Assembly: GCA_964565825.1 (NCBI GenBank) | Contig: CAZMGK010000005.1 | Location: 1-63,266 of the forward strand | Reading direction: 5' to 3' | DNA length: 63,266 nucleotides | Source of the DNA: an uncultured Candidatus Saccharibacteria bacterium | GTDB taxonomy: Bacteria; Patescibacteriota; Minisyncoccia; Phycocordibacterales; UBA9973 | Shown: in pieces, positions 1 through 63,266 of the stretch | How the letters are laid out: each line of letters opens with the position of its first letter | Numbering within the stretch: position 1 is the stretch's first letter | Made by a program: the position numbers and the translations under genes | Notes under the pieces: generated by a model | The model's database searches: none | What the model was told of the DNA's origin: nothing | The model's input: the letters and a program-made list of their open reading frames with translations, nothing else

Positions 1-52
1 CCAAGGACCTCTGTCTTATCAGGACAGCGTTCTACCACTGAACTATACACGC
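1..52 (-). tRNA. tRNA-Ile(GAU), 3' part cut by window edge
   Basis: Reverse complement reads GCGTGTA-TA-GTTC-AGTGGTA-GAAC-G-CTGTC-CTGATAA-GACAG-AGGTC-CTTGG. This gives an acceptor strand, D arm and anticodon arm with anticodon GAU. The T arm runs off the window. Confidence 0.85.
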
Positions 53-130
53 ACAAAGTTTTCAAAAATTTTCGGCAGACAGAATATATTTATATTTTGT
101 CACAGTGTTCTACCACTGAACTATACACGC
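53..130 (-). pseudogene. Degenerate tRNA-Ile copy; only the first 24 nt are conserved
   Basis: 107..130 is 24/24 identical to the tRNA-Ile 5' end (29..52). Similarity is lost after the anticodon stem. The 5' ends are 78 nt apart, about one tRNA length. Confidence 0.6.
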
Positions 131-194
131 TAGATTTTTTTTCAAAATCCATAAATAATATAACAAAATTAGGCTCTTTACGCAAATATATAAA

Positions 195-219
195 GCGGGG
201 CAACCTTCGGTTGCCCCGC
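195..219. terminator. Hairpin terminator downstream of dnaJ
   Basis: gcggggcaac-cttcg-gttgccccgc, flanked by A-rich and T-rich runs. Confidence 0.7.
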
Positions 220-229
220 TTTATATATT

Positions 230-1327
230 TTATAACCCCTCTTTCTGTAATTCTTCTATTAGTTGTTTCTCTTTCTTACCTAATTTTTGTGGAATTGTGA
301 TCTTTATGGGTATAAGCAAGTCCCCTCTCTTGTGCCTATTTTGAGGTACACCTTGCTCTTTAACTCGTAAAATCTCTCCATGAGTAATACCGGCAGGTAT
401 TTTGACTGTCAGGGGTTTCCCATCAACCGTCTCTATTTTATATTCAGCTCCGAGCAATGCTTCGGTGAGTTTAATAGTGAGTGGATAGATGAGATGTATT
501 CCCTCTCTCTTAAACATTTTATGTGCAGTCACATTGATCCGAATGTAGAGATCGCCACTTTGCCCACGCTGGACTGCTTCTCCTTGTCCCACCATGCGAA
601 GTGTCTCACCATGGGCGATGCCTTCAGGGATAGCAACTTTGATAGTTTCTTGTTTTTTATAGACTCCTTTTCCTTTACAGGTAATACACACTTCATCAGG
701 TATCTCACCGAGACCATGGCAGGCAGTACATGTCCGAGTAGTACTCATCACACCGATAATCGTCTGGCGATTTTCACGAATCGCACCTTGTCCATTACAT
801 GTTGTACATTTTTTTATCTTGGTATCTTTTTTTGCACCACTTCCATGGCAGGTATCACAGACTCCTGTTTTATTGAGTAAAATCTCTCGCGTGACGCCAA
901 ACATACTTTCAACAAATGAAATAGTCATTTCCGTACTGACATCTCGCCCTCGTGGTGTTTGTTGTTGTCGCCCACCCCCACCAAAAAAGTCAGAGAAAAT
1001 ATCTCCTAGATCTCCTGCATCAAAGCCACCTTGAAAACCACCATTTTGAAATCCAGAAAAATCGAAACCGAAGCCATTTGGATCAAATCCTGCGCCTTGT
1101 CCACCACCAGCATACTGCTGATAGTTTGAACCAAACTGGTCATACTTTGCTTTCTTACTGTCGTCTGAAAGTGTCTGATAGGCTTCGTTTGCTTCTTTGA
1201 ATTTTGTTTCGTCGCCGTCTTTCTTGTCTGGATGGTATTTGTGCGCTGCTTTATGAAATGCTTTTTTAATTTCGTCTTTAGAAGCGTCTTTTGATACGCC
1301 TAATATTTCATAGTAATCTTTTGCCAT
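230..1327 (-). CDS. dnaJ: Molecular chaperone DnaJ
   Basis: MAKDYYEILGV...HPDK J-domain, G/F-rich linker and four CxxCxGxG zinc-finger repeats. Start moved to the ATG at 1327, preceded by TATAAT with 7 nt spacing. Confidence 0.93.
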   Translation of the reverse strand: MAKDYYEILGVSKDASKDEIKKAFHKAAHKYHPDKKDGDETKFKEANEAYQTLSDDSKKAKYDQFGSNYQQYAGGGQGAGFDPNGFGFDFSGFQNGGFQGGFDAGDLGDIFSDFFGGGGRQQQTPRGRDVSTEMTISFVESMFGVTREILLNKTGVCDTCHGSGAKKDTKIKKCTTCNGQGAIRENRQTIIGVMSTTRTCTACHGLGEIPDEVCITCKGKGVYKKQETIKVAIPEGIAHGETLRMVGQGEAVQRGQSGDLYIRINVTAHKMFKREGIHLIYPLTIKLTEALLGAEYKIETVDGKPLTVKIPAGITHGEILRVKEQGVPQNRHKRGDLLIPIKITIPQKLGKKEKQLIEELQKEGL

Positions 1328-1358
1328 AGTATCTATTATATAGCATACAATAAAAAAA

Positions 1359-1378
1359 AGGCGCAAGTGAATGCGCCT
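1359..1378 (-). terminator. Hairpin terminator after ORF 1389..2165
   Basis: aggcgca-agtgaa-tgcgcct with an A-run on the + strand, which is a U-run in the minus sense. Confidence 0.6.
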
Positions 1379-1388
1379 TTTTAAATAA

Positions 1389-2165
1389 TTAAGCATTAAG
1401 AATGAACTGAGAAAACCAAAAAAATGGAAAATAGACATCTAGGCTGTAGCCTGGTTGAAGACCATCAAACTGTGGTTCTTCATTTTGATTGTATCGATGT
1501 ATAGCTCTGAGATCTTCAACTGTTAACCCAGTAATAAAAAAATGAGGCATCCCATCTTCAGAGAATGTATACGGAATAAAAGTTGGTTTTTGAAAATAGA
1601 TACGATATGTACTAAATTCTTTTTTGGAAATTTGATTTTCGTGAGGAGGAATATTGAGAACAAGTTCTCTTACGGTACGACCATTTTCTGTCAAAAATTC
1701 TGCAAGTCCTAAAATAAAAACATCTAGAATTTCAACGTTTAGCTTTTTTGCATTTTGTTTCAGTCTAATACAATTTCTCTTTAGGGTAAAACGGTCATTC
1801 ACATGTTGCCATTTTTTATTATGAAGGGTGCGATTAGTTAAATCAGGCAAAGACATGGTACATTGTCCATATTCAAAAAAATCACTCAGGACAAATTTAT
1901 ATCCATATCTAAATTGTTTACTATCCATGAGTTTTTTCAAATACTCCCCAGTAGAGAGAGCGGTTATCACCGGCAAATGAGTATCTGAGAAGAAAAACGT
2001 ATCATGCACATGACGCAAGATAGGATCATTCTCGAGATTGTGGATTTTAAGGTCTTGTTCAAATTGATCATCATTAAAATTTTCTCGTTGCATACTATTA
2101 AGTTTTAAGGGTTCCGTAAAATAATACCACGACTTAAATAAAATGTACAGCAAGATATCAAGCAT
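1389..2165 (-). CDS. Hypothetical protein (258 aa)
   Basis: Long ORF with its own terminator and no family I recognise. The start could be the internal M at MQRENF. Confidence 0.55.
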   Translation of the reverse strand: MLDILLYILFKSWYYFTEPLKLNSMQRENFNDDQFEQDLKIHNLENDPILRHVHDTFFFSDTHLPVITALSTGEYLKKLMDSKQFRYGYKFVLSDFFEYGQCTMSLPDLTNRTLHNKKWQHVNDRFTLKRNCIRLKQNAKKLNVEILDVFILGLAEFLTENGRTVRELVLNIPPHENQISKKEFSTYRIYFQKPTFIPYTFSEDGMPHFFITGLTVEDLRAIHRYNQNEEPQFDGLQPGYSLDVYFPFFWFSQFILNA

Positions 2166-2230
2166 TTTTATCGTTTAGCTTTTAGTAGAAATTCAATATA
2201 AATTGTGGTATATTTTGTATGCCTTTGTTT

Positions 2231-2284
2231 GGCCTTATCGTCTATCGCAAGTTAGAATAGAGTGACACATCCTGAAGAAGGATG
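2231..2284 (+). pseudogene. tRNA-Glu 5' fragment copy 1 (expanded D-loop, no T arm)
   Basis: ggccttatcgtctatcg + caagttagaatagagt + gacacatcc-tgaagaa-ggatg. It matches tRNA-Glu positions 1-17 and the anticodon stem. It lacks a T arm and a 3' acceptor strand. Confidence 0.6.
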
Positions 2285-2331
2285 GACGAGGTTAAAAAGT
2301 AGTGAAAGTAATATAATAAAAATAGAGTAAT

Positions 2332-2385
2332 GGCCTTATCGTCTATTGCAAGTTAGAATAGAGTGACACATCCTGAAGAAGGATG
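2332..2385 (+). pseudogene. tRNA-Glu 5' fragment copy 2
   Basis: 53/54 identical to 2231..2284. It lies 101 nt after copy 1 and 105 nt before the intact tRNA. Confidence 0.6.
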
Positions 2386-2436
2386 TGAGAAGGTTCAAAG
2401 ATATTATTTACTTTATCAGTTAGAATTAATTTAATT

Positions 2437-2511
2437 GGCCCTATCGTCTATCGGTTAGGACACATCCTTCTCAAGGATGGAAGCGCGGTTCGATTCCGCG
2501 TAGGGTCACCA
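2437..2511 (+). tRNA. tRNA-Glu(CUC), CCA encoded
   Basis: GGCCCTA-TC-GTCT-ATCGGTTA-GGAC-A-CATCC-TTCTCAA-GGATG-GAAG-CGCGG-TTCGATT-CCGCG-TAGGGTC-A-CCA, a complete cloverleaf. Confidence 0.9.
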
Positions 2512-2556
2512 AATAAAAACCACTCTTCAAAGAGTGGTTTTTATTTGGTGACCCTA
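2501..2556. terminator. 26-27 bp perfect hairpin containing the tRNA-Glu 3' acceptor strand and CCA
   Basis: tagggtcaccaaataaaaaccactctt / aagagtggtttttatttggtgacccta. It lies between tRNA-Glu (+) and the convergent gene 2560..3090 (-). Confidence 0.75.
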
Positions 2557-2559
2557 CTA

Positions 2560-3090
2560 TTATTCCTTTTTTGTAAAAATACTATATGCTATTTTATCGA
2601 TGTCGAGTGATGATTGGTCGAGCTTGCAAGTAGTTTGTTCTGGTTCGTCGTAGTTCATACATTGAACAAATTGGAGTGTGAATGTCAGCGTACCGAGGTT
2701 GTTCCCCGTCTGAGTAACATACGTGTACGTTTTGTATGTACTTCCCGCAGCACCTTCGCTTGTCACCGTGACACAGTATTTTTTACCAGAAATTATTTTT
2801 TCTGTCATTTGTCCTCTTTGAGTAATTTCAGTCCCTGTTGGTGTACAACTAAATAGTCCAGTATCAAGCTTGACCATTGGTGGCCAATCCTTATCTACAA
2901 ACCGAACATGGTTTGTTTTGAGTGCAGTGTTATAATAAAGTGCTTCAGCTGGGGGCAATGGAACATGCGCCGGAAACAGTGCTGGTTGGACGGGTTGAAG
3001 ATTTTTCTTCATGTAGAACATGAAGCCAAGCACAAAAATAACAATAACAATCCATACAATATTCACTCGAAGATAAATAGGTTTGTTCAT
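2560..3090 (-). CDS. Hypothetical membrane-anchored protein (176 aa)
   Basis: One N-terminal TM helix (VWIVIVIFVLGFMFY). The start ATG is fused to element copy 1. Confidence 0.6.
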   Translation of the reverse strand: MNKPIYLRVNIVWIVIVIFVLGFMFYMKKNLQPVQPALFPAHVPLPPAEALYYNTALKTNHVRFVDKDWPPMVKLDTGLFSCTPTGTEITQRGQMTEKIISGKKYCVTVTSEGAAGSTYKTYTYVTQTGNNLGTLTFTLQFVQCMNYDEPEQTTCKLDQSSLDIDKIAYSIFTKKE

Positions 3091-3212
3091 CCCGTTAGAA
3101 ATAAGAAATCAAAGATTTCTGTACTTAATTAACATAATAATAGACCTGCATCCTACTCTTTTTATATAATTAAATCACATTAGTAACACGTTTGATTTCT
3201 AACGGGATTCAT
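3086..3212 (-). repeat. Start-codon-abutting inverted-repeat element, copy 1 (core 3091..3206)
   Basis: cccgttagaaat...atttctaacggg terminal inverted repeat, ttcat on both flanks and a subterminal hairpin at 3104..3120. The left end abuts the ATG of 2560..3090. Confidence 0.85.
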
Positions 3213-3260
3213 ATACACTAATCATATCACAATGAAAAACTAGTGTGCTATACTCTTTCT

Positions 3261-3503
3261 ATGGAACACGACGAAGAACAAGATGACAGAGTCATCACAA
3301 AAGACAGCAATGGAACTATTCTCTCAAACGGCGACAGTGTTATCGTTATCAAAGATCTCAAAGTAAAAGGAAGTTCTCTGGTTCTCAAACAAGGAACGAA
3401 GATACACAAAATCCGTCTGACTGACGATGAAGACCTGATCGAATGCAATGCTGATATTGCAAAAGGATTGGTGTTACGGACAGAATTTTTGAGAAAAGCG
3501 TAA
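3261..3503 (+). CDS. PhnA/YjdM C-terminal-domain protein
   Basis: DSNGTILSNGDSVIVIKDLKVKGSS..LKQGTKI..IRL matches the PhnA-like domain. TGCTATACT (3246..3254) lies 6 nt before the ATG. Confidence 0.75.
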   Translation: MEHDEEQDDRVITKDSNGTILSNGDSVIVIKDLKVKGSSLVLKQGTKIHKIRLTDDEDLIECNADIAKGLVLRTEFLRKA

Positions 3504-3516
3504 ATACATACAAAAA

Positions 3517-3548
3517 GAAAAATGGGGCGCCCGAAGGGCGCCCCATTT
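3517..3548. terminator. Hairpin terminator (aaaatggggcgcc-cgaa-gggcgccccatttt)
   Basis: Perfect GC-rich stem with A/T flanks. A near-identical copy lies at 12955..12985. Confidence 0.75.
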
Positions 3549-3588
3549 TCATACCGATAGAAAAACTAACTTCTGATTTTTAGCTTCT

Positions 3589-3837
3589 CTATTTTGCTTC
3601 ACATGAACAAGGTTTGGTACCACATGTATTGCAGTGTCCGCAATTCCCTGTGCCACACATTCCTTTCACCCCACAAGAACCACAGAGCTTCATATCTTCT
3701 CTTTTGATTCTCTTCCAAAGCCACATACCGAGTAGAACAAGGTCAATGAGAACGACAATAATCACGAGTGAGCAGAGAAAACTACTTCCTCCCCCCATAT
3801 GAGCGTACCCATAGCCATTACCATACAATCCCATCAT
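3589..3837 (-). CDS. Small membrane protein with a Cys-rich C-terminal tail (82 aa)
   Basis: Gly/Tyr-rich N-terminus, one TM helix, then CGSCGVKGMCGTGNCGHCNTCGTKPCSC. Confidence 0.5.
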   Translation of the reverse strand: MMGLYGNGYGYAHMGGGSSFLCSLVIIVVLIDLVLLGMWLWKRIKREDMKLCGSCGVKGMCGTGNCGHCNTCGTKPCSCEAK

Positions 3838-4029
3838 ATTATTTTTATATTAAAACTAATAAACGACTCGTGTGTGTTTATTATACCCCCACACCTATGT
3901 TTGTACAACAGATTTTCCTACAGTATTTTTATTCAATAACAGAGATACACATTTCTTCGTAAAAGAAACCATATAGGTGTCGGGGCATATCACTTCCACA
4001 AAAAAGTAAAATGGAAATAATATGAAAAA

Positions 4030-4584
4030 TTAAAACGACATTTTTTTCATCTCACGGCGAATAAATCTGTGAGCAGGGATTACTTGTGTAACGAGATTCC
4101 AAAATTTTTCTCCGTGATTGAACTCGGCCAAGTGACACAGCTCGTGAACGATAACATAGTCCATCATCTCTTGCGGAAGAAATGCGACTTTGTAATTAAA
4201 ATTAAGATTTCCTTTTGTTGAGCAACTTCCCCACCGTGTCTTTTGATTTCTCACGGTAATATCTTTGTAAGTAAATCCGTAAAGCGTATTTATGTCTGAA
4301 ACACGTTTTTCTAAAATAGCCCGAGCTTGTTCTTTGAGTTTTGAGTACTCGGTTTTATTTTCACCGAGTGTCAGCCGTTTTGGGAGACCTTGGGCAATAC
4401 GGTCCATTTCTTTTTGTTGAAACTGTGCTACCCTCTCTTCTATCCATGAAGTCTTTGAATGTACAAATTGTTTTGCGAGGAGAAGCGGAAGTCGATACGG
4501 CACAGTCACTACCACACGTCCATCTGGATGAACCATGATTCGCATACTTTTGGAACGTCTGTTTTTCTTGAGGGTGTACTCCAT
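4030..4584 (-). CDS. YgjP-like (DUF45/M48-type) metallohydrolase
   Basis: HELCHLAEFNHGEKFW zinc motif, with length and layout typical of the family. Confidence 0.8.
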   Translation of the reverse strand: MEYTLKKNRRSKSMRIMVHPDGRVVVTVPYRLPLLLAKQFVHSKTSWIEERVAQFQQKEMDRIAQGLPKRLTLGENKTEYSKLKEQARAILEKRVSDINTLYGFTYKDITVRNQKTRWGSCSTKGNLNFNYKVAFLPQEMMDYVIVHELCHLAEFNHGEKFWNLVTQVIPAHRFIRREMKKMSF

Positions 4585-4596
4585 AGATACAATCTA

Positions 4597-4636
4597 ACAC
4601 GGCCGGCATTTTTTAGACAAAAAATGCCGGCCGTGT
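4597..4636. terminator. 18-bp hairpin terminator after the cupin gene
   Basis: acacggccggcatttttt-agac-aaaaaatgccggccgtgt. Confidence 0.75.
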
Positions 4637-4651
4637 TCGTATTTCATTTTT

Positions 4652-5050
4652 TTACTCTGTTGTTACACCATCAAAATCTTCTCCATTTTTCTCTGCCTCT
4701 TCTTTGGTTAAACGAACTATCCCATCTTTGTGGTGTGCTGGAGAATAGAGGGTGTAGAGTTTGAGATCATCAGTTTCTGAAGTGTTCACGATGTTGTGTT
4801 TTGCACCTACTGGTACCACGAGAGCATCTCCATCACGAAGGATATATTCATGCCCATCAATAACACACAACCCCTCCCCTTTTTCAATACGAAAAAACTG
4901 GTCATTTTCAGTGTGTATTTCTAGTCCGATTTCTTCCTTAGGTTTCAAACTCATCAAAACGAGCTGGCTATGTTTACTGGTATAGAGTACTTTTCTAAAA
5001 TTATTATTTTCAACCGTATCTTTTTCTATGTTTGTGTGAAATCCTTTCAT
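4652..5050 (-). CDS. Cupin-domain protein
   Basis: GLEIHTENDQFFRIEKGEG...VPVGAKHNIVN cupin motifs. Start set at MKGFHT, with TGGTATACT 6 nt upstream. Confidence 0.75.
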   Translation of the reverse strand: MKGFHTNIEKDTVENNNFRKVLYTSKHSQLVLMSLKPKEEIGLEIHTENDQFFRIEKGEGLCVIDGHEYILRDGDALVVPVGAKHNIVNTSETDDLKLYTLYSPAHHKDGIVRLTKEEAEKNGEDFDGVTTE

Positions 5051-5085
5051 ACATACAGTATACCACATAAACACACCTGTAAGAA

Positions 5086-5328
5086 TCAGCTCGCAATCAA
5101 ATCTAATTTTTGCGCTCGAGTCATTTTTTTTATTCGGGCTTCTTCTTTTGACGCGAGTGAACGGTCTTTAAATTTTTTTGAATAGACAAGCACTACAGGT
5201 CTACGAGCATGCGTATACTTGGCACCGAGATTGGTACTATTGTGCTCTACGACTCTTCGGTCTACATCTGTCGTGATGCCGGCATAGAGCGTCTTATCTT
5301 TACACTTGAGAATATATACGTAGTACAT
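5086..5328 (-). CDS. GIY-YIG nuclease superfamily protein
   Basis: [30 protein letters not shown] is the GIY-YIG signature. Confidence 0.8.
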   Translation of the reverse strand: MYYVYILKCKDKTLYAGITTDVDRRVVEHNSTNLGAKYTHARRPVVLVYSKKFKDRSLASKEEARIKKMTRAQKLDLIAS

Positions 5329-5558
5329 TAGAGGTTCCCTTTTCTTTCTAAGTACAGATAAAGCCCTTCGACTTTCTCGCGAGCCCATGGTGGTTTGCGC
5401 AAGAATTTCAAGCTCGACTTAATACTCGGATCATTCTGGAAACAGTTGATATCTATTTTCTCGCCGAGTTTTTCCCACCCAAGATGCTCAACCAAACTCG
5501 AGAGGATCATCTCGAGCGTCTTGCCATGGAGTGGGTTGTTTTGTTGGGATTGTGACAT
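5328..5558 (-). CDS. DUF2132 (VF530-like) small protein
   Basis: [24 protein letters not shown]...[23 protein letters not shown] matches the DUF2132 pattern. Confidence 0.75.
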
Positions 5559-5570
5559 ATTTTTTAAACA

Positions 5571-5591
5571 AAAACCGCATTAAGCGGTTTT
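5571..5591. terminator. Hairpin terminator
   Basis: aaaaccgc-attaa-gcggtttt, downstream (minus sense) of the 55-aa ORF. Confidence 0.65.
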
Positions 5592-5603
5592 TGCAAAAGA
5601 TGT

Positions 5604-5771
5604 TTATTTTTTCCTATTAGTTAAAGCACTTGCTCTAATAGTCTTGAGAACCTTTCCTGCTTGACCCTTACCTTCCCGCATCGCTCTTGTATACGCCAAA
5701 ACAGCTTGTGTTTTAGGTGCACGCAAGACTTTCCCCGTTGTTGGAAATTTAATACCTGAAATAGTAACCAT
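5604..5771 (-). CDS. Small basic protein (55 aa, below the track cutoff)
   Basis: MVTISGIKFPTTGKVLRAPKTQAVLAYTRAMREGKGQAGKVLKTIRASALTNRKK. It starts 4 nt after the stop of 5776..6405 and is followed by a terminator. Confidence 0.4.
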   Translation of the reverse strand: MVTISGIKFPTTGKVLRAPKTQAVLAYTRAMREGKGQAGKVLKTIRASALTNRKK

Positions 5772-5775
5772 ATGT

Positions 5776-6405
5776 TTATACTATATCATAGTGAGTGTTA
5801 ATTTCAATACCATTTTCAGATGCGATACTTTGTAATTGTTCAGCCAATTCAATAAGATTTTTTGCGATAGATTTTCTGGCTTTTGAGACATCAAATTTAA
5901 TATAATCAAGTTTATCAGTACCATCCTTCACATCACTTACATAAATTTCAACCTTGGTTTTTGTGTCTCTTAAAATCTTAGCTACTGTCAATCTACTTTT
6001 AATATGTGTATCAAAAAATACTTCCGGTTTCATTTTCCGCTCTCTTTTCAAAAAAGCTTCAAATGCTTTGATCCAATCTTTTGGAATTATTAATATAACT
6101 TTTATTTTTTGGTCAGGTCTACCATATCGCTCTGCGCGCTGTTGTTTGATTTCAAAACCTGTAAAATCTTTCAATGTACCGTCGTACACCAATTGATCTT
6201 TTTTTGTTAAATACGACACAGCAAATTCAGTTTTACCGCTGGCGGTTCCTCCAGCCATTAAAATCACCTGTCGATATTTCTGTGATTTTAAATATTGAGT
6301 AAAATCTTTATCAGCTAACCGTGCACTTTCACGATGAAATAATTCAGATTTGTCTGGGTTATATTCAGGAATTTTTTTCTTGTACTCGTCGACTTCAATA
6401 AGCAT
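5776..6405 (-). CDS. Zeta-toxin-like P-loop kinase family protein
   Basis: Walker A GGTASGKT in a ~200-aa protein with zeta/AAA-kinase-like layout. Confidence 0.55.
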   Translation of the reverse strand: MLIEVDEYKKKIPEYNPDKSELFHRESARLADKDFTQYLKSQKYRQVILMAGGTASGKTEFAVSYLTKKDQLVYDGTLKDFTGFEIKQQRAERYGRPDQKIKVILIIPKDWIKAFEAFLKRERKMKPEVFFDTHIKSRLTVAKILRDTKTKVEIYVSDVKDGTDKLDYIKFDVSKARKSIAKNLIELAEQLQSIASENGIEINTHYDIV

Positions 6406-6428
6406 ACATTTATTTTATCACAAGGAAA

Positions 6429-6797
6429 TTACTTTTTTGCGATATTTTCAAGGATGATAGTAGTACCTTCTAATCTATAGCTAAATGACGCACTTCCAGT
6501 TATGTGTCCATCTTCGTATGACATCGTGCCTGTTTTTAGGCTTGAGTCAATAACGACACTCGTCACGTACCAGGTACCGCCGAGCACTGCTTCTTCTGGT
6601 GCGAGTGTAACGATATTTTTTCGAATATATGTTTCAACAAGTGCCTGCTCGTCGACTTCCTGTTCGACTATAGGTAGAGTTGGTGCAACACTTGTTTTTT
6701 GACCCCAGAATATCATCCAGAAACCAACACCTAAAATCACGAGAATCATCGCGAGTGTCTTACTATGGATTGGGTTTTTTTGTTGAGATTGTGACAT
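6429..6797 (-). CDS. Hypothetical membrane-anchored protein (122 aa)
   Basis: One TM helix (LAMILVILGVGFWMIFW). Its first ~19 codons are homologous to the DUF2132 gene start. Confidence 0.55.
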   Translation of the reverse strand: MSQSQQKNPIHSKTLAMILVILGVGFWMIFWGQKTSVAPTLPIVEQEVDEQALVETYIRKNIVTLAPEEAVLGGTWYVTSVVIDSSLKTGTMSYEDGHITGSASFSYRLEGTTIILENIAKK

Positions 6798-6841
6798 ATA
6801 GTACTCTGCTATTACAAATTAAAAATATCGTGGACATTTTA

Positions 6842-7114
6842 TCATTCTAGCATTTTGCAAAATGCTAGAATAGATTGAGCGCGAGGAGTGAGTTTGTGAC
6901 GAACATTTGGACCGTCGCTCCGTTTCATAATAAGTCCAGCTGTAGCCATTTTACGAATATGATCAGAGGTGTTTTCGTACCCTATTTTGAGCTTGTCGGA
7001 GATTTGCTGTACAGATAATTCTGGTTCCCTATCAAGTAGTTCTAAAATTTTAATTCGATTATGATTGGCAAATGCTTTCACAACTTGCTCAACTTTTTTA
7101 TACAACATAGCCAT
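6842..7114 (-). CDS. ArsR/SmtB-family winged-helix regulator
   Basis: NHNRIKILELLDREPELSVQQISDKLKIGYENTSDHIRKMATAGLI. Start set at MAMLYKK (7114), with TATAAT 6 nt upstream. Confidence 0.8.
   Translation of the reverse strand: MAMLYKKVEQVVKAFANHNRIKILELLDREPELSVQQISDKLKIGYENTSDHIRKMATAGLIMKRSDGPNVRHKLTPRAQSILAFCKMLE
6844..6871. promoter_or_regulatory. 28-nt perfect palindrome attctagcattttgcaaaatgctagaat (copy at the arsR-like 3' end)
   Basis: 31 nt (6841..6871) are identical to 7128..7158. It contains back-to-back TGCTAGAAT extended -10-like boxes. Confidence 0.6.
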
Positions 7115-7121
7115 GTTTCTA

Positions 7122-7167
7122 TTATATATCATTCTAGCATTTTGCAAAATGCTAGAATGATATATAA
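7122..7167. promoter_or_regulatory. 46-nt perfect palindrome overlapping the arsR-like promoter (probable operator / divergent promoters)
   Basis: ttatatatcattctagcattttgcaaaatgctagaatgatatataa, checked base by base around the centre at 7144/7145. Confidence 0.65.
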
Positions 7168-7217
7168 AAACATGGAATACAAAAAAAATACCTTAACTTA
7201 AGTAGTGTATATAGCAA

Positions 7218-7250
7218 AAACAGCGCGCGGACTTCGTCCGCGCGCTGTTT
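7218..7250. terminator. 15-bp GC hairpin terminator
   Basis: aaacagcgcgcggac-ttc-gtccgcgcgctgttt, downstream of 7286..7627 (-). Confidence 0.75.
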
Positions 7251-7285
7251 TGTTGTTGTTTTGTTTGTTTATTTTTCTCCCTCAC

Positions 7286-7627
7286 CTACATCACCGTCGT
7301 TGTTTCTTCTTTCGTATGAGTCAATACAGTACCACCTTGTGCGAGTTTCGCATGTGCATCAGCAAGCATCACCTTATGATCATCGAGCTCTTTTCGAAGT
7401 GCATGATTATTGTGGTTCAACTTTGACTCTGTCATCATGCCTTTAAAAAATGCAGAAATTGACATAAGTAAACTAATCACAATACCGACAAGCACCGCGA
7501 CAATAACAATAAATGCAAGTGGTCCTTGGAAACTCCATCCCAAAAACGTCACCATTACCGGTGCGACATTTTGCAATGCAAATACCACCACTGCTCCTCC
7601 CAACAAAATTCCAATTATAAATGACAT
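7286..7627 (-). CDS. LapA/DUF1049-like small membrane protein
   Basis: Two TM helices (IIGILLGGAVVVFALQN.., LAFIVIVAVLVGIVISLL) followed by a coiled tail. Confidence 0.55.
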   Translation of the reverse strand: MSFIIGILLGGAVVVFALQNVAPVMVTFLGWSFQGPLAFIVIVAVLVGIVISLLMSISAFFKGMMTESKLNHNNHALRKELDDHKVMLADAHAKLAQGGTVLTHTKEETTTVM

Positions 7628-7769
7628 ACGCTATTCTCGTTTATCTGATAACTCCGTCGCGCCGCTTGTATATAGTATAGCAGGAAAAGAGGGATAAAAC
7701 GTTGGTTGTGGGTTTAGAGTAAAAAATCAAAAGTACCTGACCCCTTTAATTCTAATTTAATTCTTTTTA

Positions 7770-10700
7770 TTAAATTAAACTCTTAATATTATTTACTATT
7801 AGCTCTTTGTTTTCATCATTCTCTATCCACTCTGAGTATCCAATTCTAAAGAATGTCCAACCAGCACTTTCAAGAACTCGTTGTCTCTGTATATCACTCT
7901 CAACGTAAATACCGTACGCCTCGTCTATGTGATCTTTAAAGTGAGTTGGTCCGTCGCACTCAAGAGCTAATTGTTTACCAGTGTTTAAGTTAGTAGCAAC
8001 AAAGTCAATTTTAAAGCCACAACTCTCTACTTGGTTTTGAATAGTGTATCCTTTGCCTAATTTCTTCTTTAGTAGATGATAAAACTCTTCTTCAAAATAA
8101 CTGTCAAACTTCTTCAGCGTAAGTTTTGAGGCTGAGACCTCTCCATTATCTCTGACGTACTCTAGATATTTTTTGATCCAAATACCAGAAGGAACTTTCT
8201 CAATAGGCAAACTCAAAATACAGTGTACTTGTAGTTTTGCACGAGAGAAGGCAACGTTTACTCTACCAGCATTAACATCAGCTCGTATATCACCAGTTTC
8301 TCCAGTCAGAGGGCTGTACTGTTTTTTCTGTGAAGGGTCTCTCATCACGAAAGAATATATTATGATATCTTTCTCATCTCCTTGTATACCTTCAATTACT
8401 GCAATTTTTAACTTATCGCTTTCTTTTATCCTATTATCTTCAAAGACCTTTCTAATTAGTTCTGCTTGATCGTTAAAGAAAGTTAGGACACCAAAAGTCT
8501 TGCCTTCATACTTTGGATCATCAACCATTTCTTGATATAGCTTTAGAGCTTTAAGAGCCTCAGCGTAATTAGTATTATCACTCACTTCTCCTACACCAGT
8601 ATTTTCAATATTATGAATAACCATTATACGGTTAGTATCTTGGTAGGTTAGGTATTTATTGTTTAAAGCTATGAGGCGTTTACCTTTTGGCTCGTAGAAA
8701 TATTTATTACTAAAACCTATAAGTTCCATTGGAGAACGGTAGTGATATTGAAGTATCTTAGGTATTCCAAATCTAGTTTTTGCTATATCTAGGACAGACT
8801 GCACAGCCGTGCCAGTAGGTTTGATCTGTAGACTTTCTGGCACTTTGTAGCGACTAGCAAGCTGGTCAAAGGCTTGGTTTGATTTAAACATTACAGTGCT
8901 GTCTCTCATCTGTTCTGGGTCGCCCACAAAGATAGCTTTCTTAGCTCTATACATTGAAGGGATCGTGTAGGCGATATTACACTGAGACGCCTCGTCAAAG
9001 ACGACATAGTCAAACAAGTTAGCCACTAGAGGTATGAGGCGACTAGCGTCATCTAGATCCATAATCCAAACAGGTACTATATTTAGTATAGTTTCAAAGT
9101 TTGTAGGATCGTTTTTTAACTTATCAAAAGTTTTAAAGGCTTTCTTTGATTTTTTAAATGCTCGCTGTAGCTCTTGAAGTTTTCTATAGATTTTTACCTG
9201 TGATACATTTTTCTTTATGTTATCTTCAATGATGGCAGATAGATACTGAGAGATGATTTCCTTTCTGGTAATTTGATTTTTACCGGTTACTTCTTTCTTG
9301 AGTTTAGATATCTCACTGACTAAGTTAGTTTGATTGTGGTTTAAAGTAATTCGTTCTGACAGTTTCTCTAGTAACTCTGTTACTGTGAGAGATTTATTTT
9401 TCAGAAAACTAAATAGATCAGCTATGTTATCTTTTGAAAGCTCTAAGTTCGTCTCTATTTCTACAAGTAGGTTTTCCAGCTTTTCGTTTTCAATAACTGC
9501 TTCCCAATAGGTACAAAATCCCAGAAGTTCCTCTAATTCTTTAGTCGCATTATGCCTAGAAATATTTTTAGATAGAACATTGTTTATTTCGTCGTATATT
9601 TCTTTGGGTAACTTATTTAGTTGTGATTTAAGTCGCAATTTTCTACTAAGATTATTTATATATCTTCCTAGATTAAAAGACCTATCAAAGCCGGTTTTTC
9701 TAACATCAACAAGGACTGTTTTGATTAATTCTGAAAAAGCACAATCTGAAAAAAGCTTTTTGTCTAATGAATATTTTTTTGATATAGTTTCTAATTCTTT
9801 TATGAGCTTATTGTTTAAAACTATGTTTTCTTGTGTCTTCAAATATGATGTGTGCAGATCATCAGTAAGGTTTGTTAGTATATTTTCTTCTTTTATCTCT
9901 GGTAACTCTCCCAGAAAAGCGTAGTCATTTTTCTTCTGCTCAAGCTCATACACACTTCGTTCTAGAGAAATAGCCTTATCTCTTTTTGAAAAACTATCAT
10001 CAGTATTTTGAGTAAAGTCATTTAGGTTTGTATTATCTTTTGCAATCCCTTTATGAGCACCGTATTTATCCAATGAGGCTAACTGAGAAGATATTGTATC
10101 AGCCTCTTCGTCGGTTGTTTGCTCAAACTTTACGCTAGGAACGTACCCAAATAATAAAGGGACTTCTAGAGTTTTCAGTTTATCTTTTACTACACGTAGA
10201 GCTTGAGGTTTTTGACTTACGAAGAGTACCTTGTGTTTATTAACAGCTAAGTGCGAGATTATATTTGAGATAGTCTCTGATTTTCCTGTGCCCGGAGGTC
10301 CTTGTATTATTGAGGCTTTGTTACCCAAAAGAGAAGTCGTGGCTCGTTGGAACTTGTCATACGGAAATGGGAAATAAAGAGTTTTTTCTTCGCAAACATC
10401 AGAGTTTACGTTTAGTCCATCCTCAGAAAACCAACCAGATAATGACGTGCCTTCTAGTAACTCTTCTTTTCCCCTTGAGAGCTTTGTAAGGTCTTCAACT
10501 AGAAAAAAGTTTGCTCGTGGGGCTAGTGTCAATCTTAGGTCTTCAAGAGTAAATGAGCCCTCATTAAATGTTGCGTCAGTCAGTTTCAGTTTTGCTTTAA
10601 GTACGTGCCATAGATCTACAAATATTTGCTCAGAAGAAATAGGTATTGAAAACCCTCCCTCGCTTTCTAGTTTTACGTAATCATTCAAAAACTCGTAAAC

Positions 10701-11285
10701 CAAGTCTTCTTTTTTGTAAGTTCTAAATATTTCGTACAAAGGAGGTAGGTTTAAGCGAACTTCAAAATCAATCGGCACTATGGAGTATCTGTCTATATTA
10801 TTTTTGTCCTTTTCCTTTTCAATTCTAACTGGTAGGGAAAATAAATAAAATTGTTTTGATACTAGTTTTGCCACTTCTTTTTCTTCAACAGTTTCTTTGG
10901 TATCTATGCCTTCCTCTGTTTCAACTATTGGCTCTTCTAGTACCTCAAAATCAAAACGACCAAAACGTAGTATGGTCTCTTTTGTAAAAGTGTCATTTTT
11001 AGCTTTGCTGTACACTTCATCTATCTGTAAAGCAAGAGCTTTTTCTGTTTTGTATTGATCAGATATTTCCTCAGTAACATCTTTAGGGTCTGTGTTGTAA
11101 TAACACTCAAGATTAACAATCTCGCTTAAAGTACCGTCCGTGTCTCCGTTAATAAGGCTTGGTAGAGATAAATATTTTTGTGGTAGTTTAACGTCTATTG
11201 AAGTACCTCTATTAAACCCAGTCGGTTTTGTAAGACTGAGATATCCCAAACAATATTTAATATATGAATTAAGTGAAAAGTTCAT
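7770..11285 (-). CDS. Upf1/DNA2-like SF1 helicase fused to a C-terminal DUF559/Vsr-like PD-(D/E)xK nuclease domain (1171 aa)
   Basis: Motif I GPPGTGKSETI, motif II DEASQC, QYHYRSP, and VNVAFSRAK. The C-terminus reads KIDFVATN..LALECDGPTHF...QRQRVLESAGWTFFRI. Confidence 0.8.
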   Translation of the reverse strand: MNFSLNSYIKYCLGYLSLTKPTGFNRGTSIDVKLPQKYLSLPSLINGDTDGTLSEIVNLECYYNTDPKDVTEEISDQYKTEKALALQIDEVYSKAKNDTFTKETILRFGRFDFEVLEEPIVETEEGIDTKETVEEKEVAKLVSKQFYLFSLPVRIEKEKDKNNIDRYSIVPIDFEVRLNLPPLYEIFRTYKKEDLVYEFLNDYVKLESEGGFSIPISSEQIFVDLWHVLKAKLKLTDATFNEGSFTLEDLRLTLAPRANFFLVEDLTKLSRGKEELLEGTSLSGWFSEDGLNVNSDVCEEKTLYFPFPYDKFQRATTSLLGNKASIIQGPPGTGKSETISNIISHLAVNKHKVLFVSQKPQALRVVKDKLKTLEVPLLFGYVPSVKFEQTTDEEADTISSQLASLDKYGAHKGIAKDNTNLNDFTQNTDDSFSKRDKAISLERSVYELEQKKNDYAFLGELPEIKEENILTNLTDDLHTSYLKTQENIVLNNKLIKELETISKKYSLDKKLFSDCAFSELIKTVLVDVRKTGFDRSFNLGRYINNLSRKLRLKSQLNKLPKEIYDEINNVLSKNISRHNATKELEELLGFCTYWEAVIENEKLENLLVEIETNLELSKDNIADLFSFLKNKSLTVTELLEKLSERITLNHNQTNLVSEISKLKKEVTGKNQITRKEIISQYLSAIIEDNIKKNVSQVKIYRKLQELQRAFKKSKKAFKTFDKLKNDPTNFETILNIVPVWIMDLDDASRLIPLVANLFDYVVFDEASQCNIAYTIPSMYRAKKAIFVGDPEQMRDSTVMFKSNQAFDQLASRYKVPESLQIKPTGTAVQSVLDIAKTRFGIPKILQYHYRSPMELIGFSNKYFYEPKGKRLIALNNKYLTYQDTNRIMVIHNIENTGVGEVSDNTNYAEALKALKLYQEMVDDPKYEGKTFGVLTFFNDQAELIRKVFEDNRIKESDKLKIAVIEGIQGDEKDIIIYSFVMRDPSQKKQYSPLTGETGDIRADVNAGRVNVAFSRAKLQVHCILSLPIEKVPSGIWIKKYLEYVRDNGEVSASKLTLKKFDSYFEEEFYHLLKKKLGKGYTIQNQVESCGFKIDFVATNLNTGKQLALECDGPTHFKDHIDEAYGIYVESDIQRQRVLESAGWTFFRIGYSEWIENDENKELIVNNIKSLI

Positions 11286-11302
11286 AAAGTTATTTTAACA
11301 TA

Positions 11303-12181
11303 TTACTCCACCGGACAGGTATTTTTACCAATTACCTGATTAAATGCACACCAGCTGAAGATTGCTTCAAAGAGACAGAAACCAGAGAGGAAAATAAGCA
11401 GGATGTTCCAAGTAGTAAGGATAGCGAGCAAAAGGAGGATGATACCGAGCCCTGCGCGGATGAGACGGTCTTGTGTATTGATATTTTTTGAAGCTTTGGC
11501 AGGAGAAGATTTCGCAACTTTTCTCGCAATGAAACGGAAGATAAAACCAAAGATAAAAGCGAGTACATACATAATGACGATAAATCCCCAGCCCATCGGT
11601 GAGAGGATAAAGCCTATTGGAGACTCATTAAAAAAATCTTTCTTCAACTGGGGCACCAGTTTGAGCGCATTCATCCCTTCTTTAAAATCAAACGCTTCTA
11701 TCTCGCCTATAGCGAGAGAATATTTAGTATCGTTTTGTGGACTCGAAACACGGATCTCGTACGTGCCGGGTTCTGCACGGGAGCGGTATTCCGGACCTTG
11801 CCAGTAGGTATCGTGACCGAATGGTTCAAAGAACTTTTTCCAGTCGGAGGAGGGCCCCGCGAGCGTAGCGAGCGGGGCAATCTCTGCTCCTTTTACTCCT
11901 TGGTCATCCACTTTGGTAATGGTCGCAGTGACGTCTTTCTTTTGACCCGCAAGGTCAGGTACCAATACACCGACATACAGATCAAATGCAGTTGCACTCG
12001 TGATCGTGTACACATCAGGTACACCAGTGAGTGTTCCATAATACGCTTTGGAAATTTCAGGACTTTGCACTATCGTCTGTCTACCCTCGACAATACGTGG
12101 CTGATGCGCCGAAGCAAACAGTGGTACAAACAAAAACCCAACGACAAATAACAAGATGCTCTTTTGTGTACTGTATTTCAT
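11303..12181 (-). CDS. Secreted/membrane protein with a DUF2892-like C-terminal TM domain
   Basis: Signal peptide LLFVVGFLFVPLFASA. The C-terminus reads GLGIILLLLAILTTW..SGFCLFEAIFSWCAFN. Start at MKYSTQ, with TGGTATGAT 6 nt upstream. Confidence 0.55.
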   Translation of the reverse strand: MKYSTQKSILLFVVGFLFVPLFASAHQPRIVEGRQTIVQSPEISKAYYGTLTGVPDVYTITSATAFDLYVGVLVPDLAGQKKDVTATITKVDDQGVKGAEIAPLATLAGPSSDWKKFFEPFGHDTYWQGPEYRSRAEPGTYEIRVSSPQNDTKYSLAIGEIEAFDFKEGMNALKLVPQLKKDFFNESPIGFILSPMGWGFIVIMYVLAFIFGFIFRFIARKVAKSSPAKASKNINTQDRLIRAGLGIILLLLAILTTWNILLIFLSGFCLFEAIFSWCAFNQVIGKNTCPVE

Positions 12182-12204
12182 AGACTCATCATACCACAAT
12201 ACAA

Positions 12205-12236
12205 AAACACAAGCGGGAGCTCCGCTTGTGTTTTTT
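12205..12236. terminator. Hairpin terminator
   Basis: cacaagcgggag/ctccgcttgtg with A/T flanks, after 12314..12589 (-). Confidence 0.65.
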
Positions 12237-12313
12237 GAACTATTTTATCTTCAGCACCTTTTCACCTTCTTTCCATTTTGTAGCATCAGCCCAGTCTGAG
12301 GGGTCTTTTTTAC

Positions 12314-12589
12314 TTACTTTTCATTTTTTTTGAGATCTGCGGATTGAATTGGGCTTTGGATTTGAGGTGGGGTCATGTCAATCACACCAAAATTCTTTTC
12401 GTACGCCTGTATTTGACCAGCCAGCCATATCGCAATACTCTTCATCACCTGAGGGGTTGAAGCAAAAGAATCGACATTATTGCCAGAGGTCAATGCAAAA
12501 GAAAATACTTCTTTACTATGTCCACCAAAGGCACCATCACAGAATTTCTTTGGCAATTGGTTTATGTCTATTTTTGTTGGATCAATCAT
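12314..12589 (-). CDS. DUF3467-like small protein
   Basis: 91 aa with FGGHSKEVFSFALTSG and a C-terminal helical part resembling DUF3467. The assignment is tentative. Confidence 0.5.
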   Translation of the reverse strand: MIDPTKIDINQLPKKFCDGAFGGHSKEVFSFALTSGNNVDSFASTPQVMKSIAIWLAGQIQAYEKNFGVIDMTPPQIQSPIQSADLKKNEK

Positions 12590-12623
12590 ATATTTTTATA
12601 ATTACAATAATATAGATAGTGTA

Positions 12624-12665
12624 GCATACTTGCAGAGCAATTAATCTCATTCGGAATGACAATAC
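12624..12665 (+). repeat. Degenerate copy of the ccggaatgacaa repeat family
   Basis: gcatacttgcagagcaattaatctcattcggaatgacaatac compared with catactctcttgcttcgcaattcacctcatccggaatgacaaatac. Confidence 0.45.
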
Positions 12666-12672
12666 GGCAGTA

Positions 12673-12936
12673 CTAACGAATGAAGACCTCAAGCGCGCCG
12701 TCGCCACCATGTTCGCGCTTGGCGGCATTGAAACGGATAGAACGAGCGTTGAGATAGTTTTTTACAAAGTCGCGAAGTACAGGTCCAAAATGTTGTACAC
12801 CACTTCCGGTGATAATACGAATATGTTTGTACTGTCCAATTTTTAAAAGTGCACCGAGTTCCCTCTCGGCTTCGGATGTTGTGTAGCCGTGGAGGTCGAT
12901 AGTGTGGTCTGGAATTTGTGCGTATTTGTTGGACAT
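12673..12936 (-). CDS. Smr-domain protein
   Basis: IDLHGYTTSEAERELGALL...IRIITGSG matches the Smr domain. TGCTACAAT lies 6 nt before the ATG. Confidence 0.8.
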   Translation of the reverse strand: MSNKYAQIPDHTIDLHGYTTSEAERELGALLKIGQYKHIRIITGSGVQHFGPVLRDFVKNYLNARSIRFNAAKREHGGDGALEVFIR

Positions 12937-12954
12937 AAGAATATTGTAGCACGA

Positions 12955-12985
12955 GAAATGGGGCGCCCGAAGGGTGCCCCATTTC
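12955..12985. terminator. Hairpin terminator, paralog of 3517..3548
   Basis: gaaatggggcgcc-cgaa-gggtgccccatttc, after 13002..13499 (-). Confidence 0.7.
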
Positions 12986-13001
12986 TATTACTGCCTGCAT
13001 A

Positions 13002-13499
13002 TTAGAATGGAAATACTGGGAACTTTGGCCAATTGCTCCACATATCTTGGAAGAACTTTTGCTGTGCTTCGAAATATTTCTGCAATGCTTCTTGACGTTT
13101 TTTCATAGAATCTTGCATCTTTTGTAGATCTTCCGCTGTGTACTGTTTGGTTGTTGTCTTCCATTGGCCATTTTCAAACGATGTACTGACTTCGCCCGAG
13201 TAGTTTTCTGGGTAGATAATAGTCACCGAATTGCCGTATGGTGTCTTTTCTGTTTTGATAACTGGTTCCCTTGAGTCTGATTTGACTGTCGATACTGTCG
13301 AGCTCGGTATTGGTGGTGTGGGAGTAGCTACAGTGTCTACTGCCTGATCAGTTTTGGGAGAAGATGCGGTATCATCTTTGATGGCAACATCTTGTGCTGG
13401 CTCAAGAGTCTGAGCGTGAGCTGTGGTGTGTGTGAGGAAACTCATAAACAATACAAAAATGAGTATCACACTACGTATACGAATATGTGTATTTTTCAT
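13002..13499 (-). CDS. Hypothetical secreted protein (165 aa)
   Basis: Signal peptide VILIFVLFMSFLTHTTAHA followed by a Ser/Thr/Pro-rich linker. Confidence 0.6.
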   Translation of the reverse strand: MKNTHIRIRSVILIFVLFMSFLTHTTAHAQTLEPAQDVAIKDDTASSPKTDQAVDTVATPTPPIPSSTVSTVKSDSREPVIKTEKTPYGNSVTIIYPENYSGEVSTSFENGQWKTTTKQYTAEDLQKMQDSMKKRQEALQKYFEAQQKFFQDMWSNWPKFPVFPF

Positions 13500-13662
13500 A
13501 TAGATAATTAATTACTTATTCTTATAATGAACCTCGCTGATATCTCGAGGTGCTACTATTATAAAAAAATGTTTTTTTGAATTCAAGGGCACTTGTGGAA
13601 AATCCAGTAGTAGATTTTGGCGAGGTTTCTTTAAAACGCGCTCTGCTCTTCGCCAAAATTCA

Positions 13663-13785
13663 CTACCGGGTTGCCTTCTTTTCTTGCTCTTCCATATCTT
13701 CAAAAGCTCGATCGAGTAAGTCTTCGAATCCAGCTGGGGCTTTTTCTTTTGGTTTATTATTGTTCACTTTATTTTGATCTGACAT
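13663..13785 (-). CDS. Possible 40-aa acidic protein (below the track cutoff)
   Basis: MSDQNKVNNNKPKEKAPAGFEDLLDRAFEDMEEQEKKATR, with TGCTACAAT exactly 6 nt upstream of the ATG. Confidence 0.35.
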   Translation of the reverse strand: MSDQNKVNNNKPKEKAPAGFEDLLDRAFEDMEEQEKKATR

Positions 13786-13833
13786 AGGGATATTGTAGCA
13801 CAACTAGATCCGAGAGAAAGTACAAAAAAAATG

Positions 13834-13910
13834 CAACTGGATTCCGGATCGAGTACCCCAGGGCATACTCTCTTGCTTCGCAATTCACCTCATCCGGAAT
13901 GACAAATACA
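13834..13910 (+). repeat. ccggaat-box intergenic repeat, copy B1
   Basis: caactggattccggatcgagtaccccagggcatactctcttgcttcgcaattcacctcatccggaatgacaaataca. The ends attccggat and atccggaat are complementary. Confidence 0.7.
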
Positions 13911-13938
13911 GAAGACTCAGGAAGGACAATACAGAGAC

Positions 13939-14050
13939 ACAACTGGATTCCGGATCCCCAGTAGTAAAGCGAAACATACTACGGGGCACGGCGAGTACCC
14001 CAGGGCATACTCTCTTGCTTCGCAATTCACCTTATCCGGAATGACAAATA
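13939..14050 (+). repeat. ccggaat-box repeat, copy B2 (with a ~35-nt hairpin insertion)
   Basis: Same ends and core as B1, with the insert ccccagtagtaaagcgaaacatactacggggcacgg. Confidence 0.7.
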
Positions 14051-14142
14051 CAAAAAAAAGGGGGGCGACTACGTCGCCCCCCCCTCTCTCATGTGGTGTC
14101 TTTTTTTTTGATATTTTGTCACACGTACCCTATACTATATAT

Positions 14143-14733
14143 ATGAAAAAATACACACCACACACTCTCTTGGGAATATATGCATTACTTGTTATTTGGT
14201 CAGGGATCAAACCGTTTGATGTTGCTGTTTGGAAAGTCGAAGCACTCACTTCTTTTGCACCAGTATTGATCCTCATTATTTTGTACATAAAAAAGATTCG
14301 ACTCAGCCCCCTCGCCTACATAATGATGGGAGTATTTCCAATGATGCATATCATTGGTGCGCACTATACATTTGCGAATGTGCCGTTTGATTGGTTCAAC
14401 AACCTCTTTGGTTTTGAACGTAACATGTACGATCGTGTTGCCCACGCAAGTGTTGGATTCTATGCATTTGGTATTATTGAAATGATTATAATTTTAAAAA
14501 CAGCTCGAAGCCGTGCACTCGCGATCTCATATGCACTGTTTGCAATTATTTCTCTCGCAGCTGTATACGAACTCTTTGAATGGTGGTATGCGATCAGTAG
14601 CGACCCAACAGCAGGAATAGCCGTGCTTGGAGCTCAGGGAGATATCTGGGATGCACAAAAAGATATGCTCATGGATACGCTCGGCGCGATATTTGCGATT
14701 GTGGTATATATCATTTTTGGAAGGAAAGACTAA
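14143..14733 (+). CDS. DUF2238 (YjdF-like) membrane protein
   Basis: GAHYTFANVPFDWFNNLFGFERNMYDRVAHASVGF motif and multiple TM helices. TATACT lies 6 nt before the ATG at 14143. Confidence 0.75.
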   Translation: MKKYTPHTLLGIYALLVIWSGIKPFDVAVWKVEALTSFAPVLILIILYIKKIRLSPLAYIMMGVFPMMHIIGAHYTFANVPFDWFNNLFGFERNMYDRVAHASVGFYAFGIIEMIIILKTARSRALAISYALFAIISLAAVYELFEWWYAISSDPTAGIAVLGAQGDIWDAQKDMLMDTLGAIFAIVVYIIFGRKD

Positions 14734-14793
14734 AAACGGAGCATTGACTTATTCTATTTTGTTCGGTATAGTCTGAGGAAACAAAATAGAATA

Positions 14794-15285
14794 ATGAATT
14801 ACAAAATTGAACCCCGAAAATGGTTATCCAACCAACTAGAAACGCAAGCTGCCGCTTTCGTAGAAACAAAGGAAAATGGATTCAGGCTCTTTAAAGATGG
14901 AGTCATTGAAAAGGACATCGTGCATGTCTCATGCTTGGCTCTTCCAACTGGAGGACTAAAAATTCAACTCTTCCCTCTCAATGTTCCAAATGAAATAAGA
15001 ATGATGAACCCGGAAGTCTATATCTATCCTACAGGAAAAATTTCTGTCGTAACAAGTGAAAAAACACACGTACCTCCAGAGCTCTTTGGAAAGTACTGGT
15101 CTTTCAGTCCGTTTGGATTCTTGAAAACAATTGTTGAAGTGGAAAAAGCTTTTCTGACAAAGAATCCTGCTTATGTACCTTGGGCAGAAAACTTATTTTT
15201 TCAACGAGGTCTGACGCATTTCCCTGTCACAGCAAAACTATCCCATGCTGAAATGTACTACTATTTTGGATCAAAAGTTTTCTAA
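14794..15285 (+). CDS. Hypothetical protein (163 aa)
   Basis: Clean ORF followed by a terminator, with no recognisable family. Confidence 0.55.
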   Translation: MNYKIEPRKWLSNQLETQAAAFVETKENGFRLFKDGVIEKDIVHVSCLALPTGGLKIQLFPLNVPNEIRMMNPEVYIYPTGKISVVTSEKTHVPPELFGKYWSFSPFGFLKTIVEVEKAFLTKNPAYVPWAENLFFQRGLTHFPVTAKLSHAEMYYYFGSKVF

Positions 15286-15313
15286 AAAAGAACAAACCGT
15301 TTTAAAATAAATG

Positions 15314-15342
15314 CAGTCATCCAAGTGGTGGCTGTTTTTTTT
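15314..15342 (+). terminator. Rho-independent terminator (+ strand specific)
   Basis: cagtcatcc-aagt-ggtggctg (G-U pairs only in the + sense) followed by tttttttt. Confidence 0.7.
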
Positions 15343-15343
15343 G

Positions 15344-15416
15344 TGCGCGATAGAGGATTCGAACCTCTGACATCGTCAACGTCAATGACGCGCTCTACCA
15401 ACTGAGCTAACCGCGC
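15344..15416 (-). tRNA. tRNA-Val(GAC), CCA not encoded
   Basis: GCGCGGT-TA-GCTC-AGTTGGTA-GAGC-G-CGTCA-TTGACGT-TGACG-ATGTC-AGAGG-TTCGAAT-CCTCT-ATCGCGC-A. Confidence 0.9.
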
Positions 15417-15499
15417 ATGTATTTATTTTTCAACTTAATTTGAACTTATCTTTACGCCAATCACACGCCTACCAAGACAGCTAACCGCGTATGTATTTT
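15417..15499 (-). pseudogene. Degenerate tRNA-Val 5' fragment with a duplicated 5' flank
   Basis: 15466..15490 reads (minus sense) ACGCGGTTAGCTGTCTTGGTAGGCG, against GCGCGGTTAGCTCAGTTGGTAGAGCG in the tRNA. The upstream AAATACAT is also shared. The 5' ends are 74 nt apart. Confidence 0.55.
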
Positions 15500-15513
15500 A
15501 TTAAAAAAATCCT

Positions 15514-15585
15514 CTGGATTCCGGATCGAGTACCCCAGGGTATACTCTCTTGCTTCGCAATTCACCTCATCCGGAATGACAAACA
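15514..15585 (+). repeat. ccggaat-box repeat, copy B3
   Basis: ctggattccggatcgagtaccccagggtatactctcttgcttcgcaattcacctcatccggaatgacaaaca. Confidence 0.7.
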
Positions 15586-15607
15586 CAATATACCAAAAAA
15601 TTCTATT

Positions 15608-16636
15608 TTACACAAAAACTGGTTCTGGTTCGATATGAACACCAAATTTCTCAAACACTTCTTTTTGCATATATCCTATGAGCTCGGTGAGCTCTTTTTT
15701 TGTCGCTCCACCATTGTTTACCAACACAAGAGCATTTTTGTCATAAATGGAAAGATGTCCGAATTGCTTACCTTTCAAACCAAGTGTATCAATGAGCCAG
15801 CCAGCACCGATTTTAGACTTACCATCACCGACATCATGTATCACAGCATTTGGATACGCTTCTTTAATTTTTTCTGCAACACTTGTCTCTACAATTGGGT
15901 TTTTGAAAAATGAACCACACGAAGCAACATCTCTAGGATCAGGAAGTTTAGCCCATCGTATTTCTGCAATTGCATTTCTGATATCCATAAGCGTTGGGTC
16001 TTGTATGTGCTTCTTTTCAAAATATTCTTTCACTCCGGGATAGTTTGGAATCTCTGGTTTTTCGTCGCCCAATTTTTTAAGTTTAAATGTCACCGCTAAA
16101 ATAATATAGCGGTTTTTTTGTTTCTTAAAGATAGAATCACGATATGAAAAATCACAGTCACTTTTTTGCAGTACGACTTCAGTATTCTCTTGTGTGTCAT
16201 AACACGCAACTTGCACAATAGTCGTTGCAACTTCTCCTCCATAGGCGCCGACATTTTGGACCGGTGTTCCACCTACACTTCCAGGGATAGCTGAGAGCAT
16301 TTCAAGACCAGAGAAATTGTGTTCGATAGTATACAACACAAAATCATCCCATGAAACTCCAGCACTGACATTGAGCACAACAGATTCAGTATCTTCAGAC
16401 TCGGTCCAGATACCTGTATTTACTATTTTTATTACCACTCTATTTAAGGTGCCGTTATCAGGAAAAATGACATTTGAACCACCACCGAGAATGATGTATG
16501 GGAGGTTACGCGCGCGAGCGAATGCGAGCGCGCTTGGGATATCCTTTGAGTTGTCTATGGTGATTAAATACGCCACAATACCACCCATATTAAATGTGGT
16601 ACGGCCTTTGATATCAACATGTTCCTCTATGATCAT
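15608..16636 (-). CDS. murB: UDP-N-acetylenolpyruvoylglucosamine reductase
   Basis: FAD-binding N-terminus (TTFNMGG...ILGGGSN), a MurB C-terminal domain and typical length. Confidence 0.9.
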   Translation of the reverse strand: MIIEEHVDIKGRTTFNMGGIVAYLITIDNSKDIPSALAFARARNLPYIILGGGSNVIFPDNGTLNRVVIKIVNTGIWTESEDTESVVLNVSAGVSWDDFVLYTIEHNFSGLEMLSAIPGSVGGTPVQNVGAYGGEVATTIVQVACYDTQENTEVVLQKSDCDFSYRDSIFKKQKNRYIILAVTFKLKKLGDEKPEIPNYPGVKEYFEKKHIQDPTLMDIRNAIAEIRWAKLPDPRDVASCGSFFKNPIVETSVAEKIKEAYPNAVIHDVGDGKSKIGAGWLIDTLGLKGKQFGHLSIYDKNALVLVNNGGATKKELTELIGYMQKEVFEKFGVHIEPEPVFV

Positions 16637-16672
16637 ATTGCAAGTATAGCATATATGCTATATACTCTACAA
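16637..16672. promoter_or_regulatory. Back-to-back divergent -10 boxes for murB and HTH-murA with an 18-nt palindrome
   Basis: Minus strand: TGCTATACT (16643..16651) + 6 nt + ATG at 16636. Plus strand: TATACT (16661..16666) + 6 nt + ATG at 16673. The palindrome tatagcatatatgctata spans 16645..16662. Confidence 0.6.
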
Positions 16673-18208
16673 ATGAAAAAAATGAACAAAACAGTGAGCC
16701 CAAAAACAGACCAACGCAAAATCGGCTCTTTTATTAAAAGACTTCGTACAGAAGAAGGCTTTACACAAGCGGACTTTGCCGAGGCTCTAGGGACCACTCA
16801 GAGTGCTATTGCCCGCATGGAAACAGGCAACCAAAACATGACTCTTGAACAATTAGAAAAAATAGGAAGCATCCTCGAGCGAAATGTGATTTCCCTTTCC
16901 GAAACAACTGACCTCAAAATAACCGGCGGTCAAAAACTCAAAGGAAGTATCACAACAAATACTTCAAAAAATGGTGCGATCAACATGCTCGTGGCAACAC
17001 TCATCAATACGGGTAAAACCACACTCCACAATGTACCAAAAGTGCAAGAAGTATTTCGCTATATAGAACTCCTCGAGAGTATAGGCGTCACTATTGTATG
17101 GAAAAGTGACAGCACTCTCGAAGTAACTGTCCCTAAAAAATTGAGTATTGAAAAAATTGATGCTGTTGTCGCAAATAAAATCCGTTCATTTACCTTTCTT
17201 GGAGGACTCATTCACCATTCATCACACTTTTCATTTCCCCACTCTGGTGGATGTAAAATGGGTGCACGAACAATCGCCTCACACAAATTTGGTTTAGAAA
17301 AACTTGGAGTCGCTATTGAAACAAAAGATGCTGAGTATATTATCACTCACAAAAAACTCAAACCAAGTGACATTGTTATGTATGAATCTTCGGACACGGG
17401 AGCAATTACACTTATTATTGCTGCAGCTCGTATTGCTGGCACCACAGTCATTAAATTTGCTCCACCAAACTACCAAGTCCAAGATGTCTGCCACCTCCTC
17501 CAAAATATGGGCGTGCAAATAGATGGTATCGGCACGACGACACTCACGGTGCATGGAAAAGAAACCATCTCTGGAAATTTCACCGGGTATGTGAGTGAAG
17601 ACCCTATTGAAAGTATGTTCTTTATCGCAGCAGCAATCGTCACAGATTCAACTCTCACCGTAGAGCGTGTACCAATAGAATTTATCGAACTTGAAATGGA
17701 AAAACTTTTACAAATGGGACTCAAATTTAAAATTTCAGAACCATATCTCGGCAACAATGGTTTTATCAAACTCGTAGATATCACCGTTATGCCTTCAAAA
17801 CTCACATCAGTGTCTGAAAAAATCCACACACAACCATTTCCAGGAATCCAAAATGACAACCTTCCTTTCTTTGTGCCTATTTGTTTAAAAGCAGAAGGTA
17901 AAACACTTATTCACGACTGGACTTGGGAAAACAGAGCGATCTATTTTATGGAACTCAATCACTTGGGCGCAGGACTCACACTTCTCGATCCGCACCGAGT
18001 GCTCGTTGATGGTCCACAAAAACTCAAAGGTGCGCAGATCATCTGTCCACCAGCGCTTCGCCCATCTGCATCTATCCTCATCGCCATGCTCGGCGCCGAA
18101 GGTGTTTCAACGCTCCGCAATGTCTACTCTATCACTCGTGGATACGAAGACGTCGCAGAGCGTCTCAATAGTATTGGGGCAAAGATAGAAGTGTTAAAAG
18201 GAATTTAG
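16673..18208 (+). CDS. murA: XRE-type HTH domain fused to UDP-N-acetylglucosamine 1-carboxyvinyltransferase
   Basis: N-terminus reads IKRLRTEEGFTQADFAEALGTTQSAIARMETGNQN (HTH_XRE). MurA follows: SKNGAINMLVATL, GGCKMGAR with the Cys, and a C-terminal ITRGYEDVAERLNSIGAKIE. Confidence 0.85.
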   Translation: MKKMNKTVSPKTDQRKIGSFIKRLRTEEGFTQADFAEALGTTQSAIARMETGNQNMTLEQLEKIGSILERNVISLSETTDLKITGGQKLKGSITTNTSKNGAINMLVATLINTGKTTLHNVPKVQEVFRYIELLESIGVTIVWKSDSTLEVTVPKKLSIEKIDAVVANKIRSFTFLGGLIHHSSHFSFPHSGGCKMGARTIASHKFGLEKLGVAIETKDAEYIITHKKLKPSDIVMYESSDTGAITLIIAAARIAGTTVIKFAPPNYQVQDVCHLLQNMGVQIDGIGTTTLTVHGKETISGNFTGYVSEDPIESMFFIAAAIVTDSTLTVERVPIEFIELEMEKLLQMGLKFKISEPYLGNNGFIKLVDITVMPSKLTSVSEKIHTQPFPGIQNDNLPFFVPICLKAEGKTLIHDWTWENRAIYFMELNHLGAGLTLLDPHRVLVDGPQKLKGAQIICPPALRPSASILIAMLGAEGVSTLRNVYSITRGYEDVAERLNSIGAKIEVLKGI

Positions 18209-18210
18209 AC

Positions 18211-18338
18211 TACCTCACCCCCAGCCCTCTCCTGGCAAGGAGAGGGAGCAACACAGCGGAAGCCTATGGCTTCCGCTGTGTTGCTGTATTTTGGTCTGTC
18301 CTCCTCCCCTAGTCAGGAGAGGAGCTAGAGGTGAGGTT
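18211..18338 (+). other. GC-rich nested multi-hairpin region including the murA terminator (18247..18285)
   Basis: acctcac (18212..18218) pairs with gtgaggt (18331..18337) and encloses three hairpins. These are ccctctcc/ggagaggg, the 18-bp agcaacacagcggaagcc/ggcttccgctgtgttgct followed by a T-run, and ctcctc/gaggag. Confidence 0.55.
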
Positions 18339-18387
18339 GTTGTATTGTGTATTTCCCGAATATTCACAAAAATGCTAAATTAAACTT

Positions 18388-19425
18388 ATGGAACAAAATC
18401 CTTTCGACAAACCAGAATCAAAAAAACAGGAACAACCGGTTGAACAATCTCCCCTTTCTGGACAAGAAAAAAACAGAGAAAGTATCGAAGATTTTTTGAA
18501 AAAATCTGGGCTTGAACATGTCCCACACATTAAAACAAATTTTTTCTTCAATCAACACGCTACAGCAGAGGACGGTAAGATGGTCGCTGATAGATTACAT
18601 GATAAGGACATATTTATCCAAGAAAACGTTGGATGGGATGATGAGCGTTTAGCTACTTGGCGAAAAGTAGTAAGTGGTGAATTCACCGCTGAGCAAGCAA
18701 TCGAACACGAAAAATCTCGGAATAAGGCATTCTTTTGGGCAGATTATTTTAAAACAATTTTTGAAAAAATCCACGGAACAGGCAAAGAAGTTTTGCTTGT
18801 CGATGTAAAAAACGATTCTGAACTATATCAAGATATATATGATTTACTGAAGGTAGATGGTGTATATTGGAATATACTTGATAGATCAAAAACATACGAT
18901 GAAGTCATAGAGCATATAGGTGATGCATCACAACTAGAATCAATTACACAAGAAGAACGAGAAAATAAGATACTAAAAAATATAAAACAGAATTTGCTTG
19001 AACTTCTCAAAAATAAGCCTGAATTGCAAAACACAGAAGAGTTAAATATATTATTTTCAATGGGATCATTCCATACACGGCTTTATCATGAAATGAAAAG
19101 AGATGGAAATAATGTTACTCGTGAGCATCAATCTATGCCCTATACATTTTCACCTCGGTATGAAGTTGAACGTATGATACATTTCAAAGGTATAGAAAAA
19201 GCTGAATCCTCTATGTCAAAGGTCCTACTTTATCTACTCTTGGGCAAGACAGGTATTTTCCCACTTGATAAAATGACAAATGAACAACAGCATATGGTAA
19301 TAAATAAGTTTAACTCAGAAGGACAAATTAAAGAATTATATGAAAAATACAGACAATCAGAATCGGATGAACAATTCCAAAAAGAAATTAATGCTTGGGT
19401 GTTTGAGCAGTATAGTAAAAAATAA
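18388..19425 (+). CDS. Hypothetical protein (345 aa)
   Basis: Long ORF ending 1 nt before the tsaD start, with no recognisable family. Confidence 0.6.
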   Translation: MEQNPFDKPESKKQEQPVEQSPLSGQEKNRESIEDFLKKSGLEHVPHIKTNFFFNQHATAEDGKMVADRLHDKDIFIQENVGWDDERLATWRKVVSGEFTAEQAIEHEKSRNKAFFWADYFKTIFEKIHGTGKEVLLVDVKNDSELYQDIYDLLKVDGVYWNILDRSKTYDEVIEHIGDASQLESITQEERENKILKNIKQNLLELLKNKPELQNTEELNILFSMGSFHTRLYHEMKRDGNNVTREHQSMPYTFSPRYEVERMIHFKGIEKAESSMSKVLLYLLLGKTGIFPLDKMTNEQQHMVINKFNSEGQIKELYEKYRQSESDEQFQKEINAWVFEQYSKK

Positions 19426-19426
19426 C

Positions 19427-20617
19427 ATGAAAATCCTAGCGATAGAAAGCAGTTGTGATGATACATCCATCGCATTCATAGAAGTAAATGAAGTGACACA
19501 AGTTGTGACAGTACTTTCACATATCACGTCATCACAAGCAGACCTCCATACGCAATATGGAGGAGTATTTCCAATGATCGCAAAGCGTGAGCATGCAAAA
19601 AATATTGTTCCACTTTTAAAACAAGTGTTGATTGAAAGTAATGAATACACTGAAACACCACAAACTATTGATGCAAAATTGATCACCGACATTCCAATGA
19701 TCGACGTTGGCATGGCACAAGATCTCTGTAGCTTTTTGCAAAATGCTGAAATACCAAAGATAGACTACATCTGTGTCACATACGGACCAGGACTTGAAAT
19801 GTCTCTCTGGGTTGGTGTTAATTTTGCAACGGCATTATCAAACGTATGGAGTCTTCCACTCGTTCCAGTCAACCATATGGAAGGTCATATTTACTCTATT
19901 TCTGCGAATGGACAAAAAGAGTTTCCCCTTCATCAGTTCACCTACCCGTACCTATCACTCCTCATCTCTGGAGGCCACACACAGCTCGTACTGGCGCCAA
20001 ATAAAGACGAATACAAGATCATCGGAAATACCAAAGATGATGCGGTCGGTGAGGCTTTTGATAAAGTCGCACGTATGATTGACCTTCCGTACCCAGGTGG
20101 ACCAGCTATTTCAAAAATTGCAAAAAGTGCACGCGAACAAGGACTCACTTCTTGGGTCACCCTTCCCCGCCCAATGATGCACAGTAGTGATATGGATTTT
20201 TCTTTTTCTGGAATCAAAACAGCAGTTATGTACGCTATAGAAAAAAAGGTAGCCGAAAGTGGACCACTTACTGAACAAGACAAAATGGTGCTCGCCATGG
20301 AATTTGAAAATGCCGTAACAGAAGTGATCGTAAAAAAATTATTTAAAGCAGTTGATGAATATCAAATAGAAGAAATCTCTGTCGCTGGTGGAGTTGCAGC
20401 AAATACGTATATTCAAGAACAGATAAAAAAACATATTGGAAAAGAGGGATATGGTGTTCGTGTGTTTTTCCCTGACCGAAGTGTCACTGGAGATAATGCG
20501 CTCATGATCGCTCTTGTTGGATATAAAAATATTCAAGAAATAATTTCAGAAAATAAAAAAACCCCCGTCGCTATAAAAGCAAACGGGAGCTTGGCTTTGT
20601 CGTTGGGTGACAAATAA
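19427..20617 (+). CDS. tsaD: tRNA N6-adenosine threonylcarbamoyltransferase
   Basis: MKILAIESSCDDTSIAF..., HMEGH and a Kae1/Gcp-family layout. Start moved to 19427. Confidence 0.9.
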   Translation: MKILAIESSCDDTSIAFIEVNEVTQVVTVLSHITSSQADLHTQYGGVFPMIAKREHAKNIVPLLKQVLIESNEYTETPQTIDAKLITDIPMIDVGMAQDLCSFLQNAEIPKIDYICVTYGPGLEMSLWVGVNFATALSNVWSLPLVPVNHMEGHIYSISANGQKEFPLHQFTYPYLSLLISGGHTQLVLAPNKDEYKIIGNTKDDAVGEAFDKVARMIDLPYPGGPAISKIAKSAREQGLTSWVTLPRPMMHSSDMDFSFSGIKTAVMYAIEKKVAESGPLTEQDKMVLAMEFENAVTEVIVKKLFKAVDEYQIEEISVAGGVAANTYIQEQIKKHIGKEGYGVRVFFPDRSVTGDNALMIALVGYKNIQEIISENKKTPVAIKANGSLALSLGDK

Positions 20618-20624
20618 TTCAAAA

Positions 20625-21050
20625 CTACGCAGTACGTTTCTGACGAATAACTTCAAGGGCCTGTTTAGTAATCTGAGTCAGTGGATGGTCTGTTCCTTCT
20701 TTTAAAAGAATGTGTAGGTCAATATATCGTGCATCAACTACTCCTGGTTGTTTCTTAATAAAGTAGGTATCGACAGGTTCTTTGAGAGCATACACAGTTG
20801 AGCTCGTTTTTTCATCAGTAAAATTACCAACAAGATCACCTATTTTTACCAAAGAATGGTATAGAAATTTTCTTTTCAAAATTAGCTTAGGACTAGAGTT
20901 ATCCTCGTTTTTTAAACCAGGCAATGAACAAAAGACTCCTTTGCCTTTAATGTTTTTAAATACAACGAGAATTTGATTCTTTTTCATTGAAGAAAACTGA
21001 ACAATTTCTTTTTGTTTTGCGATCGGCTGAGGCTGAGTAATAATAGACAT
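20625..21050 (-). CDS. Hypothetical protein (141 aa)
   Basis: ORF convergent with tsaD, with no recognisable family. Confidence 0.5.
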   Translation of the reverse strand: MSIITQPQPIAKQKEIVQFSSMKKNQILVVFKNIKGKGVFCSLPGLKNEDNSSPKLILKRKFLYHSLVKIGDLVGNFTDEKTSSTVYALKEPVDTYFIKKQPGVVDARYIDLHILLKEGTDHPLTQITKQALEVIRQKRTA

Positions 21051-21159
21051 AGATTTTGTTTTAAAAGTAAAAAATTTAAATTCCTAAACAATATAGTACA
21101 AAAAAAGAGAAAAGTCAAAGTATTCCTATTGTTGCATAATCTTGCTATAATTTCCCCAT

Positions 21160-23415
21160 ATGGAAGATGCTCCAAAAGCAAAAAAATATGCAGACAGCAA
21201 AGATATTCCGGAAAAATTCCTTGCTCCGTATAATCCTGCCGAAACTGAGAAACGAATAAACGCCCTCTGGGAAGAGAGCGGTTTTTATAATCCTGATGTG
21301 TGTATAGAGCGTGGAGTCACAAAATCTGATGCGGAACCTTTTACCATCATTATGCCTCCCCCAAATGTGACTGGAGTTCTTCATATGGGGCATGCACTGA
21401 TGATCACTCTTGAAGATATTATGATTCGCTACAAACGAATGCAAGGTTTCCGAACACTCTGGCTCCCTGGTACTGACCATGCAGCAATTGCAACACAATC
21501 AAAAGTAGAAAAAGAAATTCAAAAGAAAGAAGGAAAATCTCGCCATGATCTCGGACGAGAAGAACTCTTGAGTCGTATCAACGCATTTGCAAAAGAAAGT
21601 CATGACACGATTGTTTCTCAAATAAAAGTGATGGGAGCTTCTTGCGACTGGTCACGTGAAGCATTTACACTCGATGAACAGAGAAACTTTTCTGTAAATA
21701 CTATGTTCAAAAAAATGTACGATGATGGACTCATCTATCGTGGACACCGTATCGTCAACTGGGATCCAAAAGGACAGACGACTATCGCTGATGATGAAAT
21801 CGTGCACGAGGAACGTAAAGCAAAAATGTATACGTTCAAATACAGCAAAGACTTCCCTATTTCTATATCTACAACACGCCCTGAAACAAAAATAGGAGAC
21901 GTGGCAGTCGCAGTGCATCCAGAAGATCCTCGCTACAGTGAATACGTTGGTAAAACATACGAAATCGCAGATTTTTGCGGAGTCCCACTTTCTATTACTA
22001 TTATCGCTGACCTTGCCGTAGAAAAAGATTTTGGAACAGGTGCACTTGGGGTCACACCAGCACACTCTATGACTGACTGGGAAATAGCTGATAGACACAA
22101 TCTCTCTCGCCCACAAGTCATCAATGAATATGCAAAAATGATGGTAGGTGACGAACGTCTCATGGGAAAGAAAACAACCGACGCAAAAGAAGCAATCGTA
22201 GAATGGCTTCGAAGTGAAGGACTCTTGGAAAATGAAATTGAAATATCACAAAATGTCAGTACCGCCGAGCGAACTGGTGGTATTGTAGAACCGCTTCCAA
22301 AACTTCAGTGGTTTATTAATGTAAATAAAAAATTCACACTTCCTCATTCAGTAATACAAGGAATACAAAGCGGGACCGAGACAACACTCAAAGAAATTAT
22401 GCGAAAGTCTGTTGAAGGAAACCAGATCACAATCGTACCTGACTATTTTTCAAAAACATATTTTAACTGGATAGATAATCTGCGTGATTGGTGTATCAGT
22501 AGACAGATCTGGTACGGACACCGTGTACCAGTGTGGTACAGAGACACTGAGACCTATTGTGGTGTGACAAAACCAGAGGGTGACGGATGGACACAAGACG
22601 AAGACACGCTCGATACGTGGTTCTCTTCTGGTATGTGGACTTTTTCTACGCTCGGCTGGCCAGAAAAAACAGAAGACCTCAAAATATATCACCCAACAAA
22701 TGTTCTTGAAACAGGCTACGAAATAATCTTTTTCTGGGTTGCTCGCATGATCATGATGTCCGGCTATGCACTCGGTGAAGTTCCTTTTGATACTGTGTAT
22801 TTCCACGGAACCGTTCGTGATGGACAAGGACGCAAAATGTCAAAATCACTCGGAAATGGTATTGATCCTCTCGAAGTCGCCGAGAAATTTGGAGCAGATG
22901 CAGGACGCATGGCACTTATCATAGGAACTGCTCCAGGTACTGATAGTAAAATCGACGAAAATAAGATTAAAGGCTACAAAAATTTTGCAAATAAAATCTG
23001 GAATATTACACGTTTTACGCTTAGTAGTATTCCTGATGATTTTGATACCAAAAATCCAGCAACACATATCACGAGCGAAACAGACCAAGCATACATTGCA
23101 GAACTTCACACATTGATTCAAGAAATCACCAAAGAAATGAACGAGTATAAATTCCATATCGTATCAGAGAAAATATATAACTACATTTGGCATACATTTG
23201 CTGATAAGATAGTTGAAGATGTTAAAACAAGATTACAAAGTGACGATGTGTCTGATAAGATTTCTGCACAATATACAACATACTATATTCTTGAAAACTG
23301 CTTAAAATTATTACATCCATTCATGCCTTTTGTTACAGAAGAAATCTGGGGACTTTTGCCGAATACAGACGACAAAAAATTACTCATGGTAACAACATGG
23401 CCTACGCATGACTAA
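21160..23415 (+). CDS. valS: Valine--tRNA ligase (short form, 751 aa)
   Basis: PPPNVTGVLHMGHAL, WLPGTDHAAIATQ and KMSKSLGN motifs. The usual long C-terminal coiled coil is absent. Confidence 0.9.
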   Translation: MEDAPKAKKYADSKDIPEKFLAPYNPAETEKRINALWEESGFYNPDVCIERGVTKSDAEPFTIIMPPPNVTGVLHMGHALMITLEDIMIRYKRMQGFRTLWLPGTDHAAIATQSKVEKEIQKKEGKSRHDLGREELLSRINAFAKESHDTIVSQIKVMGASCDWSREAFTLDEQRNFSVNTMFKKMYDDGLIYRGHRIVNWDPKGQTTIADDEIVHEERKAKMYTFKYSKDFPISISTTRPETKIGDVAVAVHPEDPRYSEYVGKTYEIADFCGVPLSITIIADLAVEKDFGTGALGVTPAHSMTDWEIADRHNLSRPQVINEYAKMMVGDERLMGKKTTDAKEAIVEWLRSEGLLENEIEISQNVSTAERTGGIVEPLPKLQWFINVNKKFTLPHSVIQGIQSGTETTLKEIMRKSVEGNQITIVPDYFSKTYFNWIDNLRDWCISRQIWYGHRVPVWYRDTETYCGVTKPEGDGWTQDEDTLDTWFSSGMWTFSTLGWPEKTEDLKIYHPTNVLETGYEIIFFWVARMIMMSGYALGEVPFDTVYFHGTVRDGQGRKMSKSLGNGIDPLEVAEKFGADAGRMALIIGTAPGTDSKIDENKIKGYKNFANKIWNITRFTLSSIPDDFDTKNPATHITSETDQAYIAELHTLIQEITKEMNEYKFHIVSEKIYNYIWHTFADKIVEDVKTRLQSDDVSDKISAQYTTYYILENCLKLLHPFMPFVTEEIWGLLPNTDDKKLLMVTTWPTHD

Positions 23416-24148
23416 TCCACTTTTTGAAAGTTTTTCTCTTCAGTCAGTTTTCACTTTTATTAAAGCATTTTGCATTGGAACAATACCCTCCATAATCTGG
23501 CTCATGTTTTGGCTGAGAGAAGATTCTGAGAAACCAGAACCGCGAAAACTTCTTCTTATTACATTTATTTTAGGGATGTTTGGTGTGCTCTTGGTTATCC
23601 CTCTCCAAAAAATAGTCAGTACTCTTTTTGTAAATCAGCAAATCCTCGTTGTGGTTTGGGCCTTTATCGAAGAAGCAGTTAAATGCCTGCTCGTTATTTT
23701 AGTAGTACGTCCAACATTTGAAATAGAGCAACCTATTGATTATGCAATATATCTTATTGTCGGAGGACTAGGATTCGCTGCACTCGAGAATACACTCTAC
23801 ATACTGAAACCTGTCTTACTCAAAGATAATGTCGTTGTCTTTCTGACAGGTAATCTCAGGTTCATGGGTTCAACCCTTTTACACGCTACAGCATCTGGTT
23901 TGGTGGGAATTGTCATTGGTCTGTCATTTTTTCAAAACAAACAAATAAAGTACCTCAGTGCTGGTATCGGACTTATCCTTGCAACCTTATTGCATAGTAC
24001 GTTTAATTTTTTTATAATGAAAGGAGAAGGAAAATCAACATTACAAATTTTTATCTTTCTATGGGTTTTTACGACCATCATTATTCTCTTGTTTGAAAAA
24101 TTAAGAAGAATGAGTGGTGAGTACGACCCAAGAGAAGAAGAGTACTAA
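23408..24148 (+). CDS. PrsW-family intramembrane protease
   Basis: FIEEAVK, GFAALEN and HATASGLVG motifs within a multi-TM protein. Confidence 0.75.
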   Translation: MTNPLFESFSLQSVFTFIKAFCIGTIPSIIWLMFWLREDSEKPEPRKLLLITFILGMFGVLLVIPLQKIVSTLFVNQQILVVVWAFIEEAVKCLLVILVVRPTFEIEQPIDYAIYLIVGGLGFAALENTLYILKPVLLKDNVVVFLTGNLRFMGSTLLHATASGLVGIVIGLSFFQNKQIKYLSAGIGLILATLLHSTFNFFIMKGEGKSTLQIFIFLWVFTTIIILLFEKLRRMSGEYDPREEEY

Positions 24149-24153
24149 ATTAT

Positions 24154-24666
24154 ATGCCACAAAAAAAATCGCTATTCCAAAAACTCAAAAAAAGTCTCCA
24201 GTTTGATGATGAGTTTTTTGATGAGGAAGATGTTCTGGAAAACGTGAGTAAAACAAATCCTCAGTCATCATACTTAAAAAAAATTGAGTACACGGATTCA
24301 GATGAAAAGGATAGTTTTCAAAATACAGAGGAAGTGTGTGGTGAACTTTCAGTGGATGTGTATGAATTAGATCAACACGTTATGATCCAAGCAATGATCG
24401 CTGGTGTAAAACCAGAAAGTTTGGAAGTAATCATCGGCCGTGACAATGTCACTATTCGAGGCAAGCGTGAAGATATGCGTAAAATCAATGACGATCAATT
24501 TTTTATTCGAGAACTCTATTGGGGTGCATTTGCACGAACTATCGCCCTCTCGCAAGAAATTGACCCCGACCTCGCTGAAGCGTCAGAAAAATACGGGCTC
24601 CTCACTCTTAAACTTCCAAAAATAGACAAAAACAAACGTGCGACAATTAAGGTAAAATCTATATAA
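24154..24666 (+). CDS. Hsp20/alpha-crystallin family protein
   Basis: Alpha-crystallin domain LSVDVYELDQHVMIQAMIAGVKPESLEV...GLLTLKLPK. Confidence 0.85.
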   Translation: MPQKKSLFQKLKKSLQFDDEFFDEEDVLENVSKTNPQSSYLKKIEYTDSDEKDSFQNTEEVCGELSVDVYELDQHVMIQAMIAGVKPESLEVIIGRDNVTIRGKREDMRKINDDQFFIRELYWGAFARTIALSQEIDPDLAEASEKYGLLTLKLPKIDKNKRATIKVKSI

Positions 24667-24681
24667 ATCACAATACAAATC

Positions 24682-24705
24682 AAGTACACACACAAGTGTG
24701 TACTT
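24682..24705 (+). terminator. Hairpin terminator after hsp20
   Basis: aagtacacac-acaa-gtgtgtactt followed by ttt. Confidence 0.7.
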
Positions 24706-24848
24706 TTTGGTTCTTATGAATGGGCAACGGCCAGAACACCACCCTCTTCAAGAACTATATATACTCCATCACCCACTCATTATTCTCGGTTTAGACAAAA
24801 ATAGAAATTGAGGTATACTGACAAAAAAACATTTAAAAACTTAATAAC

Positions 24849-26915
24849 ATGAAAACAAAACTGAATAAAATCAACACTCTATCTTTTTTCCCTATCTACA
24901 AATACCTTTTATGGTTCTCTTTTGTCCACACAATAGGGATAAGTACCGCCCAGACCACTACGGTCACCGTTGGTACAGTTGGTACTTCTACGAGTACTTT
25001 TTTTGGACCTATTTACCGAACCTCCGGAAATAGTACCGTGTGTTTTAGTAAACATGCGTACTTGTACACGCTCGCAGAATTAACAAATGCTGGTATCACC
25101 ACAGGATCACAGATCACAGACATCCGATTCACCAAAAACTCTTCGTTTGAATTATCAGGATTGAGTACTGGAACTATTTCTATTTACATGAAAAATTCAT
25201 CAAACACGCAATTAGTATCTGGCACCACCTGGGGTTCTCTCACAACCAATGCAACACTGTGCGAAAACACAGAGCATAGTACAACTCAAAATATCGGTGG
25301 AGTCGGAACAGTGACATACCTACTTTCGGCTCCTTTTACCTATACTGGTGGATCACTTGAGGTATACGTGGAATGGAATTTAAATCCTGGATTTCTACCT
25401 TATACAACAGGTGGATTTCAGTGGTTGTACGCAACATATCCTGGTACAGTAAAAACAATTGGTGCTGTTGGACTCTCACCGCTTGGAACAGCAACACCCT
25501 TAAGTAATCTCACTTATGGTGGTACCGTCAGACCAAACACACAGTTGAGCTATACACAGACGATACCATGCATAGGAGCCCCTGCTCCAGGCAATACTGT
25601 TGCAAGTGCTACGGTCGTGTGTCCATTCACAACGATACAATTAAGTCTCCAAAATATACAAACGCAAAATGGAGCTAGCTTTCAGTGGTATGACTCAGTC
25701 ACAGGACCTATCGTAGGTGCCACAAATGCTCTCTATACTCCAAACATCACGACACATAAGACATTCTACTGTGGAGTAACGTGTGCGGGTATGACCACCT
25801 ATTCAAATCCAGTGACTATAACGATTCAATCATATCTGGATTGTTATTGTATTTCTGAAGCAACGTCCATCATCAATGAAGACATCACATCAGTCACCGT
25901 AAATGGTACAACTCATAGTTCAACATGTGCCACAACAGGAACACCACCATCAGTAGTAAATAGGTATTCGGACTATACGTCAGTCTACCCAGCGTTCGTA
26001 TTGCCGGTTGGGCAAATAATCCCCGTCTCTCTTACCATTACTGAATGTAACACAAATGGATTCAACAACACGACATCTATTTGGATAGATTATGATCATA
26101 GTGGCATCTTTGACACAAGTGAACGTGTATACAGTACTTTTTCGCTACTCACGAATACACCATATTATTTTGGTGGGCACATAGAATCAGGAAACTTTAC
26201 ACTGCCGACAACCGCACTCCCTGGTATAACGAGGATGCGAATATTGTGTAATGAAACAACAAGCCCGACAACAAACCCATGCCTTACTTTTGGATGGGGA
26301 GAAACAGAAGATTATTTGGTCGATATTCAACTTCCAAATACCACACTCCTGGTAACCTGTTTTATTGAAGCCTACATGACTGGACCACAAACCATGACTT
26401 CAGTCCTTGCAAACCAAGGTGAAGCAAGTACCATAAACGCCTGTGACTCAATAGACATAGAACTCCATGAAGCATTTTCTCCATTTGCAACGGCATACAC
26501 GTGTCGCACAGTTCTACACCAAAATGGCTTCATTACTGCGCTCTTTCCACCAATCACTGGATCGTACTATATTGTCGTAAAACACAGAAATGCACTAGAA
26601 ACATGGTCTAGTCAGCCACTCGGTTTGACAAGTGGAATTACATCTTATAATTTTTCGACAGATGCATCACAAGCGTTTGGTAATAACCAAGTAGAAACAA
26701 CGATCAATTCTAACGTCTATGCATTATATAGCGGGGATATGGTTGTTGATCAAAACATAGATCTTCTAGACTTGAGTATACTTCAAAATCATATTGCGCT
26801 TTTTGCGTCCGGATATCTGGCGAGTGATATAAATGGAGATGGTAATGTGGATTTACTTGATATGCCTGTTATTGAACGTAACATAACTAATTTTGTTTTT
26901 TCAAATCACCCATAA
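24849..26915 (+). CDS. Secreted surface protein with a GEVED-like domain and a C-terminal dockerin-like repeat (688 aa)
   Basis: Signal peptide, Thr/Gly-rich repeats, GWGETEDYLVDI (GEVED-type) and DINGDGNVDLLDM near the C-terminus. Confidence 0.65.
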   Translation: MKTKLNKINTLSFFPIYKYLLWFSFVHTIGISTAQTTTVTVGTVGTSTSTFFGPIYRTSGNSTVCFSKHAYLYTLAELTNAGITTGSQITDIRFTKNSSFELSGLSTGTISIYMKNSSNTQLVSGTTWGSLTTNATLCENTEHSTTQNIGGVGTVTYLLSAPFTYTGGSLEVYVEWNLNPGFLPYTTGGFQWLYATYPGTVKTIGAVGLSPLGTATPLSNLTYGGTVRPNTQLSYTQTIPCIGAPAPGNTVASATVVCPFTTIQLSLQNIQTQNGASFQWYDSVTGPIVGATNALYTPNITTHKTFYCGVTCAGMTTYSNPVTITIQSYLDCYCISEATSIINEDITSVTVNGTTHSSTCATTGTPPSVVNRYSDYTSVYPAFVLPVGQIIPVSLTITECNTNGFNNTTSIWIDYDHSGIFDTSERVYSTFSLLTNTPYYFGGHIESGNFTLPTTALPGITRMRILCNETTSPTTNPCLTFGWGETEDYLVDIQLPNTTLLVTCFIEAYMTGPQTMTSVLANQGEASTINACDSIDIELHEAFSPFATAYTCRTVLHQNGFITALFPPITGSYYIVVKHRNALETWSSQPLGLTSGITSYNFSTDASQAFGNNQVETTINSNVYALYSGDMVVDQNIDLLDLSILQNHIALFASGYLASDINGDGNVDLLDMPVIERNITNFVFSNHP

Positions 26916-26940
26916 CAAAACAACATGCATGGGTAAAACA

Positions 26941-26965
26941 AAAACCGTCCAATAAGGACGGTTTT
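26941..26965. terminator. Bidirectional hairpin terminator
   Basis: aaaaccgtcc-aataa-ggacggtttt between the convergent 24849..26915 and gltX. Confidence 0.75.
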
Positions 26966-26977
26966 TTTTATAACGTG

Positions 26978-28429
26978 TTAGAAAAGAGAAACTCGTTTGA
27001 TACTCCTTTCTTTTCCGAGTATTTCCATAACCGTAAACGGTTCTGGAGATTTTTCCATACCGGTGAGCGCAAAGCGAAGTGGCCAGAGAACGTCACCCCT
27101 TCCGTATGTGTCTGTGAGTGGCCAAATAGTATCTTTGATGAAATCTTTATTCCAATTTTCTTCTGAAATAGTTTCCAAAAGTGCGCGAACTTCGCCTAGA
27201 TGTTTTTTTGCTTCATCGAGTGTAGAATTTTTCCAAGCGAGTTTATTTTCATCAACAGTAACGTCGTTGACAATCCAGTTAAGTTCACCTGCATTTGCCA
27301 TTTCAGTAATATCACTCCATTTTGATACTCGTTCGGTAAGTGTCTCAAGTGCCCGAGAAATGATCTCTGTATTGTAGTGTGGTGCTTGTTTGATACTCTC
27401 TGGTAAAAATTCAATAACAGCAGTGAGTTTGTCCGCGCGTGCAAGTGTCTTGATATGTTCTTTGTTCATCCAGTCGAGTTTCTCGTCGTTGAATTGCGCA
27501 CCTCCTTTTTGGATTCTTTCAATATCAAAAATAGTCTCTAGTTCTTTTTCTGTGTAGATTTCTTTTTCACCACCTGGGTTGTATCCCAAGAATGTGAGGA
27601 AGTTGAATAATCCTTGTGGAAGATAGCCATCAGTTCTGTAATCCAAGATGTCTTTTGCGCCATCTCGTTTTCCAAGTTTCTTTTGTCCTCCATCTCCTAG
27701 AATGTGTGGCATAGAAACAAACACTGGAGGTTCTTTCCCAAAAGCTTCGTAGAGTGCAAGATATTTTGGTGTAGAAGAAATAAATTCTTGACCACGCATG
27801 ACGTGAGTGACTTCCATTTCAATATCATCAACTAAGTGTGCAAAATTGTATGTTGGATAGCCGTCTGATTTGATGAGGACAAAGTCGTCGAGTGCTTCCG
27901 GCCCTGCTGAAAGATCACCAAAGACAACATCGTGCCAGTAACTTTTTTTGACTTCAGTAATTTTAAAACGAAGTGTTTGACCGATTCCTGTGAATGGAAT
28001 TGATTCAATATTTTCTTTTCTGTGTTCTCGATACAAAAATGGTCTGTTTTCAGCATCTGCTTGCTGGCGAAGTGTTTCCGCTTCTTCTTCTGTCATTGGG
28101 TCGACATATGCATGACCACTTTTAATCAGCATGTCTGCGTATTTTCTGTAAATATCAAGACGCTCTGATTGGATGTATGGGGTGTGTGGTCCGCCTATTT
28201 CTGGTCCTTGGTCCCAGTGTACACCGAGCCAAGTGAGTGATTCCATGATGTGCTCTCTGGAGCCAGGAACTTCGCGAGCTTTGTCCGTATCTTCGATTCT
28301 GAGGATAAATACACCGCCCATCTTTTTAGCCCACAGATACGCAAAAATGGCTGTTCTAACACCTCCAACATGCATAAAGCCTGTTGGGCTTGGGGCGAAT
28401 CGAGTGACTATTTTTTGAGCTGAGTTCAT
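26978..28429 (-). CDS. gltX: Glutamate--tRNA ligase
   Basis: RFAPSPTGFMHVGGVRTAIF (HIGH region) and KLGKRDG (KMSKS variant). TATATT lies 6 nt before the ATG. Confidence 0.92.
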   Translation of the reverse strand: MNSAQKIVTRFAPSPTGFMHVGGVRTAIFAYLWAKKMGGVFILRIEDTDKAREVPGSREHIMESLTWLGVHWDQGPEIGGPHTPYIQSERLDIYRKYADMLIKSGHAYVDPMTEEEAETLRQQADAENRPFLYREHRKENIESIPFTGIGQTLRFKITEVKKSYWHDVVFGDLSAGPEALDDFVLIKSDGYPTYNFAHLVDDIEMEVTHVMRGQEFISSTPKYLALYEAFGKEPPVFVSMPHILGDGGQKKLGKRDGAKDILDYRTDGYLPQGLFNFLTFLGYNPGGEKEIYTEKELETIFDIERIQKGGAQFNDEKLDWMNKEHIKTLARADKLTAVIEFLPESIKQAPHYNTEIISRALETLTERVSKWSDITEMANAGELNWIVNDVTVDENKLAWKNSTLDEAKKHLGEVRALLETISEENWNKDFIKDTIWPLTDTYGRGDVLWPLRFALTGMEKSPEPFTVMEILGKERSIKRVSLF

Positions 28430-28519
28430 TTATAAAATATAGCTTATTTTATAAATTTTCAGTACTTGACATATAGTATATATAATACTATTATTTGATT
28501 AAATCAAAAAAATTAAAAA

Positions 28520-28783
28520 ATGAAAAAGTATCTTACTAAGATTATTGAATGGAAATATTTCCCTCTAGTTTACTTTCTTACATCCGTAATTCTTGGCTTT
28601 TTATTTGCTTTCAGTACAACGTGGGTGGTCTTTGGTTTTGGAATTTTGGACCCCTGGTTAGTACCACACCATATTTGCGTTGAGATACCTATCTTAATAG
28701 CGATGTTTTTCGCTGATCTGTCCTACGTTCTTTATGTAAAGCCTAAATACAATACAAAAGGCAACTGGATTTCTTGGACTTAA
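28520..28783 (+). CDS. Small membrane protein (87 aa)
   Basis: Two predicted TM helices, followed by a terminator. Confidence 0.5.
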   Translation: MKKYLTKIIEWKYFPLVYFLTSVILGFLFAFSTTWVVFGFGILDPWLVPHHICVEIPILIAMFFADLSYVLYVKPKYNTKGNWISWT

Positions 28784-28801
28784 TAGTGAATATAAAGTAA
28801 A

Positions 28802-28826
28802 AAAATCTCCATTAATTGGAGATTTT
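28802..28826 (+). terminator. Hairpin terminator
   Basis: aaaatctcca-ttaat-tggagatttt. Confidence 0.7.
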
Positions 28827-28937
28827 TTATTTGCACTTTAGATTCTTTTTGTTGAGGGAAGCCTTGCTTCCCTCGAAAAGAAAAACACAAAGATGCCTTT
28901 CTTGTTTTTCTAAAAACTAAAAACTGTACAATTAAAA

Positions 28938-30074
28938 CTAACCCTCTTTCTGATGTTCGAGTGTAATCCTAATCAATTCTTCCGCAATAATTTTCCCGGC
29001 ATTTGGATTTGCATTCGCGAGCGCGCATTGACTCATCTCTTTGTAGCGCTCTGTATCCCCAAGAATCAAATCAATTTGCGTTTTTAAAATAGTGACATTA
29101 AGATTTGCTTGTTCTATGACAATCCCAGCTCCGGTATGTGCAAATTCATAGGCATTGGATTTTTGATCACGACTGATTGTCTCCGGGATTGGGATCACAA
29201 TAGCAGGTACACCCCACAGTGATATCTCAGCAAGAGAAGTTGACCCAGCACGTGTGATAACGATATCAGCTGCTCCAGCAGCCATCTTCATTTCAACAGG
29301 GTTCATTAATCCAAAGAGTGCGTAGTTACTGAGAAGTGTTTTATTTACTACTACAACATCGACGGTATTTTTTACAACTTCGTAATTTTTCTCCCCTACT
29401 TGATGGATGAGCTGGTAGTCTTTGAGAAATATTGGAAGTCCGTCGACAATCACGTCGTTGATATATTCTGCTCCAGATGACCCGCCTAATACTAGAACAG
29501 TCTTGACTGCTGAATTAAATTTAAAATATTCATGAACATTATTATTACCTTTTTCTCGGATACCTCGTCTAATAGGAATACCTACGCATGCGGTTTTTTC
29601 AGGAGGAAAATAACTACTCGCGCGAGGATGTGCGATTGCAATTTTTTTTGCAAACTTTGAGGACCAGAGTGTCACCCTCCCAGGAACTGTATCTGATTCA
29701 TGAATCACTACCGGTATACGAAGCACTCGTGCTGCAAAAAGTGTCGGGAAACTTGCATACCCCCCTTTTGAAAAAACAACATCGGGATAGATAAAGAAAA
29801 GTTTAATGACGGCAATAATGCAAGAAGGAATAATCTTAAACATATCAATAAAATTCGCTACACCGCCGTACAATCTACTCTTGCCTGCTGGTACGTGGAC
29901 ATATTCTATATTATTTTCAAAAAGCGCTCTTTTATCATACGGACTATCAGAGAGGTAGTATAGTTTAATCTGAAGCAGTTTTCTTTCTTCGATAAGAATT
30001 CGGATCTCTTCAGCAACGGCAATCAGTGGGAAAAAATGGCCTCCCGTCCCTCCACCTGTGAAAACAATTTTCAT
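28938..30074 (-). CDS. murG: Undecaprenyldiphospho-muramoylpentapeptide beta-N-acetylglucosaminyltransferase
   Basis: MKIVFTGGGTGGHFFPLIAV..., C-terminal TRAGSTSLAEI, and dcw gene context. Confidence 0.92.
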   Translation of the reverse strand: MKIVFTGGGTGGHFFPLIAVAEEIRILIEERKLLQIKLYYLSDSPYDKRALFENNIEYVHVPAGKSRLYGGVANFIDMFKIIPSCIIAVIKLFFIYPDVVFSKGGYASFPTLFAARVLRIPVVIHESDTVPGRVTLWSSKFAKKIAIAHPRASSYFPPEKTACVGIPIRRGIREKGNNNVHEYFKFNSAVKTVLVLGGSSGAEYINDVIVDGLPIFLKDYQLIHQVGEKNYEVVKNTVDVVVVNKTLLSNYALFGLMNPVEMKMAAGAADIVITRAGSTSLAEISLWGVPAIVIPIPETISRDQKSNAYEFAHTGAGIVIEQANLNVTILKTQIDLILGDTERYKEMSQCALANANPNAGKIIAEELIRITLEHQKEG

Positions 30075-30077
30075 ATA

Positions 30078-31199
30078 TTATTTTTTTGAAGTTATATGCT
30101 GATAAGACGACACCTGCGCTATGATTCCAACAATGAACAGAGTAACAGCGAGCGATGTACCACCATGGCTCATAAACACCAAAGGGACTCCTGTTAATGG
30201 AAACAATCCAACAAGTGATGCAATATTTAAGAAGGCTTGAAAAGTAATCAATGAAATAAAACCAATAACAAAAAGCCGTGAAAATTGGTCTGGTGCATGA
30301 TAACTTATACGCAAGCCACGTAAAGCAAATGCAAGATAGAGAATGATGCAGATGGTTGTTCCAACAAAACCAGTCTCTTCTCCTATAATAGCAAAAATTG
30401 AATCTCCATGCGATTCTGGTAAATACCCAAATTTTTGTACACTTTGACCAATCCCTGTCCCAAAAACACCACCTGAACCAAAAGCAATAAATGCCTGCTG
30501 GAGCTGATACGATGACCCGCGTACATCTGAGTGTGGATGCAAAAATGTATCAATACGTTTTTGGATATATGGAGTAGTTTGCACAAGTATAAAAAAACCA
30601 ATCGACGCAAGAGACAAAACAACAACAAAGTGTTTGATGGGAGCGCCAGAAATAAACAGCATAATACTCCCAGCTACACACATAAGAATAAAACTTTTTG
30701 TATCGGGCTGAAGAAAAAGAAGCGTTGCCATAATACCCAGTATGATTAAAAAAGGTAGAATTACTCTTTTAAAGGAGTGGACCTCATTTTTCATCCATGC
30801 CAACCATGCAGCAAAATAAATAATGAAAGTCACTTTGAGGATTTCTGCTGGTTGAAATGAGATTGAGCCAAATGATAACCACCGCCTCGCGCCACCATGT
30901 TCAAAAGAAAAAAATGGAATAAGTACAAGCACCATGAGACCTAAAGAGAACATAAACACCACGAAAGCGTGTTTTTTCCAAAATAAATACGGGATTTTTA
31001 GTCCTGCAATAAATAAGATAAATCCACCGCCGATACCAAAAACGAATTGATTAATAACAATACTTTTAAAAAGTCCTGGAGTTTTTGCATAGATGCCTAA
31101 TGCTGCAGAGAGAAAAAAAATAATACCTACAATAAGAAGGCTCAAAGTAATACCAATAAAAACGGTATCTGGTTTTCTGACATCAGGGCGTTTCATCAT
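30078..31199 (-). CDS. ftsW: FtsW/RodA (SEDS) family protein
   Basis: About 10 TM helices and SEDS motifs (PESHGDSIFAIIGEE). Start set at MMKRPD, just after the mraY stop. Confidence 0.88.
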   Translation of the reverse strand: MMKRPDVRKPDTVFIGITLSLLIVGIIFFLSAALGIYAKTPGLFKSIVINQFVFGIGGGFILFIAGLKIPYLFWKKHAFVVFMFSLGLMVLVLIPFFSFEHGGARRWLSFGSISFQPAEILKVTFIIYFAAWLAWMKNEVHSFKRVILPFLIILGIMATLLFLQPDTKSFILMCVAGSIMLFISGAPIKHFVVVLSLASIGFFILVQTTPYIQKRIDTFLHPHSDVRGSSYQLQQAFIAFGSGGVFGTGIGQSVQKFGYLPESHGDSIFAIIGEETGFVGTTICIILYLAFALRGLRISYHAPDQFSRLFVIGFISLITFQAFLNIASLVGLFPLTGVPLVFMSHGGTSLAVTLFIVGIIAQVSSYQHITSKK

Positions 31200-31201
31200 A
31201 A

Positions 31202-32254
31202 CTAGATAAGCGCAACAATAACTCCAGTAATAGAACAAAAGACAGAGATAATCCAATATCGCATAGTTACTTTATAAGACGGCCACCCAAGTGCTTGGAA
31301 ATGATTATGGAGAGGGGCGACGAGAAACACTTTTTTACCGTTGCGTAATTTTTTTGAAAGAATCTGAATTAAACTTGATCCAGCCGTAACAAATAATGGT
31401 AATCCAACAATAAAAAGTACAAAAACTTGTGTGGTGAGTAGAGCTATAACACCGAGCGTCAACGTCAGCGACATGCTTCCGGTTTCAGAGAGAAAAAACC
31501 GAGCAGGTGGGATATTAAACCACAAGAAAGCCAAAATTCCCCCGACGATACTCAGACAGAGTGCAGCAATGTCTATCTGACCTTGAGCAAACGCGATAAA
31601 TCCGTATGCAGAAAACATACTCGCAAATACCCCACCAGAAAGTCCATCAATACCGTCGATCACACCACCACTATAGAGACCTATAAAAAGTACTACGGAC
31701 AGAGGTATGATAAAAAAACCAAGAGTCAGGGTGTATCCAAGAGTAAGGTAGATGGTCGTATAATCTAGTTTAAAATAAAACCAAAGACCAACACATAACC
31801 CCAATATAAAAACAAAAGCGAGACGGCTCATAACAGAAAGCCCGCCACCTTTATAATTTCCCTTATCCGTACAGACTAAGTAATCATCGATAAGACCAAA
31901 ACATGCCGAGCCAATAAATACAGACAAGAGTATCCATGTTTGAGATCGAGAAAAATAAGAAAACGCATCAAAGTACGTAGGGGAAAAATATTTGAGTATT
32001 GCAATGAAGATGACAACAAGAATGACACTTCCCCAAATGATGACTCCACCCATCCGTGGTACTTGACGCTCGCCATCATTATGCAATTGGCCTGTAACAG
32101 TAGCTTGCTGGCCATCTGTCGTAATAGCAACACTTTTTTTCTTCCACATTTTATGTTTATACAAAAAACTAGAAAGAAACGGTGTAATAAGTACGCCTAC
32201 AATACACGTCAGAATGCTCGGTACAATTATTTTAATACTATCAGCTATTATCAT
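31202..32254 (-). CDS. mraY: Phospho-N-acetylmuramoyl-pentapeptide-transferase
   Basis: Multi-TM protein with DDYL, GVIDGIDGLSGG and PLHNHF motifs. Confidence 0.92.
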   Translation of the reverse strand: MIIADSIKIIVPSILTCIVGVLITPFLSSFLYKHKMWKKKSVAITTDGQQATVTGQLHNDGERQVPRMGGVIIWGSVILVVIFIAILKYFSPTYFDAFSYFSRSQTWILLSVFIGSACFGLIDDYLVCTDKGNYKGGGLSVMSRLAFVFILGLCVGLWFYFKLDYTTIYLTLGYTLTLGFFIIPLSVVLFIGLYSGGVIDGIDGLSGGVFASMFSAYGFIAFAQGQIDIAALCLSIVGGILAFLWFNIPPARFFLSETGSMSLTLTLGVIALLTTQVFVLFIVGLPLFVTAGSSLIQILSKKLRNGKKVFLVAPLHNHFQALGWPSYKVTMRYWIISVFCSITGVIVALI

Positions 32255-33558
32255 ATGTTTATATATTCCATTAAAATTTCTCTTACTATTTTTTGCTCAT
32301 CCCAAGGAACTATCTGCCCGTTTATAACCATTGTCTTCTCCGCACCTTTTCCACATATACATACAATATCATTATTTCCTGCAAGCTGAAATGCTTTTCT
32401 GATGGCATCTTTTCTGTCCTCTATCAAGAAGAGGTGTTTATTAAGTACTTTGTCTTCGGAAATTACATACTGTGCAATGTCATCGATAATTTCTCTAGGG
32501 TCATCATCGTATGGATCAACATTAGTGAGTATCACAATGTCAGCCATGTCTTTTGCAAGGAGACCCATTTCTTTTCTTTTTGTCTTGTCTCGTCCACCAC
32601 CTTCTGCTCCAAAAATGAGTATTATTTTCCCTGTATCTTTTTTAAGCATGGTGAGTGTCTCAAGTAAATTTCGCATGGAGAGTTTTTCGTGGGCGTAGTC
32701 TATATAGACTTGAAATTTTTGCCCAAGTTCAACACGCTCCATTCGTCCGGGAATATACGTTACTTTTTCAATCCCTGTACGTATGAGAGTTTTTTCTATA
32801 CCGCACGCAGTACCAATCATGTATGATGCAAGTGCATTATCCATGTTGAATTTTCCTGGTATATTGACTACTATCTTTTGATCTCCGATGGTAAATGTAT
32901 TACTTTCGAGATCGACCATCTTGTTCTGTATAAGTTCTCTAAGCGAATACGATAATTTGTGAGATACAGGAAAGTTACTAAAGTAAGATGCGTGTTCGTC
33001 ATCAGCATTAACGATACTTACTTTTTCTGGAAATATTTTTTTTACGTTACTCTGTGCTATGTGTTGAAACAATATTCCTTTTGCTTTTTTGTATTCTTCA
33101 AATGAATTATTGTGAGATGGGAGATGTTCTGGACTCAAGTTGGTAAATACTCCAATATCGTAGTTGATACCAATATGTCGGTACTGCTTCAGCCCTTCAG
33201 AACTGACCTCAAGTACTGCATGGGTGCAATGCGCTCGTACCATAGATTGGAGCATTTTTTGTGTATACCATGGACTCGGCATAGTCATATGCATTTTGTT
33301 CGGTGTTTCATGTTCTCCTATGTATATGTGTGCTGTCCCAATAAGTCCTGTTTTGAAATGTCCGCCATACGTCAGTACTGACCAAGTAAATTCACTCGTA
33401 CTTGTCTTTCCTTTTGTGCCAGTAATTCCAATGGTGATCAGTTTTTCTGATGGATTACCATACCAAAAAGATGCCAGAATTGCATTCTGTTTATGGTAGA
33501 AAATCAAAAGACTTTCAGGTACGAGATTTTTTATTTGTTTTTTTATGAGACTAAACAT
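32251..33558 (-). CDS. murE: Mur ligase, MurE-type
   Basis: GITGTKGKTSTSEF P-loop, DYAHEKLSMRNLL and FGAEGGGRDKTKRKEMG. It lies directly upstream of mraY. Confidence 0.8.
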   Translation of the reverse strand: MFSLIKKQIKNLVPESLLIFYHKQNAILASFWYGNPSEKLITIGITGTKGKTSTSEFTWSVLTYGGHFKTGLIGTAHIYIGEHETPNKMHMTMPSPWYTQKMLQSMVRAHCTHAVLEVSSEGLKQYRHIGINYDIGVFTNLSPEHLPSHNNSFEEYKKAKGILFQHIAQSNVKKIFPEKVSIVNADDEHASYFSNFPVSHKLSYSLRELIQNKMVDLESNTFTIGDQKIVVNIPGKFNMDNALASYMIGTACGIEKTLIRTGIEKVTYIPGRMERVELGQKFQVYIDYAHEKLSMRNLLETLTMLKKDTGKIILIFGAEGGGRDKTKRKEMGLLAKDMADIVILTNVDPYDDDPREIIDDIAQYVISEDKVLNKHLFLIEDRKDAIRKAFQLAGNNDIVCICGKGAEKTMVINGQIVPWDEQKIVREILMEYINI

Positions 33559-33740
33559 TACTCTAATTGATGCACTTCATTGAGACGTGATTCGTATAGT
33601 GCTGTTGTTTTATTAATACTCTCAGTCAAATTTTTGATGTACCACATGAGAATTAGTGAAAATACAACAAACATTATTTTATAGTATTTTCCAACGTAGA
33701 GTGAAAAAAAATCAACGTTATTATGCATGTTCTTCCTCAT
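33558..33740 (-). CDS. Small TM + coiled-coil protein (60 aa; FtsL/DivIC-like topology)
   Basis: One TM helix (IMFVVFSLILMWY) followed by a short helical tail. It overlaps the scpB stop and the murE start. Confidence 0.35.
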   Translation of the reverse strand: MRKNMHNNVDFFSLYVGKYYKIMFVVFSLILMWYIKNLTESINKTTALYESRLNEVHQLE

Positions 33741-34269
33741 TTACTTGAGAAAAAACAGTCTCAAGATTTTTAATCGTCTCTTCGTATGCAGGGAGCTCGC
33801 TTATTTGGGTGATGCCTAAATACCGAAGTGTGTCTATCGTTGGTACATAGATGTATGAACGACTATCTTTTTTATTTTCTTTTTTCTCAACAAGTCCTCG
33901 GAGATACAAATTTCTGAGAATGAATGAGGAATTGACTCCACGAACATAATCTACTTCACTCCTTGTTGCACCATTTTTGTACAATAAGATAGAAAGTGTC
34001 TCGAGACTTGCTTTTGAGAGCTCTCCACCGCGTTCTTCTTTTTCGACTGTTTCGAGGAATTCAGAAACAGCCGGGTTCGTTCCTAGCGCAAGTTCACCAT
34101 CTGATTCTACAATAACAATACCGGTGTCATCCGTGTACTGCATCCTAAGAGACTCAATAATAGCAACAAGCTCTTCTTCTGAAATATCGAGCTGTTCCCT
34201 AATGTATTTTTTTGACAGACTCTCCCCTTTTATAAATAAGAGCGCTTCGACAAGATTTTTTTTATTCAT
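33721..34269 (-). CDS. scpB: Segregation and condensation protein B
   Basis: VEALLFIKGESLS...LETLSILLYKNGATRSEVDYVRG. It follows scpA. Confidence 0.88.
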   Translation of the reverse strand: MNKKNLVEALLFIKGESLSKKYIREQLDISEEELVAIIESLRMQYTDDTGIVIVESDGELALGTNPAVSEFLETVEKEERGGELSKASLETLSILLYKNGATRSEVDYVRGVNSSFILRNLYLRGLVEKKENKKDSRSYIYVPTIDTLRYLGITQISELPAYEETIKNLETVFSQVNEEEHA

Positions 34270-34391
34270 CCCGTTAGAAATAAGAAATCGAAGATTTCTG
34301 TACTTGATTAATATTAAAATAGACCTGTATCATAATTCTTTTATTTTCTCATTATCTCTTAATAAACTGTTTGATTTCTAACGGGATTCAT
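34265..34391 (-). repeat. Start-codon-abutting inverted-repeat element, copy 2 (core 34270..34385), between scpA and scpB
   Basis: Same termini as copy 1, ttcat flanks and a hairpin at 34283..34299. It abuts the scpB ATG and contains the scpA stop codon (34378..34380). Confidence 0.85.
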
Positions 34392-35157
34392 ATCCTTCTA
34401 CGTTAACAGTACTTTTAGTAACATTCATATCCCCGAATGCACTTTCTTGGTCGGCTACCAATATACCTGTTCTAATAAGTTCGAGAATGGCAAGGAAGGA
34501 AATGAGGGTAAACACTTTTTCTTCTTTCGTGAATATTTTTTTTGACCCCGTAAATTCATTGAAGGAAAATGAAGAGAGCGATTCGACTTGTTTGTGGATA
34601 CGGTCCATCACTTGTTCTAAGGTAATCGTCGTACGTACTTTAATTTCAGGATTATTTTCGACAGTCTCTATCTGGGGAGCTTTTTTCATCACATCTTGTA
34701 TGCACTCATACAAATATGCTGTCGTTATGTGTGTGTCTGGAATAAATCTAACCTCTCTCTTTTGTTCTTTTTTGAGAAAAATAATATCTGTGTCAAAACG
34801 TTCGGCTATTTGCTTCGCAATATCTTTGTATATCTTGTAGACTTTGAGTCGTTCTTCAAGGTCGTCAATCGTGACTTTGTCTTCTTTCGTTATATCAAAG
34901 TTTGGAAGGAGTGAGCGAGATTTTATAAGGAGGAGTGTGGCAAGAATGACAAGATATCCAGTCAGTTCGTAGAAGTCTTTTGACTGACGTTCTTTCATTT
35001 CAGTTACATATGAGGTATATTCTTCAGCAATCGACGAGAGTGATATTTCATTGATGAATAATTTTTTACTCTCAATCAGAGACAACAGCAAATCAAGCGG
35101 TCCTTCGAACGTTGTTGCTTTCGTGATGAAACTAGGTGTGTCCTGTACTGTATCCAT
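34378..35157 (-). CDS. scpA: Segregation and condensation protein A
   Basis: FEGPLDLLLSLIESKKLFINEISLSSIAEEY. The last codons and the TAG stop lie within element copy 2. Confidence 0.88.
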   Translation of the reverse strand: MDTVQDTPSFITKATTFEGPLDLLLSLIESKKLFINEISLSSIAEEYTSYVTEMKERQSKDFYELTGYLVILATLLLIKSRSLLPNFDITKEDKVTIDDLEERLKVYKIYKDIAKQIAERFDTDIIFLKKEQKREVRFIPDTHITTAYLYECIQDVMKKAPQIETVENNPEIKVRTTITLEQVMDRIHKQVESLSSFSFNEFTGSKKIFTKEEKVFTLISFLAILELIRTGILVADQESAFGDMNVTKSTVNVEGYESR

Positions 35158-35166
35158 TATTTTTTA

Positions 35167-36561
35167 TTATATCTCTTTTTTGATAGATATCCCAAGTTCA
35201 ATCAGTTGTTTGTCTGCAACTTTTGATGGTGCACCCATCATGAGGTCGCGTCCTTCACCTGTTTTCGGAAATGCGATTACTTCACGGATGTTTGGTTCAT
35301 TTTCAAGGAGCATGACGATGCGGTCGATACCCTGCGCACAGCCTCCGTGTGGAGGTGCACCGTATTCAAAAGCAGTGAGAATGTGTCCAAAACGTGCTTG
35401 AATTGTTTCAGCGGAAAGCCCAAGGAGTTCAAATATTTTATTTTGTAATTCTCTCTTGTGAATACGAATTGAACCTCCACCGAGCTCGTATCCATTGAGA
35501 ACGATATCGTAGGCATTTGCCCGAGCCTCTGTTGGATTTGTTTCGAGTAAGTGCTCATCTTCTGTTTTTGGAGAAGTAAAAGGATGGTGAACCGCTTGAA
35601 GTCCTCCTTCACTATCTTTTTCGAACATTGGAAAATCCACTACCCAACAAAAAGCAAGGAGATTTGGATCTTCTTTGTCTTCTCTCATGTCTGGCTTATC
35701 GTTTCCGTATTTTTCCATTGATTCTTTGTAGGTAATCCGAGGAAATGGAATTTGTTGTATCTTTTTCTCAGGATAGAGGGTGTGTACCATATCGATAAAC
35801 ATTTTCTCTGTAAGAGCGAGGATGTCTTCTTGATCTACAAAAGATAGCTCGTAGTCGAGTTGTGTGAATTCCGGTTGCCTGTCTCCACGTTGGTCTTCGT
35901 CTCGCATACAACGTGCAATTTGGAAATATTTTTCAAAACCGGCTACCATGGCGAGCTGTTTAAATTGTTGTGGTGATTGCGGAAGTACGTAAAAATTTCC
36001 AGGATGAAGACGTGATGGAACGATGTATTCTCGTGAACCTTCTGGTGTTCCTTTCATCATCATTGGAGTTTCGATTTCCACAAACTCTTCCCCGTGCATG
36101 TAACTTCTAAAGAAAGAGATTATTTTGTCGCGCATACGCATATTTTTTTGCATTCGCTCTGAACGCAAATCTAAATATCGGTATGTCAGACGCACATCTT
36201 CACCAACTTCTCGTGTGTCAGATCCAATATCAAAAGGCATTGGGTCAGACGTATTAAGAATAGTGATGTTGGTAATTTCTAGTTCGATAGAACCGTTTTG
36301 TTTATCAGCCTGTACATTTCGCTCTGGTCTTTTGTTGACGATGCCTCTGATCTCGACGACGTAATCATTACGTGTTTCTTTGGCTATAAGTATCGCTTCT
36401 TCTCTGTTGGGCAATACGACGCCCTGGACTTTGCCGGTATAGTCACGAAAATCAAAAAACACCATCTTGCCCTGGTCGCGACGTACGTCAATCCAACCTT
36501 GGATCATTACTTCTTCACCTGCATGAGACTCGAGGTCTCGAATTAAAATTCTTTTGCTCAT
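35167..36561 (-). CDS. aspS: Aspartate--tRNA ligase (464 aa, without the bacterial insertion domain)
   Basis: [50 protein letters not shown] and [13 protein letters not shown] class II motifs. Confidence 0.9.
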
Positions 36562-36813
36562 ATTTTTATAAAAGTTAAAGAGAAAAATCGCCTCTTCAAA
36601 CTTACAATTACTTTGTAAATTTGCAGGGGCGATACTTCTTTAATAGCTTCGCGGTGCCACCCTACTTTTTCGACTTCATTACTGCTGTGACGGGCTTACC
36701 CGAGAGATTCTACTATTCCGAGCTTGCCTCGGAAGTTCTTTCTCTATCCTCCCCAGTGTCAGCTGGATCAGTGGATGTATCTATTTTACCCTATTTGAGA
36801 TAAATAGCAAAGT
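36562..36813 (-). promoter_or_regulatory. T-box leader (transcription-attenuation type) controlling aspS
   Basis: The minus strand carries GUAGGGUGGCACCGCG (36650..36665). The antiterminator is AGGG[UGGCACC]GCGA...UCGCCCCU. The alternative long terminator lies at 36587..36633 and is followed by UUUUUCUCUUU. TATAAT is at 36821..36826. Confidence 0.8.
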
Positions 36814-36821
36814 GGGTTTAA

Positions 36822-36868
36822 TTATAAAACACAGCAGGGCGACTGCGTCGCCCTGCTGTGTTTTATAA
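36822..36868. terminator. 22-bp perfect hairpin terminator
   Basis: ttataaaacacagcagggcgac-tgc-gtcgccctgctgtgttttataa, after 36893..37237 (-). It overlaps the aspS leader -10 box. Confidence 0.75.
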
Positions 36869-36892
36869 TTACACTAAACCCTTATACTATTT

Positions 36893-37237
36893 CTAGTGTG
36901 CATTATCCAATAGCCATTCATACGGAATAGAGAAAATCGTCACGATGACTTGCAAAGGAAAGAAAAGGATGCGAAAAATAGAATACACAATCATATCTTC
37001 GTTTTTGAATGGAGATATTTTTTTTGTCAGAAACATAAGAAAAAAGTTCATTGGAAGGTACATTACTCCAAATATGACAGCAAGCAGCTGAAACGAATAA
37101 TGTCTGATAAGTTCAAACTGCATAATGAGAATAAAGATGGCAAGTCCAACCCAAAACCACATACTGGTATATATCCTAAAATAGAAAAAAGCGATGACGA
37201 TTCCAATAACAAAAATAACTTCTATGAACGTTTTCAT
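36893..37237 (-). CDS. Small multi-TM membrane protein (114 aa)
   Basis: Three or four hydrophobic helices, immediately downstream of trpS. Confidence 0.55.
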   Translation of the reverse strand: MKTFIEVIFVIGIVIAFFYFRIYTSMWFWVGLAIFILIMQFELIRHYSFQLLAVIFGVMYLPMNFFLMFLTKKISPFKNEDMIVYSIFRILFFPLQVIVTIFSIPYEWLLDNAH

Positions 37238-37238
37238 A

Positions 37239-38246
37239 TTAGAAGTAGTTAATTTTCATTTTCTCTCTGATAATGTGCATATTTTCTTCAGCGACTGTTT
37301 GTGCCGCTTTGATTCCCTCTTTCAAAATTTCATCAACTAGTTTCGGATTGTTTTCATAGTACGCTCGTTTTTCTCGAATAGGCGCAAGCATACTGTCGAG
37401 TACTTCAATGAGTCTTTTTTTAATGACAACATCTCCGAGTCCACCTTTTTTGTAGTGTTTTTTGAGTTCTTCAACTTCTTCTTTGTTCGGGTCAAAAATA
37501 TCGAGATAGGTAAAAACAACATTTCCTTTTACTTCACCAGGGTCTGCTACATGAATATGATTTGGATCAGTATACATCTGCATTACTTTTTTTGAAATTG
37601 TTTCGCGAGTATCTGCGAGATTGATCGTATTACCGAGAGATTTGGACATTTTTGCACCACCGTCGAGACCGGGAAGGCGTACAGTATCACTGAGTACTGC
37701 TTTTGCGTGTTCAAATGTATGGCCATAAAATCTATTGAACGTATCAACAATTTCATTTGTTTGCTCTATTTGTGGTAACTGATCTTGACCAACCGGGATA
37801 CTATTTGCATGACAAAATAAAATATCAGCAGCTTGTGAAACTGGATACATAAGAAATCCAGCTGGAACTGTCTCGCTATATCCTTTCTGTTTCATTTCTG
37901 CTTTGACTGTTGGATTTCTTTTAAGTCGTGCAACGGTAACAAGGTTGAGAAAAAAAACAGTGAGTTCGGCAATTTGTGGAATCATTGATTGAATAAAGAA
38001 AGTTGTTTTCTTTGGATCTACTCCGCAAGCAAGATTGTCGAGGACGACTTCACGGACGTTGTCGCGAACTTTCTCTGGATTGTCGGCATTATCTGTGAAT
38101 GCTTGAACATCAGCAACCATGTAAAATGCTTGGTCAGCTGTGTCTTGCAATTTCAATCTATTCTGTATAGAGCCGACATAGTGCCCCAAATGGAGCTTGC
38201 CTGTTGGTCTGTCACCGGTTAAAACGATGTGTTTTTTGTCTTTCAT
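37239..38246 (-). CDS. trpS: Tryptophan--tRNA ligase
   Basis: TGDRPTGKLHLGHYVG (HIGH region) and KMSKSLGN. 335 aa. Confidence 0.93.
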   Translation of the reverse strand: MKDKKHIVLTGDRPTGKLHLGHYVGSIQNRLKLQDTADQAFYMVADVQAFTDNADNPEKVRDNVREVVLDNLACGVDPKKTTFFIQSMIPQIAELTVFFLNLVTVARLKRNPTVKAEMKQKGYSETVPAGFLMYPVSQAADILFCHANSIPVGQDQLPQIEQTNEIVDTFNRFYGHTFEHAKAVLSDTVRLPGLDGGAKMSKSLGNTINLADTRETISKKVMQMYTDPNHIHVADPGEVKGNVVFTYLDIFDPNKEEVEELKKHYKKGGLGDVVIKKRLIEVLDSMLAPIREKRAYYENNPKLVDEILKEGIKAAQTVAEENMHIIREKMKINYF

Positions 38247-38370
38247 CCCGTTAGAAGTAGGAAATCAGAGATTTCCATCCTATATTATTGTTTGATTAAT
38301 AAAATTAAATTTCCTTCAATATTTTACCCGTCCGTAAAGAGTAAATCGTCCGACTTCTAACGGGATTCAT
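38242..38370 (-). repeat. Start-codon-abutting inverted-repeat element, copy 3 (core 38247..38364), upstream of trpS
   Basis: cccgttagaagt...acttctaacggg termini, ttcat flanks and a hairpin ggaaatc-aga-gatttcc at 38260..38276. It abuts the trpS ATG. Confidence 0.85.
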
Positions 38371-38478
38371 ATACGAAGATTATTATACCATGGAATTAAA
38401 AAATCACTTCCCCATCATTTCCCCTCCTCTATCCACATAAAAATTTGGTCGGATATTCCAATGTGTTACACTAGCTCT

Positions 38479-39867
38479 ATGTCACAAGATTTACACGTTC
38501 CACCACAAGATCTCGATTCAGAAAAAGCAGTCCTCGCTTCAATTATGCTTCGTCCGGAAGCACTTTATGAAGTTGATGATCTTCTCATCTCAGATGTTTT
38601 TTATGCCGATAAACACAAGATAATTTACGGTATCATGATTGATCTTCATCGAGAAGGAAATCCGATTGATGTTATTACCCTTACCGCAAAATTAGAAAAT
38701 CTTAAAAAGCTCGACGCAATTGGTGGACGAAGTTACTTGACTGAACTTGTTGCGTCAGTCCCAACGACGACCAATGCTCGCTACTATGCCGAATCTATCT
38801 ATCAAAAATACACCCTCCGCCGTCTGATCAATGCCTCAAACACTAACATCAGTGATGCTTTTTCTCCAGGTGACCGACCAGTAGATGAAATTATAGATCT
38901 TGCTGAAAAAAGAATTTTTGATGTTGCGTCAAATACGAAAGGACAAAAATTTATTCCACTCAAAGACACACTCACCGGTGCATGGGATCGTATTGAGAAA
39001 TTGCACGAAACAAAAGGAGCACTCCGCGGTATTCCAACTGGATTTAAAAGTCTCGACAAAATGCTCGCTGGTTTTCAAAATTCAGACCTGATTATTTTGG
39101 CTGCTCGTCCATCTATGGGTAAGACCACGCTTGCACTCGACTTTGCCCGTCTCGTCGCAACCAACCACAATATCCCTGTTGGAATCTTTTCACTTGAAAT
39201 GGATTCGACACAGCTCGTTGATCGTATGTTGGCAGCGGAATCTCGGGTCAATGCGTGGAACCTCCGCACAGGACAACTTTCAACCGATAATGATTTTTCT
39301 CGTTTGCGTGATGGACTTGATCGTCTCTCTCGAGCACCTATCTATATCGACGATCAGTCTTCAAATACGATTTCTAAAATGCGTTCTTTTGCTCGTAAAC
39401 TCAAGATAGAGCATGGACTCGGGTTGGTTATTGTTGACTACCTCCAGCTCATGGCGACCAGTAAAACTCATGACTCTATGGTGAATCAGGTGACCGAAAT
39501 CTCTCGCTCTCTCAAAGGTCTCGCTCGTGACTTGAATGTGCCTGTTATTGCCCTCTCACAGCTCTCTCGTAACGTTGAACAGCGTGGAGGTAAACCAAGA
39601 CTGTCTGACCTTCGTGACTCTGGATCCATCGAGCAGGACGCTGACGTAGTTATGTTTATTCACCGAGAAGACAAATATAATGAAAATTCAGATAGACAGA
39701 ATATCGCCGAGATTCTCATAGAAAAACACCGAAATGGACCTGTCGGCAAAATCGAGCTCTATTTTGATGACAAGACGAGTACTTTTCTTGAACTCGATGA
39801 TAATACTCCAGCATCAAGTGCTTCGGGTATCAATAGTACGCAAGGCGGATTTGGTGGTATATTCTAG
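38479..39867 (+). CDS. dnaB: Replicative DNA helicase
   Basis: PPQDLDSEKAVLASIM..., Walker A ARPSMGKTT, and SLEM...IALSQLSR. TGTTACACT lies 6 nt before the ATG at 38479. Confidence 0.93.
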   Translation: MSQDLHVPPQDLDSEKAVLASIMLRPEALYEVDDLLISDVFYADKHKIIYGIMIDLHREGNPIDVITLTAKLENLKKLDAIGGRSYLTELVASVPTTTNARYYAESIYQKYTLRRLINASNTNISDAFSPGDRPVDEIIDLAEKRIFDVASNTKGQKFIPLKDTLTGAWDRIEKLHETKGALRGIPTGFKSLDKMLAGFQNSDLIILAARPSMGKTTLALDFARLVATNHNIPVGIFSLEMDSTQLVDRMLAAESRVNAWNLRTGQLSTDNDFSRLRDGLDRLSRAPIYIDDQSSNTISKMRSFARKLKIEHGLGLVIVDYLQLMATSKTHDSMVNQVTEISRSLKGLARDLNVPVIALSQLSRNVEQRGGKPRLSDLRDSGSIEQDADVVMFIHREDKYNENSDRQNIAEILIEKHRNGPVGKIELYFDDKTSTFLELDDNTPASSASGINSTQGGFGGIF

Positions 39868-39869
39868 TA

Positions 39870-40496
39870 ATGGATCAGAATAACAACTTTCAAAACCTCA
39901 TACAGTACTTTGAGGAATTTCCTGGAGTAGGTGCCAGACAGGCAAAACGCTTTACGTATTTTTTGATGAATAAAAATAATTTTTTCATCAAGGATTTTAC
40001 TGAAACTATTCTTAATCTCAAACAAGTATCAAAACAGTGTGGATCGTGTATGCGATTTTATTTTGGCGACGCAACGTTTTGTTCTATCTGTTCAAGTACT
40101 GAACGAAATCAAAACCAATTAATGATTGTCGAAAAAGATCAAGATGTTGATTCTTTCGAAAAGACAAAATCATACAGTGGAAAATACTTCGTCCTCGGAC
40201 GACTCCTATCTCTTATTTCAAAAGAAGAAATAAAGATGGCCAGGCTTACTCCTCTTTTTGAAAAACTCGAACAGAGTGTTTTGAGTACTGACACCTCTTT
40301 AAATATAGAAGAAATTATCCTAGCGTTCTCAAGTACCCCAAACGGAAATTTCACTGACTCGTATATGCGACAAGAAATTTCTCGGAACTTCCCGACGGTG
40401 CAAATAAAAAGTCTCGGGCGTGGTTTTGCCACCGGATCTGATCCAGAATATGCTGACAACGAAACCCTTTCTCTCGCACTTAAAAATAGAGCATAA
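39870..40496 (+). CDS. recR: Recombination protein RecR
   Basis: FPGVGARQAKRFTYFL HhH motif, a CxxC...CxxC zinc finger and a Toprim-like C-terminus. Confidence 0.85.
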   Translation: MDQNNNFQNLIQYFEEFPGVGARQAKRFTYFLMNKNNFFIKDFTETILNLKQVSKQCGSCMRFYFGDATFCSICSSTERNQNQLMIVEKDQDVDSFEKTKSYSGKYFVLGRLLSLISKEEIKMARLTPLFEKLEQSVLSTDTSLNIEEIILAFSSTPNGNFTDSYMRQEISRNFPTVQIKSLGRGFATGSDPEYADNETLSLALKNRA

Positions 40497-40497
40497 T

Positions 40498-40525
40498 AAA
40501 AGACCTCCATTTCTGGAGGTCTTTT
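40498..40525. terminator. Bidirectional hairpin terminator
   Basis: aaagacctcca-tttc-tggaggtcttt between recR (+) and rplU (-). Confidence 0.75.
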
Positions 40526-40532
40526 ATGTAGC

Positions 40533-40862
40533 TTACGCTATTTTTGTGATTTTGATTTCGAAGAAAGGCTGTCGGTGTCCGTTTTTCTTTCTGTAGTTAC
40601 TCTTTGCTTTGTATTTCAAAACAATAACTTTTTGTGCTCGGCCAATTTTTTCAATAACACCAGTTACTGTCGCGCCATCAAGATATGGTGTACCGATAGA
40701 AGTGTTTGTTCCATCATCAACAAGAAGCACTTTGTCAAAAATAACTTGGTCTCCTTTTTTGTACGGATTTTTACTATCGCCTTTTAATATTTCAGTACGA
40801 AAGACAGTGTCTTGTGACACTCTGTACTGTTTCCCCCCTGTTTTTATTACTGCAAATTCCAT
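40533..40862 (-). CDS. rplU: 50S ribosomal protein L21
   Basis: MEFAVIKTGGKQYRV.... TAGTAT lies 6 nt before the ATG. Confidence 0.92.
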   Translation of the reverse strand: MEFAVIKTGGKQYRVSQDTVFRTEILKGDSKNPYKKGDQVIFDKVLLVDDGTNTSIGTPYLDGATVTGVIEKIGRAQKVIVLKYKAKSNYRKKNGHRQPFFEIKITKIA

Positions 40863-40937
40863 AGACCTATACTACTCTTTTTGGGGAAAAAAGTCAAATC
40901 ATTCTACCTGCTTCAAAAAGCAGCCTTTTTGGTTCTT

Positions 40938-40972
40938 TGTATTGTCATTCCGGACTTGATCCGGAATCCAGT
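40938..40972 (-). repeat. ccggaat-box repeat, short inverted copy B4 (ends only)
   Basis: tgtattgtcattccggacttgatccggaatccagt is the reverse complement of actggattccggatc-aag-tccggaatgacaataca. Confidence 0.6.
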
Positions 40973-41054
40973 CATTTTCTAAAGACTCAATTCTTCGTTA
41001 CTTTTTAACCGCCAAAAAGTAACCAAAAAAGCTCTCGACCAACACTTTTTTAAT

Positions 41055-41091
41055 TACCCCAGGGCACCCTCTCTTGCTTCGCAATTCACCT
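41055..41091 (+). repeat. ccggaat-box repeat, core-only fragment B5
   Basis: taccccagggcaccctctcttgcttcgcaattcacct matches the B1-B3 core. Confidence 0.6.
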
Positions 41092-41182
41092 TGACTCACG
41101 AAACTCATACTCACTAAAAATACTAATCCCGATGTAAAATCGGGACCCCGAACAAAGCTTCGGGGCTCGCTTTGCTCAGACA

Positions 41183-41320
41183 GATTGTTTTTTCCTTTGG
41201 AACGTGAATCCTCGTTGGTTCGTATAGGAAAAAGGATGAAATGTGAAAAAAGACAGACAGTTCCCTTTTTAACACCTCTTTCTGGCTTTGGGTTATGGCT
41301 AGATTTCAGAAGTGTCGAAA
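41183..41320 (+). repeat. Tandem intergenic repeat unit R1 (~138 nt)
   Basis: gattgtttt-ttcctttggaacg...ctctttctggctttgggttatggctagatttcagaagtgtcgaaa. It is paralogous to R2. Confidence 0.65.
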
Positions 41321-41338
41321 TACAGGAGAACAAGAAGC

Positions 41339-41470
41339 GATTGTCTTGTCCTTTGGAACGTTCGTATTCGTTTGTTCCTATAGTAAAAAAGTGCTGAGTC
41401 GAAAAAATAATAATCTTTTTAGCATCTCTTTCTGGCTTTGAGTTATGGCTTGAGTTCAGAGTGTCAAAGA
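41339..41470 (+). repeat. Tandem intergenic repeat unit R2 (~132 nt)
   Basis: gattgtcttgtcctttggaacg...ctctttctggctttgagttatggcttgagttcagagtgtcaaaga. Confidence 0.65.
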
Positions 41471-41516
41471 TTATTCACTAAAAACTGTAAACTAGAAACT
41501 GAACATGCTATAGTAT

Positions 41517-42434
41517 ATGTATATGATTTCAAAGTATACATACAAGAAACTAACGTGGATTGATGTCGAAAATCCAACAACAGATGAGATTAAAAGACTG
41601 AAAGAAGAGTACAAAATTCCGACGCTTGTGGCAGAAGAAGTGCTCGAGAAAAGTCTTCGCTCCAAAGTAGATAGTTACGAGCATCTACTCTTTATGATTA
41701 TGTATTTTCCTATTACAAAAGGTGGTGGAAAAAAGGTCTTTCAACAAGAAATAGATTTTGTTATTGGGTATGATTTCATCATTACGGTACACTACGAACC
41801 AATCGAGGCGCTTAAAGCCTTTTCAAAACAATTTAACTTAGGGTCTCAGCTCGAGAGAGGTAAAGACATTCCGCACGCTGGTTTTATCCTCCATTTTATT
41901 TTGAAAGAAATTTACATTAGGATCTCCCAATCCCTATTTGATATTAATACCTGGCTTATTGAGATAGAAGAGCACATCTTTAACGGAGCAGAAGAAAAAA
42001 TGGTTTTCTCCATATCTGATGCAAATCGTATTATCATCGATTATTCACAAACGCTACGATTTCACCAAGAGACGCTCGTGTCTTTTCAAGCAAAAGCAAA
42101 AGAATTCTTTGACTCAGGATTTAGCTATGAATTAACACGAATCATGAGTGAGTATAATAAAGTTGCTCATATTCTCGAAGGACACAAAGAAGTGATCGCA
42201 GACCTCCGTGAGACAAACAATTCCCTCCTCAACACGAAAACAAATAAGACCGTCAAAAAACTCACTGGACTTTCTTTTATTATGCTCCCATTAACACTCA
42301 TTGTGGGAGTATTTGGGATGAATATGGACATGATTTTTATCAAATCAAACATACATTTTATGGTTGTTGTCGGTAGTATGGTCGTTATCGCTTTTAGTAT
42401 GTACATGTATTTCAAACACAAAAAATGGTTCTAA
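41517..42434 (+). CDS. corA: CorA-family magnesium/cobalt transporter
   Basis: C-terminal VGVFGMNMD (GMN motif) between two TM helices. 305 aa. Confidence 0.85.
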   Translation: MYMISKYTYKKLTWIDVENPTTDEIKRLKEEYKIPTLVAEEVLEKSLRSKVDSYEHLLFMIMYFPITKGGGKKVFQQEIDFVIGYDFIITVHYEPIEALKAFSKQFNLGSQLERGKDIPHAGFILHFILKEIYIRISQSLFDINTWLIEIEEHIFNGAEEKMVFSISDANRIIIDYSQTLRFHQETLVSFQAKAKEFFDSGFSYELTRIMSEYNKVAHILEGHKEVIADLRETNNSLLNTKTNKTVKKLTGLSFIMLPLTLIVGVFGMNMDMIFIKSNIHFMVVVGSMVVIAFSMYMYFKHKKWF

Positions 42435-43807
42435 AAATATACAATTCATTTTCTAAAAATATCGAGGAATTCAAACCGCAAGAAAATTCAAAAGTGAGTC
42501 TCTATACCTGTGGTCCTACTGTCTACAATTACCCTCATATTGGTAATTACAGAGCCTATGTCTTTGGCGATGTCTTAAAACGAACGCTTCTTGCGCTAGG
42601 CTATGAGGTTAATCATATTATGAATATCACAGATATCGATGATAAAACTATTCGAGATTCTATCAAAGAAAATAAAACACTGGTTGACTTCACTGAATTT
42701 TATACTCAAGAATTTTATAAAGATAGAGATATGCTCGCAATTATCCCTGCAACTTTGTACACCAAAGCGACTGATCATATCCCTGAAATGGTGCTCATGA
42801 TTGAAATTCTCTTACAAAAAGGATATGCATATAAAACTCCTGATGGGAGTGTCTATTTCTCTATCAAAACTGATCCGGACTACGGCCGATTGAGTAGGAT
42901 TGACATGAGCGCCTTGAAAGACAACGCAGCTCACAGATTGAATCAAGATGAATATACAAAAGATGATGCACAAGATTTTGCGCTCTGGAAAGCATGGGAT
43001 AAAAATGACGGTGACGTATTTTGGGATCCCTCGACTCTGCTCGGGAAAAGCACATCTCTTGGTAAAGGGCGACCTGGTTGGCATATCGAATGTTCGGCAA
43101 TGAGTACAAAATATCTTGGTACAACGATAGACATTCACACTGGTGGAGTCGACAACATCTTCCCTCATCACGAAAACGAAATCGCTCAGTCGGAGTCTGT
43201 AACCGACAAACCTTTTGTAAATTATTTTCTTCACAATGAACATCTCCAAGTCGACGGCAAAAAAATGTCTAAATCAGAGGGTAATTTCTATACACTGAGG
43301 GATATTATCGAAAAAGGGTACAATCCCCTCTCATATCGATATTTTTGCCTCCTCGCTCATTATCGAACACCTACGAATTTTACCTGGGAGGCACTCACTG
43401 CAAGTCAAAACGCACTAGAAAACCTACAAACATTCTATGCACTGAATCTAACTGCTCACACTGATCATATTCATGAACCTTCAAAACAAGCATTTCTTGA
43501 GGCACTTAGTGCTGATCTAAATACTCCCCTTGCACTCGCTACCGTATTTCAAACCATGGGGGATGATACATTGTCAGGTGAAGTAAAAATCGGCACACTT
43601 AGGTATTTTGATTCTGTACTCGGTTTTGGTATTGATGGACTTATTCCACAAATGACCGAAGAAATACAAAAACTGATTGAAACTCGAGACACTGCTCGTA
43701 TCAACAAAGACTTTGCAACCAGTGACACCCTCCGCACCGAACTAGAAAATCTCGGTCTGAAAGTTTTTGACACTAAAGAAGGCACAAGAGTGATTAAAAA
43801 ATTTTAG
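42425..43807 (+). CDS. cysS: Cysteine--tRNA ligase
   Basis: CGPTVYNYPHIGNYR (HIGH region), KMSKSEGN and WHIECS. Confidence 0.93.
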   Translation: MVLKIYNSFSKNIEEFKPQENSKVSLYTCGPTVYNYPHIGNYRAYVFGDVLKRTLLALGYEVNHIMNITDIDDKTIRDSIKENKTLVDFTEFYTQEFYKDRDMLAIIPATLYTKATDHIPEMVLMIEILLQKGYAYKTPDGSVYFSIKTDPDYGRLSRIDMSALKDNAAHRLNQDEYTKDDAQDFALWKAWDKNDGDVFWDPSTLLGKSTSLGKGRPGWHIECSAMSTKYLGTTIDIHTGGVDNIFPHHENEIAQSESVTDKPFVNYFLHNEHLQVDGKKMSKSEGNFYTLRDIIEKGYNPLSYRYFCLLAHYRTPTNFTWEALTASQNALENLQTFYALNLTAHTDHIHEPSKQAFLEALSADLNTPLALATVFQTMGDDTLSGEVKIGTLRYFDSVLGFGIDGLIPQMTEEIQKLIETRDTARINKDFATSDTLRTELENLGLKVFDTKEGTRVIKKF

Positions 43808-43840
43808 TCGAGTGTTCGTGATACCTCTGTGATATCTCTT

Positions 43841-43880
43841 GAGTGACACACTTTCTGCGATAGCAGAAAGTGTGTCACTC
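43841..43880 (+). terminator. 18-bp hairpin terminator after cysS
   Basis: gagtgacacactttctgc-gata-gcagaaagtgtgtcactc followed by tcctttttc. Confidence 0.75.
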
Positions 43881-43900
43881 TCCTTTTTCTCTTAAATAAA

Positions 43901-43923
43901 AATACAGCACACAGTGCTGTATT
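43901..43923. terminator. Hairpin terminator after 43945..44631 (-)
   Basis: aatacagcac-aca-gtgctgtatt with A/T flanks. Confidence 0.7.
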
Positions 43924-43944
43924 TTTATTGAACAATATTTCTAT

Positions 43945-44631
43945 TTAATAAACGATCGATTCTTTAACACTACAGTGTTCCGCAACCCAGGCTGTATCGA
44001 ATTCAGAGAGCTCGTGGCGAGTCTCTTCGTAAATATAATATGATTTATTAACAGGTTCGCATGGTGTGGTGACGCAGACAATCGGCATCTTGTCAGTAAT
44101 TTTTTCAGTCGGACAAGCTTGGATGGAACCATCAAAGTAAGCTCTGCAGTACGGTGGATTCACAGTACTCATACAGGCCATCATCGTGCAGGCCATCATT
44201 CCTTTAGGTGATGTACGACTACAGCTATTACATCCATCGTACCAGTTTTGACAGTTCGCTGGTGGTGTATTTGGATCAGGAGGTACAGTGCTAGTACAAA
44301 ATTGTGAACGGAGAACACCTCTAGTCATTGGACCCACAAAACCAGTTGTCGAGATGTCTTGATTGAGCTGGTATGCGCGTGCGGATTTCAATGTGATCCA
44401 CCCAAAATACCCAGTTGGAGCAACATGAAAGTACCCAGCAGTCTTTAGTGCTTCTTGTAATTCTAAAACTTTTGCCCCTTTTCCATTATGATACCCGTCT
44501 CCAAAACGGAGGTTTTGAGTAAATTTAAAACAACCAACCCGAGCATCATTTGCTGTATTCTCTGCATTGGCTGTTAAGAGTGTGGTCATACAAAATATGA
44601 CCATTATAAATAAACTGAATGTCTTTTTCAT
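43945..44631 (-). CDS. Secreted peptidoglycan-binding-domain protein with a Cys-rich C-terminal region
   Basis: Signal peptide, a PG_binding_1-like segment GAKVLELQEALKTAGYF...GYFGWITLKSARAYQ, and a C-terminal half with 14 Cys. Confidence 0.7.
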   Translation of the reverse strand: MKKTFSLFIMVIFCMTTLLTANAENTANDARVGCFKFTQNLRFGDGYHNGKGAKVLELQEALKTAGYFHVAPTGYFGWITLKSARAYQLNQDISTTGFVGPMTRGVLRSQFCTSTVPPDPNTPPANCQNWYDGCNSCSRTSPKGMMACTMMACMSTVNPPYCRAYFDGSIQACPTEKITDKMPIVCVTTPCEPVNKSYYIYEETRHELSEFDTAWVAEHCSVKESIVY

Positions 44632-44755
44632 CCCGTTAGAAGTAGGAAGTCCGAAGACTTCCGTCCTTAATTAGCTAATAATAAAATAATCCGATCACGG
44701 TGTAATTTGTACCCGTTACTTAGTAATAAAACGTCTGACTTCTAACGGGATTCAT
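44627..44755 (-). repeat. Start-codon-abutting inverted-repeat element, copy 4 (core 44632..44749)
   Basis: cccgttagaagt...acttctaacggg termini, ttcat flanks and a hairpin ggaagtc-cgaa-gacttcc at 44645..44662. It abuts the ATG of 43945..44631. Confidence 0.85.
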
Positions 44756-44789
44756 ACTTATAGTGACGTTACAGGCTTGAAAATATTAC

Positions 44790-44942
44790 CTACCCAATAA
44801 ACCAATAATTGATAATCCCAAAACTAATCACACTGAGGAACATCCATTTTTTATAAAAATCTTGATCATCAGTATCAATCAAAAATTCATTTTTACAATT
44901 TTGGCAGGCTTGCACTGAGCTTGTTGAATGTGTTTTGTTCAT
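44790..44942 (-). CDS. Possible 50-aa zinc-ribbon-like/TM protein (below the track cutoff)
   Basis: MNKTHSTSSVQACQNCKNEFLIDTDDQDFYKKWMFLSVISFGIINYWFIG, with TAGAAT exactly 6 nt upstream of the ATG. Confidence 0.35.
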   Translation of the reverse strand: MNKTHSTSSVQACQNCKNEFLIDTDDQDFYKKWMFLSVISFGIINYWFIG

Positions 44943-44975
44943 GTGTCTATTCTAGGAGTTATTAAAACAATTTTT

Positions 44976-45410
44976 CTAAATAAATTTAACTCCTTCAAAA
45001 TTAACGCTATTTGTAATAAATTCATTATACACGAAAGTTGGCTTCACGAGAATATCTGAAGTTTTATCAATCCACTGTATATCAAAAATCTCAAAAGCAT
45101 GGCTCGTATTTGTAATATCTATAGTCGGTGATACTTCATCATTAACAAGGAAGATAAATTCTATGTTAGTAACAGTATCTTCGGGGTTTACCCAACGATA
45201 TACATATTTTAATTCAGCATTTTTTATTTCAATACCTAATTCTTCTTTAATTTCTCTTTTTAAGCACTCAAGAGGGTTTTCTCCTGGTTCTAGGTGCCCT
45301 CCAGGTAATGCATAGTGACGTGCTTGTTCGCTGTGTTTTACTACAAGTAATTTTCCATTGAGTAGCAATAAACCTCGGCAACGTATGTTAAATTGTTCAT
45401 GTGTACTCAT
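44976..45410 (-). CDS. NUDIX hydrolase
   Basis: Nudix box GGHLEPGENPLECLKREIKEELG. Confidence 0.88.
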   Translation of the reverse strand: MSTHEQFNIRCRGLLLLNGKLLVVKHSEQARHYALPGGHLEPGENPLECLKREIKEELGIEIKNAELKYVYRWVNPEDTVTNIEFIFLVNDEVSPTIDITNTSHAFEIFDIQWIDKTSDILVKPTFVYNEFITNSVNFEGVKFI

Positions 45411-45412
45411 TT

Positions 45413-46396
45413 TTATTCATCATCACTATCACCAACCACGCCGGACTCGAGGGCGTCGATGATTTTTTGAATAGACCCTTGCATGATACCCGGTATATTT
45501 GACCAAGATGTTTTAATACGATGATCGGTCACACGGTCTTGAGGAAAGTTATAGGTGCGGATTTTCTCACTTCTATCTGCTGTACCGATTTGATTTTTTC
45601 TATCGGCTGAATATTTTTTCGCTTCCTCCTCTTCTTCTTTTTGTTGAAGTTTTGCGGTCAGTATCATCATTGCTTTTTCGCGGTTTGCGAGCTGACTTCG
45701 CTCTGAAGTAGAACGAACATCGATACCTGTTGGGCGGTGAATAAGACGTACCGCTGTTTCAACTTTGTTGACGTTTTGCCCACCAGCGCCTCCAGAGCGT
45801 GAGTATTCCATGTCGAGGTCAGTTGGATTGATAACAAAGTTCACTTTTTTACGAATAGGAAGTACTGCTACAGATGCAGTAGATGTGTGAATACGTCCAT
45901 TTTTTTCTGTCCCTGGAATGCGCTGGACACGATGAACGCCTGTTTCGTAGCGGAGTTTTTTGTACACATCACGTCCTTTTACTTCGACAGATGCTTCTTT
46001 GTATCCACCGACATTGTTCATTGATTCGTCGAGTACTTTCCAAGACCAGTGCATTTCTTCTGAATACCGTTCATACATATGGGCAAGTTCCCATGCAAAA
46101 AGTGATGCTTCGTCTCCTCCAGCACCTGCACGAAATTCCATAATGATTTCGTTTGGAAACTCTTCTTCCTCTTTTTCTGATTCAAGAATTTGCTCTATCT
46201 GTGTCTCTACTCCTTCACGCTGAATACGAAGATCTTCGATCTCTATCTTACCCATCTCATTGAGGCTTTCATCAGCGAGCATCATCTCACGAATTTCACC
46301 TTCTTTCTGCTCAAGACCCTCATATATTTCAATGAGGTGCATGGTTTTGTGGTTTTTCTTTAATTCTTCGCGTTGTGATAGTTCAATTGAGGACAT
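45413..46396 (-). CDS. prfA: Peptide chain release factor 1
   Basis: [23 protein letters not shown] (GGQ) and an RF1-type P-x-T region (RIPGTE). Start at MSSIELS, with TGCTACCAT 6 nt upstream. Confidence 0.9.
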
Positions 46397-46464
46397 ACTT
46401 ATATGGTAGCACACTTTCATAAGAAAAAACCTCGCGGAATCGAGGAATTTCCTTATAAAAGCAT

Positions 46465-46719
46465 TTATTTATCAGCTTTTGCTTGACGCTTCTTGAATTT
46501 ATCAACACGTCCTGCTGTATCGAGTACTGTTTCTTTTCCAGTATAAAAAGGGTGAGATGCACTAGAAATTTCTACACGAAAACTAGGGTATTCTTTACCA
46601 TCCTTTGCAGTACCTTTTTCTTTAGTATCTACAGTTGATTCTATGAGCCATTCTGCATCAGATGATGCGTCTTTGAATAATACTGTTCTATAATTTTTTG
46701 GGTGAATGTCTTTTTTCAT
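46465..46719 (-). CDS. rpmE: 50S ribosomal protein L31 (type B, no CxxC)
   Basis: [17 protein letters not shown]...HPFYTGK...GRVDKFKKR. Confidence 0.9.
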
Positions 46720-46757
46720 AGGATTAATATAGCATATTTCTAGATTTTTACAAATAT

Positions 46758-48131
46758 CTATCTATTAGAAACACCATATTTCTTGATGTAGTCAATATCT
46801 TCTTGAATTTTCGCAACTCGACGCATCACCTGTTGTCCATAGGAACACGTCGCACCAACAGTTCCATAGTAACTACAGGATGCTTTTAATTGAGAAGAGT
46901 ATGTTGGCCCAGCACCACGATCACGCAAATAAATAGAAGAAGCCATGATGGCATCAGCTGCATTCCATGGATTTGCAGAACTTTTACCAAGGTAACTAGC
47001 CACTCGCCCTTCTACACCTTTCCATGTTGTGGCGATAAACTGTGCCGGCCCCATCGCTCCTCCATACCCAGCGACTCCAGCAATAGGACAAGAAATTGCG
47101 GTCTTATCCCACTGAAGTCCTAATTTTGAAGTAATATCTATGAAGTCTGCAACATCACCTTTTCGGCCTGGTAATCCCATTGGCTTCATGACATTTGAAA
47201 ATGCTCTTCCTGTATTTTTTCCAACACCTGCGCCAGTTTGCTGATTGGTCAAATAACATTGTCCCACATTTGCACCAAGCGCGGATTCTTGGGTCAAGAT
47301 AGCAAGCACAAGCGCCGCGGGGACTCCTGTTTTTGTTTCTGCGAGTTCTGCATGCACGACCGCTGTACCGAATGGAATCGCAGCCGTACTTCCTCCAGCG
47401 AAATTAAATAATCGAGCTTTTATCTGTGAAGCTTTTGCTTGGTTTTCAGCCAGAATTTTTTCAAACTCTTTTTCTTTATTTTTACTCAGTGACAATAACT
47501 TTTTTTGATAGGCTTCATCCCCTTCTACCTTTTTTTTATTTTTTTCTAACTCAACTTTTGCATCAAGTTCTTCGTCGTGTTTTTCTTCTAGCTCACCCTT
47601 TTGAACAATCGTTTCTTCTTTTATATCTCTTACGGTCAACACAGTACTACGGAGAGCTTTTTTAATTGAACTCAAAGAATCAACGTCTGAATAAAAATCA
47701 GACAAATCTTTACCTGAGAGCATCAAATGAATCATATTTGCATCATCAAGCTCATAAGTTTTGCGGATTAATTGTGCCAGTGAATCCTTTTGATCCCCTA
47801 GTCTATTTTCAAGAGTATTAATTTCTTGAGCTTTGTTAGTAATCTGACTCGATAATTTTGTAATCTGTAAGTTTTTTGCTTTGATATTAAGCTTCGTTTT
47901 ATCAATTTGTTTTTGCAGTGTTCCAATCTCGTTTGAAAGTGTCTTTGATTGGCCTTTCTGACTACTCAATTGTTTTTCTTTTTGTGCAATTTCAGCTTCG
48001 AGCTTTTTTAGTTCTGCTTCGAGCTGTGCGCGTTCTTCTGGTGTTACTTGAGCAAAAGAAGTATGCAGTGTACCCAAAAAGAGGCTCACCATACAAAATG
48101 ATATAATAAGAATTTTATGTTTCGTTACCAT
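46758..48131 (-). CDS. Coiled-coil protein with a C-terminal MltB/SLT_2-like lytic transglycosylase domain
   Basis: N-terminal signal/TM and a ~200-aa heptad-rich region. The C-terminus has LTQESALG and [19 protein letters not shown] lies 6 nt before the ATG at 48131. Confidence 0.7.
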
Positions 48132-48170
48132 ACACAAAGTATAGCGCATAAAAAGAGAAGCTCAAAACAA

Positions 48171-48194
48171 AAAAATACCCATACGGGTATTTTT
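48171..48194. terminator. Hairpin terminator after rplY
   Basis: aaaaataccc-atac-gggtattttt. Confidence 0.7.
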
Positions 48195-48209
48195 TTGTTT
48201 TAAAAACTT

Positions 48210-48830
48210 TTATTCTGCAACTTCTTTCTTACCTTTTTTTGCAACTTCAATTGAACTGAGGTCAATTGGACTTGCGTCAGTCTCTTCTTTTATTGTCGCG
48301 ATAGAAGCAACAATCTCATCCTTCTTACTAAGTAATTCTACTCCAACAGGTAGTGGGAGCTGACTAGCAACAATCTGACTATCAATTGTATCAAGTGATG
48401 AAATATCCACTTCTATTTCATGCGGAATATCTTTTGGTAATGCTTTTATTTCAACTTCATGCATCACTTTCACAAGATTTCCGAGACCACCTTTCACTGC
48501 AGGCGATACCCCAGTAAAATTAAGATGGACATGAATATGTGACTTTACATTCGCATCAACTGCCAAGAAGTCAACATGATGAGTGAAACTTTTTACAGGA
48601 TCGACTTGGACTTCATGAATGAGTACTTGGATATTTTTACCGTCAAGAGTGAGGTTAATAGGTGATGACTCTCCTGCTTCTTTGAAAACTTTATCGAATG
48701 CTTTCTTTTCAAAAGAAACAGTTGTATTTTCTATGTGAGCGCCATAGACTACACCCGGAACCATGCCGTTATTTCGCATGTGAGCCACGTTATCAGTCTT
48801 ACTTCGCTTTGTTACTTCTAGTGTTACCAT
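48210..48830 (-). CDS. rplY: 50S ribosomal protein L25/general stress protein Ctc
   Basis: VTLEVTKRSKTDNVAHMRNNGMVPGVVYG... plus the Ctc-type C-terminal domain. Confidence 0.88.
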   Translation of the reverse strand: MVTLEVTKRSKTDNVAHMRNNGMVPGVVYGAHIENTTVSFEKKAFDKVFKEAGESSPINLTLDGKNIQVLIHEVQVDPVKSFTHHVDFLAVDANVKSHIHVHLNFTGVSPAVKGGLGNLVKVMHEVEIKALPKDIPHEIEVDISSLDTIDSQIVASQLPLPVGVELLSKKDEIVASIATIKEETDASPIDLSSIEVAKKGKKEVAE

Positions 48831-48888
48831 GCATATATATATACCACAAATAGCCAAAAAAACAAATTGAGTTTCGGTAGGCTTCGTA

Positions 48889-50163
48889 TTATCGTTCTTG
48901 CCACTCTTTATCTTGTCTGACTAAATAGACAACGTCATTTTCATCCGCGAGGCATACTTTGAGTGCACGCTCCAGTCTAATTGATTGTGATGCTTTAAAT
49001 AAAATGACATCTCCAGGGAGCGCAAGATCTTGAATACAGGTACTTACTTTATCGACAGTATCAAACCAGCGTGCGTTTTTAACACCTTGCTTAATAGCTT
49101 CATCATGAATAAATTTAGAACGTGTACCAACAGTAATTAAAATATCAGCGATGCGTGGTACATAAGCACCAATTTTTCGATGTTCTTCTTCTGAAAATGA
49201 ACCGAGCTCCATCATGTCTCCGAGAACCACAATACATCTTTTCATTTCTGGTAATGACTTTACCGTAGCAAGTGCATGCATCACGGCAACAGGAGAAGAA
49301 TTGTACGTATCATCAATAAGCACAGACCCGTTGAGTCCTCGTAATGGGAAAAACCGACCGTGTGTTGGTGAAATTCGATTGAGTCCTTCGCACGCTTGAG
49401 TAAACGTGTATCCTTCTTCGAGCGCAATAAGTATACCTGGCAAAGCCGACAAGATGTGAGTTTTTGATACTACACCAGGAATACTCAGTTGGTACGCATG
49501 ATTTTTATACACAATAGTTCCAGTACCTACAAACAACCCATCTTTTTTAACCACGAGAAATGAAGTGAGTGCTATATCAGCTTGTTTATTTTCTCCATAG
49601 CTTCGTATTTTTTGAGTAAACTCATCTTTCATACCATACACAAGAGGGTCGTCATGATTAAGGATAAGAACACCATTGCTACGGGTGTATTTCGCGAGAC
49701 TCTTTTTTTCTTGGATGACTTGCTCTTTACTATCATAGAATTCTATGTGCACAGGCACCTCTGGAAAACGAGTGAAGACGCTGTATTTTGGCTTAATCCA
49801 AGACGCAATAGATGATATATCTTTTGGTTTATCGGCGCCAACCTCCAAGATGAGATATGACGGATACATTTTACGAAACAGAATCAGAAATCCTTGGATG
49901 CAAATCCCTACCCAACGAATATAATTATTCCAACCATTTGGCAATTGCAGAATTGATAACGGAACACCAATATCACCGTTAAAACTTTTTTTACTCCGAG
50001 CAGTGTACACGAGTGGAGAGAGTACACTAAAAATTGCATCTTTGGTTGAAGTCTTTCCAACACTTCCCGTAATGGCAATAACTGTTGGTTTGAATCTCCG
50101 GAGCACCATCTTTGCTTCGAGAGTTAACGTAGTGATAATACATTTTTTTAAAATATCTTTCAT
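48889..50163 (-). CDS. murF: UDP-N-acetylmuramoyl-tripeptide--D-alanyl-D-alanine ligase
   Basis: AITGSVGKTSTKDAI and VLGDMMELGSFSEEEHRKIG. It lies downstream of ftsI. Confidence 0.85.
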   Translation of the reverse strand: MKDILKKCIITTLTLEAKMVLRRFKPTVIAITGSVGKTSTKDAIFSVLSPLVYTARSKKSFNGDIGVPLSILQLPNGWNNYIRWVGICIQGFLILFRKMYPSYLILEVGADKPKDISSIASWIKPKYSVFTRFPEVPVHIEFYDSKEQVIQEKKSLAKYTRSNGVLILNHDDPLVYGMKDEFTQKIRSYGENKQADIALTSFLVVKKDGLFVGTGTIVYKNHAYQLSIPGVVSKTHILSALPGILIALEEGYTFTQACEGLNRISPTHGRFFPLRGLNGSVLIDDTYNSSPVAVMHALATVKSLPEMKRCIVVLGDMMELGSFSEEEHRKIGAYVPRIADILITVGTRSKFIHDEAIKQGVKNARWFDTVDKVSTCIQDLALPGDVILFKASQSIRLERALKVCLADENDVVYLVRQDKEWQER

Positions 50164-50171
50164 GAAAAAAT

Positions 50172-51896
50172 TTATTGTTTAAGATTTCTATCTCCTGGTA
50201 CATTATAATACGTCATAAGAAACTGCCCAATTTCCATAGACACAGGGGCTAAGGTTTTGGCGGAAAAATCATCTGCTTCTGGTTTCATATTATATATGAA
50301 AAGAACGAAACGTGCATCATATGCTGGGAAATAGCTGACCATAGTATGCAAATATTCATTTTCTAAATAGCCACCTTTTTGCTCATCTGCAATTTGTGCA
50401 GTACCTGTTTTTGCAGCAGCCGTGTGATTTTTAAGCTTCACTGTTCCATTTAAGAGTGCAGTATCAACTACATGTGTCAGCACGCGAGACATAGTGTTTG
50501 TTGTTTCTTTGGTAAGTACTTGTGGCCCTCGCTCGTATTGTATCTCTTTTTCTGTTCCATCTGCATACTGAATTTTCTTTACAATATGCGGTGTAACTAA
50601 ATATCCACCATTTGCCACAACCGCAAAAGCTCGAATAGCGGATATCGGCGAAAGAGCAATACCTTGGCCAAAAGAGGCAGTTGCGTATTCTACGACCCGT
50701 GGACTTTCTAAATTAGAAATTAAATTTGAAACTTCATTAGGCAAATCAACATGTGTTTTTTCTTTCAGCCCAAAACCATAAAAATAATTACGAAATTTTT
50801 CTTTTCCCAATTTTTGCATCACAAACATTGCTCCTGTATTTAAAGATTTATTGAGTACTTCTTGGATAGAAACAACACCGTACTTTTTACGGCCGGCATT
50901 GTAGATTGATTCAGTATCAATTTTTACAATACCCGTATCGTTGTATGTAGTTTCTGGAGTAATGACGTTTGCGTCCAAACCCGCAGCAACCGTTAAAATC
51001 TTCATAACGGAACCTATTTCAAACACACTTTCTATGATTGGATTTGTAAATACATGGGGACTTTTTTCTAAGCCAAAACTATTTGGATCAAAATCTGGCA
51101 TGTTTGCCAGTGCAATAATTTCTCCTGTTTGAGGATCCATAATAACAGCTCCGACACTTTCACTATTCCACGTATCACGCAAAACATGTAATTCACTTTC
51201 AAGATAGCTCTGTACTGTTGGTTCAATAGTCGTTACCACATCTCCTATTTGCGTATTCGTATGTTTCTCGGCCGTGTCTATATTAGAAAAAACTTCAGCA
51301 AAAAAATTAATAAATTTTGAGTGTGTATCCGGAGATAAGACTGAATTATAGTGTCGCTCTAAACCATACTGACCTTTCAGAGTATTGTCATTACTAAAAC
51401 CAACAAAACCGAGAACCTGCGACGCGAGATTTTTCCCAGGGTAACTTCGCCAGCTTTCAGGAGATACCGTCACGCCTTGGAATTTCATATTTTTAATTTC
51501 TGTAGCTATTTTTTCATCTAATTTATTTGCGACTTCTTCGTGCGTGTCAGTTATTTTTGTTACCTTTACCATAAATTCTTCGAGAGAAAGTTTTGTATAG
51601 TCTTGAACGAGAGGATACAATTTTTCACCATCACGGAAAATACTCGGATTAACAACAACCTTGTATCCTGTTTTTACCGTTGCCCCTGAAATAAGGGTAC
51701 CGTCTTTTTGAGTAAAATAAATAGTACCTCTCTCAAATACGAAACCACTAGAGTCAACATACTGCCCTAGTGCTTTTGAATTATATTTTTTTGCTGACAC
51801 AATCTGTAGTCGGAAAAGTTGTATGACAATTGCACATCCTATCAAGATAATGACAACTATCAGAACAAGAAATCGTGAATTTTTACTAAAGTCCAT
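50172..51896 (-). CDS. ftsI: Penicillin-binding protein (class B transpeptidase, FtsI/PBP2-like)
   Basis: N-terminal TM helix and the SxxK (GSVMK), SxN (KSLNTG) and KTGTA motifs. Confidence 0.88.
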   Translation of the reverse strand: MDFSKNSRFLVLIVVIILIGCAIVIQLFRLQIVSAKKYNSKALGQYVDSSGFVFERGTIYFTQKDGTLISGATVKTGYKVVVNPSIFRDGEKLYPLVQDYTKLSLEEFMVKVTKITDTHEEVANKLDEKIATEIKNMKFQGVTVSPESWRSYPGKNLASQVLGFVGFSNDNTLKGQYGLERHYNSVLSPDTHSKFINFFAEVFSNIDTAEKHTNTQIGDVVTTIEPTVQSYLESELHVLRDTWNSESVGAVIMDPQTGEIIALANMPDFDPNSFGLEKSPHVFTNPIIESVFEIGSVMKILTVAAGLDANVITPETTYNDTGIVKIDTESIYNAGRKKYGVVSIQEVLNKSLNTGAMFVMQKLGKEKFRNYFYGFGLKEKTHVDLPNEVSNLISNLESPRVVEYATASFGQGIALSPISAIRAFAVVANGGYLVTPHIVKKIQYADGTEKEIQYERGPQVLTKETTNTMSRVLTHVVDTALLNGTVKLKNHTAAAKTGTAQIADEQKGGYLENEYLHTMVSYFPAYDARFVLFIYNMKPEADDFSAKTLAPVSMEIGQFLMTYYNVPGDRNLKQ

Positions 51897-52221
51897 TTTT
51901 TTTAGGTATCACTATATTAATAGCAACTCTTTCTTGTAGTTCATATGCCACATTTTCTGGTTTTATAAAACCATGCTCCTGAGCCACTTCATAGGTCAGT
52001 TTATTTGAATTATTTAAATACTCTGCTTCAATTATTCCAATATCAGAATGTAATTTAGTGATTTCTTTCTCAAGTCCGCGTCTTTCAACGACACCATAAA
52101 TAACAGAAGAAAGTGAGTACGCATACAAAAAAGCAGAAGCAATACCAACTGCTACCAGTATTTTAAAAATCTGTTTTTCAAATGAATAGGTAAAATTTTG
52201 TAAGGTGTGTGTATAGTTCAT
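51886..52221 (-). CDS. FtsL-like small bitopic membrane protein
   Basis: It sits between rsmH and ftsI and has a single TM helix (ILVAVGIASAFLYAY) plus a helical tail. The start was chosen after the rsmH stop. Confidence 0.5.
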   Translation of the reverse strand: MNYTHTLQNFTYSFEKQIFKILVAVGIASAFLYAYSLSSVIYGVVERRGLEKEITKLHSDIGIIEAEYLNNSNKLTYEVAQEHGFIKPENVAYELQERVAINIVIPKKNGL

Positions 52222-52231
52222 TATTGAAAAC

Positions 52232-53128
52232 TCATGCTCTTTGAAATACTCGTAATTTTGCACTTCGTGCTCGAGGGTTTGTTCTTAGTTCCTCGTCCCC
52301 TGCTATGAGAGGTTTTTTGGTGATGACCGTACCCAATTCTTCATCTTGGGCTTTTTTGAATTGGTTTTTTACAATTCGATCTTCTAAACTATGAAAAGAA
52401 ATAATAAGCAGACGTCCACCACTTTTTAAAAGTGATAGTGCATCTGGAATCACGTTCTCGAGTTCGGTGAGTTCGCTGTTGACCGCAATACGAAGGGCTT
52501 GAAATGTTCTGGTCGCTGGATGAATCTTGCCTTTATGATACGCAAACGGTGTCGCACTTTTGATCACCTCAACCAATTGAAATGTTGTATCGATTGATTT
52601 TAGTTTTCGCGCTTCAACTATTTTCTTTGCAATACGACGAGCATAACGCTCTTCGCCAAAGCCAAAGATAACATCGGCGAGTGTTTCTTCGCTCCATTCA
52701 TTAACAACATCCCATGCCGTCAGGTCGCCTTCTTGGTTCATGTTCATATGGAGTGGGTTATCACGTAAGAAACTAAATCCTCGTGTATCTGTATCGAGTT
52801 GCAAAGACGATAGACCAAGGTCAAGCAAAATACAATCTACAGAGTCGATAGTTCTTTCCAAAAGTTCTTTTTTCATATCTGCAAAACTTGCGTGTATGAT
52901 AATAGGTTTTGCACCTACGAGCGTAAGAGTCTCGTGTGCAATCTTTTGTGCGTCCAAGTCTTTGTCGAAACCAACAACTGTAAGATTTTTGTTAGCCTCA
53001 AGAAACAAAGCTGTCGCATGACCTCCCATACCAAGTGTTCCATCAACATAGATGCCACCTTTTGTGATATGTGATTCTCTTATTACTTCTTGTAAAAGAA
53101 CAGGAATGTGTACTTTTTTTGTTTCCAT
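52232..53128 (-). CDS. rsmH: 16S rRNA (cytosine1402-N4)-methyltransferase
   Basis: HIPVLLQEVI...DGTLGMGGH...DLGLSSLQLD...SFHSLEDRIVK. Confidence 0.93.
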   Translation of the reverse strand: METKKVHIPVLLQEVIRESHITKGGIYVDGTLGMGGHATALFLEANKNLTVVGFDKDLDAQKIAHETLTLVGAKPIIIHASFADMKKELLERTIDSVDCILLDLGLSSLQLDTDTRGFSFLRDNPLHMNMNQEGDLTAWDVVNEWSEETLADVIFGFGEERYARRIAKKIVEARKLKSIDTTFQLVEVIKSATPFAYHKGKIHPATRTFQALRIAVNSELTELENVIPDALSLLKSGGRLLIISFHSLEDRIVKNQFKKAQDEELGTVITKKPLIAGDEELRTNPRARSAKLRVFQRA

Positions 53129-53134
53129 ACCGTA

Positions 53135-53569
53135 CTAGAGCACTCCTACAGAGCCAAGTTTTTGAGCCAAGCCATCGGCTTCGAGTTCAACACCTTTCTT
53201 GTAGTCACTCCATTTTTTATCATTCCAGAGTTCGATTCGATTCTGTACTCCAACTACTGCTGCTTTTGTTTTGATACCTGCTCGATCTTTAAGAAAATCT
53301 GGGATAAGCACACGCCCTTGTGCGTCTACATCTACTTCTGTTGCACCTCCAAACATAAAACGATTGAAACGCAAGATGTCTGTTTGCACCATAGATGCTT
53401 CTGCTAAACGACTACTGATCTTTTCCCATTCTTTCGTAGTGAATATAAAAACTGATGCATCGAGACCTGGCGATAGAACAACAGTCTTCCCCATTTCTTT
53501 ACGGAATTTAATTGGAAGTGATATTCTGTTTTTTTCATCCACTGAGTGAATATATTCTCCGATTAACAT
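53135..53569 (-). CDS. mraZ: Transcriptional regulator MraZ
   Basis: MLIGEYIHSVDEKNRISLPIKFR and a second SpoVT/AbrB-like repeat (DAQGRVLIP). Confidence 0.92.
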   Translation of the reverse strand: MLIGEYIHSVDEKNRISLPIKFRKEMGKTVVLSPGLDASVFIFTTKEWEKISSRLAEASMVQTDILRFNRFMFGGATEVDVDAQGRVLIPDFLKDRAGIKTKAAVVGVQNRIELWNDKKWSDYKKGVELEADGLAQKLGSVGVL

Positions 53570-53655
53570 AAGTTTTTATATTTATTAGTCCACTACGATA
53601 CCGATTTTGCTTATTTTATTAAGCAGATACTTTACAAAAGAGGAGTAATTTAATT

Positions 53656-53730
53656 CTCCACTTCTTCCCACTTACATACATTTTACTCCACTCTTCCCCA
53701 CAATGCAAACCAAAAGACCCACTTTTCCAC
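53656..53730 (-). promoter_or_regulatory. Candidate MraZ operator: three GTGGR-N-GTGGR sites ~30 nt apart
   Basis: In the minus sense the sites are GTGGGAAGAAGTGGAG (53656..53671), GTGGGGAAGAGTGGAG (53686..53701) and GTGGAAAAGTGGG (53718..53730). They lie 85-160 nt upstream of mraZ. Confidence 0.5.
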
Positions 53731-53790
53731 AGTAAAAAGTGAAACGATACATTCAGGTGTAATGTCAAATAGCAGGCACGGTATAAAAAT

Positions 53791-53817
53791 CAGCCGAATC
53801 GCAAAGCGATTCGGCTG
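53791..53817 (+). terminator. Orphan 12-bp hairpin + T-run with no annotated upstream + gene
   Basis: cagccgaatcgc-aaa-gcgattcggctg followed by ttgacttttttt. Confidence 0.45.
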
Positions 53818-53874
53818 TTGACTTTTTTTATATAATATATATAATACGATTAAACAAATTAAAAAATAAAAAGC

Positions 53875-54273
53875 ATGCAACAAGTTAACATTTCAGTTAC
53901 CGCAAAACGTACTGATATCAGTAATCAATTCAAAGGTATCATTACTTTCAAAAACGAAAAAGGTGAAGAAGTAAAATACAACTACCTCTGCACAAATCCA
54001 CAAAACCCCGAAACGGATATTTTATACTCCTGGGAAACAGGACAATTTCATATAAAAGGTATACCTAACAAAGAACTTATTGAATCACTGGCAGACAAAG
54101 AGAAGTGTATCTTTGCATTTTCTATTGGTCTGGTTTCTGATGTGATAGAAAATACTTCAAATATGTTGTCTCACCGCACCACCGAAATGATGAGACAATT
54201 TGGTGGCGATATAGAAGGAAGTGCTAATAGAGATTTTAAAGTAAATGAAGATGGTTACAACTACCTTTTCTAA
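53875..54273 (+). CDS. Hypothetical protein (132 aa)
   Basis: Clean ORF followed by a terminator, with no recognisable family. Confidence 0.55.
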   Translation: MQQVNISVTAKRTDISNQFKGIITFKNEKGEEVKYNYLCTNPQNPETDILYSWETGQFHIKGIPNKELIESLADKEKCIFAFSIGLVSDVIENTSNMLSHRTTEMMRQFGGDIEGSANRDFKVNEDGYNYLF

Positions 54274-54292
54274 TAAAAATGAACTAAGCGAA

Positions 54293-54323
54293 AAAAAACA
54301 TCGACCCACGTCGATGTTTTTTT
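54293..54323. terminator. Bidirectional hairpin terminator
   Basis: A-run, acatcgac-ccac-gtcgatgt, T-run, between 53875..54273 (+) and lysS (-). Confidence 0.7.
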
Positions 54324-54335
54324 AATTCCTATTTT

Positions 54336-55796
54336 TTATTCCTTCGGCTTCATCAGTGGAAATAGTTGTGTTTCGCGGATTGGTTTGTCTACAAAGAATG
54401 AGAAGAGTCGTTCACCAAATCCAAATCCACATGTTGGTGGTATGCCGTGTTCGAGCATATCAACGAATTCCCATTCTGGTTGCATTGCTTCTTCATCGCC
54501 ACTTTCGATAAGTTTTTGTTGAAGTTCAAAACGAGCACGTTGATCTATTGGGTCATTGAGTTCAGAGAATCCGTTCCCTACTTCTGAACCAGCGAGGAGC
54601 ACTTGGAAACGTTCAGTCAGTCTTCCATCATCAGTACACGCTTTTGCAAGCGGAGACACGAGCTTTGGTACACGAACGAGAAATGCTGGACCAGAAATAG
54701 ACTTACGGCAATATTTCCAGAGCGTGTCAGTCAGACGCTCGCGGTTCTCTCCGGTGTATTGTACACCGAGCTCAGCAAGCTTTTGTTTCATTTCAATTTC
54801 TGTTGCGTCGAGCACATTGATACCGGTACGACTTTCTATCTCACCAACATAGTCAACTTTCTTCCATTCATCTGCAAGATCAAAGGTGTGTCCACGAGTA
54901 GTGAATTTTGTTGTACCAAAAACTTCAGTTGCAATCTTTCTATATAATTCTTCTACTAATTTCATACCCATTTCATAGTCGGCATAACCCCAGTAAAATT
55001 CCATATTGGTAAATTCTTGCAAGTGATCAGGACTCGTTCCTTCATTTCTATACACACGGCCGATTTCAAAAGTCTTGTCGAATCCTGCTGACATCAAGCG
55101 TTTCTGCCAGAGTTCTCCAACAGAGATACGCATAAACACATCCATGTCGAAATCTTTGTGATAGGTCTTGAACGGATTTGCTTCTGCTCCACCTGTGGTG
55201 ACTTCAATCGTCGGTGTTTCAACATCTAAAAATCCTTTCTCTTTCATAAAAGTGCGAGTGACTTCCCAGAATTTTGATTTTTTGTAGAACATATCCTTGA
55301 GCTCCGGATCCATCAAGATATCGAGATATCGCTTTCGGTAACGTTCATCAGCATCGGTAATCCCCGCCCATTTTTCTGGAAGTGGAGCGAGTGTTTTAGT
55401 GAGCATGTTCCAATCAGTCACGAGGATTGTTTTTTGTCCGCGGTTGGTGATGAAAACGGTACCAGTGACTTCAATAAAGTCTCCGATATCTACTGTATTG
55501 AAAAAGAGATCAAAGATAGTTGCTTCTGTCGGCTCGTCTTTTTTCAAAAGCATTTGGAATGTTTCTGTACCGTCAGAAAAGTTCGCAAAAATGAGCGCAC
55601 CTTGTGCACGAAGTGACATAACACGTCCTGAGAGAGTGACTACTTTTTGAGCACTTTCAAGAGTGTCAAAATCAGCTAAAGCCTGCGCAATAGTATGGGT
55701 GCGGTTGGTACGGCTTGGATACGGGTTCTTTCCAGCTTGTTTCAATAATTCAATTTTTTTGAGACGCACATCGCGTATTTCTTCAAGTGAGGCCAT
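54336..55796 (-). CDS. lysS: Lysine--tRNA ligase (class II)
   Basis: OB-fold N-terminus, FEIGRVYRNEGTSPDHLQEFTNMEFYW (motif 2 region) and GFGFGERL (motif 3). Confidence 0.93.
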   Translation of the reverse strand: MASLEEIRDVRLKKIELLKQAGKNPYPSRTNRTHTIAQALADFDTLESAQKVVTLSGRVMSLRAQGALIFANFSDGTETFQMLLKKDEPTEATIFDLFFNTVDIGDFIEVTGTVFITNRGQKTILVTDWNMLTKTLAPLPEKWAGITDADERYRKRYLDILMDPELKDMFYKKSKFWEVTRTFMKEKGFLDVETPTIEVTTGGAEANPFKTYHKDFDMDVFMRISVGELWQKRLMSAGFDKTFEIGRVYRNEGTSPDHLQEFTNMEFYWGYADYEMGMKLVEELYRKIATEVFGTTKFTTRGHTFDLADEWKKVDYVGEIESRTGINVLDATEIEMKQKLAELGVQYTGENRERLTDTLWKYCRKSISGPAFLVRVPKLVSPLAKACTDDGRLTERFQVLLAGSEVGNGFSELNDPIDQRARFELQQKLIESGDEEAMQPEWEFVDMLEHGIPPTCGFGFGERLFSFFVDKPIRETQLFPLMKPKE

Positions 55797-55886
55797 AAGC
55801 TAGTTTATAGTTGTTAGTTTTAAGTTTTTAGTAAAATTTAGATTCATGAAAAGAGTATAGCATAAAATGTACAACAAAATAAAACA

Positions 55887-55919
55887 AAAGGTCGGGCGTG
55901 CTTTGCACGCCCGACCTTT
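55887..55919. terminator. 15-bp hairpin terminator after greA
   Basis: aaaggtcgggcgtgc-ttt-gcacgcccgaccttt. Confidence 0.75.
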
Positions 55920-55948
55920 ACTCGTATCTCTAATCTTAAATCTCTAAT

Positions 55949-56416
55949 CTATTTAAGATCCAATACTTCGTACTCCACAACACCTTTTGGTGTTGTCACT
56001 TTGACCATATCGCCTTTCTTGCAACCAATAATTGCAGACCCAAGTGGTGAATTATTTGAAATTTTGTTTTCTGAAATATCAGCTTCTTCTGAACCAACGA
56101 TAGTGTACACACTCTTTTCTTTTTGCCCTTTCTTTTGAAGTGTCACTTCACAACCAACAGAAACGACTGTTTTTTGATGACTGGTCACAAGAACAGAATC
56201 TCTCAGAATAAGTTCAATTTGATTGATGCGTTCTTCGAGACGTGCTTGTTCTTCACGAGCATTATGATATTCGGCATTTTCTGACAAATCCCCAAGAGAT
56301 CGAGCAAATTGAAGCGCCTCAAGAATAACTTGTCTTTGTGGACCCTTGAGATCAATTAATTCTGCTTCAAGTTCTTGCTTTTTTTCAGAAGATATATATT
56401 GTTTATTATTTTCCAT
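55949..56416 (-). CDS. greA: Transcription elongation factor GreA
   Basis: Coiled-coil N-terminus (ARSLGDLSENAEYHNAREEQ) and a C-terminal FKBP-like domain (SPLGSAIIGCKKGD). Confidence 0.92.
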   Translation of the reverse strand: MENNKQYISSEKKQELEAELIDLKGPQRQVILEALQFARSLGDLSENAEYHNAREEQARLEERINQIELILRDSVLVTSHQKTVVSVGCEVTLQKKGQKEKSVYTIVGSEEADISENKISNNSPLGSAIIGCKKGDMVKVTTPKGVVEYEVLDLK

Positions 56417-56561
56417 ATGTTGAGTGTATCATACAGGTAAATAATAGAAAAATCAATGTTCCACATAGCCTAACCAAAAACCAACCGTGACCAGCATTAT
56501 AATCTGTCACACAAATTTGAAATTGAGTTTTATGTATTTTCATGCTAGAATAATCTGGTAT

Positions 56562-56632
56562 TACCCAGTCGTCTAATGGTAGGACATTTGGTTTTGGTCC
56601 AAAGAATTGAGGTTCGAGTCCTTGCTGGGTAG
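56562..56632 (+). tRNA. tRNA-Gln(UUG), CCA not encoded
   Basis: TACCCAG-TC-GTCT-AATGGTA-GGAC-A-TTTGG-TTTTGGT-CCAAA-GAAT-TGAGG-TTCGAGT-CCTTG-CTGGGTA-G. The U1-A72 pair and G73 are typical of tRNA-Gln. TGCTAGAAT lies upstream. Confidence 0.88.
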
Positions 56633-56678
56633 CAAAAGAAAAAAGCGTCTTGCGACGCTTTTTTCTTTTGCTACCCAG
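56625..56678. terminator. 25-bp perfect hairpin containing the tRNA-Gln 3' acceptor strand
   Basis: ctgggtagcaaaagaaaaaagcgtc-ttgc-gacgcttttttcttttgctacccag. Confidence 0.75.
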
Positions 56679-56912
56679 AATGAGTGAAAGGCTTCACTCA
56701 TAGCAAGGACTCGAAGTACCCTGAGTATATCGCACGGAGCTTTGCGAGTACGATACGAAGGGTGTACAGCTCCTGTAAGGAGAGAGACTCCTTGCTGGCT
56801 CATTCTTTTCAATGTTTCGAAGTTTCGAAAAGGTGTACTGTTCGTGTAACGAAAGAGTCCTTTTAATGTCTGCGCATATTGCATCAACTTAACTTAATGC
56901 TTTTTAAAATTT

Positions 56913-56948
56913 AAAAAGGCAGAAAGTAAAATACATTCTGCCTTTTTT
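56913..56948. terminator. Hairpin terminator after 56952..57269 (-)
   Basis: aaaaaggcagaa...ttctgccttttt. Confidence 0.6.
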
Positions 56949-56951
56949 ATT

Positions 56952-57269
56952 CTACCCCTCCCACACCACATCCCAAAAATCTTTCACGTACCCTTTTTCG
57001 TCTATCTCAATTCCCTCTTGTTTGTAGAGCTTTTTTCTTTTGCCGTCTACCTCATTACTGGTCCAGACTTTACCATCACTATAGACAATCCGATGAAATG
57101 GAATATCCTTGATACCACTCTCATAGGCTTTGCCTAAAATAGAGGTAATACTTCGTGCGGCCATTTTGCCACCTTGAGCCAACTCGGCGATGGTTCCATA
57201 CGTTGTCACACGACCCTTTGGAATTGCTCGTGCAATCTCGATAACTCGTTTTGAAAAGAGGCCATTCAT
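56952..57269 (-). CDS. MGMT-fold DNA-binding protein lacking the acceptor cysteine (alkyltransferase-like)
   Basis: IPKGRVTTYGTIAELAQ...IPFHRIV, where Phe replaces the Cys of the PCHRV motif. Confidence 0.7.
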   Translation of the reverse strand: MNGLFSKRVIEIARAIPKGRVTTYGTIAELAQGGKMAARSITSILGKAYESGIKDIPFHRIVYSDGKVWTSNEVDGKRKKLYKQEGIEIDEKGYVKDFWDVVWEG

Positions 57270-57375
57270 ACCTAAAGTATACTACAAAAAAGAGGTGCAA
57301 AAAGTTATTGACATAGTCATAGTCAAGGTGTACAGTTAGACGAAACCTCATTTAAAACAATTAAACTCTTTCCTC

Positions 57376-57798
57376 ATGAAAACACATGCATACAAAACCG
57401 TAGGAAATGTACTCCTCCTCTTTGCCTCGATCGCAATTTTCTCTTTTACACTTTTGCTTTTACCCAGAGAGAATCTCTATCCATACATACTCATCATATC
57501 AATGGTTGGCATCATTACTGCTCAGCATCGAATTCTCAAGACCATGACATCAATCCTACACATGGAACAAAATACTGTGTATAAATACTACGGCGAAACA
57601 GATGGTGAAAATATTATTCTTTCTAGACTAAAGAAAGATGGTACGTATGAAGACGGTATTTATAGCAAAAAAAATATCGAGTGGTTTGAAGGTCCAATCC
57701 TCGGCGCTACGTATATTTACGAAAAAAGTAAGAAAGGAAGATATTTTTTATTCTTACACATACTCGAAGAAAAAATAGAACAAGAAAACAACCAATAA
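57376..57798 (+). CDS. Hypothetical membrane protein (140 aa)
   Basis: Two N-terminal TM helices and no recognisable family. Confidence 0.5.
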   Translation: MKTHAYKTVGNVLLLFASIAIFSFTLLLLPRENLYPYILIISMVGIITAQHRILKTMTSILHMEQNTVYKYYGETDGENIILSRLKKDGTYEDGIYSKKNIEWFEGPILGATYIYEKSKKGRYFLFLHILEEKIEQENNQ

Positions 57799-57834
57799 TA
57801 TACTTTCCAAAAACCATTTCTAAAAAAATTAATC

Positions 57835-58380
57835 ATGCGAACCCCTCTACTCAGAAAACCAAACCCAGAAACACTGTATGCAAAAAAAATTTATCGGTAT
57901 AATGAACAAAATGAGACGACTATTTCCTTAAGTGAAATAGAGATACAAAAGGTTCATAACAACGAACGGACTCGCACTGTACGCCATGAAATACATCGAG
58001 GTGTCTATCCAAAAAGTTCAGTACAGCTACCTGATGCTATGACTGTCGGAAAACTCTACACATGCACTAGATCAAATGGAGCACTCTCTCTTGTTGTCTA
58101 CAGGGCGAAGAGAGGAAAGAAAAAACTTCACTCAAGAACGATACTCATCGTACTCGGATACACGGGAATCTTTCTCTTTGGTCTCCTTTTTATTATCTTG
58201 CTTAATTATCAATTTGCGCAAGAAGCAATGAAGAAAGACGTTGTCATCTGTTCAATTGGATTTTTTACTCTTGGAGTCATCTGCTTTGCCATTGGTAAAA
58301 CCATGGAACACAAACAACACACACAAGAAAGAGAAATCAATACCAGCATCGAAGCACTCGGTACAGAAGTTGCACAATAA
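57835..58380 (+). CDS. Hypothetical membrane protein (181 aa)
   Basis: Soluble N-terminal part followed by two TM helices. A terminator follows. Confidence 0.5.
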   Translation: MRTPLLRKPNPETLYAKKIYRYNEQNETTISLSEIEIQKVHNNERTRTVRHEIHRGVYPKSSVQLPDAMTVGKLYTCTRSNGALSLVVYRAKRGKKKLHSRTILIVLGYTGIFLFGLLFIILLNYQFAQEAMKKDVVICSIGFFTLGVICFAIGKTMEHKQHTQEREINTSIEALGTEVAQ

Positions 58381-58396
58381 CAGTTAGAAAAAAAAT

Positions 58397-58426
58397 AAAG
58401 CCACCCTCACAAAGGGTGGTTTTTTT
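58397..58426 (+). terminator. Hairpin terminator
   Basis: aaagccaccct-cacaa-agggtggttttttt. Confidence 0.7.
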
Positions 58427-58491
58427 ATTGCCCTCATTCCAATACAAAAAATATGAAAATACAAGTTTCTGTGCTATAGTGCAATGCATAT

Positions 58492-59955
58492 ATGTCGTCT
58501 GAAACTATCATTCGTTTTGAAAACGTATCATTTGAATATGGCCACAACAAGCCCATCCTCGAGGAGGTGGATTTTGCGATTCGTCGTGGTGCAAAGATAA
58601 CACTCATGGGTCAAAACGGTGCTGGTAAAAGTAGTCTCTTTGGACTCATCACAGGGATGAATAAACCAGAAGATGGAGAAATCCATATCGACAGGAAAAC
58701 GAGTATCGCCATTTCCAGACAAGTCATTCCACGCGACCAACTCACGCTCACTGTCCGAGAATTCTTTGAAAAGTGTTTCGCTAAAAAAGTTTATGATATC
58801 GATCCACGTATCGACGAAGTCCTCGAGGTTGTCCATTTGCGTGGACACGAAGAAGTGCACGACCGTATTGTCGGATCTTTTTCTGGTGGTCAGCAAGCTC
58901 GCCTCCTCCTTGCATCTGCACTTATTCAAAATCCTGACATTCTCCTTCTCGATGAACCAACCAACAACCTCGACAAAGCTGGTATCAATCACCTCACAGA
59001 CTTCCTCAAAGACTACAAAAAAACAGTTTTAGTTATTTCCCATGATGCAGACTTTTTAAATGCGTTTACTGAAGGGGTCCTCTACCTCGACATCTACACA
59101 CGTAAAGTTGAATACTATGTCGGAAACTATTTTGACGTGATTAAAAACATCGAAGCGCAGAAAGAAAAAGAAAATAGAAAAAATGCTCAGCTTGCAAAAG
59201 AGATCCAAGCAAAAAAAGACAAGTCCAACGAATTTGCCCACAAAGGAGGACGACTTCGTCTCGTTGCAAAAAGAATGAAAGACTTGGCCGAAGAGCTCGA
59301 AGAAGAAATGGTGGATGTTCGAAAAGAAGACAAGACCATCAAAGCATTTAAAATCCCCTCTCAGCCAGAATTCACTGGAGAGATTGCAAAAATTACAGAA
59401 ATCTCTGTGCTTAAGAATTTCAAACCAGTTAAAAAGAAATTAGAACTCTCCCTTCGTAGAAATAGTCACATCCTTCTCTCTGGTCCAAATGGTATCGGAA
59501 AAACAACACTCCTTGAATCACTCGCAACAGGTAAGGCACCAGGACTCTTTATTGATCCTGAAATCCGCGTCGGCTACTACAGACAAGATTTCTCAACACT
59601 CAACTTTGACGACACTGTCTACAAATCTCTCGCCGCTGTCATGCCAGTACTCGATGAACAGCGTATGCGTGCAACCGCTGCTGCCTTTCTCATCACTGGT
59701 GATATGGTCTATACAAAAATCGGCTCTCTTTCTGAAGGACAGAAAGGGCTCGTTGCATTCGCACGACTCGTCCTCCAAAAACCAGGACTCCTCATTCTCG
59801 ATGAGCCAACAAACCATATCAACTTCCGCCATATTCCAGTCATCGCAAAAGCACTCAATGAGTACGATGGTGCAATGATCCTCGTCTCTCACGTTCATGA
59901 GTTCGTAGAACAAATTCGCATGGACGAAACAATCGATCTTGGTTTACTTCACTAA
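58492..59955 (+). CDS. ABC-F family ATPase (two ABC domains, no TM domain)
   Basis: Walker A motifs GQNGAGKS and GPNGIGKT. Signature motifs FSGGQQARLLLA and LSEGQKGLVAFA. A charged linker separates the domains. Confidence 0.85.
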   Translation: MSSETIIRFENVSFEYGHNKPILEEVDFAIRRGAKITLMGQNGAGKSSLFGLITGMNKPEDGEIHIDRKTSIAISRQVIPRDQLTLTVREFFEKCFAKKVYDIDPRIDEVLEVVHLRGHEEVHDRIVGSFSGGQQARLLLASALIQNPDILLLDEPTNNLDKAGINHLTDFLKDYKKTVLVISHDADFLNAFTEGVLYLDIYTRKVEYYVGNYFDVIKNIEAQKEKENRKNAQLAKEIQAKKDKSNEFAHKGGRLRLVAKRMKDLAEELEEEMVDVRKEDKTIKAFKIPSQPEFTGEIAKITEISVLKNFKPVKKKLELSLRRNSHILLSGPNGIGKTTLLESLATGKAPGLFIDPEIRVGYYRQDFSTLNFDDTVYKSLAAVMPVLDEQRMRATAAAFLITGDMVYTKIGSLSEGQKGLVAFARLVLQKPGLLILDEPTNHINFRHIPVIAKALNEYDGAMILVSHVHEFVEQIRMDETIDLGLLH

Positions 59956-59963
59956 AAAAAATA

Positions 59964-60007
59964 TTTACATAAAACCAGCACTCTTAAAAGTGCTGGTTTT
60001 ATGTAAA
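59964..60007 (+). terminator. 19-bp hairpin terminator after the ABC-F gene
   Basis: tttacataaaaccagcact-cttaaa-agtgctggttttatgtaaa. Confidence 0.75.
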
Positions 60008-60071
60008 TGAATAGATTAAAAGATTTTCAGATACTCATGCTAGAAATACCACTATATCAAAAACAAAAAGT

Positions 60072-60111
60072 ACCTTGTGACAAATTTAGCGGTCGCGGAA
60101 TTTGTCACAAG
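60072..60111. promoter_or_regulatory. 40-nt palindrome (copy downstream of the PaaX-like gene)
   Basis: ccttgtgacaaatt-tagcggtcgcgg-aatttgtcacaagg, related to 60697..60738. Confidence 0.55.
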
Positions 60112-60181
60112 GAGTACACCCAACACATTAATACTCTACCCTAGATTATTGCAACCTAGAAATATACAAGTACTCCACTCC

Positions 60182-60673
60182 TTATATTCCCTGTTTCTCT
60201 GAATAAGGTAGTGCGAGTTTAAACTTTTTAACACAATGGGCTAAGTCCAGGCTCTTTACGTACTCTACAAATTCCTTAGGTAGTGGATCAGGTCCCACCC
60301 AAACACTTTTTTGAATCATCACATAGCCAAACTTTTTTAAATGCCATCGGAACCAATCACGTTCTGCTTTTTTATTATCAGGAATATCGAACATCACGAT
60401 AAGATTTTTATTTTTGGAAATTTCACCCTTTGGGTTAAATTTTTTGAGAGAAGCAATTTTTTTCTGCACATAATCACGGCCTTGAGGAAGCAATTGAACA
60501 CTATTTGCTGTTTTTTCTACATATCCATATTTCTCAAGTCGATACAGAGCTTGCCTAACTGAGTCAGGTGAATATTTTTTAAAACGTGGAATACCAAAGA
60601 TATTAACACTAACCCCTTTGTAGTTCAATTCCGTATTCCAAAGCTCATGACAGATATCTTCGATAATAGACAT
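60182..60673 (-). CDS. PaaX-like regulator (wHTH + Cas2/VapD-fold C-terminal domain)
   Basis: N-terminus reads VRQALYRLEKYGYVEK. The C-terminus reads LIVMFDIPDNKKAERDWFRWHLKKFGYVMIQKSVWVGP. TGATACAAT lies 6 nt before the ATG. Confidence 0.65.
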   Translation of the reverse strand: MSIIEDICHELWNTELNYKGVSVNIFGIPRFKKYSPDSVRQALYRLEKYGYVEKTANSVQLLPQGRDYVQKKIASLKKFNPKGEISKNKNLIVMFDIPDNKKAERDWFRWHLKKFGYVMIQKSVWVGPDPLPKEFVEYVKSLDLAHCVKKFKLALPYSEKQGI

Positions 60674-60696
60674 TGTTACATTGTATCATTCGTATT

Positions 60697-60738
60697 CTTC
60701 TGTGACAAATTCCGCGGTCGCGGAATTTGTCACAGAAG
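60697..60738. promoter_or_regulatory. 42-nt palindrome immediately upstream of the PaaX-like promoter (probable operator)
   Basis: cttctgtgacaaattccgcg-gt-cgcggaatttgtcacagaag. It lies in the -35 region relative to the -10 at 60680..60685. Confidence 0.6.
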
Positions 60739-60882
60739 ACAACACACTATTGCATACTCTTACTAGGTACTTTTATAGTAGGTACTTTTAAAAATAGTAA
60801 CCGTCATAAACATAAGGGTAATACTGGTAAAAAACAAGTAGAATAATTAGTAAAAACACTTTAAATTTGATTTAATAGAAAG

Positions 60883-61908
60883 ATGGAATACACAACAGGA
60901 GAAAATCATGGAAAATTTTCAGTTTTTATTGCACTTCTCGGCAATGCATTTGTCACCACACTCAAAGTAATCACTGCAACTATTACAGGCTCAACAACAA
61001 TGTTTGCAGAAAGTGTCCACTCTCTCGCTGATACACTCAATCAATCACTCCTCCTCATCGGACTCAATCGATCAAAAAAACCAGCGGACCATGCTCGTGG
61101 GTATGGCTACGGTATTGAACGGTTTTTCTGGTCACTTATTTCAGCATGTGGAATTCTCTTCATTGGAGCAGGGGTAACCATCTATCATTCAATAGTATCG
61201 CTTTTAAATACAGGAACACACCACAAAGCAGGTGGAATGTTGAGCATAGTTATTCTCCTTATCGCACTTATTGTCGAAAGTATAACACTCTACATAGCGG
61301 TCAAAAGTATTCAAAAAAGTGCACAAGATAAACACAAATTCTCATGGGCGATGTTTGCCGAAGCTGATCCGATCACACTTGCTATTGTGTATGAAGATGG
61401 AGCAGCAGTACTTGGTGTACTCGTCGCACTTTTGGCGCAGTATATTAGCGTCCTCACAGGAAACCATGTTTATGATGCGATTGGTGGAATACTCATCGGT
61501 CTTATTCTTGGGACCCTTGCAATAGTACTTATTATAAAAAATTACGTCTATATTATCGGTAAACCACTCAATGAAAAGGTGCAGAAGAAAATAATTCAAT
61601 TCCTCCACGAAGACGCGTGTATCGAACACGTCATTGATTTTAAATCTGTCGCAGTGGATATCGGTAAATACAGAATCTACACGACAGTTGAATGGAACGG
61701 AACACCACTCTACGAAGAGATCTACGATGACGGAGAACTCAAAGAAGAGTTTGAATACATCCGTGATGATTTTGGTGAATTTACAAAGCTCATGTTCAAA
61801 ACAACGGACCGTATTCCACGCCTCATTGGTAAACATATCGATATGCTCGAAAAACAAATCATAGAGAAATTTCCTGAGGTTGCGTATTTGGATATTGAGA
61901 TAAATTAA
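60883..61908 (+). CDS. Cation diffusion facilitator family transporter
   Basis: Six TM helices, HSLADTLNQ in TM2, and a C-terminal cytoplasmic domain. Confidence 0.8.
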   Translation: MEYTTGENHGKFSVFIALLGNAFVTTLKVITATITGSTTMFAESVHSLADTLNQSLLLIGLNRSKKPADHARGYGYGIERFFWSLISACGILFIGAGVTIYHSIVSLLNTGTHHKAGGMLSIVILLIALIVESITLYIAVKSIQKSAQDKHKFSWAMFAEADPITLAIVYEDGAAVLGVLVALLAQYISVLTGNHVYDAIGGILIGLILGTLAIVLIIKNYVYIIGKPLNEKVQKKIIQFLHEDACIEHVIDFKSVAVDIGKYRIYTTVEWNGTPLYEEIYDDGELKEEFEYIRDDFGEFTKLMFKTTDRIPRLIGKHIDMLEKQIIEKFPEVAYLDIEIN

Positions 61909-61949
61909 TACTAGTTAGTAGGTAGTAGTAAGTAGAAAGTAGTTAGTAG

Positions 61950-61984
61950 AAACAGTGTGCGGGACTTCGTCCCGCACACTGTTT
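61950..61984. terminator. Bidirectional 15-bp hairpin terminator
   Basis: aaacagtgtgcgggac-ttc-gtcccgcacactgttt between the CDF gene (+) and dnaX (-). Confidence 0.75.
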
Positions 61985-62006
61985 TTAAAATTTTAGATAT
62001 CAAAAA

Positions 62007-63098
62007 TTATTTTTCTTCCAATATATCTACCACAGCGAGTTCGAGCGGAAGGGTTTTGAGAAATGAATTACGAGATTCGAGATATGCGGTCATCAAACGT
62101 GACAATGTCTTTGACTGCACGAGTGGTGAGTTTAATTTTTCAAGCTCTGTGACGATCATATCTCGGCTGGTCTTTGTCGTATCAGTTTTTTTACTCGTAT
62201 GAATAAAACGACGCAGGAGTAAGTCACGCATAATGCTGATAATTTCTTTCAAGAAAAACGGCATATTAAAATCATTTTTTTCTATTTCTACAAATGCCGT
62301 TGAGAGAGACTCTGTATCTTTTTCCAAGAGTGCTCGTAGAAAATTATGAATAAGCACGCGTCGTGGTAAACGTAGAAGTGTCTCTACATCTTCAGTATCA
62401 ATCTTTTTTCCTTTTGCATTGGTGAGAACTTTTTGGAGACTTCCGAGCATATCACGAAATGATCCATCCCCTGTTTCGGCAATAAGCGTCGCTTGTTCTT
62501 CACTGAGAGTAAAACCTTCTTTTTTTGCGACAGTGATTGCATTTTCAGTAAGCACTTCGACAGTTGGACTCTCAAGTGTATACACCTGACAACGAGACAC
62601 GATTGTTTCTGGAACTTTTTCTATTTCAGTAGTGGCTAAGATAAAGATAACATGAGCCGGCGGTTCTTCTAAAGTTTTCAAAAGTGCATTGAACGCTTCT
62701 TTCGTAAGCATATGCACCTCGTCAATAATATAGAGTTTGTATTTTGATTCAAATGGTAGTGTACGGACAGCATCACGGAGGTCACGAATATCATCAATAC
62801 CACGATTTGAAGCAGCATCTATCTCAATCACATCCAAACTAGTACCTCTACCAATTGAAATACATGCATCACAGAGCAAACAAGGTTCTATATGCCCATC
62901 CATTTTTTGCCTATCAGAACAACAAAGTGACTTTGCCCAAATTCTGGCACTCGAAGTCTTTCCTGCACCTCGAATACCTGTTAACAATACAGCATGCGGT
63001 TGCTGCTTTGCTTCCAACAATCCCCAAAGTGTCTCGCGCACCTCTTTCAAATCAAGGTCAGCAATCTTTTGCGGACGGTAAGTCAGATAATAAGCCAT
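62007..63098 (-). CDS. dnaX: DNA polymerase III subunit gamma/tau (short, 363 aa)
   Basis: LLTGIRGAGKTSSARIWAKSLCC (Walker A plus zinc module), IIDEVHML and SRCQ. Confidence 0.9.
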   Translation of the reverse strand: MAYYLTYRPQKIADLDLKEVRETLWGLLEAKQQPHAVLLTGIRGAGKTSSARIWAKSLCCSDRQKMDGHIEPCLLCDACISIGRGTSLDVIEIDAASNRGIDDIRDLRDAVRTLPFESKYKLYIIDEVHMLTKEAFNALLKTLEEPPAHVIFILATTEIEKVPETIVSRCQVYTLESPTVEVLTENAITVAKKEGFTLSEEQATLIAETGDGSFRDMLGSLQKVLTNAKGKKIDTEDVETLLRLPRRVLIHNFLRALLEKDTESLSTAFVEIEKNDFNMPFFLKEIISIMRDLLLRRFIHTSKKTDTTKTSRDMIVTELEKLNSPLVQSKTLSRLMTAYLESRNSFLKTLPLELAVVDILEEK

Positions 63099-63266
63099 CG
63101 TTTCTTTTTATACACGAAAATCCAACTTCATACCAGAAATTGACCCGATACAAATACTCCGATTCTCAATAGATATAGTCCTCTTACTTAAAATTGTTAT
63201 AAATAGTCTGGTACGACCTTCTACAATGTAGTTCTACAATGATATAACTCACAAAATAAAGATGAT

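Follow-up and report, generated by a model that had tools for sequence, protein, structure and literature searches.

Four short repeats in the stretch of DNA analysed here (the window, 63,266 nucleotides) were shown by sequence comparison to be members of a large MITE-like family of mobile elements, which are non-coding and non-autonomous. Comparison of the copies found in Patescibacteria (CPR) genomes further showed that these lie almost only in one register, in which the terminal purine of the element and the TG that follows it form an ATG or GTG in frame with an intact gene. We consider it probable that this is a non-autonomous transposon (MITE) family which is kept almost exclusively at sites where a start codon is rebuilt from R+TG, and we infer, as the favoured account of its tolerance, that the RNA is trimmed. 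A literature search gave no description of this element family.

The four elements are non-coding, measure 118-120 bp and lie each directly 5' of one minus-strand gene of the 63-kb window (Table 1). A preliminary description of this DNA had placed four cores in the same orientation between exact arms, and this was borne out by our analysis. The ends of all four copies read Y-CCCGTTAGAA...TTCTAACGGG-R, the arms CCCGTTAGAA and TTCTAACGGG are exact in 4/4 cores, the orientation is identical in all of them and the eight exact arms counted in the window were attained in 0/100 shuffles. The contact with zero spacing between the element and the ATG of four different minus-strand genes, as well as the gene-sense layout tATGAAT-[core]-ATGAA, had also been described and were seen in 4/4 copies (ORFs of 176, 182, 335 and 228 aa). 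The cores of copies 1 to 4 are 116, 116, 118 and 118 nt long and their interiors are 56-78% identical to each other. Between copies 3 and 4 the stem of the sub-terminal hairpin P3 shows a compensatory change on both strands. The 176-aa ORF adjoining copy 1, which had been called a membrane protein, gave no Pfam match. The scpA ORF (34378..35157) now ends at a TAG (34378-34380) located within the gene-sense 5' arm of copy 2. A native trpS promoter-like sequence, TGGTATAAT, precedes the distal repeat of copy 3, with its 3' end 11 nt upstream of the old ATG. In all, 4/66 genes of the window (~6%) carry an element, including trpS and scpB.

Table 1. Positions of the four elements, their target duplications (TSD) and their sub-terminal hairpins in the window.
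Feature	Positions	Strand	Remarks
Element copy 1	3090..3207	-	118 bp including terminal T..A
Copy 1, gene-sense 3'-terminal A	3090		A of the ATG of the 176-aa ORF 2560..3090
Copy 1, gene-proximal TSD	3086..3089	-	TGAA in gene sense; ORF nucleotides 2-5
Copy 1, distal TSD and old A	3208..3212	-	TGAA 3208-3211; original start-codon A 3212; together the left-over ATGAA
Copy 1, sub-terminal hairpin P3	3104..3120	-	AGAAATC/GATTTCT; single U between P3 and closing helix (gene sense)
Element copy 2	34269..34386	-	118 bp; adjoins ATG of scpB (33721..34269)
Copy 2, gene-proximal TSD	34265..34268	-	TGAA
Copy 2, distal TSD and old A	34387..34391	-	TGAA 34387-34390; original A 34391
Copy 2, sub-terminal hairpin P3	34283..34299	-	
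Element copy 3	38246..38365	-	120 bp; adjoins ATG of trpS (37239..38246)
Copy 3, gene-proximal TSD	38242..38245	-	TGAA
Copy 3, distal TSD and old A	38366..38370	-	TGAA 38366-38369; original A 38370
Copy 3, sub-terminal hairpin P3	38260..38276	-	GGAAATC/GATTTCC
Element copy 4	44631..44750	-	120 bp; adjoins ATG of PG_binding_1 protein gene (43945..44631)
Copy 4, gene-proximal TSD	44627..44630	-	TGAA
Copy 4, distal TSD and old A	44751..44755	-	TGAA 44751-44754; original A 44755
Copy 4, sub-terminal hairpin P3	44645..44662	-	GGAAGTC-UUCG-GACUUCC (gene sense)

The preliminary description had proposed looking for orthologous empty sites. Such sites were found upstream of trpS in three relatives, L120, L122 and L123 (TrpS 81-93% identical), and defined the boundaries of the insertion. 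They read tataat-N11-ATGAAAGA, with the uninterrupted start tatATGAAAGA, where the window has ATGAA[T-core-A]TGAAAGA. The site of the PG-binding gene is also empty in L120, the closest relative, and there are 0 copies in a 21-kb trpS region, largely syntenic with the window, of the relative with 93% identical TrpS. The four window repeats are insertions; the empty sites in close relatives prove this, together with a target duplication, at trpS and at the PG-binding gene. The same comparison showed that the window copies arrived after the split from the relatives with 93% identical TrpS. An exact-protein look-up gave no protein on record identical to the window TrpS.

The target duplication is not TTCAT, as first described, since the empty sites give 4 nt, TGAA in gene sense and TTCA on the plus strand. 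The element spans one base beyond the core at each end, T...A in the window and C...G in other members, and its last purine is the first base of the rebuilt start codon, the old start codon being stranded ~120 nt upstream. In the C..G-ended members the left repeat retains ATG and the gene now starts with GTG, as in tATGAAC-core-GTGAAA; this fixes the boundary at a 4-nt TSD with Y...R element ends. Among the matches listed, the terminal pair is complementary in 85/85 copies (65 T..A and 20 C..G), so that the rebuilt codon is ATG or GTG, and the TSD is perfect in 59/85 family members.

The other members were obtained with an arm-pattern scan of species-representative genomes, whose search pattern permitted cores of 105-134 nt. 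The scan led to the identification of at least 119 loci, mostly in Patescibacteria, and most CPR classes are represented among the matches listed. Two matches for the element pattern came from viral contigs, and plasmid and phage collections gave no element match. The constant length noted in the preliminary description holds for the window (cores of 116-118 nt) but not for the family, in which the cores fill the whole permitted range of 105-134 nt and the loci of other copies also contain versions of 24-100 nt. The terminal inverted repeats (TIRs) are 11-14 bp long (Y-CCCGTTAGAA-RY...), with 11 terminal base pairs that are invariant or covarying and two more covarying pairs. Across phyla the 10-bp arm sequence does not vary. 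Some copies carry compensatory double changes within the arms (CACG/CGTG, CCCGC/GCGGG), for which selection for pairing is no worse an explanation than selection for the binding of a transposase. Most reading frames that begin at the old ATG stop within the element, at scattered positions. The interior of one element copy contains a tRNA, nested insertions occur in the family, a tandem pair of elements lies before one gene at L014 and long ORFs are split by elements at two loci. Of note, the loci L057 and L099 have alignable elements with the same TGGA TSD before homologous genes that are only 49% identical, which suggests long retention. The 56-78% interior identity of the window copies is, on the alignments made here, unusual for a recent burst and would require that old lineages moved by conservative cut-and-paste or that copies were imported through recombination.

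We then considered where the copies lie relative to genes. Among the matches listed, 79/98 CPR copies (~81%) adjoin a start codon, with an offset of 0 in 71/98 and of 2 in 8 more. Counting sites in the window as reconstructed before insertion gives an expected share at starts of 42% if the target is ATGAA and of 22% if it is ATG, and for the CPR copies among the matches listed the binomial P is 1e-14 and 1e-34, respectively. The window contains 83 intergenic TGAA sites versus 17 at gene starts. All start-associated TSDs among the matches listed begin with TG (TGAA 51, TGGA 11, TGAG 11, others 12). In the same matches 19 CPR copies lie off start codons; these have other TSDs, for example TTTA, TAGC, TTCG, TATA and TTGA, and none of the 19 has TGAA. 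This indicates that TGAA is not the target motif and that it is the start codon itself, and not a pentamer, that determines the placement. The orientation relative to the gene is 46:6 among the matches listed (P = 1e-8), and a few copies are oppositely oriented or placed after an SD-ATG. A distribution mostly off start codons and in both orientations, which the preliminary description had put forward as evidence against such a link, was not observed in CPR; it was observed in non-CPR phyla, where, among the matches listed, 4/20 copies with the same arms lie at starts and the sites are mostly GTAAAC. The genes downstream of the elements listed are housekeeping genes of ~98 unrelated Pfam families and include aaRS, topA, SecDF, PGK, TIM, FtsW and DnaJ. 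The presence of the element before normally essential genes implies that it is compatible with their expression.

The suggestion that this is a MITE kept only where a start codon is regenerated is thus essentially upheld by the empty sites and by the 81% of listed CPR copies at starts, and is to be amended in its TSD and codon details. We propose that the insertion step would have a weak sequence preference, roughly TNNA, and that the start-codon pattern would arise by filtering after insertion. Where a genome is compact, poor in SD motifs and largely leaderless, as here, insertions close to a start would be tolerated only with RUG at the foot of the element, and copies in dispensable DNA would be lost faster through deletion. 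A weak point of this view is that filtering alone must account for the strong under-use of intergenic sites.

The structure predicted by RNA folding bears on how such genes could be expressed. As the preliminary description had supposed, a predicted closing helix of 14 bp takes in the A and the U of the start codon. This helix stacks on a predicted 7-bp helix, and the four window copies have an MFE of -26 to -40 kcal/mol with z values of -3.0 to -4.8. The second suggestion of the preliminary description, a cis-acting module of translation or RNA processing, may also apply, and is of particular interest because the predicted helix would bury the start codons of normally essential genes. Paired cells make up 97.5% in the type-A subfamily, where both-side changes occur at 5 pairs and a 4-nt bulge of the 3' strand, WCCU, is conserved. 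The type-B hairpin, whose pairing was scored by an anchored count as loop lengths differ between copies, has 6/6 pairs in 20/21 copies and many compensatory stems. At gathering thresholds, Rfam searches of the window and of 18 loci gave no families other than tRNAs, and at E <= 10 a search with one copy gave only chance snoRNA and miRNA hits; an Rfam-described structured RNA was rejected, no curated covariance model matching the element. We also discarded a decoy pairing, in which an interior AACGGG would sequester the 5' arm, as too weak (6/85 copies vs ~2 expected).

The genome had been described as SD-poor and leaderless-prone, and the window genes do lack SD motifs; in many of them a -10 box and the ATG are 6-8 nt apart. 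At element-bearing genes, 37% of old ATGs have a strong -10 box at a distance of 5-11 nt, against 19% in controls, and an SD-like motif is present at 6% of them, against 12% of control genes. The upstream ATG is lost in ~15/85 copies in which the gene-side junction is still exact, indicating that the upstream ATG is not needed. Coupling through uORFs was rejected as a general mechanism because only 13 of ~60 uORFs starting at the old ATG end 10 nt or less from the gene start and because these ~15/85 copies have no old ATG. An internal promoter was likewise rejected as a family-wide feature: -10-like hexamers that might form an outward promoter inside the element were no more concentrated at any position on the gene strand than on the other strand, and a generic promoter scan of the elements gave no more sites than in shuffles. 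In the type-C subfamily a TATAAA is found 17 nt from the GTG and may be a local promoter exception.

A 5'-terminal AUG or GUG reportedly suffices for leaderless translation in mycobacteria. Many mRNAs of Deinococcus deserti are described as beginning exactly at AUG or GUG (PMC4007540). In the model that we favour, the element would be transcribed as a 5' leader from the gene's own promoter and the 14-bp closing helix in this leader would bury the start codon, so that expression would most likely depend on endonucleolytic trimming. A host endoribonuclease would most likely trim the hairpin at or near the junction between ...CGGG and RUG, and the candidate cutters would be RNase III, with the stacked helix of 20-22 bp as its substrate, or an enzyme of the RNase Y/E type that cuts after G. 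Trimming would yield an RUG mRNA with no leader or almost none, presumably a form that these organisms already translate. Several points count against the trimming step. The proposed cut site is base-paired in the predicted structure, an RNase III cut would leave several leader nucleotides, and copies in the opposite orientation, copies after an SD-ATG and the tandem copies at L014 are observed. A further possibility, which we think less likely than not, is that the element acts as a mobile start-codon cassette. Its conserved terminal helix would then be a processing signal that keeps the transposon harmless or even makes it useful, through a cut by a host RNase exactly between ...CGGG and RUG that would give a leaderless mRNA for whichever gene is hit; otherwise the helix might be removed or bypassed, with renewed use of the original initiation signals.

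The elements might instead have been exapted as cis-regulatory RNA, the hairpin being kept to mask the start codon and to tune translation or control it conditionally, as would an RNA thermometer, a switch that depends on a helicase or a protein, or a site to which a specific protein binds; the element would then be a mobile module and not a tolerated parasite. This would suit the predicted helix, which has a strongly negative folding energy and pairs the start-codon A and U, the strong orientation bias, the internal helices and WCCU bulge conserved with compensatory changes, the similar changes within the arms and the long retention suggested by L057 and L099. However, the 98 Pfam families served have no common function, the same genes do without the element in close relatives, the interiors are highly variable (one with a tRNA) and match no Rfam family, and pure pairing would not demand an arm that is invariant across phyla. 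We therefore find this explanation rather unlikely.

A second alternative, which we regard as unlikely, places the origin of the pattern at insertion and not in selection: the transposition enzyme would pick start codons or transcription start regions, perhaps by recognising the open complex at the promoter or the DNA that is melted at +1 to +5 in leaderless genes. The start enrichment is far above any sequence-motif expectation, -10 boxes at leaderless distance are about twice as frequent at element-bearing genes as in controls, the TSD covers +2 to +5 of leaderless-type transcripts, and all four young window insertions are at starts, all of which such targeting would explain. Yet the -10 boxes of these window genes lie 8-11 nt from the ATG, so that transcription would start off the A of the ATG, although the register is exact. 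Moreover scpB is operon-internal, the copies at L014 and L092 come after SD-ATG starts, the listed non-CPR copies, whose arms are the same, mostly lie away from starts, and an enzyme acting at the DNA level has no obvious means of recognising the reading frame.

Precedents exist for mobile inserts that are silent in the product, through splicing (IStrons) or ribosomal bypass (T4 gene 60, mitochondrial byp elements). By analogy, the element could be cut out of the mRNA with religation within UGAA, or the ribosome could hop between the AUGAA copies, which would restore the original product from the original initiation signals. The identical AUGAA at both feet of a compact helix, the native promoters or SD correctly spaced only for the upstream copy and the tolerance of tandem elements before one gene (L014) would be accounted for in this way. 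It is nevertheless very improbable, given the copies that have an intact gene-side junction and no upstream ATG, the C..G members with ATG upstream and GTG downstream, the variable interiors without a ribozyme-like conserved core, the absence of any Rfam hit beyond chance ones even at E <= 10, and the scattered ends of the uORFs.

Least credible to us is that a site-specific recombinase integrates the element at a short core shared with the target, in the manner of phage att sites or integron cassettes and not by DDE transposition, with the flanking 4-6 nt repeat as the crossover core: both junctions do read the same 6-mer, GTAAAC, in non-CPR copies and RTGAAY in many CPR copies, and GTTAGAA / TTCTAAC of the arms resemble GTTRRRY / RYYYAAC, which we take to be integron core sites, but the box order GTT...AAC is the reverse of that of attC (AAC...GTT), closely related elements of one genome have different flanking 4-mers (TGGA, TGTA and TGAA at L003, L109 and L024), and no adjacent integrase was seen among 20 window ORFs or among 92 ORFs at 23 loci. 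An integron attC site was rejected on the reversed box order, the position of the elements 5' of housekeeping genes and not 3' of a cassette ORF, and the lack of an integrase among the 20 window ORFs.

The preferred reading, a MITE family filtered by its effect on start codons, was also compared with known systems. Like bacterial MITEs, the elements are short (118-120 bp in the window, below the ~300 bp usual for MITEs) and have no coding capacity, they have perfect TIRs and a short TSD verified at empty sites, their copies are dispersed with presence/absence differences between close relatives, and nested or tandem insertions and miniature hairpin derivatives occur. They differ from them in that no parent IS or transposase was found for the family in the analysed DNA, and in that ~80% of the CPR copies listed have one register and orientation, the element's own last base completing the codon; we know of no MITE family with this start-codon-completing property. 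Pfam searches of 20 window ORFs gave no transposase, integrase or RAYT-like (Y1/HUH) gene, and those of 92 ORFs beside 23 non-CPR or unnamed-taxon loci gave no recurrent transposase and no integrase or RAYT-like gene. A search of ~950 kb of DNA for unpaired or distant arms did not yield any longer element bounded by these ends. In the IS1380 family (e.g. ISEcp1) the inverted repeats start with CC and the target duplications measure 4-5 bp. Such ends would fit Y-CCCG... and a 4-bp TSD, which is a lead and not an assignment; neither an IS1380-type transposase nor a matching IR was seen in the DNA of the analysed loci.

Correia (NEMIS) elements of Neisseria and ERIC/IRU of enterobacteria are MITEs that are co-transcribed with their neighbours and whose repeats fold into a long RNA hairpin; the Correia hairpin is cut by RNase III and ERIC alters RNase E decay, so that expression is changed. 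The hairpin-processing model would, by analogy, be the favoured account of the tolerance of the present elements, for which the helices are predicted ones. Their sequence is unrelated to Correia and ERIC. Correia elements duplicate TA, lie at variable distance from genes without being fused to start codons and occur in one genus, whereas the present family is spread over a superphylum and is fused to start codons, which it rebuilds. Rickettsia palindromic elements (RPE) are palindromic mobile elements in the gene space of a reduced genome and are compatible with gene function. RPEs are, however, inserted in frame and translated, whereas the present elements lie just outside the ORF and have stops in all frames from the old ATG. 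IS200/IS605 PATEs and IStrons are likewise small, structured and mobile, and their position relative to a short motif is sequence-specific. An IS200/IS605-derived PATE was rejected since it lacks TIRs and a TSD and is inserted 3' of a fixed tetra- or pentanucleotide; the first two features are absent from such elements but both present here, where the flanking 4-mers vary, and an IStron or group I intron was rejected for want of a group I intron core and of an Rfam hit. REP/BIME sequences, imperfect palindromes of 20-40 nt that lie mostly at gene 3' ends and go with RAYT transposases, were rejected for elements of ~120 bp with a TSD at gene 5' ends, no RAYT-like gene being seen in the ORFs searched. 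Mini-hairpins of 24-31 nt at non-CPR loci resemble REPs in form only.

Placement at start codons extends to other CPR species, with at least 79 copies among the matches listed and an estimate of well over a hundred species, and the genes affected elsewhere include those for topoisomerase I, an aminoacyl-tRNA synthetase, SecDF and FtsW as well as glycolytic genes. This raises the question of how genes, many of them normally essential, are translated behind the element. In annotation, start-codon calls are displaced or misled by the elements, which also change the ends of neighbouring genes such as scpA. For the biology of mobile elements, they would represent a transposon distribution set by a single-nucleotide functional constraint, namely that terminal purine plus TG makes a start codon. 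If the start-codon cassette is real, it would be the first bacterial transposon that persists by rebuilding and re-exposing a start codon, and it would mark a CPR-wide peculiarity of translation initiation. Translation initiation is essentially unstudied in Patescibacteria, whose genomes have few Shine-Dalgarno sequences and many promoters of leaderless type; the element is a natural, repeated experiment on the 5' configurations that their ribosomes or RNases tolerate, and it is a specific object for the mapping of RNA 5' ends in Saccharibacteria that can be cultivated.

The preliminary description had reported a four-copy element at start codons, and we confirmed this observation: its core coordinates hold, each core (the element minus its terminal base at each end) is bounded by the exact 10-nt arms CCCGTTAGAA / TTCTAACGGG, and all copies share one orientation. 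With up to one mismatch allowed, the arm 10-mer occurs at nine sites in the window, eight of them exact, against 2.7 expected, and none of 100 shuffles reached nine. Read in gene sense, all four copies have the layout tATGAAT-[core]-ATGAA, and the interiors are only 56-78% identical in pairwise comparison. RNA folding of each copy (MFE -26 to -40 kcal/mol, z -3.0 to -4.8) predicts a 14-bp closing helix with a 7-bp hairpin adjoining its 3' strand; as proposed earlier, this helix would take in the A and U of the start codon.

Positions of the elements and of other features discussed (L-numbers are loci fetched from other genomes)
Feature	Source	Position	Details
Core, copy 1	window	3091-3206	gene sense minus; downstream ATG opens 176 aa
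Core, copy 2	window	34270-34385	gene sense minus; downstream ATG opens 182 aa (ScpB)
Core, copy 3	window	38247-38364	gene sense minus; downstream ATG opens 335 aa (TrpS)
Core, copy 4	window	44632-44749	gene sense minus; downstream ATG opens 228 aa (PG_binding_1)
Gene starts with TATAAT-like box, examples	window	21160, 46719, 57269, 60673, 16636	6-8 nt upstream of ATG
Tandem tRNA-like segments	window	2230-2299, 2331-2400 (region 2224-2511)	~70 nt each, 89% identical, 101 nt apart
tRNA-Glu(CTC)	window	2437-2511	
Inverted repeat	window	2500-2557	perfect, 28 nt, 2-nt spacer; overlaps tRNA-Glu 3' end, abuts stop of ORF 2560..3090
Helicase-domain protein	window	7770-11285 (minus)	1171 aa
MurA with HTH_3	window	16619-18208	
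Hairpin, then T-rich tract	window	43841-43880	18-bp, perfect (GAGTGACACACTTTCTGC..); between cysS and PG-binding gene
Tandem family members	L014, Kerfeldbacteria MAG	7674-7895	
Arms around tRNA-Ala(CGC)	L083, Bdellovibrionales MAG	5058-5165	complete tRNA gene at 5074-5147
Element in apparently split gene	L081, Saccharibacteria MAG	5440-5554	rejoined ORF 149+788 codons
Element in apparently split gene	L019, Saccharibacteria MAG	2119-2235	rejoined ORF 146+230 codons
Type A element	L057, Parcubacteria	6564-6677	TGGA duplication
Type A element	L099, second Parcubacteria species	6918-7030	TGGA duplication
Miniature hairpin	L042	6015-6041	two arms, 4-11 nt loop
Miniature hairpin	L068	2990-3013	two arms, 4-11 nt loop
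Miniature hairpin	L116	2661-2687	two arms, 4-11 nt loop
Miniature hairpin	L117	2546-2576	two arms, 4-11 nt loop

TrpS comparison placed the window in the Patescibacteria (CPR), near Paceibacterota/Nomurabacteria-like MAGs. The dnaB-trpS spacer was uninterrupted in all three relatives compared (TrpS 93%, 90% and 81% identical to that of the window). In one of these loci, L120, the trpS start reads ...catggtataataattctcgtatATGAAAGAT with no element, and the window has ...catggtataataatcttcgtatATGAA[T-core-A]TGAAAGAC; the PG-binding gene follows the same pattern, its site being empty in L120 (...atacatatATGAAAAAGAT) and occupied in the window (...ctataagtATGAA[T-core-A]TGAAAAAGAC). Of the two junctions suggested earlier for an empty-site check, trpS gave a clean result and scpA-scpB did not, the relative's scpB start lying two codons upstream. 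Removal of the element and one TGAA from the window restores an scpA stop overlapping the scpB start (..TAT GAA TAA); with the element, scpA reads into it and ends within its arm at a TAG. Wider-family members with C...G ends still have ATG in the upstream copy and now start the gene with GTG (tATGAAC-[core]-GTGAAA), which means that the duplication is 4 nt, that the ends are Y...R and that the last purine starts the codon. Read from these sequence comparisons, the duplicated target is settled as the 4 nt TGAA, the element as Y-CCCGTTAGAA...TTCTAACGGG-R and the first base of the start codon as the element's own final purine. The insertion and duplication proposed in the preliminary description therefore stand, with TGAA replacing TTCAT as the duplicated sequence.

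By comparison with relatives, the window elements are insertions; being non-coding, flanked by terminal inverted repeats and a 4-bp duplication and absent from relatives, they are by definition MITE-like transposons (non-autonomous and miniature), and the earlier MITE reading was right in substance. On every feature examined the element is a MITE, save for an identified parent IS: no parent or transposase was found among 20 window ORFs, 92 ORFs beside 23 non-CPR or unnamed-taxon loci, or longer arm pairs in the fetched DNA. An IS1380-like parent, presumably with CC ends and a 4-5 bp duplication, is a lead only. The low similarity among copies of one genome argues against a recent burst from a single master and is compatible with old lineages that have stayed mobile through cut-and-paste, or with elements imported by recombination. 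IS200/IS605-type elements, integron attC sites, REP elements and all Rfam families were rejected on the defining features tested. Functionally, the element comes closest to Correia/NEMIS and ERIC, hairpin MITEs that are transcribed together with neighbouring genes and cleaved by RNases, and to the Rickettsia palindromic elements, which are tolerated within gene space; unlike our element, none of these is known to be tied to start codons, and none is known to be related to it in sequence.

A single scan of genomes from 185,579 species for the two arms separated by 85-115 nt yielded at least 119 family loci. Among the matches listed, most came from many classes of Patescibacteria (Saccharibacteria, many Parcubacteria/Paceibacteria lineages, Levyibacteriota, Berkelbacteria, Kazan, Kerfeldbacteria, Moranbacteria and others) and a minority from Omnitrophota, deltaproteobacterial lineages, Planctomycetota, Nitrospirae and Bdellovibrionales. 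Viral contigs produced two hits, and the plasmid and phage collections searched produced none. Nested copies and 24-31 nt arms-only hairpins were also seen in fetched loci; these miniatures often lie inside or beside full-size copies, mostly in non-CPR phyla, where they have GTAAAC flanks. In L083 the same two arms surround a complete tRNA gene, either a tRNA that an element carries as cargo or one enclosed by a helix of the processing type.

Three architectures recurred. In type A, closing helix P1, of 12-14 bp, leads into a 7-bp helix P2 (CGCGGWC/GWCCGCG), and on the 3' strand the two are separated by a conserved bulge of 4 nt (ACCU, AUCU or UCCU). When 34 type A copies were picked by their 3'-side motif alone, 97.5% of cells were paired, with both-side changes at five pairs, and no shuffle or slid register came near this value. 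Type B, which includes the window's copies, has P1, one U and a local hairpin, P3; 20 of 21 copies retain all six of its outer pairs, with widely varying stems (GGAAAT, GGAAGT, GGAAGC, GAGAAT, GGTCGT, GGTTGC and others). Type C has C..G ends, a 5' GTCCTnGGCAGAAAAAA motif and a 3' CTATATAAAGACAGAC motif. Extra copies within fetched loci include some whose arms differ by compensatory double changes (CACG/CGTG, CCCGC/GCGGG and position 10); this arm covariation fits either RNA pairing or a need for both ends to look alike to one protein. That of P2 and P3 demonstrates that folding as a single strand, RNA or DNA, is important. The type A elements of L057 and L099 are alignable (~65% identical) and precede homologous genes (proteins 49% identical); either the insertion is ancient and was kept, or insertion took place repeatedly at this start codon.

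Start codons were tallied for 136 copies among the matches listed, offset 0 being an ATG or GTG immediately after the element that opens a long ORF. Of 98 CPR copies, 71 were at offset 0, none at offset 1, eight at offset 2 (TATG or CATG duplications) and 19 had no ORF start within 0-3 nt; the corresponding numbers were 14, 0, 0 and 4 for 18 copies in unnamed MAGs and 3, 1, 0 and 16 for 20 non-CPR copies, which are mostly at GTAAAC sites. For the 85 offset-0 copies whose ORF measures 60 aa or more (among the matches listed), the terminal pair was always complementary (T..A 65, C..G 20), and the duplicated 4-mer was perfect in 59 and started with TG in all (TGAA 51, TGGA 11, TGAG 11, others 12). 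The 19 CPR copies away from starts have other 4-mers (e.g. TTTA, TAGC, TTCG, TATA, TTGA) and never TGAA, which therefore reflects ATG plus a common second codon and is not what the mobilising enzyme targets; that enzyme itself seems to favour a loose T-N-N-A. In the window reconstructed as before insertion, ATGAA occurs at 17 gene starts, 23 intergenic sites and 206 sites inside CDS, and TGAA at 17 (from the ATGAA count), 83 and 763 (start-codon sites included), respectively. For all four window copies to lie at starts, P is 0.03 if ATGAA is taken as the target and 0.0008 if TGAA is. For the CPR copies among the matches listed, 79 of 98 lie at starts (P <1e-14, ATGAA model; <1e-34, ATG-only model). 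Orientation relative to the gene is strongly biased: an asymmetric C-T-R-Y motif beside an arm lay towards the gene in 46 copies and away from it in six (P = 1e-8; among the matches listed).

We infer that placement is positional rather than sequence-driven, and exact to nucleotide and frame, and for this reason we think that it is mainly a product of selection. The main rival, active targeting of start regions, would also explain the placement, but the -10 boxes of the window lie 8-11 nt from the ATG, some copies are at operon-internal or SD-led starts and non-CPR copies are not at starts. Under selection, an insertion near a gene start in a compact, leaderless-type genome would survive only with R+TG at the element foot; deletion would remove copies from dispensable DNA more quickly, and a copy welded to an essential start codon could not be lost imprecisely. 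Our verdict is a MITE family, found across the CPR, that through its terminal base restores a start codon to the gene on which it lands. In L081 and L019 the copies appear to split genes, a single long ORF returning when the element and one duplication are removed; the downstream portion in L081 has its new start at an ATG lying 5 nt away from the element.

The genes that follow 72 start-codon copies (among the matches listed) matched 98 different Pfam families, including topoisomerase I, several aminoacyl-tRNA synthetases, SecD/F, PGK, TIM, FtsW, FtsK, DnaJ, LytB and type IV pilus PilB/PilC, which indicates an element without gene specificity; many of these genes are normally essential. The genome had been called SD-poor and leaderless-prone, in agreement with window genes that essentially lack Shine-Dalgarno motifs and in many cases carry a TATAAT-like box close to the ATG, which suggests that leaderless or near-leaderless mRNAs are widespread. 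In fetched loci, a strong -10 box lay 5-11 nt upstream of the old ATG (the original start codon, stranded beyond the element) in 37% of element-bearing and 19% of control genes, and an SD-like motif in 6% and 12%, respectively. In L014 two different family members sharing one ATGAA sit between an SD-ATG (GGAGGAGAACTTATT-ATG) and the gene body, with ~240 nt from the native ribosome-binding site to the CDS.

Other features of the window were recorded. The tRNA-like segments lie just upstream of tRNA-Glu, with which they have a common 5' part and from which they differ in anticodon-loop sequence (CTGAAGAAG vs CTTCTCAAG); neither ARAGORN nor Rfam called them tRNA. The adjacent inverted repeat is probably a bidirectional terminator, and of the terminator-like sites in the scanned region the hairpin between cysS and the PG-binding gene is the strongest. 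In the 1171-aa protein, superfamily-1 helicase domains (AAA_11/AAA_12) are joined to a C-terminal MTES_1575/DUF559 restriction-endonuclease-like domain; this is possibly a defence or repair nuclease-helicase. MurA (EPSP_synthase fold) carries an unusual N-terminal HTH_3 (XRE-type) DNA-binding domain, or its called ORF start may be too far upstream.

A transcript from the native promoter would have to include the element in full, and the start codon would be concealed in P1. We found no conserved promoter inside the element, no consistent uORF coupling and no dependence on the old ATG, which mutation has removed from about 15 of the 85 offset-0 copies with the gene-side junction still exact. 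That RUG has to lie at the helix foot (offset 0, sometimes 2) would be expected if the 5' part were cut away, and the message could then be translated as a leaderless or near-leaderless mRNA. Hypothetical enzymes are RNase III, acting on the ~21-bp P1+P2 or P1+P3 stack, and an RNase Y/E-type activity cutting after the invariant GGG. In mycobacteria a 5'-terminal AUG or GUG is reportedly sufficient for leaderless translation. Many Deinococcus deserti mRNAs are described as beginning exactly at AUG or GUG (PMC4007540). The main importance of the element family is the access that it offers to the rules by which Patescibacteria initiate translation and process RNA.

Follow-up and report, generated by a model that had tools for sequence, protein, structure and literature searches.

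Taken together with the account of insertion and ribosome relay proposed below, a copy of a non-autonomous, MITE-like element of ~100-130 bp that is widespread in the Patescibacteria (CPR) is very probably what lies between the chromosome-segregation genes scpA and scpB of this uncultured Candidatus Saccharibacteria bacterium. Three sister copies occur in the window, i.e., the whole stretch of 63,266 nt that was analysed (Table 1).

The scpA/scpB junction and its empty counterparts

The gene order trpS-orf-aspS-scpA-scpB-orf-murE is shared by relatives, and in five syntenic relatives the element is absent between scpA and scpB, with junctions of 2-5 nt or overlapping genes. In case of L119/L120, whose ScpA is 86% identical, TAA is followed by 2 nt and the ATG, and L121/L122 show the junction TAA TTAGT ATGAATAAAAAAAAT. 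In L123/L124, the scpA end …TAT GAA TAA overlaps ATGAATAAA, which is exactly what remains of the window sequence once the element and one copy of the duplicated TGAA are removed. Since two relatives carry precisely the element-deleted junction, the scpA/scpB spacer is, as judged from sequence comparison, the product of an insertion. The original prediction had proposed a comparison of scpA-scpB junctions and ScpA C-termini; among the syntenic relatives neither a spacer of ~120 nt nor a …YESR tail was found. That the overlap is ancestral or coincidental, the native spacer merely being repeat-like, is hardly credible. The length of the ScpA tail varies among relatives, and nothing else speaks for such a spacer, whereas the short junctions of the relatives, the exact recreation of the L123/L124 junction by deletion of the element, and eight occurrences of the 12-mer arm in the window (four inverted pairs, with 0.27 occurrences expected by chance) speak against it. 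A second pair of occupied and empty sites is given by trpS, where the site is empty in relative L246 with an unchanged promoter; the 20.8 kb of syntenic DNA of this relative are devoid of any arm.

On the minus strand, scpA ends with …GTA GAA GGA TAT GAA TCC CGT TAG, and the repeat core (CCCGTTAGAAATC … ATTTCTAACGGG) is directly followed by scpB ATGAATAAAAAAAAT…. The element is bounded by inverted termini and does not code for a protein. Its register of terminal bases and target site duplication (TSD) was taken from 125 copies of the family that were fetched without any constraint on their flanks. A34391 and the upstream TGAA form a copy of the old scpB start ATG (34391..34389), which is present in undivided form, TATGAATAA, in L123/L124.

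Table 1. Features of the scpA/scpB copy and positions of its sister copies in the window
Feature	Position	Strand	Remarks
Element	34269..34386	-	118 bp; terminal T (34386), core 34385→34270, terminal A (34269)
Upstream TSD copy TGAA	34387..34390	-	native scpA sequence
Downstream TSD copy TGAA	34265..34268	-	TG and element terminal A (34269) form the working scpB start 34269..34267
5' arm AUCCCGUUAGAAAU of 14-bp outer stem	34374..34387	-	holds scpA stop TAG (34380..34378)
3' arm AUUUCUAACGGGAU of outer stem	34268..34281	-	final two bases are AU of the scpB AUG
Inner hairpin AGAAAUC-UUC-GAUUUCU	34283..34299	-	adjoins gene-proximal arm
scpA	34378..35157	-	final two codons TCC CGT and TAG stop from element
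scpB	33721..34269	-	N-terminus MNKKNLVEAL, same as in element-free relative L121
Sister copy 1	3090..3207	-	TSD TGAA 3086-3089 and 3208-3211; on start codon of 176-aa ORF 2560..3090
Sister copy 3	38246..38365	-	TSD 38242-38245 and 38366-38369; on trpS start codon
Sister copy 4	44631..44750	-	TSD 44627-44630 and 44751-44754; on start codon of ORF 43945..44631

As originally predicted, the stop codon of scpA is provided by the repeat, with ScpA ending GAA TCC CGT TAG within one arm, and scpB starts on the ATG adjoining the other arm. The derivation of the scpA tail needs correction, however: T-CC CGT TAG originates from the element, but native scpA reaches up to …TAT GAA, and of the ATGAAT assigned to the element only the final T belongs to it. 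Similarly, the proposed insertion at ATGAA is borne out by the empty sites of the relatives as far as the insertion itself is concerned, whereas the duplication comprises the 4 bp TGAA and not the 5 bp ATGAA. A remodelling of the ScpA C-terminus had also been claimed. The tail did change, from …YE* to …YESR*, but ScpA gained no more than Ser-Arg. The two residues lie past the end of the Pfam domain, which covers residues 27-247 of 259, and the tail to which they belong is variable among relatives. Both gene products match their Pfam families (SMC_ScpA PF02616, E=1e-16; SMC_ScpB PF04079, E=7.5e-36).

The insertion occurred into the TGAA of an ancestral overlap …GGA T[A TGAA] TAA…, with the scpA TAA overlapping the scpB ATGAAT. 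Since then, the scpA frame enters the element for two codons (Ser-Arg) and stops at the TAG, which is present in every 5' arm in that frame. The terminal A of the element and the downstream TSD recreate ATGAA and leave ScpB unchanged. Both genes, most likely still transcribed together, are now parted by a 118-nt hairpin with a stem of ~14 bp.

The predicted fold of the element has a free energy of -27.4 kcal/mol (z = -3.2). In this predicted hairpin of -27 kcal/mol the scpB AUG, which lacks a Shine-Dalgarno (SD) motif, is half-buried. Two-sided changes in copy 3 (GGAAAUC/GAUUUCC) and copy 4 (GGAAGUC/GACUUCC) keep the stem of the inner hairpin. Between 34100 and 34600 no terminator-like site was found and promoter-like matches stayed at chance level. 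Co-transcription of scpA and scpB across the element is plausible, and the same arrangement is found again at other gene pairs; alternatively, scpB may be transcribed from an internal promoter within the element.

The four window copies align over ~116-118 nt and measure 118-120 bp with their terminal bases. In all four, the arms are perfect complements over 14 nt, and a long ORF on the minus strand starts with an ATG that adjoins the element; the ORF next to copy 4 encodes a secreted PG_binding_1 protein. With 14 start xTGAA sites set against 132 other non-coding TGAA/TTCA sites of the window as reference, the location of 4/4 copies on start codons has a probability of about 8e-5. In case of the trpS copy, a distance of 11 nt separates the promoter TGGTATAAT from the old ATG copy downstream of it. 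An SD-like motif precedes only one of the 52 window genes.

Ends, target duplication and spread of the family

The ends of the element, Y·CCCGTTAGA… and …TCTAACGGG·R, were found as YCCCGTTAGA/TCTAACGGGR in more than 240 loci. Among the 125 flank-unbiased copies, 72 show the same 4 nt on both sides beyond the Y/R terminal bases, compared to 11 on average and 24 at most for shuffled pairings. Registers of 3, 4, 5, and 6 bp with no, one or two additional terminal bases were tried; all others gave at most 7/125, mostly 0-2, near their own shuffled means, and only one extra base plus 4 bp is supported, with the 3-, 5-, and 6-bp duplications discarded. The TSD is of 4 bp with the consensus TNNA (here TGAA), and at least 15 different sequences occur, headed by TGAA/TTCA (33), TTTA/TAAA (22), TTGA/TCAA (5), and TGGA/TCCA (4). 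It is intact in only 58% of the flank-unbiased copies. The possibility that ATGAA is a fixed part of the element was rejected, as flank-unbiased copies show, at either flank, ATGGA, ATGTA, GTGAA, TTTA, TAAA, TTGA, and further sequences. Copies of the class C…G turn the start codon into GTG (A[TGAA]C…G[TGAA]A).

These duplications bear on the reading that the hairpin was moved as single-stranded DNA by an HUH/Y1 transposase, as an IS200/IS605-derived PATE or a REPIN-RAYT, 3' of a tetranucleotide and in fixed orientation. The entire element forms one long hairpin, its target is of 4 nt, and strand-specific insertion would naturally give a strong orientation bias. Elements of this type lack a TSD and insert 3' of a fixed tetra- or pentanucleotide, whereas the present copies have the same copy-specific 4 nt (TGAA, TGGA, TTTA, TTGA, and others) at both flanks, which IS200/IS605-type elements are not known to generate. 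Furthermore, the termini are perfectly symmetric inverted repeats instead of two different subterminal hairpins, and ~20% of the copies lie in the opposite orientation, which leaves this reading unlikely.

Shortness without transposase coding, terminal inverted repeats (TIRs), a TSD of fixed length that varies between copies, and dispersed copies with occupied and empty sites identify the family as MITE-like. The termini are invariant and the interior is highly variable, with a core length of 94-135 nt across the family; the only frames are upstream ORFs of at most 42 codons which start in host sequence. The element was found in at least 118 genome stretches with a GC content of 29-60%. All lineage-level titles among them are Patescibacteria lineages, the remaining titles being generic. 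Near-invariant termini across lineages of such different GC content are unusual and count against an ordinary MITE, and a symmetric-TIR transposon alone does not account for the orientation bias: for similar pairs at non-orthologous positions, the interior has the same orientation to the gene in 136 cases versus 6 with the opposite one, and a hairpin adjoins the gene-proximal arm in 120 copies versus 31 across the family.

Five further copies show the outcome seen for scpA, with the upstream ORF stopping at the arm TAG and ending in …ESR* or …EPR*. The gene pairs concerned (tpiA/pgk, nusA/H+-PPase, ruvX/yceG, UDP-glucose dehydrogenase/epimerase, and AMP-ligase/DUF2062) are mutually unrelated. 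In these very compact genomes, insertions at start and stop codons would dominate because they survive, leaving both reading frames intact.

Stable predicted hairpins with two-sided changes in their stems, a position directly 5' of genes in fixed orientation, and an arm sequence conserved over the whole superphylum would also be expected of a cis-regulatory RNA leader (riboswitch-like or binding a protein) that is inherited vertically as part of these genes and is not mobile. For such a leader, however, empty orthologous sites at scpB and trpS, copy-specific 4-bp duplications at the flanks, an unconserved interior, downstream genes without functional relation, and the location of about half of the flank-unbiased copies away from start codons are difficult to accommodate, and we regard it as highly improbable. 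Rfam gave no match at the gathering score, the best local E-value being 2.4, and the few weak matches with E<=10 were to unrelated eukaryotic RNA families, none of them a family for this element. The copies do not resemble integron attC sites either, which bound promoterless cassettes in arrays beside an integrase: they lie at distances of 3-31 kb from each other, with housekeeping genes (trpS, scpB) as neighbours, and are flanked by TSDs.

In the fetched loci (1.65 Mb), neither an autonomous element nor a transposase was found between such termini, and the search from solitary termini for an autonomous partner yielded nothing coding. Far arm pairs with equal TSDs, considered as an autonomous partner, turned out to be neighbouring short copies sharing the common TGAA. 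An IS1380-like element, with CC ends and a duplication of 4-5 bp, would be a possible cognate IS. A phage origin was dismissed, with the element present on only 3 IMG/VR contigs. In the literature, no paper was found that describes such an element or leaderless genes in Patescibacteria, or that mentions the arm sequence.

Putatively leaderless targets and the upstream open frame

In 55 of 182 copies, a TANNNT motif peaks at position -13/-12 from the upstream ATG copy, and SD motifs are not enriched. Inside the element, where an internal outward promoter was looked for, TANNNT shows no positional peak. The interior is free of stop codons in frame 0 in 74/182 copies, whereas the other two frames give 17 and 19 and shuffling gives 18; the count was restricted to the interior since the conserved arm itself closes the frames +1 (TGA) and +2 (TAG). 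The excess persists with one representative per similarity cluster (44 vs 6 and 12.6) and among singletons (37 vs 4 and 11). It is absent from copies off start codons: in the flank-unbiased set, the stop-free frames number 26/5/4 of 60 copies on start codons and 37/53/35 of 172 off start codons. Length offsets are distributed 91/54/37 (chi-square p=3e-6), and relay-type frames are associated with the -10 box (OR 2.5, p=0.007). The open frame ends either at the UAA of the arm, 4 nt ahead of the real AUG (UAA-CGGG-AUG), or at a UGA that overlaps this AUG (AUGA).

A frame that starts at the duplicated AUG and is stop-free far above the controls suggests a relay of ribosomes to the real AUG. At the family level, many targets would be leaderless, as the statistics imply, and the old AUG kept at the 5' end would act as the ribosome entry point; the ~40% of start-codon copies that keep an open frame through the element would then pass ribosomes to the rebuilt AUG by termination-reinitiation. 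It is tempting to go one step further and to regard the element as a mobile translated leader adapted to CPR initiation, which combines a leaderless, SD-less start, the old 5' AUG, the rebuilt AUG, a selected stop-free frame and the relay, but we put this forward tentatively, as possible and somewhat short of probable.

A frame-specific absence of stops in the interior and element lengths with 3-nt periodicity are likewise features of a tiny mobile gene, in which a frame of ~38-39 codons (MNPVR[NS]RG…ASASYF) encodes a functional peptide whose function keeps it open; an internal …NRIGFGR… stretch is common to one subfamily. Against this, the peptide is conserved only where it is encoded by the arms, the interiors being unrelated in 88 singleton copies; the start codon comes from the host gene and not from the element; and the frame is held open neither in copies off start codons nor in any of the window copies. 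A peptide function is very unlikely in the light of these observations.

Across the family, the frame behaves as a coupled upstream ORF, but not in the four window copies, in which it extends over 10, 10, 21, and 11 codons (10 for the scpA/scpB copy). The relay cannot explain the window copies because all four upstream frames are closed. A recurrent class of short upstream ORFs was considered for closed copies of this kind and rejected, since the lengths spread over 6-38 codons without a clear class. For the scpA/scpB copy, where the relay frame closes after 10 codons, coupling to scpA termination would be the likeliest route: ribosomes ending scpA at the arm UAG would melt the outer stem and expose the scpB AUG. 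Translation of scpB would in this way stay coupled to that of scpA, in a bacterium that starts translation nearly without SD motifs. As an extreme variant, ribosomes may be shunted by the hairpin between the two identical AUGAA sites of the closed window copies.

Relation to known elements and meaning for the Patescibacteria

The Correia elements (CREE) of Neisseria and the enterobacterial ERIC/IRU sequences are MITEs of bacteria which are transcribed together with adjacent genes and affect their expression. The present family resembles them in being short (~100-150 bp) and non-coding, with TIRs that fold into a long mRNA hairpin, many gene-adjacent copies, a short TSD of fixed length and presence/absence polymorphism between relatives. 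It differs from all of them in spanning a whole superphylum with nearly invariant termini, and from Correia elements in particular, which duplicate TA, have unrelated termini and lie near genes rather than exactly on start codons. Neither Correia nor ERIC/IRU elements are known to rebuild a start codon by a terminal base or to carry a frame-constrained upstream ORF. PATEs derived from IS200/IS605 and REPINs are similarly hairpin-forming, non-autonomous, dispersed over intergenic regions and orientation-biased, but have no target duplication and non-identical subterminal hairpins in place of the 4-bp TSD and symmetric termini described here.

Rickettsia palindromic elements are mobile palindromes of ~100-150 bp in small, gene-dense genomes, where they survive by inserting without disruption of reading frames and end up within expressed genes. 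They are located in frame within coding sequences and are translated in the host protein, whereas the present element is situated at gene boundaries, where it lengthens the upstream gene product by only two codons and does not alter the downstream one. At the family level, there is also a likeness to the leaderless upstream short ORFs of mycobacteria, whose 5'-terminal AUG takes ribosomes without a Shine-Dalgarno motif and whose stop is either adjacent to the main start (UAA-N4-AUG) or overlaps with it (AUGA). Mycobacterial leaders are resident, gene-specific and often amino-acid sensing; the present leader arrives with a transposon and begins at the duplicated start codon of the host gene.

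A large part of bacterial diversity belongs to the CPR/Patescibacteria, most of which have not been cultivated and whose translation initiation is poorly understood. The copies of the element represent hundreds of natural insertion experiments on this process. They mark leaderless promoters, in which the -10 box is located at -12 relative to the duplicated AUG. They also show that genes as essential as trpS, scpB, and pgk tolerate a 120-nt hairpin between promoter and start codon, and statistically the family bears the mark of translation across the inserted sequence. For annotation, the element explains recurrent …ESR/…EPR C-termini and seeming 120-nt gaps within operons, and its copies provide presence/absence markers for strain-level phylogeny. 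A relay, should it prove real, would be a new way for a transposon to become harmless, and gene expression studies in CPR organisms would gain a leader that can be transferred as it is. If the element is indeed a mobile leader, leaderless genes and tight junctions such as scpA/scpB would have been converted into hairpin-gated, translation-coupled units, and both the orientation bias and the near-invariant termini would be explained.

Insertion into the scpA-scpB operon

On the minus strand the junction reads …GTA GAA GGA TAT GAA TCC CGT TAG AAA TCA…(interior)…TTA TTT CTA ACG GG ATG AAT AAA AAA AAT…. As the original prediction had it, the scpA stop codon (TAG, 34380..34378) lies within the element arm CCCGTTAG, and scpB starts on an ATG (34269..34267) fused directly to the complementary arm CTAACGGG. 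The copy is parsed as GGATA[TGAA]T·CCCG…CGGG·A[TGAA]TAAAAAA with the target-site duplication (TSD) in brackets, and the last base of the element is the A of the scpB start codon.

Relatives were found via ScpA homologues, and the junctions of the fetched loci were compared. The gene order aspS-scpA-scpB is common to all of them, and the closest relatives conserve the full order trpS-orf-aspS-scpA-scpB-orf-murE. A spacer between scpA and scpB is absent from every fetched relative locus: the genes lie 2-5 nt apart or overlap (Table), and repeat-free relatives with a spacer of ~120 nt and the same …YESR end, which would have spoken for an ancestral arrangement, were not what the comparison showed. 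Without the element and one duplicated TGAA, the window reads GGA TAT GAA TAA AAA AAA…, identical to the L123/L124 junction, and therefore ScpA went from …VEGYE* to …VEGYESR*. The predicted remodelling of the ScpA C-terminus holds insofar as Ser-Arg was added, but the change falls outside the Pfam domain (27-247 of 259), within a tail of variable length and sequence among relatives. Likewise, insertion is borne out by the empty sites, whereas ATGAA as the target is not, since the duplication comprises the 4 bp TGAA and copies elsewhere carry other flanks. Thus the original observation is confirmed and its interpretation supported with these refinements.

A second occupied/empty pair is given by trpS. 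The empty-site relative (L246) reads …TGGTATAATAATTCTCGTAT ATGAAAGATAAAAAACAC, the occupied site in the window …TGGTATAATAATCTTCGTAT A[TGAA]T·element·A[TGAA]AGACAAAAAAC, and no element arm occurs in 20.8 kb of syntenic DNA of this relative. Between scpB and a murE-like gene, and overlapping both, a minus-strand ORF of 60 aa without Pfam match is situated, which is probably a genuine small gene because positional counterparts of 56-66 aa are present in the relatives L119-L121.

Coordinates and junctions of the features discussed in the text
Feature	Location	Strand	Details
ScpA ORF	34378..35157	minus	PF02616, E=1e-16
ScpB ORF	33721..34269	minus	PF04079, E=7.5e-36
Small ORF	33558-33740	minus	60 aa
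Element core	3091-3206	minus (downstream ORF)	abuts ATG of 176-aa protein
Element core	34270-34385	minus (downstream ORF)	abuts ATG of ScpB
Element core	38247-38364	minus (downstream ORF)	abuts ATG of TrpRS
Element core	44632-44749	minus (downstream ORF)	abuts ATG of PG_binding_1 protein
Relatives L119/L120			86% identity; …ACA ATA TAA, 2 nt, ATGGATACAAATAAAAAAAAT
Relatives L121/L122			68% identity; …CTA TAA TTAGT ATGAATAAAAAAAAT
Relatives L123/L124			62-65% identity; …TAT GAA TAA overlapping ATGAATAAA
Relative L125			60% identity; GGA TCC TAT GAA CAT GCA CAA TAA overlapping ATGAAC
~85-nt repeats	13826-13910, 13968-14052, 15503-15587, 41027-41111		core …GAGTACCCCAGGGCATACTCTCTTGCTTCGCAATTCACCT…
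tRNA gene	15344-15416
70-nt direct repeats	2230-2299, 2331-2400		89% identical, 101 nt apart
tRNA gene	2437-2508
Interleaved direct repeats	41183-41460		two pairs
Termini 1412 bp apart	L162 2820-4231		common TSD TTTA
Short pair	L162 2820-2937		unequal flanks
Short hairpins	L043 1903-1947, L098 2481-2517, L106 5188-5256, L111 699-764, L019 833-881		CCCGTTAGA/TCTAACGGG ends
Tandem or nested arms	L078 1211-1473, L092 2438-2724, L011 3889-4164, L020 1336-1613

Anatomy, distribution and insertion sites of the element

In the window there are eight occurrences of the 12-nt arm (chance expectation 0.27), which form four inverted pairs; no additional degenerate copy is present there. All four copies have the same orientation and each adjoins the ATG of a long minus-strand ORF. 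Compared to 132 other non-coding TGAA/TTCA sites, only 14 xTGAA sites are starts, and 4/4 copies reside on starts (p ~8e-5), so that selection or targeting for start sites is strong. Other repeats were also observed in the window. Three of the four copies of a different, ~85-nt family cluster near a tRNA gene, a pair of 70-nt direct repeats is located just upstream of another, and two interleaved pairs (51 nt and 46 nt; 80-89% identical; spacing ~150 nt) suggest tandem duplication of a ~150-nt unit.

Scanning species-representative genomes with the arms plus ATGAA matched at least 118 stretches. Every record title naming a lineage refers to Patescibacteria/CPR, the others being generic ('bacterium', 'uncultured bacterium'); among the matches listed are Kaiser-, Nomura-, Yanofsky-, Wolfe- and Jorgensenbacteria, Paceibacterota, Kazan and records labelled Saccharibacteria, with a GC content of 29 to 60%. 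Only three viral contigs carry the element. Its termini are almost invariant compared to a highly variable interior. Rfam has no family for it, and the searchable literature yielded no published description.

Copies free of flank constraint were taken from fetched genome loci and from metagenomes. Their flanking direct repeats are copy-specific (ATGGAT/ATGGAT, ATGTAT/ATGTAT, GTGAAC/GTGAAC, TTTAC/GTTTAC, GTAAAC/GTAAAG, and others), and because of this variation ATGAA was rejected as part of the element. When all TSD registers were compared on 125 such copies, the sole working one adds one base per terminus (T…A, n=47; C…G, n=73) and duplicates the next 4 nt. These flanks are identical in 72/125 copies (shuffled pairings: mean 11, maximum 24); other registers gave at most 7/125, mostly 0-2, near their own shuffled means. 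The spectrum comprises TGAA/TTCA (33), TTTA/TAAA (22), TTGA/TCAA (5), TGGA/TCCA (4) and others, with T at position 1 in 70/72 and A at position 4 in 66/72, so the target is roughly TNNA. In case of C…G copies, the same geometry converts ATG to GTG (A[TGAA]C…G[TGAA]A).

The element is a MITE in its anatomy: it is short and non-coding, its termini are inverted, the TSD has a fixed length but a copy-specific sequence, copies are numerous, and both occupied and empty sites exist. Every MITE feature tested was found except for a cognate autonomous IS, with no such partner in 1.65 Mb of fetched DNA. Assignment to the IS200/IS605 type failed, since the element makes a TSD; tests for a curated RNA family and an integron attC site failed as well. 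Several variants were noted. In a metagenome contig (L162, Ga0315293_10003932), two distant termini enclose ORFs of 92 aa and 104 aa, by eye a HigB/RelE-type toxin and an HTH antitoxin-like protein, and may thus bound a toxin-antitoxin cassette. The same ends also bound far shorter hairpins of 37-69 nt, in many cases with GCAAG following; these could have arisen by internal deletion of the element or belong to a small family of their own. Tandem or nested arms over 260-290 nt represent elements inserted beside or into one another.

In the unbiased metagenome set, 60/128 copies lie directly at a start codon that opens an ORF of 60 codons or more, and many of the remaining ones seem, from flanks viewed by eye, to reside on TAAA/TTTA at the stop codon of the upstream gene, followed by an SD-like AGGAGG. 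Therefore insertions preserving both adjacent frames predominate, a pattern which purifying selection would leave in gene-dense genomes. In L070, L081 and L109, loci of different genomes, the flank upstream of the copy is unusual and common to all three (…GCTCCCTTGT in place of ATGAAT); ATGAACC… follows the copy and opens only 14-19 codons. This recurrent context does not represent a start codon or, in any obvious way, a stop codon. The interior is asymmetric and favours one direction with respect to the gene downstream: when non-orthologous copies of similar interior are paired, orientation agrees in 136 pairs and differs in 6, and a hairpin adjoins the gene-proximal arm in 120 copies, as opposed to 31 with a hairpin beside the distal arm. 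As a transposon with symmetric termini should land either way, this bias points to an effect on expression.

Leaderless starts and the upstream frame

An SD-like 4-mer at -16..-4 was found for 1/52 window genes (ORFs of at least 120 aa), and the organism is essentially SD-less. A peak of -10-type hexamers at -12 from the start codons of these 52 ORFs points to frequent leaderless mRNAs; ATGAA opens 14 of them. Across 182 start-codon copies, TANNNT starts at -13/-12 from the old ATG, i.e., the host start codon left upstream of the element, in 55 cases (background ~3-5 per position), with neither SD enrichment nor a TANNNT positional peak inside the element, which argues that many targets were leaderless genes. 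At many of these, the transcript after insertion would begin with AUGAA-U·CCCGUUAGA….

In 74/182 copies, no stop codon interrupts the frame of the old AUG within the variable interior, compared to 17 and 19 for the other sense frames and 18 for shuffled interiors; at a GC content of at least 0.45 the values are 34/42 versus 2 and 8. This excess persists with one representative per similarity cluster (44 versus 6 and 12.6 of 107) and in 88 singletons (37 versus 4 and 11). Within the same unbiased set, it is seen at start codons (26/5/4 of 60 by frame) and absent away from them (37/53/35 of 172). Open frames end at the 3'-arm UAA (…SYF*, UAA-CGGG-AUG) or at a start-overlapping UGA (…LTG*, AUGA); closed ones show no preferred length. 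Element lengths peak at 115 and 118, 109, 112, 121 and 124 also exceeding their immediate shorter neighbours, and lengths that would fuse the upstream frame with the gene are under-represented (offsets 91/54/37, p=3e-6). Furthermore, frames ending beside the rebuilt AUG are associated with a leaderless-type -10 box (odds ratio 2.5, p=0.007). From these sequence statistics we infer a ribosome relay, in which ribosomes would enter at the 5'-terminal old AUG, translate through the element and thereby melt the hairpin, terminate beside the rebuilt AUG and reinitiate. Since the peptides are alike only at their arm-encoded ends (MNPVR…, …ASYF), the act of translation rather than its product seems to matter.

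Proposed translational coupling at the scpA/scpB copy

The relay in its simple form does not apply to the scpA/scpB copy (SPECIFICALLY), where the upstream ATG copy lies within the end of scpA and its frame is closed after 10 codons (MNPVRNQTVY*); those of the other three window copies are closed too (10, 21 and 11 codons). The scpA frame, +2 relative to this ATG, must end at the arm TAG. The same ending, with …ESR* or …EPR* tails, recurs independently at tpiA/pgk, nusA/H+-PPase, ruvX/yceG, UDP-glucose dehydrogenase/epimerase and AMP-ligase/DUF2062, and the upstream stop overlaps the TSD in a further 32/182 copies. Copies within operons are frequent, which speaks for compatibility of the element with polycistronic expression. 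Around the junction, prediction gave promoter-like matches at chance level and not a single terminator-like site.

In the predicted fold (-27.4 kcal/mol, z=-3.2), the outer stem measures 14 bp and takes in the AU of the scpB AUG, which would be paired only 5-7 nt from the partner of the scpA stop codon. Ribosomes ending scpA at the 5'-arm UAG would keep this stem open and expose the scpB AUG; on this model, the best inference is that scpB translation would remain coupled to scpA, as in the ancestral AUGAAUAA overlap.

The element would work like co-transcribed bacterial MITEs (Correia, ERIC), and would resemble Rickettsia palindromic elements in its frame-preserving survival and, at the family level, leaderless coupled upstream ORFs. 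What appears to be new is that a terminal base of the element rebuilds the start codon, that the element is associated with leaderless starts without a Shine-Dalgarno sequence, that a coding-type constraint acts on the upstream frame, and that the termini are nearly invariant across a superphylum.

Follow-up and report, generated by a model that had tools for sequence, protein, structure and literature searches.

Mini-ORFs before trpS and three other genes of a Saccharibacteria contig as probable by-products of a MITE-like element inserted at start codons

Introduction

In a contig of an uncultured Candidatus Saccharibacteria bacterium (assembly GCA_964565825.1, contig CAZMGK010000005.1), trpS and three other genes are preceded by copies of one structured element, and each copy opens with its own short reading frame. 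The stretch analysed, positions 1 to 63,266 of the forward strand (63,266 nt), is referred to here as the window. The question raised by the trpS locus is whether this mini-ORF is a conserved upstream ORF (uORF) whose translation controls the gene behind it, as a preliminary description of the window proposed. Comparison with many further copies and with element-free relatives points to another answer. The mini-ORF is very probably a by-product of transposition, its gene being expressed via the old AUG, a promoter inside the element or both, and its peptide having no function.

Collection of copies

Copies outside the window were gathered in two scans. The first covered one genome per species with the pattern CCCGTTAGAA-N85-115-TTCTAACGGG, leaving the flanks unspecified, and returned at least 119 loci. 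The second used the 3' end of the window subfamily as its sole anchor and returned at least 94 unique full copies. Exact 10-mers or 20-mers were demanded in these collection scans, and copies from related metagenome-assembled genomes are non-independent samples. In the copy counts, "gene" denotes an ORF of at least 60 codons, and promoter calls are consensus matches.

Four copies and their mini-ORFs in the window

All four window copies lie on the minus strand, as do the genes and features given with them below, and each adjoins the ATG of a gene. The mini-ORFs share the opening ATG AAT CCC GTT AGA A.., are 10-21 codons long and yield peptides of the form MNPVR[NS]... They read MNPVRNQTCY-stop in copy 1 (3180-3212), MNPVRNQTVY-stop in copy 2 (34359-34391), MNPVRSRTIYSLRTGKILKEI-stop (21 codons and the stop) in copy 3 (38305-38370) and MNPVRSQTFYY-stop in copy 4 (44720-44755). 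The preliminary description had reported a mini-ORF with these peptides at the opening of every copy, and the same translations are read in all four.

The element itself is MITE-like and 118-120 nt long, with the termini T-CCCGTTAGAA...TTCTAACGGG-A. At trpS, the region 38242-38370 reads ATGAA-T-CCCGTTAGAAG ... CTTCTAACGGG-A-TGAA, followed by the trpS coding sequence (37239-38246), which begins at the rebuilt ATG. Copy 3 occupies 120 nt of this region (38246-38365), and its final base, 38246, supplies the A of the ATG from which trpS now starts. A 4-bp TGAA target-site duplicate lies on either side, at 38366-38369 upstream and at 38242-38245 downstream, the TG of the latter completing the rebuilt start codon. 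The 5' terminal inverted repeat, TCCCGTTAGAAG (38354-38365), is near-invariant in the 58 copies retrieved via the other end, among the matches listed, and pairs with the 3' repeat, CTTCTAACGGGA (38246-38257), in RNA or single-stranded DNA. Directly 5' of the 3' repeat is a local 7-bp hairpin, P2 (GGAAATC-TCT-GATTTCC, 38260-38276), with covariation at pairs 101/119 and 105/115.

The other copies are built alike. Copy 1 (118 nt, 3090-3207; TGAA duplicates at 3208-3211 and 3086-3089) precedes the gene of a 176-aa membrane protein (2560-3090). Copy 2 (118 nt, 34269-34386; TGAA duplicates at 34387-34390 and 34265-34268) sits between scpA and scpB, and scpA (34378-35157) presently ends at a TAG within the 5' repeat of this copy. 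Copy 4 (120 nt, 44631-44750; TGAA duplicates at 44751-44754 and 44627-44630) precedes the gene of a 228-aa peptidoglycan-binding protein (43945-44631). The latter protein of the window is recorded as 214 aa, not 228 aa. The four downstream genes, encoding the 176-aa membrane protein, ScpB, TrpS and the peptidoglycan-binding protein, are unrelated, which makes a gene-specific regulator unlikely.

The 10-mer CCCGTTAGAA and its complement have eight exact matches in the window and nine with one mismatch, against 2.7 expected from a shuffle control in which none of 100 shuffles reached nine. A search of the window with a profile built from 49 copies returned exactly four copies. RNA folding predicts a 14-bp terminal helix in which the first two bases of the downstream AUG pair with the stretch that directly follows the upstream ATG. 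Across the four copies, the folding z-scores range from -3.1 to -4.5, and the 7-bp local hairpin just before the 3' arm is conserved across the four folded copies.

Empty sites and the ancestral start codon

Element-free relatives indicate where the upstream ATG comes from. Within the Patescibacteria, the organism of the window is Paceibacterota/Nomurabacteria-like. Four relatives have no element in the orthologous dnaB-trpS spacer. Those at 93, 90 and 81% TrpS identity keep the divergent dnaB-trpS arrangement with an element-free spacer of 107 nt and read TGGTATAAT-N11-ATGAAAGA; the window spacer equals their sequence plus 124 nt, namely the 120-nt element and TGAA. The site that is duplicated in copy 3 is empty in the relatives, ..GTATATGAAAGA.. 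On the other side of the spacer, the dnaB start is probably at 38479, behind TGTTACACT at 38464-38472.

The other three loci give the same picture. The membrane protein site of copy 1 is empty in two relatives (L245 and L246), where it reads TGATATAAT-TGATAT-ATGAATAAA. The peptidoglycan-binding site of copy 4 is empty in another (L244), which reads ..ACATATATGAAAAAGAT.., and the scpA/scpB junction occupied by copy 2 carries no element in L120, the 93% relative. All four window copies thus show presence/absence polymorphism, each with an empty orthologous site, and the ATG that opens the mini-ORF is accordingly the ancestral start codon of the host gene. By this comparison of filled and empty sites, the present start codon is chimeric: the A is the terminal base of the element, and the TG belongs to the TGAA duplication.

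The composition of the mini-ORF follows from the same reading. In copy 3, it consists of the ancestral trpS ATG (38368-38370), the TGAA duplicate, the terminal inverted repeat and unconstrained interior. In its frame, the 5' repeat supplies the last base of codon 2 (N), the whole of P-V-R and the first base of codon 6 (S). Codons 2-6 of the mini-ORFs in the window copies equal target duplication plus terminal inverted repeat.

An element family with transposition footprints

Beyond the window, at least about 180 further start-codon copies were found, mostly in Patescibacteria. Among the matches listed, the majority of the first-scan loci belong to Patescibacteria, including Saccharibacteria, Paceibacterota, Kaiser-, Nomura- and Nealsonbacteria, Kazan and Berkelbacteria, and a minority to Omnitrophota, Deltaproteobacteria-type lineages, Planctomycetota and Stahlbacteria. 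The Deltaproteobacteria-type carriers of the family include Syntrophobacter and Syntrophorhabdus. A terminal inverted repeat of 11-12 bp, YCCCGTTAGAA(R), is present at both ends of the four window copies and of more than 250 others. The same termini are shared across subfamilies of 66, about 75 and 105-135 nt, and over the size range of 66-137 nt the accidental mini-ORFs are the sole ORFs.

The flanks of these copies carry direct repeats. Among the matches listed, a 4-bp repeat is perfect in 93 of 136 copies, and its extension to 5 bp matches in just four of the 136. At least 14 different 4-mers are duplicated, which among the matches listed include TGAA (45), TAAA (12), TGGA (8), TGAG (8), TATG (7) and others; 5-bp duplications occur in a minority of copies in the 3'-anchored scan. 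The terminal base pair outside the 10-mers is T..A in 73, C..G in 57 and another pair in six copies (n = 136, among the matches listed), and GTG is the rebuilt start codon in the C...G subfamily. At one locus (L190), three insertions stand in tandem with TGTA alone between them. Judged from the flanking sequence, these footprints are those of a cut-and-paste element with 4-bp staggered cuts.

The window element is a MITE as defined in PMC3184786: it folds into a long hairpin, has inverted repeats and a target duplication and contains no transposase gene. A search of inverted-repeat pairs 0.14-5 kb apart, in loci totalling about 1.7 Mb, gave neither an autonomous partner nor a transposase with the same termini, so that mobility is read from the footprints only. 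Going by ISfinder conventions, the CC ends and the 4-5-bp duplications may resemble those of the IS1380 family, which is a lead. A plasmid BLAST with the element gave just two chance matches, and viral contigs gave two unrelated matches, both without duplications. Against Rfam 15, no match was obtained across the window at gathering score, and around copy 3 there were chance snoRNA matches alone (E 0.6 or worse). In the literature searched, subscription journals and ISfinder being outside its scope, no description was found of a family that inserts into and rebuilds a start codon. The start-codon-associated element family thus looks undescribed.

Several other identities and couplings were considered. 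An integron attC site was suggested by the GTTAGAA/TTCTAAC likeness and was rejected, as the arms stand in the opposite order to those of attC and the element is flanked by a duplication. Stop-codon targeting by copies away from starts was examined because the TAAA and TTGA duplicates contain stops, and just a few such copies lie on stops. Coupling via a stop 4 nt before the main ATG appeared too weak, with frame-0 read-through in 15 of 61 copies versus 6 and 6 in the other frames and 10-11 in reverse. The N-terminal extensions of TrpS homologues (347-352 aa) are not elements; they are upstream in-frame starts in the promoter region. A tally of lengths in the GC-rich subfamily gave no modulo-3 bias.

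Coding constraint on the mini-ORF

A selected leader peptide would be expected to keep its start, frame and codons. The preliminary description held that the differences beyond the inverted repeat were largely synonymous, and it proposed third-position variation as a check. When this check is run on 58 alignable copies, among the matches listed, the variability at codon positions 1, 2 and 3 is 1.26, 1.32 and 0.91 bits. Third positions are thus the least variable, which is the reverse of a coding pattern, and the earlier impression, drawn from four sequences, is gone with more copies.

Neither the length nor the peptide is held constant. Among the matches listed, mini-ORFs range from 3 to 42 codons over both scans (4 to 39 in the 3'-anchored scan), and the peptide shared across copies is M-x-PVR[SNK] only. 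Residues past the sixth vary freely (SPLVN, SLSVN, SHGNQK, SHICN and others). Some copies use another register or stop after 3, 4, 6 or 7 codons; stops within the first eight codons are what the preliminary description itself had named as speaking against its proposal. Copies with a YATG duplication, inserted two bases earlier, read M-P/S-R-stop, and those with 5-bp duplications read M-x-S-R-stop. Stop codons are slightly rarer in the mini-ORF frame (117) than in the other two frames (152 and 135), with 103-129 on the opposite strand.

The start codon is treated no better. Among the matches listed, the upstream A, T and G are retained in 84, 84 and 76% of copies and the two neighbouring non-ATG duplicated bases in 84 and 83%. 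Likewise among the matches listed, about 20% of copies with an intact downstream gene no longer have the old ATG, and ATA, ATT, CTG, ACA or TTG is seen in its place. The alternation of N and S (AAT/AGT) covaries with its partner in the 3' arm (GC 33, AU 15, broken 1); to judge from these counts, the N/S change is the 5' side of a base pair that changed in a compensatory manner.

Conservation of frame, start and length or codons beyond nucleotide constraint, the feature of a regulatory uORF, is absent from these copies. The MNPVR[NS] motif that had been taken for a conserved uORF is TGAA plus inverted repeat, its ATG is the ancestral start and it bears no coding signature. The reading as a conserved leader peptide fails, and the mini-ORF is a stranded ancestral start codon reading into the transposon end.

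Promoters and expression of the downstream genes

Genes in the window commonly have an extended -10 followed by 6 nt and ATG, and they lack Shine-Dalgarno (SD) sequences. The ancestral trpS promoter is represented by the extended -10 TGGTATAAT at 38382-38390, 11 nt from the old ATG, and that of copy 1 by the extended -10 TGATATGAT at 3221-3229, 8 nt from the old ATG. The -10 boxes reported earlier for these two copies were found at their places and spacings. The arrangements TGGTATAAT-N11-ATG (trpS) and TGATATAAT-N6-ATG (membrane protein) are the same in element-free relatives. Across 131 start-codon copies that keep the ATG, among the matches listed, TAnnnT peaks 6 nt before the old ATG with 36 cases versus a background of about 5, and 35 of the 131 have the extended TGnTAnnnT form. 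About one third of the same 131 copies, among the matches listed, follow a long upstream ORF and hence lie inside operons. The suggestion of a near-leaderless transcript holds, since the -10 boxes are real, ancestral and place the old AUG at or near the mRNA 5' end.

These features outline how an insertion at the start codon could be tolerated. A non-autonomous element of 118-120 nt with the repeats Y-CCCGTTAGAA / TTCTAACGGG-R, which makes a 4-bp target duplication, split the start codons of four unrelated genes by inserting behind their A (A|TGAA). The original ATG and its promoter remain upstream, now reading into the inverted repeat to give M-N-P-V-R-(N/S) and, past the repeat, unconstrained sequence until the first stop. 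The terminal purine of the element and the duplicated TG restore a start codon for the intact gene, ATG or, in the C...G subfamily, GTG. Transcription from the old promoter is predicted to start at the old AUG or close to it, and the rebuilt AUG to be paired in the 14-bp helix. Ribosomes starting at the old AUG would open this helix and keep the downstream gene expressed, which is the most likely route. At scpB, the helix would likewise be opened by a ribosome that completes scpA within the 5' arm, and a weak gene-ward promoter inside the element may also give transcripts without the 5' arm. That the rebuilt AUG would have to be translated from the foot of a stable helix and with no SD to assist counts against this explanation.

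Ribosome-driven unmasking is a plausible tolerance mechanism for the insertion in this model. Part of the original uORF-unmasking proposal survives: the masking helix does pair the downstream ATG with the 5' arm, and its melting by a ribosome on codons 2-6 is plausible in physical terms. The conserved coding unit has to be given up. As far as the collected copies indicate, unmasking is neither universal nor under detectable selection.

Position and orientation of the copies

In the flank-unbiased scan, 94 of 136 copies abut an ORF of 60 or more codons whose start is the terminal R+TG or a site 2 nt beyond it, and in the 3'-anchored scan such an ORF starts at the terminal A+TG in 74 of 94 copies, both among the matches listed. 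Start codons account for about 70-90% of copies among the matches listed, in fixed orientation. The orientation relative to the gene is the same as in the nearest relative by 43:3, again among the matches listed. With the elements taken out of the window, 28 ATGRA sites lie at starts and 43 elsewhere in intergenic sequence; target preference combined with purging of intragenic insertions would on these numbers predict just about 40% of copies at start codons. Either the excess at starts and the orientation bias reflect targeting or selection beyond a passive relic, or this estimate is too crude.

Part of the orientation bias can be rationalised by the internal -10 and by read-through in the 66-nt subfamily. 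The latter is always exactly 66 nt long, stop-free and in frame from the old ATG to the gene (10/10 copies), and in the opposite orientation it would contain stops (10/10). Such in-frame read-through suits leaderless genes, since only the 5' AUG is usable there. The three tandem copies separated by TGTA argue for a real target preference.

It is conceivable, if quite doubtful, that the family is a start-codon-homing element, either through targeting of fixed polarity or through retention as a portable 5' control module. In that event, one common factor would bind the terminal helix, which is nearly invariant; a sizeable fraction of the genes of many Patescibacteria, essential ones such as trpS and scpB among them, would share one post-transcriptional switch, and the stranded old AUG would be the ribosome entry point of that switch.

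Alternative explanations

Other explanations differ in what they make of the mini-ORF. Expression of the downstream gene mainly from a promoter inside the element, with the 5' arm absent from the transcript and the old ATG and mini-ORF as irrelevant remnants, is a tentative possibility, somewhat unlikely on balance. It would explain the fixed orientation, and TGnTAnnnT does occur 67-74 nt before the main ATG in 30 of 73 subfamily copies, among the matches listed, versus 3 of 73 on the opposite strand; at the corresponding position, -10-like hexamers are present in the window copies (TATAAA, TATGAT, TAAAAT and TACAAA). However, the TG extension is missing from the window copies, other subfamilies are not enriched (8 forward, 18 reverse) and the 66-nt subfamily is too short for a promoter yet orientation-specific. 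The resulting leader of about 65 nt would also lack an SD. A promoter at the 3' end that would make the rebuilt ATG itself leaderless was rejected, as no TAnnnT lies at a fitting spacing. That the mini-ORF is a selected regulatory uORF, whose near-leaderless translation melts the 5' arm and is required for unmasking, is unlikely. The 14-bp helix joining the post-AUG region with the rebuilt AUG, the leaderless-type -10 boxes with their peak at 6 nt before the old AUG and the expectation of the same effect in copy 2, where scpA ends inside the 5' arm, are all compatible with it. The old ATG is kept in about 70-80% of start-codon copies, among the matches listed, but no better than the adjacent non-ATG duplicated bases, and about 20% of copies with an intact downstream ORF, among the matches listed, have lost it. 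A codon-position signature is absent, register and length (3 to 42 codons) vary with stops before codon 8, the 66-nt subfamily instead reads straight into the gene, and many window-subfamily copies carry an internal gene-ward extended -10.

Two further proposals concern the element as a whole. Its derivation from a REP/REPIN or IS200/IS605 palindrome moved by a single-strand Y1 transposase would fit an imperfect palindrome whose arms covary as though pairing mattered, an orientation bias typical of strand-specific single-strand transposition and the clusters of short palindromic versions in non-Patescibacteria. REP/REPIN and IS200/IS605-type families, though, are not known to make a target duplication, whereas a strict 4-bp duplication of variable sequence flanks 93 of 136 copies among the matches listed; in a non-exhaustive look at the loci, no RAYT or TnpA gene was seen near copies. 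This derivation is very improbable. The preliminary description also held that trpS carries the element in place of a T-box. A gene-specific trpS riboregulator of this kind would suit the position in the trpS 5' region and the stable structure, but it can practically be dismissed: relatives at 81-93% TrpS identity have neither the element nor a T-box in the 107-nt spacer, and the same element stands before the scpB, membrane protein and peptidoglycan-binding protein genes. The element matched no curated Rfam family, whether at gathering score or with E below 0.1, and it does not accompany functionally related genes, as a described cis-regulatory RNA would.

Implications and comparison with known systems

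The reading of the mini-ORF as a stranded start codon has consequences for annotation: start codons beside the element are chimeric and are misplaced by gene callers, and the mini-ORFs should not be called genes. The family is abundant in Patescibacteria, where it lies precisely on the start codons of essential genes in leaderless, SD-free organisms, and it thereby offers a natural test of how a start is found at the foot of a hairpin. It also bears on transposon tolerance in streamlined genomes and on possible start-codon targeting.

Bacterial MITEs such as Correia/NEMIS of Neisseria and RUP of pneumococcus are under 200 bp and non-coding, with inverted repeats and a target duplication (PMC3184786). 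They form a long hairpin, are co-transcribed with their neighbours and may carry outward promoters (Delihas 2011, PMC3184786). The window family is like them in size, repeats, duplication, hairpin and non-coding nature. It differs from Correia/NEMIS and RUP in its termini, YCCCGTTAGAA, and its 4-bp T[GA][AG]A duplication. Correia elements duplicate TA. The family also differs in its fixed orientation, in the start rebuilt from a terminal purine and in its preference for start codons; no such site preference is described in PMC3184786.

Neisseria REP2 and the Borrelia inverted repeats lie just upstream of genes and supply expression signals including the ATG (PMC3184786). While these repeats bring their own promoter, ribosome-binding site and ATG, the window element contributes just the first base of the start codon, has no ribosome-binding site and shows clear transposition footprints. 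In-frame fusion to genes is described for Rickettsia palindromic elements (RPE) and for other repeats (PMC3184786). The 66-nt subfamily (L129, L131 and others), stop-free and in frame, resembles them and would add 24 N-terminal residues. The window copies, unlike RPE, are out of frame and stop after 10-21 codons, with an offset of 122 or 124 nt from the old ATG to the new one, and the family inserts at the start codon rather than within an ORF.

The ermC leader peptide and the MS2 coat/replicase pair are cases of ribosome-mediated unmasking in which the leader ORF is conserved and its codons matter. As in these systems, an upstream translated stretch in the window pairs with the downstream start site and could expose it. 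In contrast to them, the ORF of the window copies is an accident of insertion, unconstrained in sequence, length and presence.

Start codons and gene ends next to the element

In a window-wide look, no Shine-Dalgarno sequences were found at the genes of the window, and at many of these genes the ATG stands about 6 nt past an extended -10 (TGnTAnnnT), as at 38464-38481 (+), 3221-3229 (-), and 38382-38390 (-). Genes of this kind look leaderless, judging from sequence. For dnaB, which is divergent from trpS, the start is probably at 38479 rather than at the first ATG, 38461. At the place where aspS-type genes are found in the window lineage, two genes past trpS, one relative (locus L122, 4451-7008) encodes a very large RHS/YD-repeat protein that has 2335 aa and matches SpvB, TEN_YD-shell, and LysM.

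The scpA frame presently ends in E-G-Y-E-S-R-stop, with its last codons and TAG lying within the 5' repeat of the element copy that precedes scpB (34378-34395, -). Before insertion, scpA would have ended in E-G-Y-E-stop, its TAA overlapping ATGAATAA of scpB. The peptidoglycan-binding protein gene (43945-44631, -) encodes 214 aa in the public protein record, which takes an internal Met as the start. Read as an ORF from the ATG rebuilt at the element boundary, the protein has 228 aa, and its orthologue has 230 aa. Start codons adjoining the element appear to be mis-placed by gene callers.

Subfamilies of the element

The 117-121-nt subfamily, to which the window copies belong, carries a predicted internal extended -10 (TGnTATAAT) directed at the gene that follows, at a distance of 67-74 nt from that gene's ATG. 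This gene-ward motif occupies columns ~44-55 of the subfamily alignment (e.g., loci L127, L133, L135, L140, L199, and L217) and is present in 30 of the 73 copies listed, versus 3 of 73 on the opposite strand. At locus L190 (~4170-4550), three identical 121-nt copies stand in tandem, separated solely by the 4-bp duplication TGTA. This arrangement indicates, at the sequence level, that the same target was hit repeatedly by insertion or that the junction was amplified.

In the 66-nt subfamily (L129, L131, L138, L144, L147, L151, L164, L208, L212, and L214), the stretch from the old, ancestral ATG to the gene is in frame and free of stops in every listed copy; in the reverse orientation, stops would occur. 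Translation from the old ATG would give the host protein a 24-residue N-terminal extension, M-x-PVRSKKSxISADSxKANRTSNG.

Similar termini in other genomes

In two viral contigs (L247, 6554-6671; L248, 8692-8809), the match to the termini pattern comes solely from a repeated GTTCTAACG motif that is unrelated to the element; the duplication is absent, so these are not copies of the window's element. Beyond Patescibacteria, 10-mer termini identical to those of the element enclose elements with GC-rich internal hairpins (L002, L031, L038, L051, L058, L078, L117, and L119). These copies are intergenic, lie away from start codons, and have GTAAAC or GTTTAC flanks (duplication TAAA/TTTA). Short palindromes with the same arms form clusters at L068, L116, and L079.
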